Positions 1 to 32,000 of a DNA stretch of 32,000 nt are shown here, one piece after another. The position numbers and the translations under genes are program-made. Positions within the stretch are counted from its first letter, which is position 1. Each line of letters begins with the position of its first letter. The stretch lies in IMG/VR virus record IMGVR_UViG_3300020577_012950, positions 36,117 through 68,116 of that record. One strand, given 5' to 3'. Source of the stretch: a virus. The notes below the pieces were generated by a model, which had not been told where the DNA came from, did not search any database, and saw nothing but the letters and a program-made list of their open reading frames with translations.

Positions 1-277
1 AAACCCCGGTTTTGATGTGTGAATCGTGACAGCTGGCACAGACTCGAATGGAGGCCCGGACTTCTCGGTCCAGGACGCCGTGCGGCTCCTCGTAGATCGA
101 CATGTAGGTTACCATCTGACCTTCCGGGAGGTTGCCGAGAGGAAAGTTGCAGATGTAGCAGCCGCGAAGGTTGCCAGTCACCCTGGCTCTGACTTTCATC
201 AGAGGTGGTGTCTCACGAGGCGCTTCCCGCACCTCAACGTCGTTGGTGATGAGGAACGGGGTCGCCCAGTCGCTCAT
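1..277 (-). CDS. hypothetical protein, N-terminal 92 codons only (gene runs off the window start)
   Basis: The frame is open from ATG 277-275, directly after TAA 280-278 of the upstream gene, to position 1. Translation MSDWATPFLITNDVEVREAPRETPPLMKVRARVTGNLRGCYICNF...CASCHDSHIKTG. Third positions are G/C-rich. It is missing from the ORF track only because it is truncated. Confidence 0.5.
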   Translation of the reverse strand, partial: MSDWATPFLITNDVEVREAPRETPPLMKVRARVTGNLRGCYICNFPLGNLPEGQMVTYMSIYEEPHGVLDREVRASIRVCASCHDSHIKTGV

Positions 278-703
278 TTACGGCTCGCTGATGCGAACAA
301 AGGACGCGTCGGCCTTGACAGTCGGACCGTCTTCGTCGAAGTCTGGGATGACCTGGACGGGGAGGGCCACCTGCAGCTGGCCGTCCAGGAAGTACTCACG
401 GCGTCGCACCACATCCGAGTTGACCCCTTTCACGTCCAGGGCGAAGAGCAGCTCCGGGAAGTCGGTGCTGAGCTGGCCCAGGGTCTTGCGCCACCAGCTC
501 ATGGCCAGAACGGAATCCGACGCCTCGAAGTCGCCCTCCAGGCTGTGGACGATGAGGGCGTCTTCCTCGGTGTAGTCCTGGCTCTCTTCAAGTCGGGTGC
601 TCATCGCCGCAACCTCCCGGCCGAAGATGTCCATGGACTTCGGAAAGGAGAAGCTGTTGGGGATGCTGAGGCTCAGCTGCAGCGTTTCAGGCGTGTCGCT
701 CAT
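278..703 (-). CDS. hypothetical protein (141 aa, acidic)
   Basis: The ORF has balanced composition (MSDTPETLQLSLSIPNSFSF...). Its start overlaps the upstream stop (700-703). It is part of an uninterrupted minus-strand gene chain. No family recognised. Confidence 0.7.
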   Translation of the reverse strand: MSDTPETLQLSLSIPNSFSFPKSMDIFGREVAAMSTRLEESQDYTEEDALIVHSLEGDFEASDSVLAMSWWRKTLGQLSTDFPELLFALDVKGVNSDVVRRREYFLDGQLQVALPVQVIPDFDEDGPTVKADASFVRISEP

Positions 704-1128
704 GAGTAGAGTTCCTTGTAGGCGCCGGCGAGAACCTCGGGAACATCGAAGCCGAACTCCTTGGCAACGGCGGCGAGATTCCGCTTCATGTCGGCGCCAG
801 AAGTTGAGGTGTCGTGGGCGGACTGGAGCCGGGAGAAGAGTCTGGAGGACATGCCGAGCAGGAGACCTTTGTCCTGGAAGAACGGGGCGCTGGAGTCCCA
901 GCTCTCCATCTCCGGACGGTACTGCTCGTCGGTGATGAGCTGGCCGATGGCGCAGCGGAGGCTGCCTTCGCCACGGTACCGGCAGTACTCTTTTTCTCCC
1001 TCCGGCTCCCCTACCGTCGGGATGTAGCCGTGGCGCTCGCTTGGCTTCAGAAGCTTGACGCTGCGGATGAAGTCCTGCTTCGCCAGGCCCTGCACGGATT
1101 CGAGGAAGTACTCGGCGTCGGTTTTCAT
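700..1128 (-). CDS. hypothetical protein (142 aa)
   Basis: The ORF reads MKTDAEYFLESVQGLAKQDF... Its start overlaps the upstream stop (1125-1128). The opposite-strand ORFs are Arg/Gly/Pro-rich shadows. No family recognised. Confidence 0.7.
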   Translation of the reverse strand: MKTDAEYFLESVQGLAKQDFIRSVKLLKPSERHGYIPTVGEPEGEKEYCRYRGEGSLRCAIGQLITDEQYRPEMESWDSSAPFFQDKGLLLGMSSRLFSRLQSAHDTSTSGADMKRNLAAVAKEFGFDVPEVLAGAYKELYS

Positions 1129-1466
1129 GTCGTGGATCCTACCTGGGGTTGAGGTTTGATGTCAAGGCTGGGTCTGCTGTGTTTGCGCTTCAGTTCGAGC
1201 GACCTGTAGTTGACGAGGGCGCCGCTGACCATGTCCTTCTTGTTTGGACGCTTCTTCCAGAAGAGGCGCGGGGTCTCAACTTTCATCCACCAGCGCCGCT
1301 CCGTCTTCGCCTGGCGCTCCACCGCTTCGTCGTGCAAGACCAGACATTCCGAGCAAGTGGCCTGAGCCAGGAGCGGTGTAGACTTCCTACCAGTTTTCCG
1401 GCCGACGTAGAGTCGGCACAGGGCCCGGAGATCCGAGGCGAGGAGGTGGACGGTGTCGGCGCTCAT
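1125..1466 (-). CDS. hypothetical basic protein (113 aa)
   Basis: The ORF reads MSADTVHLLASDLRALCRLYVGRK... It is preceded by a 33-nt gap holding a sigma70-like promoter and no SD. Confidence 0.65.
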   Translation of the reverse strand: MSADTVHLLASDLRALCRLYVGRKTGRKSTPLLAQATCSECLVLHDEAVERQAKTERRWWMKVETPRLFWKKRPNKKDMVSGALVNYRSLELKRKHSRPSLDIKPQPQVGSTT

Positions 1467-1472
1467 GGCCCG

Positions 1473-1503
1473 ATTATGTACATGAGGCTGAAACCGGCGT
1501 CAA
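1473..1503 (-). promoter_or_regulatory. sigma70-like promoter giving a leaderless transcript of the 1466 gene
   Basis: Minus strand reads TTGACG (1503-1498), 19 nt, CATAAT (1478-1473), 6 nt (cgggcc), ATG 1466. No SD lies in between. Confidence 0.4.
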
Positions 1504-1817
1504 GTCTTGATTTCAAAATTCTCAGCCGGGCTGGCGCAGCTGCAGCTGATGAGCCGTTCCCTGCAGGTGTCGCAGCGGTACCCGCCGTCAGTGACGGTAC
1601 AGACCCGGGACGGGAACTTCGGCTTGAGCTGCATCTGTGGCAACTTGGTGCCACACCAAGGGCAGTGAGCGATGAAGCCACTGTAGGCGCTGAGCTGCCA
1701 GCCGCGCCTTGCGTTGTTTTCTGGATCCACCCACCAGTGGATGTTCGGCACACCGTAACCGTTGCGTTCGGCCGCGTACCTACAGCACCCGGGTCCGGGA
1801 AGATTGGCAGGGTTCAT
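1500..1817 (-). CDS. Cys-rich, zinc-ribbon-like hypothetical protein (105 aa)
   Basis: It has nine Cys, including the pairs CPWCG and CDTC. Its start overlaps the upstream stop (1814-1817). Confidence 0.65.
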   Translation of the reverse strand: MNPANLPGPGCCRYAAERNGYGVPNIHWWVDPENNARRGWQLSAYSGFIAHCPWCGTKLPQMQLKPKFPSRVCTVTDGGYRCDTCRERLISCSCASPAENFEIKT

Positions 1818-2275
1818 GTGCCGCTCCTATCAGGCGCCAGAAAGCGCGTCAAGTGCCGCACCTCAATCTCACTGGCCTGGTATTGGGTCACCAGGAACTG
1901 CATCATCTCTCGTTCCTTCTCGGTGGCGGTGAAGCCAGGAACGTAGGACTTGGGCCAGCTGGCTTGGACCGCAGCTGGGGTCTCGTAGCCCTTGGCGATG
2001 GCGTCGTTCAGCTGCAACGTGTAGAGGTGGCCTTCGAAGACCTCCCGCTGAGCCCTCCAGTGAGCTTCGCGCCCTTTCAGGTAGGCTCGGGCATCGGACT
2101 CCTTGCCGCCGGCCTGAAGCCAGTCGTAGAACTCCTGGGCGGCAATATACCGGCCCTTGGCAACAGACGGCTGGTCGTACAAGCTGGTCAGCCAGATGTA
2201 CTGCCAGCCCTTGACCTTGCGGTGGACTTGGTGGGCCAGCGATTGGACGTGCTTCCTGTCGTAGATGTAGCTCAC
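1814..2275 (-). CDS. hypothetical protein (153 aa)
   Basis: The ORF reads MSYIYDRKHVQSLAHQVHRKVKGWQYIW... with balanced composition. Its start overlaps the upstream stop (2272-2275). Confidence 0.7.
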   Translation of the reverse strand: MSYIYDRKHVQSLAHQVHRKVKGWQYIWLTSLYDQPSVAKGRYIAAQEFYDWLQAGGKESDARAYLKGREAHWRAQREVFEGHLYTLQLNDAIAKGYETPAAVQASWPKSYVPGFTATEKEREMMQFLVTQYQASEIEVRHLTRFLAPDRSGT

Positions 2276-2646
2276 AGGGCCTCGACCGCTGCCTCGACCG
2301 CTGCGTCGGGCTCAGGCGTTTTAGCCTTCAGGTCTGCCGCCCAAGCCTCCAGGAAAGCCTGGTTCGACTCTTCACTGCCGTAGCGGCTCAACAGCTCGTC
2401 CATGCTGACAGCAGCACAGGAGCTGCAGAGCAACATCGTATGCTGCGTCTTGCCGAGCCGAATCGTGATAGACATCGTGCCAGGCAGGCGCTCTTCCGTG
2501 ACCTGTTTTGTCTGGCGCCAACGCCCGAATCCACCGCTGCGGCTGAAAAACATCCGGATCAACGTGGAGACGAACTTGTAGGCCGGCACCTTACACTTCC
2601 CGCAGACCCTCTTTGAAGGTCGGTCGAGGTCGATTTTCTGCTTCAT
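2272..2646 (-). CDS. hypothetical protein with two CxxC pairs (124 aa)
   Basis: The ORF reads MKQKIDLDRPSKRVCGKCKVPAYKF...LLCSSCAAV. It follows a 41-nt gap containing a -10-like box. Confidence 0.7.
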   Translation of the reverse strand: MKQKIDLDRPSKRVCGKCKVPAYKFVSTLIRMFFSRSGGFGRWRQTKQVTEERLPGTMSITIRLGKTQHTMLLCSSCAAVSMDELLSRYGSEESNQAFLEAWAADLKAKTPEPDAAVEAAVEAL

Positions 2647-2653
2647 GTCAGGA

Positions 2654-2661
2654 ACTATACA
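2654..2661 (-). promoter_or_regulatory. -10-like box (TGTATAGT) 7 nt upstream of ATG 2646
   Basis: Minus strand reads tgcTGTATAGTtcctgacATG. No SD is present. It is preceded by a short weak stem plus a T-run (ggggtttcttttt). Confidence 0.3.
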
Positions 2662-2687
2662 GCAGCTCCAGACAAAAAGAAACCCCT

Positions 2688-3161
2688 TCAGGAACGGGCC
2701 AGATACGCCGTAAAAGCCGGGAGGCGGTCTCCAGCTTCCAGGAAGCCAACGATGCGGTTACACTCGATACAGAGCAATCCGCGAACACGTCCAGTCTTGT
2801 GGCAGTGGTCTACGGCCAGGGCCTGCCCTGAAGGACACGGACGCCGGCAGATCCTGCAGACTCGCTCCTGCGCATACTCCATGCGGGCGTAGTCTTCAAG
2901 GGTGAGGGCGAACTTACGCAACTGAGATTCAGCAAGCTTCCAACAGCAGAGCTGACAGGCTGTCGTCGTTTTGAGCGGGAACCGACCGCAACGATTACAG
3001 AGACCCTTCTTAAGGCGCTCGATACGTGCGGACTCAAGGTTTGCCTTGCACTTGGCGCACATCTTCAGGCCAAAGAGAAGGGGCTCTGTAGGATGATTCC
3101 CACAGAGCCCCTTCAAAATTCGTTCTAGTCGCCGCTGTTTACTAACTGCTGGAGATGGCAT
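2688..3161 (-). CDS. recombination endonuclease VII family nuclease (157 aa) with an extra N-terminal Cys-rich region
   Basis: The C-terminal half reads CRICRRPCPSGQALAVDHCHKTGRVRGLLCIECNRIVGFLE. This matches the Endonuclease_7 signature C-x-x-C ... DH-x-H-x-TG-x-VRGLLC-x-x-CN-x-x-x-G. Confidence 0.85.
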   Translation of the reverse strand: MPSPAVSKQRRLERILKGLCGNHPTEPLLFGLKMCAKCKANLESARIERLKKGLCNRCGRFPLKTTTACQLCCWKLAESQLRKFALTLEDYARMEYAQERVCRICRRPCPSGQALAVDHCHKTGRVRGLLCIECNRIVGFLEAGDRLPAFTAYLARS

Positions 3162-3181
3162 TCCAGCAGCATATCACAGGG

Positions 3182-3655
3182 TTACGGAAGATCACTAGCC
3201 CCAGGAAGTTCACTGTTCTCGGTGTCCTCGTCGTCGACGAGCAACCCCATGAAGGTGATGCTGACTTCTTCCGGCTGACGATTCACCAGGGCCGTGTTGT
3301 AGCTGGTCGGGCGGACGCTGTGAATCTTGGCGACGCGCTTCTGCGTGTCACGGTCGAAGATGGCCAGCTCGATGTACTCGTGGCGGAGCAGGTCGGCCAG
3401 TTTCGGCACCTTCGCGGTCGTGTGAGGACCGGCACCGATGACTCGCCAGCCGCTGGCGCTGATTGACACAGCCTCCTGGCTGGTGTAGACAATCTCAGCC
3501 GGGCTGTAGCGGCCCAGAATCGAGATTGCTTCGGCACCATAGACGAGGCCGTAGCTGATGTTGTTGAAGATGCCGACCACCTTGCCTTCGCCGGTGTTCG
3601 GATCCACGATGAGGACCTGGGCTCGGGCCCCGGTCATGGTTTTCGCTGCGGCCAT
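3182..3655 (-). CDS. putative tail tube protein (157 aa)
   Basis: The gene starts 29 nt downstream of the sheath gene, has tube-like size and a strong SD (AAGGAG). The beta-rich sequence reads GARAQVLIVDPNTGEGKVVGIFNNISYGLVYGAEAISILG... The call rests mainly on synteny. Confidence 0.55.
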   Translation of the reverse strand: MAAAKTMTGARAQVLIVDPNTGEGKVVGIFNNISYGLVYGAEAISILGRYSPAEIVYTSQEAVSISASGWRVIGAGPHTTAKVPKLADLLRHEYIELAIFDRDTQKRVAKIHSVRPTSYNTALVNRQPEEVSITFMGLLVDDEDTENSELPGASDLP

Positions 3656-3683
3656 GCTTTACTCCTTGGAAAAGATGGAAGTG

Positions 3684-6230
3684 TTACCCGCCGGCCCGCT
3701 GCGACACGGGCGAGACCAGGAACGAGATGGGGATGAAGTAAATCGCGCCAGCCAGCTTGATTTCGACCTGCACAATCATGGCAGGACCGGAAATCTGGAT
3801 GACGGCGTTCTTGAACCCCTTCGGAGCGTCGTCGCTGGGGGCAATCAGCTTCAACCGGAGGAAGTCCGCCATGATGCCTTCCAGGAAGGACAGGGCGATG
3901 GCGGCGCTGATGTCAGCCACGGACTGGCCAACAAAGGCCTTCTCCATGCGCTCGGCCGTGGTCAGGGCCACGATGTCGGCGCAGTACACAGCCTGGATGC
4001 TGTTGTAGACGAAGTTCGTGTCCTTACCGTAGGTGGTCTGGTCCGAAATCCAGGAGAAGCCACCGGTGCTGAGGCGTTCCGCCGGCAGCAGACCCGAGGT
4101 GAGAGCGTCTTCGACCTGGGTGTCGTCACGGTCGGAGAAGCTGCCGTCCCGCATCAGGACGCCGCTGGTGTTGATGCCCTTGTTGAAGATGGCCCGGTTG
4201 AAGGCGGCAGCCTGCATACCGGCCGCCAGGGTCGCACCCATCCAGGACTGGAACTGGGTGAGGACGCCGGCGCTGTTCACCTGCTTGAAGTCCTGGAAGG
4301 CCAGGCTGACGCGGAAGCTGGCCAAATCGGCAGCAGCGGCCCGAGCCAAGGTGAAGGTCGAGGTCTTCGACGTGAAGGCCTGGCGGTTCTTCCGCTTCTT
4401 CAGGGTCGACATCTTGAGGACGTGGGTCTTCGCGTAGGCATTGACGGTGTCCACGGCGTAGGTGCTGCTGGATTCAGTGAGGCTGTCGGCGATGTCCGAG
4501 GCAGCGTCGCGGCTGATGAGGGGCACCAGGAAGTTGCCGCGCACCTTCTCCAGGGCGTCGATGGCAGCCACGAAGTCGGCAGCCAGAGTTCCACCCTTGA
4601 GGCCGCCAGCCAGGTACGTGACGGCGGTCGTCGGAGCCGGGAGACCCGAGCCGGCCTGAGCAGCGGGGTTGCCGAGCTGCACCAGAACGGACTCCTGGTC
4701 AATCTTGTTGAAGAAGCGGTAGCCGTCAATCTTGATGCGGCCGTTCTTCTCGCCGAAGCTCGTGCAGATGCCCTGAGCCGTGACGTTGTCCAGGGCCGTG
4801 GTCGGCAGGCTGCCGAGAACCGTCGAGCCAACACTGCAGGTGTAGCCAGTCTGGGAGTTGATGAACGTCGCCAGGTCGGCGATGGTCGGGAAGTCCGCCA
4901 GCGTGATGCTGAGGTTGCCGCCGCTGCCGCCGGTGACGGTAGTCGTCAACGTGGTGTCGGTGATGGTGATGGTGGCGGTCGTACCGGTGTAGCCGAGCTT
5001 GAGCCCGATTTCGCCGCCGGCAATCAGCTCTTCGCTGATGGCGTCAACCTGACGGCTGACCTGCAGGTTGGCGCGGTACTCGCTGGCCGAGGTGAGGAGC
5101 TTCGCGGCACCAGTGGCCGAGACCCAGGTCACAGCCGTGGTGGTGCCGAGCTGGAACGCGGTCCGGGACAGGAGGTCGGTACCGGAGGTGAGCTGGGAAA
5201 TCTCCAGGCTCTTGCCGATGCCGTCCACGGGGTTGCCGGAGTCGATGCTGATGGTGATGGGCGACCAGGCGCGGGCATCGTTGGCCGGAGTCGCGGAGCC
5301 AGCCACGGGCCCGATGTCGACGGGGTTCGTGATGGTGCCGATGACCGGAGCCGGAGAAGCCTTGCCGGCGTCACTGAGCTTCGTGGCGCGGAGGGTAGTA
5401 GCGGTGGAAGCCGTGATGACGTAGGCGCCGACGTTCTCCTGGCTGGCACCAGCAATCACGGAGCCAACAGGAATGGTGAGGGTGTCGCCGACGGTCGGAG
5501 TCACGGCCCAGGCCACGCTGCGGGTCAGGTCGATGATGGTTGCTTCTCCCGGCAGCCCGGTGGGGTTCGCGTCAACGGTCAGGGTGCCGACGCTGGCGGT
5601 CAGGATGACGCGGTCGACGCCACCGCTGGCCACAACACCGGCGAGGCCGTCGATGGTCGACTGGAGGCTGGCGGGGGTGGTGTTGGCGGCGAGAGTTCCA
5701 CCGACCACGGCTCCACCGTTGGCGCGGATGCCGTACGCCACAGTCCCGACGGCCGGGATGTAGGTGAAGCTGGAGGTGGTCGGAACCACTTCAGCCACGG
5801 AGGTCGCAACCTGGAAGTAGATGAGGTTGCCGAGCTTGCCGTAGCTCTTGTCGAGCAGCGCCCCGTAGGTACCGGCGGCGAAGTTCAACAGGTTGGCAGT
5901 CGCCTTGGTGCTGTTGTTGGTCTTGACGAGGATGATGCGGGACGGGCTGCCGGCAATCAGAGGGTCGTTGGCCGGCTGCGCAGCGGCACGGAAGGCCTCA
6001 ACGAGGGGGCCGGACTTGTACTTGGCGAGAACCGCCGACAGCTGATCCGGACCAAAGGCGTTGTCTTCGAGGTCCGTCTCAAGGCTGAAACGAGGCCCAG
6101 TGTCGGCTTCACCGACCAGCATCAGGACGCCGGTCGTGGCGAGGCCGCCGTTGGCGTTCTGCACCGAAATCTGGCTGTAGGCGCCGGGGCGAATGAGGGT
6201 GCCGGCGGTGGTGACGTAACTCTGTGCCAT
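3684..6230 (-). CDS. contractile tail sheath protein (848 aa)
   Basis: The N-terminus reads ...IRPGAYSQISVQNANGGLATTGVLMLVGEADTGP. The C-terminus reads ...GFKNAVIQISGPAMIVQVEIKLAGAIYFIPISFLV. Both resemble the conserved sheath terminal domains, and the middle is long and Thr/Ala/Gly-rich. A tube-size gene follows directly. Confidence 0.8.
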   Translation of the reverse strand: MAQSYVTTAGTLIRPGAYSQISVQNANGGLATTGVLMLVGEADTGPRFSLETDLEDNAFGPDQLSAVLAKYKSGPLVEAFRAAAQPANDPLIAGSPSRIILVKTNNSTKATANLLNFAAGTYGALLDKSYGKLGNLIYFQVATSVAEVVPTTSSFTYIPAVGTVAYGIRANGGAVVGGTLAANTTPASLQSTIDGLAGVVASGGVDRVILTASVGTLTVDANPTGLPGEATIIDLTRSVAWAVTPTVGDTLTIPVGSVIAGASQENVGAYVITASTATTLRATKLSDAGKASPAPVIGTITNPVDIGPVAGSATPANDARAWSPITISIDSGNPVDGIGKSLEISQLTSGTDLLSRTAFQLGTTTAVTWVSATGAAKLLTSASEYRANLQVSRQVDAISEELIAGGEIGLKLGYTGTTATITITDTTLTTTVTGGSGGNLSITLADFPTIADLATFINSQTGYTCSVGSTVLGSLPTTALDNVTAQGICTSFGEKNGRIKIDGYRFFNKIDQESVLVQLGNPAAQAGSGLPAPTTAVTYLAGGLKGGTLAADFVAAIDALEKVRGNFLVPLISRDAASDIADSLTESSSTYAVDTVNAYAKTHVLKMSTLKKRKNRQAFTSKTSTFTLARAAAADLASFRVSLAFQDFKQVNSAGVLTQFQSWMGATLAAGMQAAAFNRAIFNKGINTSGVLMRDGSFSDRDDTQVEDALTSGLLPAERLSTGGFSWISDQTTYGKDTNFVYNSIQAVYCADIVALTTAERMEKAFVGQSVADISAAIALSFLEGIMADFLRLKLIAPSDDAPKGFKNAVIQISGPAMIVQVEIKLAGAIYFIPISFLVSPVSQRAGG

Positions 6231-6259
6231 GGTAGCAGTTCTCCTAGAAAGTCAAGTGG

Positions 6260-6266
6260 AAGATTA
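6260..6266 (-). promoter_or_regulatory. YAATCTT element (candidate phage late -10 box) upstream of the sheath gene
   Basis: Minus strand reads cgcaccTAATCTTccacttgactttctAGGAGaactgctaccATG. There are 29 nt between the element and the ATG. Confidence 0.4.
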
Positions 6267-6276
6267 GGTGCGGCTC

Positions 6277-9200
6277 TTACTTGCCGGGGAACAGCTTCCC
6301 GAAGATGCCGGCACGCTTGGTGACGCCAGCCGCTTTGGGGCTGTTGAGACTCGGCAGGGCCGTACCGACCTTCGGGGGCCGGGCCACGGTGTCAAGGCCT
6401 GAGCTGACAGGGGCTTTGGGCTGGAATGCACCCTGAGCTGCAGCGTGGAAGCCCTGGGCGCGAGCCGCCTGCTGAGCCTGGCCAGGAAGCTTGACCGGAG
6501 CCGCAGCGGGGGCGCCGAAGCCAGGAGCAGTTGAGGCAGCGTGAGACTGCATCTGACGCTTCACGTCAGGGGTGAGCGAAGCCTTTTCCAGCTCAGCCTT
6601 CATGGCCGGGGCCTTGGGAGCTGCCGGAGCCTTGGGGGCAGAGGTGGGAACGGCGGTGCCCATGTTCTTGCCGCTGGGGGGCTTGGCCATCGGCGGCTGA
6701 GCCTTGGCGAAGCTGGTGTTCTTCGTCGGGCCAGGGTTGCCACCGGGCTGAATGTCTTCGCCCATCAACTTCGGACCACCGGGGATGCTCTTGCCGAGCT
6801 TGTTCTTTTCCTGGTTGTCGTTGCTGTCGTGGAAGACGGCCTTGCTGCCGGCGTCGACGCGGGACCGGTGGACAACCTTGAGGGACTTGGCCTCGGGGTG
6901 GTCCTTGCGGGCGTCGTGCGCATCTTCCTTGTCTTCATTGCCACCGACGACTCGACCCGTCTCTTTGTGGACCAGGTAGTAGTTGTACGGGTCGCTGTCC
7001 GACTTCTGGATGTCGACGAGGCTCTTTGCCAGGGCCTTTCCAGGCAGAATGTAGCCGCCGCTGCCGGGGTCCTTCTTGGTGCCGGCGTTGATGACCTTGG
7101 TTTTTGCCGGAGGCATCTTCGAGCCGGCCACGGTGTGGTTGTCGCTGGCCTTGCCCTTGGCGTCGACGAGGTCAGACTTGCCAATCTTCATGTCGCCGCA
7201 CTTGTTCAGCTCGTGAGCCTTGCCGCAGGTCTTGCAGAGAGCTTCAGCCTTCTTCTCAGACATCGCCATGGCCGGACCCGGGGCCTGAGTCGTCATGTTC
7301 GGAGTCGGGCCCGTGCTGGGACCGGTCTTCTTCATGGTCTTGTCGATGCCCTTGCCATTGGCCTTGCCGGGCGGGACGTCCTCGGTGCCCATGCTGGCCT
7401 GCATACCCTGGTTGTGGTTGTGGGTCGGAATCGCAGCCTTCTTCAGCTCGCGGTCGCGCAGGGCCTTGATTTCCGTCTCAAAGGCCTGGACCTTCTCGCG
7501 GGTCGCCTTCAGGAGAATTGACTGCGCTTCTTCGATACTGTAGGTCTTCTCGGACATGTTGTTTCCTTCAGCAGTAGAGATTGCCGTTTCAGACTTGCCC
7601 CAGAACTTGGCAGCAACCTGCTTGTCCTTCTCTGAGGAGGGAGCAGGGCGGACCCGGGAGGGGTTGTAGTCGGGCTCCTGGGTCGTCCAAGCGGTTTTTG
7701 GGTGATAGGTCCCGTGCTCCGCATAGGGCACGGTGGCCGGGGAATGACCGGGCAGGTGCTGTTCAGTGGTGGTGAAGTTGTGGTCGCTGATGCTGTTTTC
7801 GACATCGCGGGGGCCGATGTCACCTTGCACCGTGTAACCGGCCTTGCTGGCTCGGGCGCGCAGACTCGCGAGACTACGAGCGGTGAGGCTCATCTTCTGT
7901 CCGTTGACATGACCTCGACGTTGAAGGCTGCTGGTCATGAAGGTCGGCACGACAGCCTCTTCAATGTCCGGCAGCTTCACCGCCGGCGCTGTATGCTCTT
8001 TGAAGTCGCCTGTACCACCGTTCTCGTAGAACTGGTCGCGAGCCACCGGCTCATTGGCGAAGCCGGAGGCGTTGGCGATGTTTTCCTTCTCGTCCTTCGG
8101 CCAGGCCTTCTGCAGCTCCTTCTTCATCGTGACTTTGGCGCCGACACCGAGTCCGGCGTTCTGCACGGAGTTCAGGTGCTGGGTCAGCATGGAGTGAATC
8201 TGCTTGCCCTGGGGGTGAGCATGAAGAGCTGAGAGGAAGGCGGGGTGGTGCATGTGGCTGGTGATGAAGCGGCCACGAGCCGGGTCACCCTTGGGCAGAG
8301 CCTTCAGGCCACCCATGAAGCCTTCAACACTGTTGTGCAGGGCCGGAGCAGTCGGAGCCTGGGGCTGACCCGGAAGAGCCTTCTTGATGTCGTTCTTCTG
8401 CATGTTCTTCCCGAGGACGTCATGAAGGCCCTGAAGCCCGAGCTGGTGCCCGGCGTCACGAACCATCTGAAGTGAGGTGTGGAGTGGAACCTTGTGGCTG
8501 TGCGGAACAAAGCCCTCACCGCTGGGCTCGGTGAACTTGCCGGTGACGGCGCGATGAGCCGCGTCGTGCATGACGGTGTTCAGCTCCCGGTGGAAGTCTT
8601 CGTCTTTGACGTTGACGCCGATTTGCTTGGACAATTCCCGCTGCTTGTGGGCAGCCAACCACTCCCAGTGAACGGCGCGCAGGGCTTCGTTCATGGTGCG
8701 GTGCGTACCGAGCTTGCCGATGCGTCGACCTTCGCCGTAGAGCTTGTTGACTTCCGGGTAGGTGAGGGCGTGGCTCAGCTCGTGAATCTGTCGCCAGCCT
8801 CGCGTGTAGGCCTCGTGACCGAAGTCGCCACCACTGGCAGGCGTCGGGTCATAGACCATGAGGTGGCCGGTGTTGTAGTTCTTGTTGCCCAGGTCCGGCT
8901 TGCCGTACTTGCCGCCGGCGTAGTAGGTCTTGAAACCGTGGTCGGAGACGAGCTTCTCAATCTGCGGCAGCTTAGACTCGTACGGGTAGTGGAGCAGGTT
9001 CGAGCCCTTGCCGGGCTGGACGTTGCCGAAGGGCAGGGCGAACTGCTTGTAGGTGCTGACACCGACACCAGCCGCCTGGTCGTTCTTGGGCGGGGCGTCC
9101 ATGTGCGGGTGCGGCTCACCGTGCTTGGCCAGACCTGGGAGCTGGGGCGCAGCCAGGTCTTCCTGGTTGTGGTCGGTGTGGCCGTCGTGCCACTCGTAGT

Positions 9201-10122
9201 TGTGGGGGTGGGGCTTGGAAATAGAGTCGAGATGTTGCCACCACTCCTTCTCCTCCAGTTTGTTGGAGCGCTTGTCGCCCGGGTAAATCGGAAACACGGG
9301 CTCAGCGGCCAAGGTCTGATCGTCCGGAACTCCGGCGTAGCGCTGCTTGACGTTCGCACGCTGGATGTCCCTGAGTCTGGATGCGGTTTCAGGTTGATTG
9401 TGGATCTGCCCGACGCGGTGGATGTAGGTATACAGACCCTGCCCGGCGCCGCTCATCGGAGGAAGGCCACCCTGGGGCTTGTCCATGGGGACAGTATTCA
9501 ATCGAGTCCCGAGGCCGGCCTTCCCGGAGTACCCTTTCGTGGGCGTGAAGCCCTGCTCTTGGAGTTGATCAGCCAAGAGCACGTTGCCGACAAACGGCGG
9601 CTTCGCCTTCAAGAGCTTCTGCGTCTCAGCCTTGAGGTAGGCGGCAGCTTCTTCGACCGTGTACTCGCTCTTGTTGATTGGGTCCAGGGGGTGCTTCTGG
9701 CTCCAGTCGAAGTTGATGCGGGCGTAGCCGTGACCGGGGACGGTCGTGTAGAAGTCCGGGGGCGGGGTGTCGAAGTGCTCGATGGGGTTCTGCAGCTCGG
9801 CGCTGTGGTACTTGCCTTCGTGCTCACCGTTCGTGTAAACGAGCTTGTGCTGGCCGTTCTGGCTGTGGACCACCGACTCCTGGCCGAACATCTTCCCGAG
9901 CTGCTGCATCTGCTGCAGTGTCGGGTTGTGGACGATGTAGGAGCGTTCAGGTTCCTGGTACTTGCCACTGGTCTCTTCGGCGTGGAGGCCCATCTGCTGC
10001 AGGGCGTTACCGAGTGCCTCATGTCCGCCCTCAACCTGGGGTTTGAACAGGGGCTTCTCACCGCTCAGCAGGCCGAACGTGGATCCACTGAAAATGGGGT
10101 GTTTCGGCTGGCCAGCGTACAT
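6277..10122 (-). CDS. giant virion-associated-looking protein (1281 aa) with an HExxH metallopeptidase-type motif and Pro/Ala/Lys-rich low-complexity tail
   Basis: Start is set at ATG 10122 (MYAGQPKHPIF), just after the upstream stop (10127-10129). The track's 36-codon extension overlaps the previous gene. HELSH is encoded at 8784-8770 in the context GWRQIHELSHALTYPEVNKLYGEGRR. The C-terminal 250 aa or so are P/A/K/G-rich. Confidence 0.75.
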   Translation of the reverse strand: MYAGQPKHPIFSGSTFGLLSGEKPLFKPQVEGGHEALGNALQQMGLHAEETSGKYQEPERSYIVHNPTLQQMQQLGKMFGQESVVHSQNGQHKLVYTNGEHEGKYHSAELQNPIEHFDTPPPDFYTTVPGHGYARINFDWSQKHPLDPINKSEYTVEEAAAYLKAETQKLLKAKPPFVGNVLLADQLQEQGFTPTKGYSGKAGLGTRLNTVPMDKPQGGLPPMSGAGQGLYTYIHRVGQIHNQPETASRLRDIQRANVKQRYAGVPDDQTLAAEPVFPIYPGDKRSNKLEEKEWWQHLDSISKPHPHNYEWHDGHTDHNQEDLAAPQLPGLAKHGEPHPHMDAPPKNDQAAGVGVSTYKQFALPFGNVQPGKGSNLLHYPYESKLPQIEKLVSDHGFKTYYAGGKYGKPDLGNKNYNTGHLMVYDPTPASGGDFGHEAYTRGWRQIHELSHALTYPEVNKLYGEGRRIGKLGTHRTMNEALRAVHWEWLAAHKQRELSKQIGVNVKDEDFHRELNTVMHDAAHRAVTGKFTEPSGEGFVPHSHKVPLHTSLQMVRDAGHQLGLQGLHDVLGKNMQKNDIKKALPGQPQAPTAPALHNSVEGFMGGLKALPKGDPARGRFITSHMHHPAFLSALHAHPQGKQIHSMLTQHLNSVQNAGLGVGAKVTMKKELQKAWPKDEKENIANASGFANEPVARDQFYENGGTGDFKEHTAPAVKLPDIEEAVVPTFMTSSLQRRGHVNGQKMSLTARSLASLRARASKAGYTVQGDIGPRDVENSISDHNFTTTEQHLPGHSPATVPYAEHGTYHPKTAWTTQEPDYNPSRVRPAPSSEKDKQVAAKFWGKSETAISTAEGNNMSEKTYSIEEAQSILLKATREKVQAFETEIKALRDRELKKAAIPTHNHNQGMQASMGTEDVPPGKANGKGIDKTMKKTGPSTGPTPNMTTQAPGPAMAMSEKKAEALCKTCGKAHELNKCGDMKIGKSDLVDAKGKASDNHTVAGSKMPPAKTKVINAGTKKDPGSGGYILPGKALAKSLVDIQKSDSDPYNYYLVHKETGRVVGGNEDKEDAHDARKDHPEAKSLKVVHRSRVDAGSKAVFHDSNDNQEKNKLGKSIPGGPKLMGEDIQPGGNPGPTKNTSFAKAQPPMAKPPSGKNMGTAVPTSAPKAPAAPKAPAMKAELEKASLTPDVKRQMQSHAASTAPGFGAPAAAPVKLPGQAQQAARAQGFHAAAQGAFQPKAPVSSGLDTVARPPKVGTALPSLNSPKAAGVTKRAGIFGKLFPGK

Positions 10123-10126
10123 GGGT

Positions 10127-12001
10127 CTAAGATTGGGTTCGGGAAAGGGTGTCGAACTCGCCAATCCACAGGGCCTCGTCGGGGTTCGTGTCAGCGGGCA
10201 GAGTCTCTCCACCGATGACCCGGAACCCACCCGGATTCACGGCCCCGACAACCTGGCTCTCCTCTTTGGGCCAGTACTGCCGGCAGTACCCGGTCAGGTT
10301 CACGTACCGGGTGAAGGCGAACTCGGCCTCAGACTGGTCATCCTTGCTGAAGTCGGTGCTGCCGAACATCGTCCGCTCCAGCCCCTCGGTCTCCAGGTAC
10401 TGCTGCTTGTACCGGAGCAGACAGAAGACGAGGATGCTGTGCAGCCACGTCAAGTACACGGGCTCAGCGTCGACGTGGACCCCGATTTGGAACTGGTCCC
10501 GGTACCAGACAGACTCCAGGCTTCGGACCTGGTTGGGACGACGAGACTTGACAATGGCGCCACGCAGGTCCAGTCCAGCTTTGGGGGCGATACGGAAGCT
10601 CTCATCCTCCAGCACCTCCAGCACCTCATGCTCACCGCCTTGACGGTCGATGAGGAAGAAGCCGGTCAGAATCGGAACCCGGGTCAGGTCGGCTTCGCTG
10701 GGCCTGCCGATGCCCGTCGCCGGGTCATAGCTGGCCGGGGTGAAGGTGGCCAGGGCCGGCCAGGCCGCGTCGGGGTCCGGCTCGGAGCTGATGTAGTGAA
10801 TGTCGCCGAGCGTCACCTCAGACTCGGAGCTGCTCTGCAGCTTGATGCTGATACAGGGCGACTGGGCCTCGTCAAGAATCGGCACAGCCAGGACGGGGAT
10901 TTTGGTCCGCATGAACCAGCGGCTGGCCGCCTCAATCTCGCCCTCGTACTGGCCCCGAGTCAGGCCATCGCTGCGGAGCGTCGAGAAGACGTACTCCAGG
11001 AGCCAGGGGTTGCGGCGCAGGTCCTCCAGGGCCGAGACGATGCCGTTCCGCAGCACCAGCTCAGACTGAAAGATGCCCATCGGCTCAGGCTCAGTAGCTG
11101 CTGCGATGCTGGTGCTGGTGCTGAGTTCCGGCAGAACCTCGACGCTGACGCTGGAGACCTTCTCGGCGAAAGTCTTCGGCCAGTACTGTCGGACGTAGCC
11201 GGTCAGGTTCAGGTAGCGGCTGAACACGAATTCAGCCTCAAACATGGTGTTGCGGTCGAACTCAGCAGCCGAGAACACGGACCTCTCGAAGCCACGCGCC
11301 TCCAGGTACTGCTGCTTGTACCGGAACAGGCAGAAGGCAACGATGCTGTAGAGCCAGCTCAGGTAAACGGGCTCGCCATCGACGTGGACCCCCAGCTGGT
11401 AGGTTTCTCGGTACGAGCAGGACTCCAGGCTGACGGTGAATACTGGCCGCTGCCCCTTGATGGTCGTGGACCGAAAGTCAAGGCCAACCGTCGGTGCGAC
11501 ACGGACCTGGTCGTTGTCAAGGATTTCCAGAATCTCAGCTGCAGTGCCCTTGGTGTCGACCAGGGACATGCCCTCGACCAGGACCAGGGCGTCCTGAATG
11601 TCGGCAGGGATGGTCAAGATGCCGGTCGCCGGGTCGTAGTCGTAGATGCTGAAGTTCGGCACCAGGGCCGGCCAGGCGCTGTCGTTGTCTTCGCTGCTCT
11701 TGTAGTGGACGTCACCGAGCGTCACCTCAGCCTCATCACTGGCGGCCAGGGCGATGCTGATGCAGGGCGTCTTGGCTTCGTCCAGGCGGGGCGTCATCAC
11801 GACCGGAATTTCCTGCCTGAGGAACCACTCCTTGGCCCTGGCCTTCTCTGCAGTCGAAATCTTCGAGAAAACGGAGTCCAAGAGCTTGCCATCATTCTTG
11901 CGCAGCTCCCGCAGAGCCTGCAGAAGAGCGGTACGAATGATGATGTCGCTCTGGTGAATGCCAATGGCTTCAGACTGAATGCTGTTCGAGTCGATTGGCA
12001 T
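10127..12001 (-). CDS. virion (baseplate-region?) protein made of two homologous ~300-aa halves (624 aa)
   Basis: Both halves share blocks such as ...PCISI.L..S.E.EVTLGD.HY...AWPAL... and ...GVHVD.EPVYL.WL.SI..FCL.RYKQQYLE..G.ER..F....F......AEF.F.RY.NLTGY.RQYWPK. No family recognised. Confidence 0.75.
   Translation of the reverse strand: MPIDSNSIQSEAIGIHQSDIIIRTALLQALRELRKNDGKLLDSVFSKISTAEKARAKEWFLRQEIPVVMTPRLDEAKTPCISIALAASDEAEVTLGDVHYKSSEDNDSAWPALVPNFSIYDYDPATGILTIPADIQDALVLVEGMSLVDTKGTAAEILEILDNDQVRVAPTVGLDFRSTTIKGQRPVFTVSLESCSYRETYQLGVHVDGEPVYLSWLYSIVAFCLFRYKQQYLEARGFERSVFSAAEFDRNTMFEAEFVFSRYLNLTGYVRQYWPKTFAEKVSSVSVEVLPELSTSTSIAAATEPEPMGIFQSELVLRNGIVSALEDLRRNPWLLEYVFSTLRSDGLTRGQYEGEIEAASRWFMRTKIPVLAVPILDEAQSPCISIKLQSSSESEVTLGDIHYISSEPDPDAAWPALATFTPASYDPATGIGRPSEADLTRVPILTGFFLIDRQGGEHEVLEVLEDESFRIAPKAGLDLRGAIVKSRRPNQVRSLESVWYRDQFQIGVHVDAEPVYLTWLHSILVFCLLRYKQQYLETEGLERTMFGSTDFSKDDQSEAEFAFTRYVNLTGYCRQYWPKEESQVVGAVNPGGFRVIGGETLPADTNPDEALWIGEFDTLSRTQS
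10129..10135 (-). promoter_or_regulatory. YAATCTT element 6 nt upstream of ATG 10122 (leaderless geometry)
   Basis: Minus strand reads gaaccCAATCTTagacccATG. The element overlaps the TAG stop of the upstream gene. Confidence 0.4.
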
Positions 12002-14758
12002 CTACTTCCTCCGTGGCCAGATGGGGCGAAGCTGGATGCCGGCCAGGTTCCGGCGCTGTCGCGGCTGCGGCAGGTACTGGATGACAGGCGGCATACCCGC
12101 CAACGCCGTCAGGTCCGCACTGACCGTCGCCCTGGCCAAGATTGCAGCTGCGAAGCCAACCGGGGCCGTCAGGTCCGCATTGGCCTGGGCGGTGGCGGTG
12201 ATGCTGGCGTTGAGCAGCAGCTGGGTGCTGAGGTCGGCAGAGGCTGAGGCCTGAGCTGAGGCGCTGCCGGCCAAAGGAATCTGGGTGGTCAGGCTGGCAC
12301 TGGCAGTTGCAGCTGCAGCGGCAGCCGCATTCAGCCTCAGGGCCGTGGTCAAGCTCGCGGCGGCACTGGCCGAGGCGGCGACACTGCTGGCCATCAGGAT
12401 GGCGGTTGACAGGGCGGCTGAGACTGTGGCAGCAGTCGAGACGCTACCGTTGAGCAGAATCTGGGTTGACAGTGCCGCCGCAGCCGTGGCAGCTCCAGTA
12501 ACGGAAGCTGCGGGCCGAATCGCCGTGGTCAGAGCTGCGGCCGTAGTCGCAGAGGCCGAGACACTGGCGGCAGGAGTGATTTGGGTACTGAGACTGGCGT
12601 TGACAGTCGCAGCTGCAGCTACGGCGGCGACCAGGGCGGCAGCGTCACCGCTGAAGGTGGCGGTCGTAGTCGCAACGCCGGTGATGGCGGTTGCCAGCAG
12701 AATCTGGGTGCTGAGGTCCGCCGCAACCAGGGCCTGGGCCGAGACAGACGCAGCGGGGCGAATCGCCGTCGTCAGGGCGGCAGAAGTCGTGACTGCCGTC
12801 GAGACACTGGACGCCAGAGGAATCTGCGTGGTGAGGCTTGCGTTGACGGTGGCTGCAGCACTGATGCTGGCGGCCGGGGTGATTTGGGTGCTGAGGCTGG
12901 CGCTGGTAGTGGCTGCCGTCGAGATGCTGGCGGCCAGAGGAATCTGGGTCGTCAGGCTTGCGTTGACGGTGGCTGAGGTACTGACGGACGCCGCTGCAGT
13001 GATTTGAGTCTGAAGGGTTGAGGCCTGGGCGGTAGCTGAGGCCGAAACGCTGGCAGCTGGAGTAATCTGGGTACTGAGGGCTGCAGTGATGGTGGCTGCA
13101 GCGTTGATCGCCGCAGCTGCCGTAATCTGAGTCGTCAGACTGGCACTGACAGTTGCAGCGGCCGTGACGCTGGTGTCGAACTGCTGACCCGTAGCCGCCA
13201 TCGAGCCACTGACGGTGGCAACGCCGGTGATGGCCGCAGCCAGAGCAATCTGAGTCGTCAGGGCGGCGCTGGTAGTAGCGGCCGCGTTGACGGTTGCAGC
13301 CGGGGTGATGCTGGTCGACAGAGAGGCACTGACGGACGCCGCAGTACTGACAGAGGCGGCTGGCGTGATTTGAGTCGACAGCGCCGCAGTCGTCGTAGCA
13401 GCTGCACTGATGGAACTCGCCAGAGGAATCTGGGTGGTGAGAGCCGCAGTCACCGTCGCAGCAGCGTTGACAGACGCAGCAGGGGTGATTTGAGTCTGAA
13501 GGGTTGAGGCCTGAGCGGTGGCCGCAGCACTGATGGCAGTGGCCAGGGCAATTTGTGTGCTGAGGGCTGCCGTTACCGTCGCAGCAGTGCTGATGCTGGT
13601 GGCCAGCGGAATCTGCGTGGTAAGGGCCGCAGCAACCGTGGCCGCAGCAGAGACAGACGCGGCCGGGGTGATTTGGGTGCTGAGGTCGCCGGTCGTCGTA
13701 GCGGCGGTACTGATGCTCGACGCCAGAGGAATCTGAGTACTGAGAGCGGCAGTGACGGTAGCAGCCGCCGAGACAGAGGCAGCTGGAGTAATCTGAGTGC
13801 TGAGGTCAGCAGCGACAGTTGCTGCAGTGCTGACGGCAGCGTCAAGAGCAGCCGCAGTGCCGGTCGGGGTCAACGAGGCCGCAACAGAGGTGGAAACGGC
13901 AGCCGTGAGGATGGCTCCGACAGGCCCCAGAGCCGGACCTTGCTCCACGGTGTAGTTCGGAGTGCCAGAGCCGACACCGTCAACAAGGTCCGCGCCCGCA
14001 ACCGCCGTCAGCGGTGAGGCTGCCGTCATCGTAGACGGGAACCAGGCGCCGAGCAGACCCTCGTTTCGAATCGGAACGTCAGACTGCCATTCCCGCTCAA
14101 GCTCAGCCTGAGTCAGGGCTCGATTCCAGACACGGACGTGGGCGAGCCGACCATCAAACCATTCCAGGGCCGCTGAAGCAGTGCTGCCGATGCCCTGGTA
14201 GTTGTTGGCGCTGATGTTGGTGATGGCGCCACTAACCTTCGTCGCGGCCGTGGTGTTCTCTGGACCAATGTAGCCATCGACGTTGCCGCTGGTAATGACC
14301 ATGGCGACGCGATACCAACTGCCAACAGCCATGGCGCCGAGAGTGACGACTGGCGTCGGACTGACATGGTCGTAGATGACCAGCGTCGTGCCGTCGACGT
14401 CAGTAATCAGCTCGTTCCACTGCGTGCCGATGTTCTCCGCAGAGAGAATGCCGGAGTAGGTGTTGCGGTCGTTGGTGATGCGGGCCCAGCCGCACATCGT
14501 CAGCGGGAAGGTCTGACCGGTGGTAGCCAGCTGAACAACGTCTTGCTGACCGTCGACACGGAAGGCATTGTTTGGGAGGGTGGCTGACGCCGTCGCCGCA
14601 GTGCTGACCGCCGCATTGAAGAAAACCGGCGACATCAGAACAGCCGATGTCACAGTACAGCTGGCGCTGACAGCTGCGCTGAAACCGTCATCCTCCGTGA
14701 GGGCGTAAGAGCCGTCCTCTAGGAGAAGTCTGTCAGTGCCGTTTTCTAGAAGGAACAT
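12002..14758 (-). CDS. tail fibre-like protein (918 aa) with an N-proximal LamG/concanavalin-like domain followed by about 30 tandem 20-aa Ala/Thr/Ser repeats
   Basis: LamG-type motifs are WYRVAMVITSGNVDGYIG and FDGRLAHVRVWNRALTQAELE. Repeats of the type ALSTQITPAASVSAAATVTA alternate with ALTTQIPLASSISTAATTTA. Confidence 0.8.
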   Translation of the reverse strand: MFLLENGTDRLLLEDGSYALTEDDGFSAAVSASCTVTSAVLMSPVFFNAAVSTAATASATLPNNAFRVDGQQDVVQLATTGQTFPLTMCGWARITNDRNTYSGILSAENIGTQWNELITDVDGTTLVIYDHVSPTPVVTLGAMAVGSWYRVAMVITSGNVDGYIGPENTTAATKVSGAITNISANNYQGIGSTASAALEWFDGRLAHVRVWNRALTQAELEREWQSDVPIRNEGLLGAWFPSTMTAASPLTAVAGADLVDGVGSGTPNYTVEQGPALGPVGAILTAAVSTSVAASLTPTGTAAALDAAVSTAATVAADLSTQITPAASVSAAATVTAALSTQIPLASSISTAATTTGDLSTQITPAASVSAAATVAAALTTQIPLATSISTAATVTAALSTQIALATAISAAATAQASTLQTQITPAASVNAAATVTAALTTQIPLASSISAAATTTAALSTQITPAASVSTAASVSASLSTSITPAATVNAAATTSAALTTQIALAAAITGVATVSGSMAATGQQFDTSVTAAATVSASLTTQITAAAAINAAATITAALSTQITPAASVSASATAQASTLQTQITAAASVSTSATVNASLTTQIPLAASISTAATTSASLSTQITPAASISAAATVNASLTTQIPLASSVSTAVTTSAALTTAIRPAASVSAQALVAADLSTQILLATAITGVATTTATFSGDAAALVAAVAAAATVNASLSTQITPAASVSASATTAAALTTAIRPAASVTGAATAAAALSTQILLNGSVSTAATVSAALSTAILMASSVAASASAAASLTTALRLNAAAAAAATASASLTTQIPLAGSASAQASASADLSTQLLLNASITATAQANADLTAPVGFAAAILARATVSADLTALAGMPPVIQYLPQPRQRRNLAGIQLRPIWPRRK
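12095..13912 (-). repeat. in-frame tandem 60-bp (20-codon) repeat array, about 30 imperfect copies, inside the fibre gene
   Basis: The periodicity is read directly from the translation. Two alternating subtypes (ITPAASVS and IPLASSIS) give a rough 120-bp super-period. A few units have 21 aa, and there are two longer interruptions. Confidence 0.85.
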
Positions 14759-14769
14759 GCGTCACCGCC

Positions 14770-15687
14770 CTACCAACAGGTGATGATGACAAGTCCAGAA
14801 CCGCCGTCTCCGCCTCGACCACCAGTCGTACCGCCGCCACCGCCGCCACCACCACTGCCGTAGCCACCGTTGCCACCGTTGCCACCGACACCGGCGTTGG
14901 AGGCCGAGCCACCGGTTCCGCCGAAGCTGAACAGAGGCTGCCAGATGGTAAAGCCGTCGCTGCCGGCATTGGAGCCCGCAGCCGGAGTTGCAGGCCGCTG
15001 CTCGCTGAGCCAGGAATTGGTGATGGCCGTCCAAGCTCCACCGGCAAAGTCAGCGCTCGTAGTGCCAGCTCCACCACTACCCCCGGTGCAAATGACGGAG
15101 GTTGTAGGAATGGTCTGGGCCGTACCGTTGGCGCCGGCGACAGCTCCACCGGCGACACCGATTTGGCCCGCAATGACGTCAAAGTGGCCAAGGCCGGCCA
15201 GGGGCATGGAGCCGATGACAGCAATCGTGCCGGCCGTGCCGGCCGCGCCGACGGCAGCACCGGTGCCAGTACCGCCACCGACGGCACCTGCAGCACCACT
15301 GATGGCGACAACATTCGAGGCGGTCGTGTTTGGGGCAATGGCGACGTAACTGAGGACACCTGAGCCGGCCGTACCACCGCCCGAGCCAACGCCCTGACCG
15401 CCGGCGCCGACCTGCACGTAGAGACGGTCGGGAAGGAACTGGATGGGAATGGTGACTCGGGTCACAGCTGAGCCGCCGCCGCTTCCACCACCACCTCGGG
15501 CAGCTGCTGCAGCGGCCGTGAAACCGCCGCCACCACCGCCGCCACCGCCGATGCAGACGATGTTGCACATGCTGACGCCACGAGGCTTCAGCCACGTCAT
15601 CCACTGCGTGTTCGTCACAGTGGAGGGGCGGTTGAAGACCTGGACATCCGCATGGTTCTGACCAGGCAGGTGGCGCCAGTCGTTCAT
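14770..15687 (-). CDS. glycine-rich fibre/spike-like protein (305 aa)
   Basis: Start is at ATG 15687 (MNDWRHLPGQNHADV), 1 nt after the upstream stop. It has runs of G9 and G8, many GxGG repeats, and ends ...GGSGLVIITCW. The track's 55-codon extension overlaps the previous gene. Confidence 0.7.
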   Translation of the reverse strand: MNDWRHLPGQNHADVQVFNRPSTVTNTQWMTWLKPRGVSMCNIVCIGGGGGGGGGFTAAAAAARGGGGSGGGSAVTRVTIPIQFLPDRLYVQVGAGGQGVGSGGGTAGSGVLSYVAIAPNTTASNVVAISGAAGAVGGGTGTGAAVGAAGTAGTIAVIGSMPLAGLGHFDVIAGQIGVAGGAVAGANGTAQTIPTTSVICTGGSGGAGTTSADFAGGAWTAITNSWLSEQRPATPAAGSNAGSDGFTIWQPLFSFGGTGGSASNAGVGGNGGNGGYGSGGGGGGGGTTGGRGGDGGSGLVIITCW

Positions 15688-15688
15688 C

Positions 15689-16123
15689 TTAGTACTCTCC
15701 GCCGATGGGGCAGACAACCCAGCCAGCAGCAACAGCAGCACCGAGGCCGCAGTAGATGCGGAACCCCGGGGGCAGGGCCACGTTGATGGGGTAGTCGATT
15801 TCCACCGTGGCTGCCGTGGTGATGGCAGTCGTCGCCGGCAGGGAGACTTCACCGAAGAAGACGTTATTGGCCGCAGTGGTGTTCGCTGAGCCGTTATTGA
15901 AGTAGATTCGCATCACGGCAGCGACGTTCGTGCCGGCAGCCTTGAAGCGGAGACGCTGGATGAAGCTGCCGTTGGTGGCATCGGCGGTGAAGACCAGGGA
16001 GTTGTTGGCGCTGGCGCCGGTGTAGTCAGCGGCAGCAGCCGTGATGGCCTGGTTCATGCCGGTGCCGTTGTTGTTGCTGACGTCACCGAGCTTGCTGAAG
16101 ATGGGGAAGGTATTTGCAGCCAT
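15689..16123 (-). CDS. hypothetical fibre-module protein (144 aa)
   Basis: The ORF reads MAANTFPIFSKLGDVSNNNGTGMNQ... and is Ala/Asn/Thr-rich and beta-like. An AGGAG SD is present. It is tightly packed between fibre-type genes. Confidence 0.65.
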   Translation of the reverse strand: MAANTFPIFSKLGDVSNNNGTGMNQAITAAAADYTGASANNSLVFTADATNGSFIQRLRFKAAGTNVAAVMRIYFNNGSANTTAANNVFFGEVSLPATTAITTAATVEIDYPINVALPPGFRIYCGLGAAVAAGWVVCPIGGEY

Positions 16124-16135
16124 GTCGGACTCCTG

Positions 16136-16327
16136 CTAGGGCATCAACGCGCCCCTGGCGGCGAACTGCAGAATGCCCTGCATGTTGGCACGCAGGGTGT
16201 CGTAGGTGATTTTCTTGTTCGTACCTGAAGCCGCCATCGTGGTATCACTCTTGTCCACGAGAACGAACTCATCGTCCGTGGCAAGGTCCACGATGGCTGA
16301 CAGGCCTGAAATCTTGGTGTCAGCCAT
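16136..16327 (-). CDS. stand-alone tail-fibre N-terminal-type peptide (63 aa)
   Basis: MADTKISGLSAIVDLATDDEFVLVDKSDTTMAASGTNKKITYDTL resembles the N-terminal attachment segment usually fused to phage fibre/spike proteins. A GAGG SD is present. Confidence 0.55.
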   Translation of the reverse strand: MADTKISGLSAIVDLATDDEFVLVDKSDTTMAASGTNKKITYDTLRANMQGILQFAARGALMP

Positions 16328-16341
16328 TTAGGACCTCGGGC

Positions 16342-16779
16342 TTAGGCGATGGTGACGCTGAGGGCCGCAGCGGCGAAGCTCGGCGCCGGATCGCCGTTGT
16401 TGACGGTCTTCGAAGCCGTCAGGGCGCCGTGGACCAGCAAGTTGCCACCCGACGAAGCGTCAAAGATGCCGAAGTGGGTGATGACACCCCAGTTGGCGCT
16501 CGGCGTCGGGAAGGTGATGGCGCCGTTGTTCGAGCTGGCACCGCCGGTGCCGGACGAGGCGGCCGTCGAGCCAGCCGACTGAGTACCGGCCCAGTTCGCC
16601 AGGGAGGTGGTGATCGCCACCCGGGCATACGAGCCACCCGACACTTCGGTACCACCACCGCTGTCAGACGGGGCCGCAGTGAAGAGGGCCACGTAGATGG
16701 TGGCCGGCGCCGTGAAGGACTGGGCGCGGAAGATGAGGTCGGTGAGCTTGTTTTCGAGGTAGTCGCTGAAAGCAGACAT
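16342..16779 (-). CDS. conserved phage fibre-module protein (145 aa)
   Basis: MSAFSDYLENKLTDLIFRAQSFTAPATIYVALFTAAPSDSGGGTEVSGGSYARV...GVITHFGIFDASSGGNLLVHGAL matches a pattern I recognise from many phage tail-fibre gene clusters. It has an AAGGAG SD and its own YAATCTT element. Confidence 0.7.
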   Translation of the reverse strand: MSAFSDYLENKLTDLIFRAQSFTAPATIYVALFTAAPSDSGGGTEVSGGSYARVAITTSLANWAGTQSAGSTAASSGTGGASSNNGAITFPTPSANWGVITHFGIFDASSGGNLLVHGALTASKTVNNGDPAPSFAAAALSVTIA

Positions 16780-16808
16780 GGAGAAGTCTCCTTAGGGGTT
16801 CAACGGTG

Positions 16809-16815
16809 AAGATTA
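16809..16815 (-). promoter_or_regulatory. YAATCTT element upstream of the fibre module
   Basis: Minus strand reads ccgaaggTAATCTTcaccgttgaacccctaAGGAGacttctccATG. There are 29 nt to the ATG, the same spacing as at the sheath gene. Confidence 0.4.
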
Positions 16816-16824
16816 CCTTCGGCC

Positions 16825-16833
16825 TGGTAGAAT
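16825..16833 (+). promoter_or_regulatory. extended -10 box (TGgTAGAAT) 6 nt upstream of ATG 16840
   Basis: Plus strand reads ccTGgTAGAATcagtgcATG. No SD is present and I could not see a convincing -35. Confidence 0.35.
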
Positions 16834-16839
16834 CAGTGC

Positions 16840-17148
16840 ATGGACGAAACAACGATGAAGAATGCGAATCGGCTCCTGCAGCGGTTCGTCTCAGACACTG
16901 AATCCAAGCTCCGGTACGGGCTGCGCCTCCGCCAGGCCTACTTCGAGGCGGTACAGCGCGGGGAGGACCCGAAGAACTATAGGACCGAGTTCATCTCCAA
17001 CACCTCGACGGAAGTCTTCGCCTGGCTGACAGAGAAAGCCCGGGAATTCAACAAGAAATTCCCCCAGGACCGCATGAGCGGACACGACTTCCTGGACATC
17101 CTGGCAACAGCCCACCACCGGCTCCAGGAGAAGCTGAAGAAGGGCTAG
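16840..17148 (+). CDS. hypothetical protein (102 aa) on the opposite strand inside the late block
   Basis: The ORF reads MDETTMKNANRLLQRFVSDTESKLRYGLRLRQAYFEAVQRGEDPKNYR... with Lys/Glu/Phe-containing composition typical of the real genes here. Its stop shares the palindrome CTAG (17145-17148) with the convergent gene. Confidence 0.65.
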   Translation: MDETTMKNANRLLQRFVSDTESKLRYGLRLRQAYFEAVQRGEDPKNYRTEFISNTSTEVFAWLTEKAREFNKKFPQDRMSGHDFLDILATAHHRLQEKLKKG

Positions 17149-17972
17149 AACTTCTTCGAGACGGAAATCAGGATTCTGTCCTTGATGGTCGTCTCGAATT
17201 CCTCAATGGCCCAGCGGGCAGCCTCATCGAAGAACCTCTTGGCTTCCAGGCCGGGATGAATCCAACGTCCGGTGCCTTTGTGTTTGCTGGAGGCGACACG
17301 GAACGTCATGATGCCCTTCTTGACAGATTCCTTGCCAGCCTTGTCCTTCACCTTCTGTTGGTAGATGCGGACACCCTGCAGGAAGGGAATGCCGGTCGGC
17401 CCCTGCTTGACCTTGCCTACAGGTCCATGGCCCTGACCTGGCCCATTGGCCGTCTTCAGAGGATTCTTCATGATGTCGAAGCTGTGGAGCAGGCCCAGCT
17501 TCGGCTTACCGGTGTCATCCTTCTCGATGCCGCCGTAGGGGATGTTCCGCTTCTTCATCTCGGCGCGCAGGGTGTCGGTGAGGTTCTGCTGGGCGGGAGT
17601 ACTTGAGGTCGGGCCCTTGTTCTGCTTGAAGGGCACCACCAGGTAGCGGCTGCCGTCTTTGGCCGTCTTCGCCTTCTTGGACTTGAGCAGGCCGTCCAGC
17701 ATGTCCTTGTTCGGTGGGATGCCTTCCTCAATCCACATCGCCGACTTGTCCAGGGTGATGACCCAGGTGTCCTCGTCGGCCTGGTCAATCTTCATCGCCT
17801 GGATGTACTTGTCGCGGGTGCTGTGGAGCTTCTCCTGCACCTCTTCCTGGATGTGGGCAAAAGTCATCGCAGACAAGTCACGGGCAGCGTCCTTCATCGC
17901 CTTGTCGGCGGCGGGACGAAACTCCTTGACGAGGTCGTTGAGATTGCCGAGGTCTAGGTTGAGGAAGAACAA
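17145..17972 (-). CDS. putative neck/tail-completion protein (275 aa), weak HK97 gp10-like resemblance
   Basis: TTG start at 17972, 5 nt after the upstream TAA. The first ATG is at 17897, but codons 17972-17898 already have G/C-rich third positions. STRDKYIQAMKIDQADEDTWVITLDKSAMWIEEG and RWIHPGLEAKRFFDEAA resemble the gp10-like pattern. The track's 133-codon N-extension overlaps the previous gene and is Arg/Ser/Thr/Pro-rich junk. Confidence 0.6.
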   Translation of the reverse strand: MFFLNLDLGNLNDLVKEFRPAADKAMKDAARDLSAMTFAHIQEEVQEKLHSTRDKYIQAMKIDQADEDTWVITLDKSAMWIEEGIPPNKDMLDGLLKSKKAKTAKDGSRYLVVPFKQNKGPTSSTPAQQNLTDTLRAEMKKRNIPYGGIEKDDTGKPKLGLLHSFDIMKNPLKTANGPGQGHGPVGKVKQGPTGIPFLQGVRIYQQKVKDKAGKESVKKGIMTFRVASSKHKGTGRWIHPGLEAKRFFDEAARWAIEEFETTIKDRILISVSKKF

Positions 17973-17976
17973 GAGC

Positions 17977-19629
17977 TTACCCGCTTGGATTCCGGCTGCT
18001 GGTGGGGGTGCCGTCTGGGGCCATGACGAGACCTGAGCGGACTGAACGCCACTTCGTCTTCTGCGTCTCCGGGTCGCGGACCTTGATTTCTCCACCTTCG
18101 TGGTTGGCGCTGGGGCCTGGGTCGACCTGGGCGCCGACGGGGAGAACGACCTGGTGGCGACCGGTCTTGCCGGCTTCCAGACTGGCTTTGTCCAGCTCCT
18201 CCGGGTCCTGCTTGACCTTGTTCGCCCAGTGGTCCTTGTGGTCGTGGCAGTAGTTACCGGTGACCTGTCGCTGGCAGCGTCGCTCCCCGAGTTTCCACTT
18301 GCACTGACCGACCTTGCCCATGGCCTTCTGCAGCTGGCCGGCGCCCTGGTCCTGGCCCTGGGCCAGGGCAATCATGGCCTGCACCAGGCCTTTGACGCTG
18401 TTGTACATGTCAGGGTTCTGGGTCTTCATCTGCTCCAGCTGGGGCGCCTTGGCCCGGACGTCCTGGAGAATCTTCACAACCTGAGCCCGGACGTCGTCCT
18501 GGAGGCCGGTCGGGACCTGACCTTTCTCTTCCGGCTGGGCTTGGGCTGCGGCCTGGTGGAAGAGCTGCTCGAAGTCCTGGGGCTGACCAGGCTCAATGCC
18601 GAGGGTGGTGCGGGCCGTCTCGGCTTCGCTGTGCTCGCTGGCTTCACGGGGTGCAGCCGGAGCTGCGGGGTGAGACTGACTGGCGCCGCTGAAGCCTGCT
18701 CCAACCCCGGCGTTCATGCCCGGCTGGGCCTTGTTGATGGGAAGTCGGTCTTCACCGACGTAGTCTCTCAGGTCATTGTACTCACCAGTCGGAGGCATGC
18801 CCGGATGTGTGAGTCCGTTGACAACCATCAGCGGGTAATCACCGGTCCCCATCGTCTGCTGGTGATGAAGCATGGCAGACTTGATGGCTTGGTGCGGGCT
18901 GTCGGCGTGGAGCACGTAGGTGTAGGGAGCGTGACCGTCCTCAGCCTCAGGGCCGGCGAGAGTCACGGTGTGGACTGGCCGGTTCTGGACCGGCGGCGGT
19001 GCCGGAACCCCACCCTCAGACTGAATCTGGTCAGCAATCACCAGATTCGATTCGTGCGGAGGCTGCTTGCCGTCTCCGGTCATCATCGGAGCCGAGGGGC
19101 TTCGATTCAGGGCAGCAGGAACTGAGAAGTGGCCAGGGGCAACAGGGCCGACCACCTTCTTGGGGCCGCCCAGAGCCTTCTGCAGGCCGGCCGAGTCCGG
19201 ATTCAGGTACTCGTCGTAGAGCTTCTCGCCCTCAGGCTTCTCCTGCAGCTGCTCCAGGAGTTCATTTACTTCCTGACTGTAGAGCTGGATCCGGTTCCCG
19301 CCCTGGAGCTTGGCAGCCATCAGACTCTTGTCGGCCTCGCTGAGCCGGGTCCCGACGCCGACGCTGACGCTTGAGCCGACGGCACCCTCGTACTGGGCTC
19401 GAATCTTCGGCAGCTCTTCCAGGTGGTCGGCCTCAACCTCCAACCGGCCTTCGTCACCGCCGATGTTGATGACCTTGCCGCCATGGCTCTCAACCCAGCT
19501 GCGCCAAATTCCGTTGCCACGGTCGATGGCCTGGCTGATGCGGGCCACCTCCTCGGGCTTGTCGGCAAGACTGGCCCTGCCAACCATGCGGCCAATGTGG
19601 TCACCGTCGAAGCTCACGAAGACTTTCAT
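17977..19629 (-). CDS. protein (550 aa) with an N-terminal minimal GGDEF/Cas10-type palm domain (mCpol-like), a long low-complexity linker and a C-terminal Cys/His cluster
   Basis: Start is at ATG 19629 (MKVFVSFDGDHIGRMVG). Landmarks are FDGD (aa 7-10), IGGDEG (aa 56-61) and SVGVGTRLSEADKSLMAAKLQGGNRIQLY. About 330 aa rich in P/Q/G/A follow, then CKWKLGERRCQRQVTGNYCHDH. Confidence 0.75.
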   Translation of the reverse strand: MKVFVSFDGDHIGRMVGRASLADKPEEVARISQAIDRGNGIWRSWVESHGGKVINIGGDEGRLEVEADHLEELPKIRAQYEGAVGSSVSVGVGTRLSEADKSLMAAKLQGGNRIQLYSQEVNELLEQLQEKPEGEKLYDEYLNPDSAGLQKALGGPKKVVGPVAPGHFSVPAALNRSPSAPMMTGDGKQPPHESNLVIADQIQSEGGVPAPPPVQNRPVHTVTLAGPEAEDGHAPYTYVLHADSPHQAIKSAMLHHQQTMGTGDYPLMVVNGLTHPGMPPTGEYNDLRDYVGEDRLPINKAQPGMNAGVGAGFSGASQSHPAAPAAPREASEHSEAETARTTLGIEPGQPQDFEQLFHQAAAQAQPEEKGQVPTGLQDDVRAQVVKILQDVRAKAPQLEQMKTQNPDMYNSVKGLVQAMIALAQGQDQGAGQLQKAMGKVGQCKWKLGERRCQRQVTGNYCHDHKDHWANKVKQDPEELDKASLEAGKTGRHQVVLPVGAQVDPGPSANHEGGEIKVRDPETQKTKWRSVRSGLVMAPDGTPTSSRNPSG

Positions 19630-19635
19630 GAGGTG

Positions 19636-19642
19636 AAGATTG
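19636..19642 (-). promoter_or_regulatory. YAATCTT element 6 nt upstream of ATG 19629 (leaderless geometry)
   Basis: Minus strand reads tctggaggCAATCTTcacctcATG. A GGAGG 13 nt upstream of the ATG is an alternative, rather distant SD. Confidence 0.4.
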
Positions 19643-19651
19643 CCTCCAGAC

Positions 19652-19680
19652 TTGACGGGCGAAAATAGCTCATGTACATT
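19652..19680 (+). promoter_or_regulatory. sigma70-like promoter giving a leaderless PRTase transcript
   Basis: Plus strand reads TTGACG (19652-19657), 17 nt, TACATT (19675-19680), 6 nt (ccggct), ATG 19687. Confidence 0.45.
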
Positions 19681-19686
19681 CCGGCT

Positions 19687-20235
19687 ATGTCCACCGTCCT
19701 CGCACCGGTCCACACGCACGAAATCTTCGACCCCTGCACCTTTGCCATCAAGGTGGCCAAAGTGGTAGCTCGCATCCAGGAGTTGAGATCCGAGATTGAT
19801 TTCAATGCCTTAGCTGGGTGTGGCAACTCCGGCCTGCCGCTGCTCGGGGCCGTTGCCATCCAGCTCCAGATGCCCTTCTTCGCAGTCCGCAAGACCATGG
19901 ACACGTCAAACGACAGCCACCTCGCCAACGGCTACATCCCCGACGGAGGCTGTCGATACCTGATTATCGACGACCTCATCAGCAGCGGCAGGACGACGGA
20001 ACGAATCCACAAGCACATCGCAGACACGGTGAAGACCCACTGCCCGTCGATGACGAGCCTGGTCCGGCCTGCCGGCATCCTGCTCTACATGTCGCGGTAC
20101 TTCAAGAACAGCTTCAGCGTCGTGACGCAACCTCCGGTCCTGGATCCCGTCACCGGCGACATCCTCCGGCTCAGAAAGACTGAAAGCGTGCCGGTGTTCT
20201 TCGTTGACAAGCTCATCCCTCAGGCCGTAAAGTGA
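19687..20235 (+). CDS. type-I phosphoribosyltransferase-domain protein (182 aa)
   Basis: The PRPP-binding loop is CRYLIIDDLISSGRTTERI: hydrophobic strand, two acidic residues, hydrophobic residues, then S-G-x-T. An in-frame ATG at 19672 would add 5 codons, but it lies inside the predicted promoter. Confidence 0.75.
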   Translation: MSTVLAPVHTHEIFDPCTFAIKVAKVVARIQELRSEIDFNALAGCGNSGLPLLGAVAIQLQMPFFAVRKTMDTSNDSHLANGYIPDGGCRYLIIDDLISSGRTTERIHKHIADTVKTHCPSMTSLVRPAGILLYMSRYFKNSFSVVTQPPVLDPVTGDILRLRKTESVPVFFVDKLIPQAVK

Positions 20236-20501
20236 GCGGCATGGACACGACGGAAACCTTCATCTGGCTCGGCATCATGAACAACATCAGTGTCGGAGAT
20301 CTCCTGGCCGCCAACGACTACATGCGGGACCAGGGCGACTGGTTCCCGGCCAGCGGCGGTACCGAAGTCCCCTTCGAGACCCGCAGCAAGCGTCGCCTGC
20401 TCTACTGCTGGCAGCCCAGCACGGGCCGACACGCCTACCTGGACCTGGACACGGACGTGATTCTCGGCGATGATGAGGCCGAACAGGTGCTCTCCAAATG
20501 A
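20232..20501 (+). CDS. hypothetical protein (89 aa)
   Basis: The ORF reads MSGMDTTETFIWLGIMNNISVGDLLAANDYMRDQGDWF... Its start overlaps the upstream stop. No family recognised. Confidence 0.65.
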   Translation: MSGMDTTETFIWLGIMNNISVGDLLAANDYMRDQGDWFPASGGTEVPFETRSKRRLLYCWQPSTGRHAYLDLDTDVILGDDEAEQVLSK

Positions 20502-20695
20502 GACTCGACCGAGACACCGTAGCGAAGAGGGCTCAGTTCATCCGAGACGCAATCCGTCAGAATCCGAAGCTGACTGGAGATGACCTCCAGGAGCTTCTCT
20601 TCCAGCACTTTCGCCACCGCATGCACCCGACCAGGATGTACGCCCTGAAGAAGCAGGCACTGCAGGCGCTGGACCTTCCACAGGAGCTGAAATGA
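20498..20695 (+). CDS. hypothetical small helical protein (65 aa)
   Basis: The ORF reads MRLDRDTVAKRAQFIRDAIRQNPKLTGDDLQELLFQHFRHRMHPTRMY... Start and stop overlaps occur on both sides. Confidence 0.6.
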   Translation: MRLDRDTVAKRAQFIRDAIRQNPKLTGDDLQELLFQHFRHRMHPTRMYALKKQALQALDLPQELK

Positions 20696-21165
20696 GCAAA
20701 CGCGAGACCGGAGTCTTCAGTTACGTCAAGGTCGAGAACTACCGAGGTGATGGTGGCCCACCGAACACCGTCAGCATCGGCATCGACTTCAACGGTGGCG
20801 GCAGTCACCAGGGGTGGGGTGGACTCTACCTGCCGTCGGAGAAAGAACAGCAGGTCTACCTGAAGATGCTCTGCGAGACCTTCGGTGTCAGCAAGCCCGA
20901 GGAGCTGAAAGATGTGGCAGTTGTCGCCCTTCGCAGCTTTGAAGGCTGGAACGAGCCCATCGTCGGAGTCGAGAACCCCAAGACCGGGGCTCGTTTCACC
21001 ACCAAAAAGTTCCGGGACGCCATGGGATACCCAGACCCGTCAGTGACGGTCCTGCAAGAGCGTCGTCAGAGCCTGCGGAATCGCATCGCCAGGGCTCGGC
21101 AGCAAGAAGAGGATGCAGTGGCCGAGCTGGCAAGCATCAACAGCAAGTACACGGAGTGGGACTAA
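20692..21165 (+). CDS. hypothetical protein (157 aa)
   Basis: The ORF reads MSKRETGVFSYVKVENYRGDGGPPNTVSIGIDFNGGGSHQGWGGLYLPSEKEQQVYLKML... No family recognised. Confidence 0.7.
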   Translation: MSKRETGVFSYVKVENYRGDGGPPNTVSIGIDFNGGGSHQGWGGLYLPSEKEQQVYLKMLCETFGVSKPEELKDVAVVALRSFEGWNEPIVGVENPKTGARFTTKKFRDAMGYPDPSVTVLQERRQSLRNRIARARQQEEDAVAELASINSKYTEWD

Positions 21166-21183
21166 CCCCCAAAGGAGCAGCAC

Positions 21184-21378
21184 ATGAACCGCAGCAACGG
21201 ACGTGGTGGCAAGCCGGAGTCGAAGGACAGCAACGGCATGATGTTGGCCGAAATCAAGCACCTGAAGGCTCAGCTGGCGCTGAAGGACAAGCTCATCAAG
21301 GAGCAGGCGGAGAAGATCGCGGCGCTGACTCCGAAGACGGAGCCGGTCGTCACGAAGAAGCCGGAGCTGGCAGCCTGA
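21184..21378 (+). CDS. hypothetical Lys-rich coiled-coil peptide (64 aa)
   Basis: An AAGGAG SD lies 6 nt upstream. The ORF reads MNRSNGRGGKPESKDSNGMMLAEIKHLKAQLALKDKLIKEQAEKI... Its stop overlaps the next start (TGATG). Confidence 0.6.
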   Translation: MNRSNGRGGKPESKDSNGMMLAEIKHLKAQLALKDKLIKEQAEKIAALTPKTEPVVTKKPELAA

Positions 21379-22187
21379 TGTACCCGCTCATCATCATGGG
21401 TGGCGCCGCCGGGTCCGGTAAGGACACGGTGGCGGCCATGCTGGCTGACGCCTCCGGGGCCGGCACCCTGATTGCCCAGGCCGACCCGATGAAGCGCTTC
21501 GTCCGGGACTGGCTGGGCTTCACCGAGGAACAGCTCTGGGGTCCGTCGGAGATGCGGAACGGGGCCGACCCACGGTTTGGACCGGAACTGGGCCCAGACA
21601 CCTGGTCTGGACTTGACGTCGACAACATCCAAACCCTGGTGGCGATGGAGAGGCTCGTGGTCGAGGTGGGGTACCTCCACAAGTTCGACGACCTCCAGGA
21701 GTGGGTCCGTGAGACCCAGAAGCGCTACCTGAAGCTCCCGGTGACGCCCCGCGCCATCCTGCAGCTCTTTGGTACGGAATTCGGCCGGACCTCTCTCCAC
21801 CCCGACGTCTGGTCTGACAGAGCCATTCGCTCCGCCCGACAGGTGCTGGCCGGCAAGGCCCGCTACGACCGGACCCAGGGCATCATCGAAGACGGCAAGG
21901 AAGCGGGCGCCAGCCTGGTCGTCATCACCGATGGCCGGTTCCGGAACGAAATCCTGAACGTGAAGGGCCAGGCGGGTCGCGCCGTCCAGGTCTACAACCC
22001 GGCACCGACTCAGGACGCGGCTGCGGTTGAAGCTGCCGGCATCAAAGGCCACAGCAGTGAAGCAGAGCTGCGTGGCATTCCCCGGAGCTGGTACGACTAC
22101 AAGCTCCACAACGACAAACAGCTGGGCCTGGACCATCTCCGGTCTGTGGTCGACAGCCTCGCCACGAGCTGGAGCCTGAAACCGTGA
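21378..22187 (+). CDS. deoxynucleoside monophosphate kinase, T4 gp1-like (269 aa)
   Basis: Start is at ATG 21378 (MYPLIIMGGAAGSGKDTVAAML, a P-loop). ILQLFGTEFGRTSLHPDVW, VVITDGRFRNEILNVK and GHSSEAEL are collinear with T4 dNMP kinase blocks. The track's 74-codon extension is Gly/Arg/Ala junk overlapping the previous gene. Confidence 0.75.
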   Translation: MYPLIIMGGAAGSGKDTVAAMLADASGAGTLIAQADPMKRFVRDWLGFTEEQLWGPSEMRNGADPRFGPELGPDTWSGLDVDNIQTLVAMERLVVEVGYLHKFDDLQEWVRETQKRYLKLPVTPRAILQLFGTEFGRTSLHPDVWSDRAIRSARQVLAGKARYDRTQGIIEDGKEAGASLVVITDGRFRNEILNVKGQAGRAVQVYNPAPTQDAAAVEAAGIKGHSSEAELRGIPRSWYDYKLHNDKQLGLDHLRSVVDSLATSWSLKP

Positions 22188-22834
22188 AGATCCTCGTCGA
22201 CATCGACGGCATCGTGGCGGACACGCTGCCGTACTGGCTGGACCGCATCCACGAAGAGGCGGCGAAGTGGTTTCCCAGGGACGTATACGGCCTCCGCCCA
22301 GCCCAGGTCGGAGACATCGACCAGTGGGGGCTGGAAAACTGTGGGTCCCTGAAGGTGATCCACAAGCTGGCGCCCCAAATCATCTTTGGGCTGCTGAACA
22401 AGCCCGGCTTCATGGCCGGCATTCCCATCATGCCTGGCGCAGCTCAGACTCTGAAGCAGCTCATGGACGACAGCCACGAGGTGCTGCTGGTCACGGCTCG
22501 CCACGGTCCCGTCAACATGGCTGAGACCCTGGAGTGGGTGAAGCTCCACCTGCCATTCATCAACGCCGAGAAGCAGCTCATCTTCTGCTACCGAAAGGAG
22601 CTGATTCCAGCTGACGTCCTCATCGACGACAAACCGGAGACGCTGAACCGGTACGCCCTGGCTCATCCCAGCGCCCTGCTGATGACCATCAACTACGCGT
22701 ACAATGCGCAGGCCCTCAACGTCAACACCGTGCCGGTGAAGACGGTTCGATTCCAGGGACACCCGAACCTGAACAACACCTGGGGCGCCATCTACGGGTA
22801 CATCAGAGGGTACGAGGACCGCCATGGGAATTGA
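22184..22834 (+). CDS. 5'(3')-deoxyribonucleotidase, HAD superfamily, NT5C-like (216 aa)
   Basis: HAD motif I is ILVDIDGIVAD, motif II is LLVTAR, and motif IV is DVLIDDKPE. Size and layout are typical of phage NT5C-family enzymes. Confidence 0.75.
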   Translation: MKILVDIDGIVADTLPYWLDRIHEEAAKWFPRDVYGLRPAQVGDIDQWGLENCGSLKVIHKLAPQIIFGLLNKPGFMAGIPIMPGAAQTLKQLMDDSHEVLLVTARHGPVNMAETLEWVKLHLPFINAEKQLIFCYRKELIPADVLIDDKPETLNRYALAHPSALLMTINYAYNAQALNVNTVPVKTVRFQGHPNLNNTWGAIYGYIRGYEDRHGN

Positions 22835-23111
22835 GGAACTCGAAGCCCTGGTGTTGAAGCTGCAGCGTGAACTGGCGGAGATGAAGGACCGCTTCAACGA
22901 CCACAATCACGACATCCAGGAACACAGCAGCACGGAGACGCCCAGCAATCCGTTTCTCTGGAAGGTCGGCGACACCTGCTACAGCTTTGACCTGGAGGGG
23001 CCGCAGACCATCGCAAAAGTGATTGACGGCTTCTACGGGCAAGAGGTCGAATTGGAGGGTGTGTTCCGCTCCAAACGAGCGCGTCACCTGTCTCGGGTGC
23101 CTGTTAAATGA
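22824..23111 (+). CDS. hypothetical protein (95 aa)
   Basis: The ORF reads MGIEELEALVLKLQRELAEMKDRFNDHNHDIQEH... A GAGGA SD is present. It overlaps the upstream gene end by 11 nt. Confidence 0.6.
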   Translation: MGIEELEALVLKLQRELAEMKDRFNDHNHDIQEHSSTETPSNPFLWKVGDTCYSFDLEGPQTIAKVIDGFYGQEVELEGVFRSKRARHLSRVPVK

Positions 23112-23335
23112 CCAAACTCGACGAAGTCAAGAAGCGGCTTGCCGTTCGTGAAGCAGCCTCGGCGGTCCTGAACGAGGAAGTGAACCTCATCAAGGCTGCC
23201 TTCGAGCGGATGGAGAAGCCGGCGCACTGTCCCGACCTGTTCAACGGGCTGGAAATCGGAGTCCAGATTCTGCAACTCAAACGCCGCCTGATGGGACTGC
23301 AGTCAGCAATCAACAAGAACAATTCGCGAAAGTGA
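23108..23335 (+). CDS. hypothetical helical protein (75 aa)
   Basis: The ORF reads MTKLDEVKKRLAVREAASAVLNEEVNLIKAAFERMEKPAHCPDLF... Its start overlaps the upstream stop. Confidence 0.6.
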   Translation: MTKLDEVKKRLAVREAASAVLNEEVNLIKAAFERMEKPAHCPDLFNGLEIGVQILQLKRRLMGLQSAINKNNSRK

Positions 23336-23342
23336 GTCTCCG

Positions 23343-23741
23343 ATGAAAAGTTACTTCGAGAAGGTGAAGGCCAGCGTGGCCTGGCTCCAGGAGAACTACA
23401 GCCACATCTGGGACAATGAAGCCCTGACCGTCGAGGAGCGCTGCGGCTTCCTGGCTGCCTGCTGTGACAGTCGTCGCTGCTTCCTGGCCACCCTGGGCCT
23501 GAAGGACCGAATCGACGCCATCCGAATGGTTGGCTTCAACCTGGGGCGCACCAACGCCGTCTTCGTCCTGATGGAAGAGAACCAGAGCTACCCGATTCTC
23601 GGCATCTTCAGCAGCGCGGAGAAACTCATGGCTGCGGCCGTGGACGTCGTGGCGGGGAAGCCGGTGCAGCTCGCCATGTACGAGGAGCGTCTCAACGAGG
23701 AAGGCGCGACTTTCGAGCCGGTCTTCACAAAGTTGCGTTGA
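23343..23741 (+). CDS. hypothetical protein (132 aa)
   Basis: The ORF reads MKSYFEKVKASVAWLQENYSHIWDNEALTVEERCGFLAACCDSRRCFLATLG... No family recognised. Confidence 0.65.
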   Translation: MKSYFEKVKASVAWLQENYSHIWDNEALTVEERCGFLAACCDSRRCFLATLGLKDRIDAIRMVGFNLGRTNAVFVLMEENQSYPILGIFSSAEKLMAAAVDVVAGKPVQLAMYEERLNEEGATFEPVFTKLR

Positions 23742-23745
23742 GGGC

Positions 23746-23777
23746 TTGACAGCCTGGAAGTAGATCCTGTACATAGT
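23746..23777 (+). promoter_or_regulatory. sigma70-like promoter, near-leaderless for the 23783 gene
   Basis: Plus strand reads TTGACA (23746-23751), 18 nt, TACATA (23770-23775), then gtcaggc and ATG 23783. The box TGTACATAGT resembles the TGTACAT boxes at 19673 and 1480. Confidence 0.4.
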
Positions 23778-23782
23778 CAGGC

Positions 23783-24043
23783 ATGACCGACGAACTGACT
23801 GGACAGGCTGAACACGACGACTTCGAACGCGGCGCCGAAGACATGGAACTTCGGGCCATGCGCAGCGAGAGCGAAGACGAGATGATGCGGGAAGCCTACT
23901 GGTACTACTGCGACGGCATGGAACAGGACGGCCAGAAGCCGATGAGCCTCGCCGCCTGGGAAGCTGCCCGCCAGAACCAGTTCATGTCTTCGCCCCAGCA
24001 CATCCCCGAAGAGCTGTCGAACAGCGACGACATGCCGTTCTGA
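23783..24043 (+). CDS. hypothetical acidic protein (86 aa)
   Basis: The ORF reads MTDELTGQAEHDDFERGAEDMELRAMRSESEDEMMREAYWYYCDGMEQDG... No SD is present. Confidence 0.6.
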   Translation: MTDELTGQAEHDDFERGAEDMELRAMRSESEDEMMREAYWYYCDGMEQDGQKPMSLAAWEAARQNQFMSSPQHIPEELSNSDDMPF

Positions 24044-24061
24044 ACCCCAAGACACCGAAAG

Positions 24062-24193
24062 GACGACAATGACCAGGTACAGCAGGAGAGGGTAAGCCCT
24101 TAAGAGATGCGGTAGCAGAGCCTTCACGAGGCAGGAGGAACCAGGTCATGAACCACGGAGGGTAACGCCCTCCACCGAGAGGTTGTAGCACCA
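24062..24193 (+). other. two ~68-nt imperfect direct repeats, each with a GC-rich hairpin (possible decayed tRNA-like units or structured leader)
   Basis: The units start with ACCAGGT at 24062 and 24130. Hairpins sit at the same offset: aGGGtaagCCCt (24079-24090) and GGAGGGtaacgCCCTCC (24147-24163). GTAGCA recurs at 24102, 24175 and 24200. Confidence 0.4.
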
Positions 24194-24268
24194 GTTCCCG
24201 TAGCACAGAGGACTAATGCGTCGGCCCTAACCAAGCCGAATACGCGGGTTCGAATCCCGCCGGGAGCA
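24194..24268 (+). tRNA. tRNA-like gene with an atypical anticodon arm; the central loop triplet AAC would be Val if read conventionally; no encoded CCA
   Basis: The acceptor is GTTCCCG/CGGGAGC with one G-U pair. The D-arm is GCAc-AGAGGACTA-aTGC. The T-arm is a canonical GCGGG-TTCGAAT-CCCGC. The anticodon stem TCGGC/GCCGA encloses a 9-nt loop CCTAACCAA, or a 7-nt loop CTAACCA closed by a C.A mismatch. Confidence 0.6.
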
Positions 24269-24269
24269 A

Positions 24270-24665
24270 ATGAAAGTCGCCGACATCCCTGAGCACTGGA
24301 CGAAGAAGCTGAAGTTCCACAAAGTGACCCCGCTCTGGCACCAGAGCTTCTACGACGGCCCCTTGGACGGCATCGTCGAGTTTCGAGGCCGAAAGATGTA
24401 CGCCTGTATCGTCGAAGCCGACTTCCGGGAAGCCTGGGCCCTGTACGCGCTCACCGATGAGGAAACCAAACTCATTGAGGCCCAGCATGAGCTGTTTCGG
24501 CAGCATGTCGGCACGCATGCGGATTACGGCAGCCTGGACGAATACCGGGCGCCGGCGTCTGAACATCACCTGTTCTACGACAACAAGCTGCCGAAGGTTG
24601 ACTTCACGGTCTTCGAGGGCCGTGAGATTGCCGGCTGGTGCCGCAACCCCTTCTGGAGTAGCTGA
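24270..24665 (+). CDS. hypothetical protein (131 aa)
   Basis: The ATG lies 2 nt after the tRNA discriminator base. The ORF reads MKVADIPEHWTKKLKFHKVTPLWHQSFYDGPLDGIVEFRGRKMYACIVEADF... No family recognised. Confidence 0.7.
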   Translation: MKVADIPEHWTKKLKFHKVTPLWHQSFYDGPLDGIVEFRGRKMYACIVEADFREAWALYALTDEETKLIEAQHELFRQHVGTHADYGSLDEYRAPASEHHLFYDNKLPKVDFTVFEGREIAGWCRNPFWSS

Positions 24666-25036
24666 TGCTGACACGAGATGACATCCTGCAGCTGAAAGTC
24701 GGAGACCTGGTCCAGGACACGGACGACGTCATCTGGACGAAGGACTACAAGTGCCTGGGTCTGAAACCTGACCCGACCTGGAACGAACCGGTAACGGTGG
24801 CAACGACGACTGTCCTCGGGACAGACCTCAGGCCCACGATTGCGGCAATCGTCGACAACCGTGGAGAGCATCGGCTCCTGACTGAGGGCTGCCACTACTA
24901 CCGACTCCTCGAAGGCATCTGCGCCAAGTGTGGAGGCTACATCGAGAAGGGCGACGAGCACCTGTCTCTGCCACCTGGTTCACTTCGTAAGTGCGCGGTT
25001 CTGGCAAACCTGACCAAGTATGAGGAGCGGAAATGA
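24665..25036 (+). CDS. hypothetical protein (123 aa)
   Basis: The ORF reads MLTRDDILQLKVGDLVQDTDDVIWTKDYKCLGLKPDPTWNEP...CAKCGGYIEKGDEH. Its start overlaps the upstream stop. Confidence 0.65.
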   Translation: MLTRDDILQLKVGDLVQDTDDVIWTKDYKCLGLKPDPTWNEPVTVATTTVLGTDLRPTIAAIVDNRGEHRLLTEGCHYYRLLEGICAKCGGYIEKGDEHLSLPPGSLRKCAVLANLTKYEERK

Positions 25037-25179
25037 CCGACCTTGAGGCTTTGGAGCTTCGAATCAAAGAGCTGGAGCTGTCCATGGCGGCCTTACAGAC
25101 CGCCTTTGAATCCTTCAAAAGGGACTCCATGACCGCTTTCTACCGAAACCCGGCCCCCAGGATCGACAAGAAGAAATGA
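25033..25179 (+). CDS. small coiled-coil peptide (48 aa), below the ORF-track size cutoff
   Basis: ATG 25033 overlaps the upstream TGA (ATGA). A GAGGAG SD lies at 25022-25027. The ORF reads MTDLEALELRIKELELSMAALQTAFESFKRDSMTAFYRNPAPRIDKKK. It is the last gene before the terminator. Confidence 0.5.
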   Translation: MTDLEALELRIKELELSMAALQTAFESFKRDSMTAFYRNPAPRIDKKK

Positions 25180-25212
25180 CCTGCCGGCGGTCCTGAAAGA
25201 ACCAACAACTTT

Positions 25213-25250
25213 GGCCGTATCACCAGACTTCTTGGTGATACGGCCTTTCT
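25213..25250 (+). terminator. rho-independent terminator between convergent transcription units
   Basis: A perfect 13-bp stem GGCCGTATCACCA (25213-25225) / TGGTGATACGGCC (25233-25245) has a 7-nt loop and is followed by TTTCTGCGTT. It sits between stops at 25179 (+) and 25257 (-). Confidence 0.8.
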
Positions 25251-25256
25251 GCGTTC

Positions 25257-25709
25257 CTACTGGCCCTGGGTGGCAGGAGCCTGGTACGGGGCCGGGTCAG
25301 CTCGGAACTTCCAGTAGCCATGAGTCACCCAGGACTCACCGAGAGACTCGCCATTGAACGAGGTGATGGCCGGCGGCGGCAGGTCGCCAATAATCAGGGC
25401 TCGCTGGTCGGCACGGGTCTTCTCAATGACCTGCTTCCGGGAGCCGGTGCGGACCTCACGGCCGTAGAAGCCCGAAAACCCAATCAGTTCCCCGTACGCC
25501 ACCACCCGCTGAATGTGGATGCGGTTCCGGGACTCGGCACGAATCGAGTAGAGGCGTGTCGCGTCCTTCTTCAGGGCCAGGAGTTGCTTCGACTCCTCCC
25601 AGGAGATGAAGTGTCCGGTGGCTCTCATCTGAGCCTTCAAGGCGATGATTTTCTCTTCCAGGGCGAGGCGTTCTTCGTTCCAGAGTTCGACGTTCAAGCG
25701 GGTTTGCAT
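25257..25709 (-). CDS. hypothetical protein (150 aa)
   Basis: The ORF reads MQTRLNVELWNEERLALEEKIIALKAQMRATGHFISWEESKQLLALKKD... An AGGAG SD is present. No family recognised. Confidence 0.7.
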   Translation of the reverse strand: MQTRLNVELWNEERLALEEKIIALKAQMRATGHFISWEESKQLLALKKDATRLYSIRAESRNRIHIQRVVAYGELIGFSGFYGREVRTGSRKQVIEKTRADQRALIIGDLPPPAITSFNGESLGESWVTHGYWKFRADPAPYQAPATQGQ

Positions 25710-25719
25710 AGTGGTGCTC

Positions 25720-26028
25720 CTAGGCTGCGAGTTTGTACTGCGACAGGTACTTCCGGATCAGTCTACTACGGGGTTGGGGCGGCAGTCCAATGGCCATCAG
25801 CGCTCCCAGGTACGGGGCGTCGAGTTCTCGGATTGAGGTGTGGGGAATCCCGGCTTGCTGCAGACGCGACTCCAGCTTCAGGAGAGCGGCCTCATCAGCT
25901 GCTTCCAGGGCTATGGCGTGAGTTTCGGGCGGGAGGTTGCCTGGCGAGGACTCGCCGGCGGCATGAATCAGCTGGGCCAGCTTTGCTCCCAATGGGAGGT
26001 CGGCCCTGATGATGCAGTAGTGGTACAA
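25720..26028 (-). CDS. PTH2-like peptidyl-tRNA hydrolase fold protein (102 aa), TTG start
   Basis: YHYCIIRADLPLGAKLAQLIHAAGES, ...ALEAADEAALLKLESRLQQAGIPHTSIRELD...GALMAIGLPP... and the C-terminal ...YLSQYKLAA are collinear with the PTH2 pattern (vvR.DL..GK.aAQ..HA ... e.eL..l...a...g ... t.laiGP ... LkL). Confidence 0.5.
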   Translation of the reverse strand: MYHYCIIRADLPLGAKLAQLIHAAGESSPGNLPPETHAIALEAADEAALLKLESRLQQAGIPHTSIRELDAPYLGALMAIGLPPQPRSRLIRKYLSQYKLAA

Positions 26029-26206
26029 CGGCGAAAGCGGCTGAGCCTCGACGCACCCCGGTGGGGGAATTGTGGAGGAAGCAGCCGCTTCGACAGTTGG
26101 TGAATGCTGGGTGGCAAGCGGCGCGACGCCGCTGCGGTCAACCGGAGATCTTCATGGCGTTCATCCTTTTCTGCTGGGGGTGGCGCATGTACTCGAACTA
26201 CCCAAA

Positions 26207-26221
26207 CCGGCATTCTGCCGG
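26207..26221 (-). terminator. possible weak terminator hairpin after the 26269 gene
   Basis: The hairpin is CCGGCA-ttc-TGCCGG. On the minus strand it is followed only by TTTGGG. It lies 48 nt downstream of the stop, and the U-tract is short. Confidence 0.3.
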
Positions 26222-26268
26222 GCACTGCGGGAGTCCCAATGTTACCACACCCAGAAGAAGGCCGTCAA

Positions 26269-26610
26269 CTACAGCTTGACGGTGGAGCCAGCCGGAGCCG
26301 TGAAGCTGCGGAGGACCACGTAGATGTTGCCAATCACAGCCGCCTGACCGAGGTCGCCGGCAACGGTGATGGTGATGAGGTCGGCAGAGCCGGCGGTGGC
26401 CGGAATCATGAGGACACGGTCGCCAACAGCCAAGGACGCGAAGTCCGTGGTCTGCGAGACGGCAGTGGCAACGATTGCACCAGCGACCACCTTTGCGGAG
26501 GCAGCCACAAAAGCGGTGTGGTTGTCGATGGCATCCACGAGTTCACGGGCCAGGGCCTGGTCGGTGACGGCGTGCATGAGGCGTTTGACGAGATTTTCAG
26601 AAAGAGCCAT
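26269..26610 (-). CDS. hypothetical protein (113 aa), apparently monocistronic
   Basis: The ORF reads MALSENLVKRLMHAVTDQALARELVDAIDNHTAFVAASAKVVAGAIVATAVSQ... It has its own YAATCTT element, a GGGAG SD and a downstream hairpin. Confidence 0.65.
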   Translation of the reverse strand: MALSENLVKRLMHAVTDQALARELVDAIDNHTAFVAASAKVVAGAIVATAVSQTTDFASLAVGDRVLMIPATAGSADLITITVAGDLGQAAVIGNIYVVLRSFTAPAGSTVKL

Positions 26611-26643
26611 GGTGTTCTCCCGAGAGGGTTGGGTTCAGGTCTA

Positions 26644-26650
26644 AAGATTA
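26644..26650 (-). promoter_or_regulatory. YAATCTT element upstream of the 26610 gene
   Basis: Minus strand reads tcggcaccTAATCTTtagacctgaacccaaccctctcGGGAGaacaccATG. The 11-mer CACCTAATCTT is identical to the one at the sheath gene. Confidence 0.4.
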
Positions 26651-26659
26651 GGTGCCGAC

Positions 26660-26690
26660 TTGACACAGTGGGGCGTTTGTGAGATGTAAT
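26660..26690 (+). promoter_or_regulatory. sigma70-like promoter with a conventional leader for the 26714 gene
   Basis: Plus strand reads TTGACA (26660-26665), 19 nt, TGTAAT (26685-26690). A leader of about 17 nt containing AGGAG precedes ATG 26714. Confidence 0.4.
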
Positions 26691-26713
26691 GTGCCCCTAC
26701 TCAGGAGCACACA

Positions 26714-26953
26714 ATGGCAGACGTCGAACCTGCATTCCCGCAATTCCTGGCTGTTGGCGACCGGGTCGTGACGACGGCACGAATTGTGGAAACCGGTTCG
26801 CCGGAGTTTCAGAACCATGTCCATGCCGAAGTTGGGGAGCTGGGGACCTGCGTCCACGCCCAGGAAGGCTACCTGCCGACGGTGCGCTTCGACCGGACCA
26901 AGACGGCGACCATCGTCTTCGAGATGGAAGTCGAGAAGGTGGTCCTACACTGA
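26714..26953 (+). CDS. hypothetical small beta-rich protein (79 aa)
   Basis: The ORF reads MADVEPAFPQFLAVGDRVVTTARIVETGSPEFQNHVHAEVGELGTCVHAQEGYLPTVRFD... It has a faint NifZ/SH3-like look, which I do not assert. Its 3' end overlaps the convergent endolysin gene by 9 nt. Confidence 0.6.
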   Translation: MADVEPAFPQFLAVGDRVVTTARIVETGSPEFQNHVHAEVGELGTCVHAQEGYLPTVRFDRTKTATIVFEMEVEKVVLH

Positions 26954-27508
26954 CTGAACGCCCCACTGGGCTCGGCGTAGCCAGTTCGACTTGAACTTGG
27001 CCAGGCTCGGGGTCCGGGCGATGATGCGCAGATAGTAGGCTTCCATCTCACCGGCAAAGGCCCGGACGAAGTCTTCGGCGGGCAAGGCGTTGATGGCGTC
27101 GAAGCTCTTCGGCCCAAGCCTGCCGTCAACGGTCAGGTCAGCGCCGAGGCTGTTGGCGGCATTCTGGGCGAAAGTTGCGGACCGACTCGGGCCCATGTTG
27201 ACTGCAGCGTCCATCATCTTCGTGGCTGCAACCTGGTCGATGACGTTCTGGTAGCCGTACTGGTTCCAGAAGAAGCGCCGGTACAGGCTCTCGCAGGTCT
27301 GCTTGGAGACGAGCTTCAGGCAGCCGGGGTAGAAGTTCCGGGTCTGCAGGCCGAGGTCATTCGGGGTGAGGCCGAGGCGCTTGATGGTCAGCATGGACCA
27401 GCCCCACTGCGTCTCACCGCCTGGGTCGGCCGGGTCATTCACCCAACTGAGCTTGTCCGTGCCCTCGTGGGACATGATGACGGGAATGGCTGCTTCGAAG
27501 CTGGACAT
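26945..27508 (-). CDS. endolysin: glycoside hydrolase family 108 domain plus PG_binding_3-type domain (187 aa)
   Basis: The N-terminus FEAAIPVIMSHEGTDKLSWVNDPADPGGETQWGWS matches the GH108 signature (vl..EGG.y..dp.DpGG.T.yGI). LTVDGRLGPKSFDAINAL matches the peptidoglycan-binding module. Confidence 0.8.
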   Translation of the reverse strand: MSSFEAAIPVIMSHEGTDKLSWVNDPADPGGETQWGWSMLTIKRLGLTPNDLGLQTRNFYPGCLKLVSKQTCESLYRRFFWNQYGYQNVIDQVAATKMMDAAVNMGPSRSATFAQNAANSLGADLTVDGRLGPKSFDAINALPAEDFVRAFAGEMEAYYLRIIARTPSLAKFKSNWLRRAQWGVQSV

Positions 27509-27510
27509 GA

Positions 27511-27915
27511 CTACTCCTTCTCGTGCTCGTCACCTTGCAGAAGGAACCCGTCGGCTCGGTGCGGCTTGAACTTGTAGAACTTCTCCTGCTTGTCGGCCAG
27601 ACTCTGGATCTCATGGGGGACAGCGTCCATGGGGTTCAGCCCCAGTGCCTTCATGTGCAGCTGGTAGAGCAGGCCGTGCTTGTGGCCTTCCTCACGGCTG
27701 CCGGCAGCTTCACTTGCCTTCAGACCCTGGAGGTGGTAGGCGGCGGCTTCCCTGTGCTTGTCCTGCTTGTACTCGTGATGGGCGCGGTGCTCTGCGTCGT
27801 CGCGAGTCATGCGGTGCTTGAATTCAAAGATGGCGGCTCGACTGTCGAGGTCGTGGGCGTCCTCGTCTTTGGCGATTTTTCGCTTGTTCCACTGCGGGAA
27901 GTTGAGCTTAGGCAT
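27511..27915 (-). CDS. hypothetical His/Lys/Glu-rich protein (134 aa)
   Basis: Start is at ATG 27915 (MPKLNFPQWNKRKIAKDEDAHDLD), overlapping the upstream gene end by 8 nt. The track's 56-codon extension is Ser/Arg/Pro junk. Confidence 0.65.
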   Translation of the reverse strand: MPKLNFPQWNKRKIAKDEDAHDLDSRAAIFEFKHRMTRDDAEHRAHHEYKQDKHREAAAYHLQGLKASEAAGSREEGHKHGLLYQLHMKALGLNPMDAVPHEIQSLADKQEKFYKFKPHRADGFLLQGDEHEKE

Positions 27916-29107
27916 TTGAACTCCGGAAGGCCTTGAAGAGAGCCCGAATGGACTCCTGGTCGATTCCCGACTTGAAGCTGAGCACGTAGCCATCACCGTA
28001 GGCGGTGGTGGAGATGTTCTTCGACAGGTCCGAGAAGCAGATGCAGCCCTTGAATCTGTTGTTGGCGAACTGCTGGCCCCCACACATGGAGCAGGGGCGA
28101 GCTGCAGCGGACTTGCTGATGCTGAGGCTGGGCGTCTTCGTGGTCTTCTTGTTGTTGGCCGGCTGCTTCATCGGAGGTACCGGAGCCATTGGCCCCTGCT
28201 GTTGCGTCGGTTGGTGGGTGCGGCCTGGAGCTTCGACTTTCTCCAGGTGGATGCGTCGACCTCCACTGGCCGACTCAGCGAACTTGTACATGGCGGTGGC
28301 GATGCCCTGGCGGCGATACTGAGGGTCAACCTGAACCTTGCCGGGGACCAGCTTGTCGCCGTGATGCTCAAAGTCAGCGCTGCCAACCAGCTCCTTGCCG
28401 CGTCGAGCCTCGACGCTGGTTCCGAAGACTCCACCGGGTCGAGCCTGCTGGGAGCCAGTCAGCTCAACCTCGGCCTTGAGAGTTGCGTCTCCAGGCACGA
28501 AGATGCCCCGGTACTTGGCCTGGTGCCAGTCCGCAATGGGCTGAGCGTCTTTGAGGCTGGCGATGCCGGGCTGTACGACACTGCCGGTCCGGGTGTGGAT
28601 GACTGAGTAGGGGCGGTCGTGGCCACCGTTGTGCTCGATGTGGTAGCCGCCGTGAGTAGTCATCCGAGTCGGCTTAAGGGCGTTCGGGGACTTCAACTCC
28701 TTCATCAGGACCCTGGCTTTGGTGAGCGTGTCGATGCTCTTGCCGAGCTTCACCAGAACTGTGTCACGGACGCTGGGGTCAACGTCTGTTGGCTCAAGCC
28801 CCAGGGCGGTAGCAATGCCGGCCGCCAGGTGGTAGACGCTGGAGTTCTGGAAACTGTAGACGCCCTGCTCCAGGCTGATGGCGCCGCTGAAGCCGGCTTC
28901 AGTCTTCTGGAACTGGACGTAGCTGTTCTCAATGCCGGGAATCTCACCCTCGTAGTCGTACTCGGTGGTGAAGTTCAACCAGCCGACGATTGTCCGTGGA
29001 ATCAGGATGCTGGACAGCTGTGGCTCACGGTCGACAGCTTTCCGGAGCGCGGCTGCACCATCAGGTCCAAGTGCTGCGGCAAGGAATTTGTGGCCAAGGT
29101 CGGACAT
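27908..29107 (-). CDS. hypothetical protein (399 aa) with a GNAT motif-A-like segment and a C-terminal Cys cluster
   Basis: Start is at ATG 29107 (MSDLGHKF), with GGAG 6 nt upstream. KVQVDPQYRRQGIATAMYKFAE resembles acetyl-CoA-binding motif A (Q/R-x-x-G-x-G/A). CSMCGG...CIC lies near the C-terminus. Confidence 0.65.
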   Translation of the reverse strand: MSDLGHKFLAAALGPDGAAALRKAVDREPQLSSILIPRTIVGWLNFTTEYDYEGEIPGIENSYVQFQKTEAGFSGAISLEQGVYSFQNSSVYHLAAGIATALGLEPTDVDPSVRDTVLVKLGKSIDTLTKARVLMKELKSPNALKPTRMTTHGGYHIEHNGGHDRPYSVIHTRTGSVVQPGIASLKDAQPIADWHQAKYRGIFVPGDATLKAEVELTGSQQARPGGVFGTSVEARRGKELVGSADFEHHGDKLVPGKVQVDPQYRRQGIATAMYKFAESASGGRRIHLEKVEAPGRTHQPTQQQGPMAPVPPMKQPANNKKTTKTPSLSISKSAAARPCSMCGGQQFANNRFKGCICFSDLSKNISTTAYGDGYVLSFKSGIDQESIRALFKAFRSSNA

Positions 29108-29122
29108 CGTGTCTCCGCAGGG

Positions 29123-29129
29123 AAGATTG
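29123..29129 (-). promoter_or_regulatory. YAATCTT element (internal promoter candidate) upstream of ATG 29107
   Basis: Minus strand reads TAAcgaCAATCTTccctgcGGAGacacgATG. It lies immediately after the upstream TAA. Confidence 0.35.
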
Positions 29130-29132
29130 TCG

Positions 29133-30005
29133 TTACCGAGGCCCAAAGCCGCCGTCTTCCGGGGCATGCTGCTGCCGGGGGCTGCCGGCCTTGCTGGTGC
29201 TGGTCCGGGGGTCGAGAGCCAGGTCGTCGTTGGACTCGTTCAGGAAGAGGTATTCGCGGTTCAGCAAGCACTGCTGCTGCATCCGGACCAGCTTCCGTTC
29301 CCCAGTCATCTGGTTGTCCTGCTGGGAGACGCGAATCTCGTGCATCATCCTGGCGCAGTACCAGAAGGGGCGGTACCGGAAGCGGATGCTGTAGATGACG
29401 CCACGTCCCGTCTCAACGTCCTCACCGGGTCGACGTCCGCCTGGCTTCCATCGAATCTGGCCGGCTTCAATCTCGAAGTCCTGGCACTGCTCGTAGCTCT
29501 CACCGCGAGCATCGACGAGGCGTTCCACCTCAACGGCGGGGAAGGAGAGCTTGTCAAGACCTGAGGGGTTCGACTTCACCAGCTGCCAGGTGCTGACAGT
29601 GATGTCCTCTTCGTCCAGGTAGAAGCGGTCGAAGGGAGCCATGTAGAAGGGCTTCGGCGGGACGCAGGGGTCGTCGTACTGGCGGGGAAAGGTGGAGGTG
29701 AAGCTGGCGCCGTCGACGAAGCCGATGTCGCGGAGGCTCGGGTTGTTGCCGTTACCAATCAGCAGGGCCGTCACAGAGCCAGCCCTCTCGTAGAGGAAGC
29801 CGTTGCTGCAGCCGCTGTGGTCCGGGTGGGGGCGACGGTTGTCGCCGATGTCCGTCATGCCGACGGGGCAGCGAATGGCCCTGAAGTGAATGAGGCGGAC
29901 GCCCTGGTTCCGAATCGCATCGTCAAAGGCTTCAACGTCAAAGCCGATGGCGACCGTCGGCAGGTCCGTGATGTAGTGGTCGACCGGTTTCCTACCGCTG
30001 GCCAT
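29133..30005 (-). CDS. hypothetical protein (290 aa), possibly structural
   Basis: The ORF reads MASGRKPVDHYITDLPTVAIGFDVEAFDDAIRNQGVRLIHFRAIRCPVG...DFEIEAGQIRWKPGGRRPGEDVETGRGVIYSIRFRYRPFWYC... No family confidently recognised. Confidence 0.7.
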   Translation of the reverse strand: MASGRKPVDHYITDLPTVAIGFDVEAFDDAIRNQGVRLIHFRAIRCPVGMTDIGDNRRPHPDHSGCSNGFLYERAGSVTALLIGNGNNPSLRDIGFVDGASFTSTFPRQYDDPCVPPKPFYMAPFDRFYLDEEDITVSTWQLVKSNPSGLDKLSFPAVEVERLVDARGESYEQCQDFEIEAGQIRWKPGGRRPGEDVETGRGVIYSIRFRYRPFWYCARMMHEIRVSQQDNQMTGERKLVRMQQQCLLNREYLFLNESNDDLALDPRTSTSKAGSPRQQHAPEDGGFGPR

Positions 30006-30008
30006 CGG

Positions 30009-30320
30009 TTAGCCCTTCTTTGAGAGCTGACGCAGAGCGTCGGTGATTTGCTCGTACTTGGGGAGGACCATGGCGAAAGCTGCCTCATCGACGTGGTCGG
30101 ACTTGCTCATCTCCTGCCAGACGATGTCCGGCTCGTGCTTGTTCGCGATGAAACGCGCCACGGCCCGGTGTGGACCGGTTCCCAGGGCCTCAAAGCTGCC
30201 GGCCTTCTGCATGACCAGGACGTGGAGACCGCCCTTGGTACGGACGTGGAAGATCGGCTTGCCGTGCAAGTTGCCGACCTTCTTGGGTTTTTGGTCCAAC
30301 TGATTCGAATCCAGGTTCAT
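30009..30320 (-). CDS. hypothetical protein (103 aa)
   Basis: The ORF reads MNLDSNQLDQKPKKVGNLHGKPIFHVRTKGGLHVLVMQKAGSFEALG... An AAGGAAG SD is present. It is the first gene of the 30320 -> 26945 unit. Confidence 0.7.
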   Translation of the reverse strand: MNLDSNQLDQKPKKVGNLHGKPIFHVRTKGGLHVLVMQKAGSFEALGTGPHRAVARFIANKHEPDIVWQEMSKSDHVDEAAFAMVLPKYEQITDALRQLSKKG

Positions 30321-30339
30321 TGGGCTTCCTTCTGAAAGA

Positions 30340-30346
30340 AAGATTG
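30340..30346 (-). promoter_or_regulatory. YAATCTT element upstream of the 30320 operon
   Basis: Minus strand reads ggccagCAATCTTtctttcagAAGGAAGcccaATG. Confidence 0.4.
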
Positions 30347-30355
30347 CTGGCCCTG

Positions 30356-30385
30356 TTGACAGGAGGAGATCTGCTCCGGTACAGT
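30356..30385 (+). promoter_or_regulatory. sigma70-like promoter giving a leaderless transcript from ATG 30392
   Basis: Plus strand reads TTGACA (30356-30361), 18 nt, TACAGT (30380-30385), 6 nt (cgcctc), ATG 30392. Confidence 0.45.
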
Positions 30386-30391
30386 CGCCTC

Positions 30392-30679
30392 ATGCGAACC
30401 CCCAAATACGTCATGTCCGCTCACGCCGACCTCAAAGCCGCTCTGATTGACGCCATCCAGAACCGTGAGTTCGGCTCAGCCCAGAAAATCCTGGACTGCA
30501 TCGTCTGCCTCTCCACCATCACGCCGGCATTCGACCCCACCACCCTCAACGACACCGAGAAGACGATGGTGAAGGAGGGTCAGATCATCCCCGCCATCAA
30601 GGCGGTCCGGACCCGCACCGGCGTGGGGCTCGTCGAAGCCAAAAACCTCGTTGTCGCCTACCGGGACATGGGCTGCTGA
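30392..30679 (+). CDS. small protein (95 aa) ending in a ribosomal bL12 (L7/L12) C-terminal-domain-like motif
   Basis: IIPAIKAVRTRTGVGLVEAKNLV resembles the bL12 CTD core (v.vIKavR..TGLGLKEAKdLVe). Start is chosen at ATG 30392 from promoter geometry. The track ORF extends upstream to 30320, and a further ATG lies at 30413. Confidence 0.6.
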   Translation: MRTPKYVMSAHADLKAALIDAIQNREFGSAQKILDCIVCLSTITPAFDPTTLNDTEKTMVKEGQIIPAIKAVRTRTGVGLVEAKNLVVAYRDMGC

Positions 30680-30680
30680 C

Positions 30681-30998
30681 ATGGCCATCAAGTTCGAGAA
30701 AATCACCGCCGGCATGATGCTGTACGACCGCCACCGCTACCGCATGGGCAACACGACGATGACCAACATCGGCGAGTGGGACGTGGAGGTCGTCAGTATT
30801 GACCCCGACACCTGCACGGCCAGGGTGCGTTGGAACGGAAACAGAGAGCAGGTCTACCATAAGCACCAGCTGGAAAGGCTCAGCACCTGGAGCATGCACG
30901 GCAAAGACGTCGTCGTGAAGCGGTCGTCAATGTTCGGTGCCGTTTTGAAGGTCCGGAAGATGACCAAAGCCGAAAAACTCGCAGCAGGTATCAAGTAG
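30681..30998 (+). CDS. hypothetical protein (105 aa)
   Basis: Start is at ATG 30681 (MAIKFEKITAGMMLYDRHRYRMGNTTM), 2 nt after the upstream TGA. The track's 10-codon extension overlaps the previous gene. Confidence 0.65.
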   Translation: MAIKFEKITAGMMLYDRHRYRMGNTTMTNIGEWDVEVVSIDPDTCTARVRWNGNREQVYHKHQLERLSTWSMHGKDVVVKRSSMFGAVLKVRKMTKAEKLAAGIK

Positions 30999-31024
30999 CA
31001 CTCACCCAAAACCAAGGAGCAAAC

Positions 31025-31477
31025 ATGAGCGACGCATCAGGCATGGCCTACCGTAAAGGGCAATTCACCATCAACGACGACACCATCTTCGAGCTGCTCC
31101 AGGAAACGGGCGGGGCCGGTGCCCGGAACGATGAACTCTGGTCGAAGTGGCGGGACGGCAAAGACGTCTCGGAGACTCAGATTCACAGCTTCCAGAACCA
31201 AATCATCGGTCGGACCTCAGAGCTGCTCCGCAAGGGCCTGCTCATCGCCAAGAAGGAGAACTACACCGGCGAGAACGGAGCCGTGACGCAGCGCAGCCGC
31301 TACTTCCTGGCCCCGGTCAAGGGCGTGGAGCGCCGCAAGCTGACCGACGTCCTCCGGGAAGAGAACGAGAAGCTTCTCGCGGATCTGAAGGAGCTGCGGA
31401 CGAAGTACGAGGTCGCGTGCCGGAGCATCGACCGGATGGAGCTGCAGATCCGCAACCAGAACCGGATGTCGGCGTGA
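31025..31477 (+). CDS. hypothetical protein (150 aa): winged-helix-like N-terminal half plus coiled-coil tail
   Basis: An AAGGAG SD is present. ...IIGRTSELLRKGLLIAKKENYTGENGAVTQRSRYFL... looks like a recognition helix plus wing. The C-terminus LREENEKLLADLKELRTKYE is coiled coil. The fold call is weak. Confidence 0.65.
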   Translation: MSDASGMAYRKGQFTINDDTIFELLQETGGAGARNDELWSKWRDGKDVSETQIHSFQNQIIGRTSELLRKGLLIAKKENYTGENGAVTQRSRYFLAPVKGVERRKLTDVLREENEKLLADLKELRTKYEVACRSIDRMELQIRNQNRMSA

Positions 31478-32000
31478 CGGACGAAGCCCCGGTTCCAGTC
31501 CAGACTGACCGCTGGGGGCGACCCATCCCGACGCGAATCCAAGACAAGACGGGCCGAGACATCAAGCCCGGCGATTTCCTGGTTGTCGGCCATGCTGCAG
31601 GTCGGACCTCGACCCTGAAATTCCTGAAGGTGGCCGGAGTCAACATTCCCCAGCAGTCGATTCGCGCCCTGGAGACCCTCAAGTGGCGCCGCGACTTCAA
31701 CTACCAGCGCATTCCACCGGACCCGACACAGAAACCCAGGGGCAGCGACTACACGCACCTCACGTACCCGAGTCGGATGCTGATTGTCGACCGACACGTC
31801 ATCCCCAAGGAGGTGGCAGCGGTGCTGGACCGAGCTGAGCTGAACGAGCCAATCACACCTCTGCTCTGTGCCGGCTGCAAGATTGTCCAGGTTCAAGATG
31901 AGCAGGCTCGGGAGGTCGGCTCACCCCTCTACTTCCGGTTCGGTGACCAGACCCGAGTCTTCTGCGGTACCTGCGGCCAAATCGTCTTCGGCGAGATTGA
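31474..32000 (+). CDS. hypothetical protein, N-terminal 175 codons (runs off the window end), GTG start
   Basis: The frame is open from GTG 31474 (GTGA overlap with the upstream stop) to the window end. The ORF reads VTDEAPVPVQTDRWGRPIPTRIQDKTGRDIKPGDFLVVGH...CAGCKIVQV...FCGTCGQIVFGEI. Third positions are G/C-rich. It is not in the track because it is truncated or non-ATG. Confidence 0.55.
   Translation, partial: MTDEAPVPVQTDRWGRPIPTRIQDKTGRDIKPGDFLVVGHAAGRTSTLKFLKVAGVNIPQQSIRALETLKWRRDFNYQRIPPDPTQKPRGSDYTHLTYPSRMLIVDRHVIPKEVAAVLDRAELNEPITPLLCAGCKIVQVQDEQAREVGSPLYFRFGDQTRVFCGTCGQIVFGEI

Follow-up and report, generated by a model that had tools for sequence, protein, structure and literature searches.

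A large phage from soil, a relative of Myxococcus phage Mx1, encodes a 550-residue protein that begins with a minimal CRISPR polymerase (mCpol) palm domain in which the catalytic residues are intact. The protein belongs to a family, here termed mCpol-X, that is large, so far uncharacterised and found on phage contigs only. We tentatively read the protein as a late-made, probably virion-associated effector of the polyvalent type that would make a cyclic nucleotide, and we rate this reading a little short of an even chance. The gene lies in the window, by which we mean the whole 32,000-nucleotide stretch of viral DNA that was analysed:

17977–19629, minus strand: whole gene, 550 codons plus stop (translation), mCpol-X family of Mx1-like phages

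Translation of the minus-strand open reading frame 19629..17977 gives the same 550-residue product that the original prediction had quoted, and P0001, called on JGI and Logan contigs, is identical to it. An in-frame GTG lies upstream at 19719 but was rejected as the start, since most homologues begin at MK(V/L)(F/Y)VSFDGDH.

A minimal palm at the N terminus

The domain and its motifs map as follows:

19270–19629, minus strand: mCpol palm domain, residues 1–120 (Pfam, AlphaFold2, Foldseek)
19600–19608, minus strand: D8-G9-D10, first metal-binding strand (phmmer alignment to 9nwn/9mnr)
19450–19461, minus strand: G57-G58-D59-E60 hairpin (phmmer alignment to OptS)

The mCpol domain was reportedly defined by Burroughs et al. 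in 2015. Pfam mCpol (PF18182) matches residues 4–116 at 41.3 bits (cut-off 26.4, E 2e-10), spanning profile positions 1–113 of 114, and scores 45.8 bits against the isolated domain. NCBIfam mCpol (NF033576), for which the cut-off is 40, gives 31 bits. Because it passes the first model and falls short of the second, the window domain is a divergent member. Searched against the PDB with phmmer, the protein matched only the two solved mCpol sequences.

The structure prediction and Foldseek comparison that the original prediction had proposed for this domain returned a palm fold, with OptS, the synthase of the Panoptes anti-phage systems of bacteria, as the closest structure. The AlphaFold2 model of residues 1–135 has a pLDDT of 94.4 and the order of strands and helices expected of a minimal palm. 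Its top Foldseek matches are the OptS entries 9pd0, 9mnr and 9nwn, ranked above GGDEF and Cas10 palms, with alignments of 116–125 columns, TM scores of 0.72–0.77 by query and 0.80–0.86 by target, and r.m.s.d.'s of 1.6–2.8 Å; the top scores of 0.77 and 0.86 go with r.m.s.d.'s of 1.6–1.9 Å. Pfam, phmmer, AlphaFold2 and Foldseek thus all bear out the earlier call of an mCpol-type minimal palm with intact catalytic residues.

That call had also set the domain apart from a canonical GGDEF, rightly so: PF00990 gives no match even at E values up to 10, and the likeness of the model to GGDEF structures is partial (Foldseek TM ~0.57, r.m.s.d. 4–5 Å). The Cas10/Cmr2 palm 2 of type III CRISPR is a distant homologue, with Foldseek TM scores of 0.6–0.7. 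Pfam Cas10-Cmr2_palm2 scores 18.5–22.6 bits, the higher value being for the isolated domain, below its cut-off of 27, and PADLOC reports a Cas10 match at E 0.009 with no further defence assignment for the protein. Unlike Cas10, the window protein has no HD, second palm or D2/D4 domain and no Csm/Cmr partners, and no other Cas10 domain was found in it.

The protein opens with MKVFVSFDGDH, which carries D8 and D10, followed by GGDEG at residues 57–61 and an AAKLQGGNR helix. In the phmmer alignment D8 falls on catalytic Asp6 of KpOptS and D59 on catalytic Asp57; KpOptS mutated at these aspartates is inactive (PMC12657218). S32 aligns with S30 of KpOptS, a base-contact position that favours adenine, and ATP would therefore be the likely substrate. 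Across 45 homologues D10 is invariant and G9 is conserved in at least 90%.

The known OptS proteins (KpOptS, VnOptS; 9mnr, 9pd0, 9nwn) and the window mCpol have in common the palm of ~120 residues, the two catalytic aspartates and the base-contact serine, but their identity is only 22–24%. The window domain has a canonical GGDEG hairpin, which is largely missing in OptS (PMC12657218). OptS is a stand-alone protein of ~14 kDa in a bacterial defence island, whereas here the domain forms the N terminus of a 550-residue protein encoded in the structural block of a lytic phage. Moreover, Panoptes, a system of bacterial or archaeal genomes that often neighbours CBASS, pairs OptS in one operon with a nucleotide-sensing membrane effector (S-2TM-beta, CARF-TM or SAVED), and neither the window nor the loci of relatives has an effector or sensor domain among the neighbours of the gene. 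Lacking an effector partner, mCpol-X is not a Panoptes system.

Fixed modules around a variable middle

Beyond the palm, the original prediction had described ~330 residues rich in Pro, Gln, Gly and Ala. The bias is there, although moderate (42%), but the region is not featureless, as it holds an insert, an acidic motif and a helical module:

18694–19197, minus strand: lineage-specific insert of 168 residues, approximately residues 145–312 (absent from the closest homologues, for example P0002)
18625–18639, minus strand: SEHSE acidic motif, residues 331–335 (84 of 169 family members; in the family consensus)
18340–18501, minus strand: helical module, residues 377–430, VRAQVVKILQDVRAKAPQLEQMK..NPDMYNSVKGLVQAMIALAQ (AlphaFold2, family conservation)
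18238–18303, minus strand: Cys/His cluster CKWKLGERRCQRQVTGNYCHDH, residues 443–464 (regular expression)
17980–18189, minus strand: family-defining C-terminal module, residues 481–550 (phmmer, alignment)

P0001 is the sole match over the full length of the query; those ranked after it cover 50% or less, at 52–82% identity. The insert sits where relatives carry other inserts. It has no Pfam or PHROG match, and tblastn of residues 144–320 (window 18670–19200) against 50,697 phage records found nothing. SEHSE is, speculatively, a candidate site of maturation cleavage or docking. The helical module is modelled by AlphaFold2 as helices (block pLDDT 87–95) and is kept across the family, Mx1 included. 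The Cys/His cluster, located where the original prediction had seen it, is probably a zinc knuckle; present in only 21 of the 169 members and modelled with low confidence, it is an optional module.

The C-terminal module has the consensus LEAGKTGRH.V.LPVG.Q.D...G.IKV....KTKW..VR.G.VM..DG.P.SSRNP.G and matches nothing in Pfam or PHROGs; among PDB sequences, no profile match had an E value below 0.09. Exhaustive phmmer against 1.84 billion representatives was needed to find its relatives, a word-index search with the 86-residue C terminus having returned two fragments only. It yielded 129 cluster representatives at 50% identity, nearly all matched at the extreme C terminus of proteins that also carry an mCpol N terminus. 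A general capsid-targeting tag was considered for this module and rejected, because almost all carriers have the mCpol N terminus; those that do not are for the most part short fragments.

The mCpol, the helical module and the 70-residue C terminus are hence the fixed parts of the family, and the middle varies: relatives carry ART-PolyVal, GNAT, radical SAM, DUF5661, DUF3990 or Phage_T4_Y00F there. Neither the window protein nor any conserved module of the relatives has a family in PHROGs; the matches in the relatives fall in three variable regions only, all to PHROGs of unknown function. The carriers found are metagenomic Mx1-like myoviruses of up to ~170 kb, with Mx1 the sole cultured phage, and 12 mCpol-X loci were found in IMG/VR. 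The original prediction had known of no described phage system of this architecture. This stands in part: PMC12657218 lists the Mx1 protein WNM70340 in its Supplementary Table 3, under 'mCpol+?', but does not discuss it. Literature searches on anti-Panoptes, on DUF5661 and on mCpol with SMODS found nothing.

The constant pairing of N- and C-terminal modules bears on one alternative, a self-contained Panoptes-like defence or superinfection-exclusion protein in which the mCpol signal would restrain an effector in the protein's own C-terminal part. Outside this family mCpol is known only in synthase–effector conflict systems, and mCpol–effector fusions (HEPN, 2TM) are on record (PMC12657218). However, the window protein has no transmembrane segment and no CARF, SAVED, S-2TM-beta or nuclease domain. 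The AlphaFold2 model of its C-terminal 227 residues (pLDDT 68.9) shows a small beta hairpin region and has no significant structural match in the PDB. Defence cargo, moreover, is not typically placed in the late structural genes of a lytic phage, and bacterial genomes lack the family: a pattern scan of 185,579 species genomes with the trimmed alignment found no relative. We regard this alternative as highly improbable.

A fixed place at the head of the neck and tail block

As the original prediction had it, the gene is the first of a minus-strand run, in which neck, fibre, tail-terminator and sheath genes follow. Its immediate surroundings are:

17145–17972, minus strand: 275-residue neck-module protein, tightly coupled downstream, homologue of SP10 gp145 (PHROG 16819)
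19630–19642, minus strand: CAATCTT plus 6-nucleotide spacer, directly 5' of the ATG (motif scan, orthologous loci)
19652–19680, plus strand: divergent sigma-70-like promoter TTGACG-17-TACATT, 6 nucleotides before the ATG at 19687

By tblastn the 275-residue neck protein matches Mx1 (45% identity) and SP10-like phages. In Bacillus phage SP10 the gp145 gene directly precedes the tail terminator and sheath genes. The pair formed by mCpol-X and the gp145-like gene is kept in loci L002–L006, and across the family mCpol-X always stands at the head of the neck/tail module. Equivalence with SP10 gp143 or gp144, which lie upstream of the shared neck protein, was considered and dropped, as hhalign found no similarity. 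On one side of mCpol-X are the neck protein and the fibre and tail genes; on the other, read divergently, are genes of nucleotide metabolism, including a phosphoribosyltransferase gene, which the promoter TTGACG-17-TACATT is predicted to drive.

The arrangement CAATCTT + 6 nucleotides + ATG was confirmed at both genes for which it had been claimed, mCpol-X and the 1281-residue gene (2 matches against 0.01 expected). YAATCTT also lies 5' of sheath, fibre, portal and tailspike genes, whereas the flanking non-structural genes have sigma-70-like promoters in its place. The arrangement recurs 5' of the mCpol-X orthologue in six loci (L004, L006, L010, L011, L013 and L014) and, with one mismatch, in two more (L005 and L019). 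YAATCTT is a probable -10-like element of structural-gene, presumably late, promoters; an mCpol-X mRNA made from it would be leaderless, and it is from this motif that late expression of mCpol-X is inferred.

Such a promoter, together with the intact catalytic site, would also suit an unpackaged enzyme that works late in infection, inside the producing cell, where it raises cyclic nucleotide. The outcome could be guard effectors held off until lysis, a change in lysis timing, or a rewired c-di-NMP physiology of the host, for instance in its motility, exopolysaccharide or display of receptors. In keeping with this idea, Iyer et al. proposed for the GGDEF domains of phages that they may disturb nucleotide signalling in the host (PMC5512222). 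Yet for a soluble enzyme the conserved helical and C-terminal modules and the fixed neck/tail position would be superfluous. Relatives fused to ART-PolyVal and similar domains speak for delivery instead, and catalytically dead members persist. We think this explanation unlikely.

Catalytic acids kept in most members and lost in others

The pattern DGDH/GGDEG, as in the window protein, is the commonest in the family (67 of 147 representatives), and all three catalytic acids are kept in 93 of the 147. In the other 54, Mx1 included, the acids are lost but the fold and the C-terminal module are retained; the Mx1 homologue has SIDH and LGAVG in place of the catalytic motifs and scores 21 bits against Pfam mCpol. 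With 54 representatives devoid of the acids, catalysis cannot be the role conserved across the family, nor its only one; the family also has a non-catalytic role, probably a structural one.

That role might be the main one, mCpol-X being a structural or morphogenetic virion protein (of the neck, the collar or the internal head) in which the palm serves for oligomerisation or as a scaffold and catalysis is a relic or an optional extra. A third of the family, Mx1 too, is catalytically degenerate while keeping the N-terminal fold, the helical module and the C terminus, and the coupling to the gp145-like neck gene is invariable. OptS forms stable tetramers (PMC12657218), which makes the fold usable as an assembly module, and the helical module with the conserved extreme C terminus may recall the docking of connector proteins. 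On the other hand, two thirds of the representatives strictly retain all three acids and GGDEG, a pattern that speaks for selection on catalysis. Enzymes (ART, GNAT, radical SAM) have repeatedly entered the variable region, which would be unusual in a purely structural protein, and mCpol-X does not resemble the SP10 proteins encoded at equivalent positions. A mainly structural protein is hence possible, although we consider it rather unlikely.

Another cyclase family, in the head module

The same phages carry another protein with a palm. Mx1 WNM70324, annotated 'nucleotide cyclase', and 45 metagenomic homologues form a family of head-module GGDEF proteins, whose genes are either fused to a giant 'prohead protease' gene or placed between it and the capsid gene; in one relative the GGDEF is fused to the giant protein annotated as prohead protease in Mx1. 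In IMG/VR they were found by alignment, a single-sequence scan with the Mx1 GGDEF protein having found none.

Like mCpol-X, these proteins belong to the palm cyclase superfamily and are encoded in a structural module of the same genomes. They share Phage_T4_Y00F with the mCpol-X family, and DUF3293 and a SAM-lyase-like domain with the 1281-residue protein of the window. Unlike mCpol-X, they have a full-length GGDEF with an intact motif, and outside the palm the two are not homologous. That the Mx1 GGDEF compensates for a dead mCpol was considered and rejected, since GGDEF and catalytically intact mCpol-X occur on the same contigs. With GGDEF in the head module and mCpol in the neck/tail block, cyclases in structural modules are recurrent in this group of phages.

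Discussion

We return to the reading that we favour, a late-made effector probably carried by the virion. mCpol-X would be made late, along with the particle proteins, and its helical and C-terminal modules would put it into or onto the virion. It would then act in the cell that has just been infected or, at a late stage, in the one that produces it. The active site would lie between two mCpol protomers, as in OptS, where it spans two protomers (PMC12657218); with a site of this type mCpol-X must oligomerise. From NTPs the assembled enzyme would form a cyclic di- or oligonucleotide by condensation. In the most speculative step, the product would interfere with host cyclic-nucleotide immunity, either by holding a guard effector of the Panoptes type in its inhibited state as the phage runs down the signals of CBASS or type III CRISPR, or by jamming the sensors of these systems. 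mCpol-X may in this way tamper with bacterial immune signalling.

T4 Alt is an ADP-ribosyltransferase that is packaged in the head and injected; a sequence at its N terminus targets it to the capsid and is cut by the prohead protease. As a late-made enzyme encoded near structural genes and acting on the next host it resembles the proposed mCpol-X effector by analogy only (PMC5512222), the folds and chemistry of the two being unrelated. The mCpol-X gene, moreover, lies in the neck/tail block and not among the head genes, and a protein outside the neck would escape injection.

The polyvalent proteins described by Iyer, Burroughs, Anantharaman and Aravind in 2017 offer a further comparison. Encoded among virion genes and uniting at least two domains of disparate biochemistry in one chain, they were inferred to be packaged and injected; GGDEF domains were noted in rare cases among them and interference with host nucleotide signalling was suggested (PMC5512222). 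mCpol-X is likewise encoded among virion genes, opening the neck/fibre/terminator/sheath block, and at the level of the family a similar mix of domains is seen, mCpol occurring with ART-PolyVal, GNAT, radical SAM or DUF3990. In contrast to polyvalent proteins, mCpol-X has no MuF, portal or zincin-like peptidase domain, its cyclase is an mCpol and not a GGDEF, and its helical and C-terminal modules are its own; MuF, portal or peptidase domains were absent from all 58 long family members scanned. The term 'polyvalent' fits the family and not the window member, in which mCpol is the single recognisable enzymatic domain.

A more specific and doubtful version of the favoured reading is that of a phage decoy synthase: an active late mCpol, delivered with or on the virion, would resupply the cyclic nucleotide that inhibits Panoptes-type guards or flood CBASS and type III sensors. 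The relevance of such a protein to the hosts of these phages is suggested by Mx1, the cultured relative, which infects Myxococcus. Myxococcota carry Panoptes type I and II operons (PMC12657218, Supplementary Table 3), and an island of M. xanthus with CBASS and type III-B CRISPR blocks the myxophage Mx4 but not Mx1 (PMC11506125). The GGDEF cyclase in the head module of the same phages adds to this relevance.

The finding comes down to a large, phage-only family in which an apparently active mCpol fronts a modular protein that is probably expressed late. It was shown in 2025 that mCpol enzymes produce 'decoy' nucleotides, by means of which bacteria detect the sponges and nucleases of phages, and to our knowledge mCpol biology has so far been described from the host side only. 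On the conservative reading, the fold of a CRISPR polymerase has been recruited into a protein of a phage structural module, and the repeated loss of catalytic residues within the family is a natural experiment. If mCpol-X is active and delivered, phages would synthesise second messengers of the immune type besides degrading or sequestering them, the expected evolution of guard systems such as Panoptes would change, and the family would be a source of new cyclases and possibly of new nucleotide products. Should it be a decoy synthase, a phage could deplete the immune signals of its host without tripping the guard, and mCpol-X would add a third layer to the arms race over cyclic nucleotides, a counter to counter-counter-defence.

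An intact-looking mCpol domain at the N terminus

The 550-aa window protein, a member of the phage family mCpol-X, begins with a palm domain of the minimal CRISPR polymerase (mCpol) type. The ORF translates to the protein quoted in the original prediction.

17977-19629, minus strand: mCpol-X gene, 550 aa

The frame could also be read from an earlier GTG at 19719; this start was not used because most homologues start at MK(V/L)(F/Y)VSFDGDH. The Pfam mCpol family, PF18182, matched residues 4–116 with 41.3 bits over profile positions 1–113 of 114 (gathering score 26.4), and the isolated N-terminal domain scored 45.8 bits. Cas10-Cmr2_palm2 was the second, sub-threshold Pfam match, and Pfam gave no match of the window protein to GGDEF. 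The NCBIfam mCpol model scored 31 bits against a cut-off of 40, marking the protein as a divergent mCpol member.

The only phmmer matches among all PDB sequences were solved mCpol proteins (9nwn and 9mnr/9pd0), that is, OptS, the synthase of the bacterial anti-phage Panoptes system. D8 aligns with Asp6 of KpOptS and D59 with Asp57, the residues whose mutation abolishes KpOptS activity (PMC12657218). An AlphaFold2 model of residues 1–135, built with 45 homologues in the input, reached a mean pLDDT of 94.4. Its top six Foldseek matches in the PDB were OptS chains (TM 0.72–0.77 by query and 0.80–0.86 by target, r.m.s.d. 1.6–2.8 Å), with GGDEF domains and Cas10 palms ranking below at TM about 0.6; the best structural match in BFVD was an uncharacterized protein of an uncultured phage. 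The predicted mCpol-type domain is confirmed by the agreement of Pfam, phmmer, AlphaFold2 and Foldseek, which is far beyond chance. It is certain that the domain is real and intact-looking, that it belongs to a phage-only, modular and conserved family, and that the family's gene heads a neck/tail block.

A conserved frame with variable cargo

The search for relatives covered 5.8 billion proteins and found 85. When the last 78 residues served as query, exhaustive phmmer against 1.84 billion cluster representatives gave 129 matches, nearly all at the extreme C terminus of proteins of 300–1459 aa. An mCpol-like N terminus is present in 169 of the 192 collected proteins, those without it being mostly short fragments. 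The fixed frame starts with mCpol (residues 1–120) and an EKLYDEYLNP linker; it also holds a helical module (residues 377–430 of the window protein; AlphaFold2 block pLDDT 87–95), and the 70-aa C terminus is strongly conserved (LEAGKTGRH.V.LPVG.Q.D...G.IKV...KTKW..VR.G.VM..DG.P.SSRNP.G). Neither the helical nor the C-terminal module matches Pfam, PHROG or the PDB. The frame also includes, after the linker, a G-S-x-S-x-PAAP...SEHSE motif that 84 of 169 members have.

The regions separating these blocks are hypervariable. Among 58 long members they carry DUF5661 (21), GNAT (5), radical SAM (3), ART-PolyVal (2) and DUF3990 (1) domains, and Phage_T4_Y00F occurs in other mCpol-X members. A 168-aa insert is private to the window protein, with no match among relatives or elsewhere searched. 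The Cys/His cluster noted in the original prediction is present, but common to only 21 of 169 members. The radical SAM domains, found in the member P0175 (Pfam 60 bits) and two other members of family alignment A3, are an unusual cargo in a phage structural-module protein.

mCpol-X opens the neck/tail block

JGI and Logan metagenome contigs carry a sequence identical to the window. Among 50,697 phage records, only WNM70340 of Myxococcus phage Mx1 (169.6 kb) matched; relatives lie on contigs of 150–181 kb, and a pattern scan of bacteria and archaea, one genome for each of 185,579 species, found no relative. Gene order is kept in every locus examined. On the divergent side lie nucleotide-metabolism genes (dNMP kinase, NT5C, phosphoribosyltransferase); on the other, mCpol-X is followed by a 262–292-aa protein, usually a small opposite-strand ORF, fibre/tail genes, a giant DUF3293 protein and the tail sheath.

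17145-17972, minus strand: SP10 gp145 homologue, 275 aa, mCpol-X neighbour
16840-17148, plus strand: helical ORF, 102 aa, inside the structural block, no family match
14770-15852, minus strand: glycine-rich minor-tail-like ORF
10127-12001, minus strand: 624-aa protein, N terminus weakly matching the SP10 tail terminator family, then a long extension
6277-10122, minus strand: 1281-aa protein, weak N-terminal DUF3293/SAM-lyase-like match

In the SPO1-like phage SP10 the gp145 gene directly precedes the tail terminator (Pfam SP10_terminator) and sheath genes. As the 275-aa neighbour is a gp145 homologue, mCpol-X opens the neck/tail block, and the 624-aa and 275-aa matches together relate the neck module of Myxococcus-type phages distantly to that of SPO1-like Bacillus phages. 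The 1281-aa gene is flanked by the tail terminator-like gene and the sheath gene; at this position the relatives' orthologues range from 934 to about 1419 aa. Its product may be another virion-associated effector. The 102-aa ORF is conserved in position at four loci of relatives, L002–L004 and L006 (100–105 aa). The GTG reading of the minor-tail-like ORF overlaps an upstream 144-aa ORF (15689-16123, minus strand), and the 305-aa JGI call from ATG 15687 is more likely.

A candidate late promoter upstream of virion genes

The YAATCTT + 6 nt + ATG arrangement described in the original prediction occurs twice in the window, against 0.01 expected, one instance preceding the 1281-aa gene and the other mCpol-X. 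YAATCTT is strongly strand-biased, with ten minus-strand and four plus-strand copies; seven of the ten lie at most 33 nt upstream of an ATG-initiated ORF, and the ORFs so preceded include the sheath, Gp80-like fibre, giant-protein and mCpol-X genes.

6266, 10135, 16815, 19642, 26650, 29129, 30346, minus strand: YAATCTT copies

The element recurs ahead of structural genes in Mx1-like phages, at L001, L004, L006, L007, L008 (Mx1) and L010–L015; the pattern is repeated in L004, L006 and Mx1, in the last ahead of portal, tailspike and other genes. Copies fall into two spacing classes, one exactly 6 nt from the ATG without a Shine-Dalgarno sequence and the other 15–33 nt away with AGGAG. The mCpol-X orthologues of L004, L006, L010, L011, L013 and L014 have the 6-nt class, as do those of L005 and L019 with one mismatch. 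YAATCTT probably acts as the −10-like element in a class of late, phage-specific promoters, and the Mx1 annotation includes a sigma-like protein. The 6-nt spacing without Shine-Dalgarno implies leaderless mRNAs, from one of which mCpol-X would be translated, and the shared motif supports co-regulation of mCpol-X with virion genes.

Non-structural flanking genes, the divergent phosphoribosyltransferase gene among them, carry TTGAC(A/G)-17/18-TAnnnT promoter-like sequences 6–8 nt from the ATG, a spacing at which their mRNAs would also be leaderless. For the phosphoribosyltransferase, ATG 19687 is probably the true start, not 19672.

19652-19680, 20204-20233, 23746, 30356, plus strand: sigma-70-like promoter motifs
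1503, 1165, minus strand: sigma-70-like promoter motifs

Relation to Panoptes and polyvalent proteins

mCpol-X shares its domain with Panoptes but is not Panoptes, because it has no effector, bacterial locus or stand-alone synthase. Neither of the two Panoptes papers from 2025, nor the type II paper from 2026, takes up phage-encoded mCpol in its main text. WNM70340 is entered as 'mCpol+?' in Supplementary Table 3 of PMC12657218, the only row found there under 'virus'; the table also includes Myxococcota Panoptes operons from Archangium, Corallococcus and Nannocystis.

The frame fits the concept of polyvalent proteins, which combine disparate enzymes, are encoded among virion genes and are inferred to be injected (PMC5512222, Iyer et al. 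2017), whereas none of the 58 long members scanned has their MuF, portal or peptidase hallmarks. Rare polyvalent proteins carry GGDEF domains, for which interference with host nucleotide signalling was suggested (PMC5512222). Mx1 encodes such a cyclase domain in its head module, between a giant 'putative prohead protease' and the capsid gene, and two multidomain or kinase-like proteins a few genes upstream of mCpol-X.

L008 17173-17904: GGDEF protein WNM70324, 243 aa, motif intact, head module
L008 24404-28843: GNAT + ART-PolyVal + NUDIX protein, 1479 aa, annotated only 'NUDIX hydrolase'
L008 28851-30710: PI3/4-kinase/HipA-like protein, 619 aa

Metagenomes yielded 45 homologues of the GGDEF protein, some of them joined to DUF3293, SAM-lyase-like or Y00F domains, and the protein is conserved in the head modules of L024, L028 (which shares metagenome 3300033066 with the window) and L029. 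In L029 the GGDEF domain lies at the C terminus of a longer ORF (at least 1367 aa), which is 36% identical to the Mx1 'prohead protease' protein (E 6e-171). The same IMG/VR contigs carry GGDEF genes and mCpol-X genes with intact catalytic residues, which are therefore not mutual substitutes. Mx1-like phages are evidently rich in polyvalent-type effectors within structural modules.

Catalytic state and possible role

The window protein has the majority pattern, DGDH / GGDEG (67 of 147 representatives), and the three acids are kept in 93 of the 147. S32 aligns with S30 of KpOptS and D36 with N34; at position 30, Ser favours adenine and Asn guanine (PMC12657218), so ATP is the most likely substrate on this alignment. 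The OptS active site is made of two protomers (PMC12657218), and the phage protein would thus have to oligomerize to cyclize. We consider the window member probably made late and catalytically active.

Motifs are degenerate in the other 54 of 147 representatives, including Mx1 (SIDH / LGAVG; Pfam 21 bits), while fold and remaining frame are retained. Catalysis is therefore not the role common to the whole family. The simplest reading is a virion-associated frame whose cyclase is an ancestral, often retained payload. In the main rival explanation, mCpol-X is in essence a structural protein with a dispensable cyclase. In M. xanthus, a CBASS plus type III-B island stops phage Mx4 and not Mx1, for which the island's authors suggested extra countermeasures (PMC11506125). 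The mCpol-X protein could plausibly be incorporated into the virion and delivered; more speculatively, it might act against Panoptes or jam host signalling.
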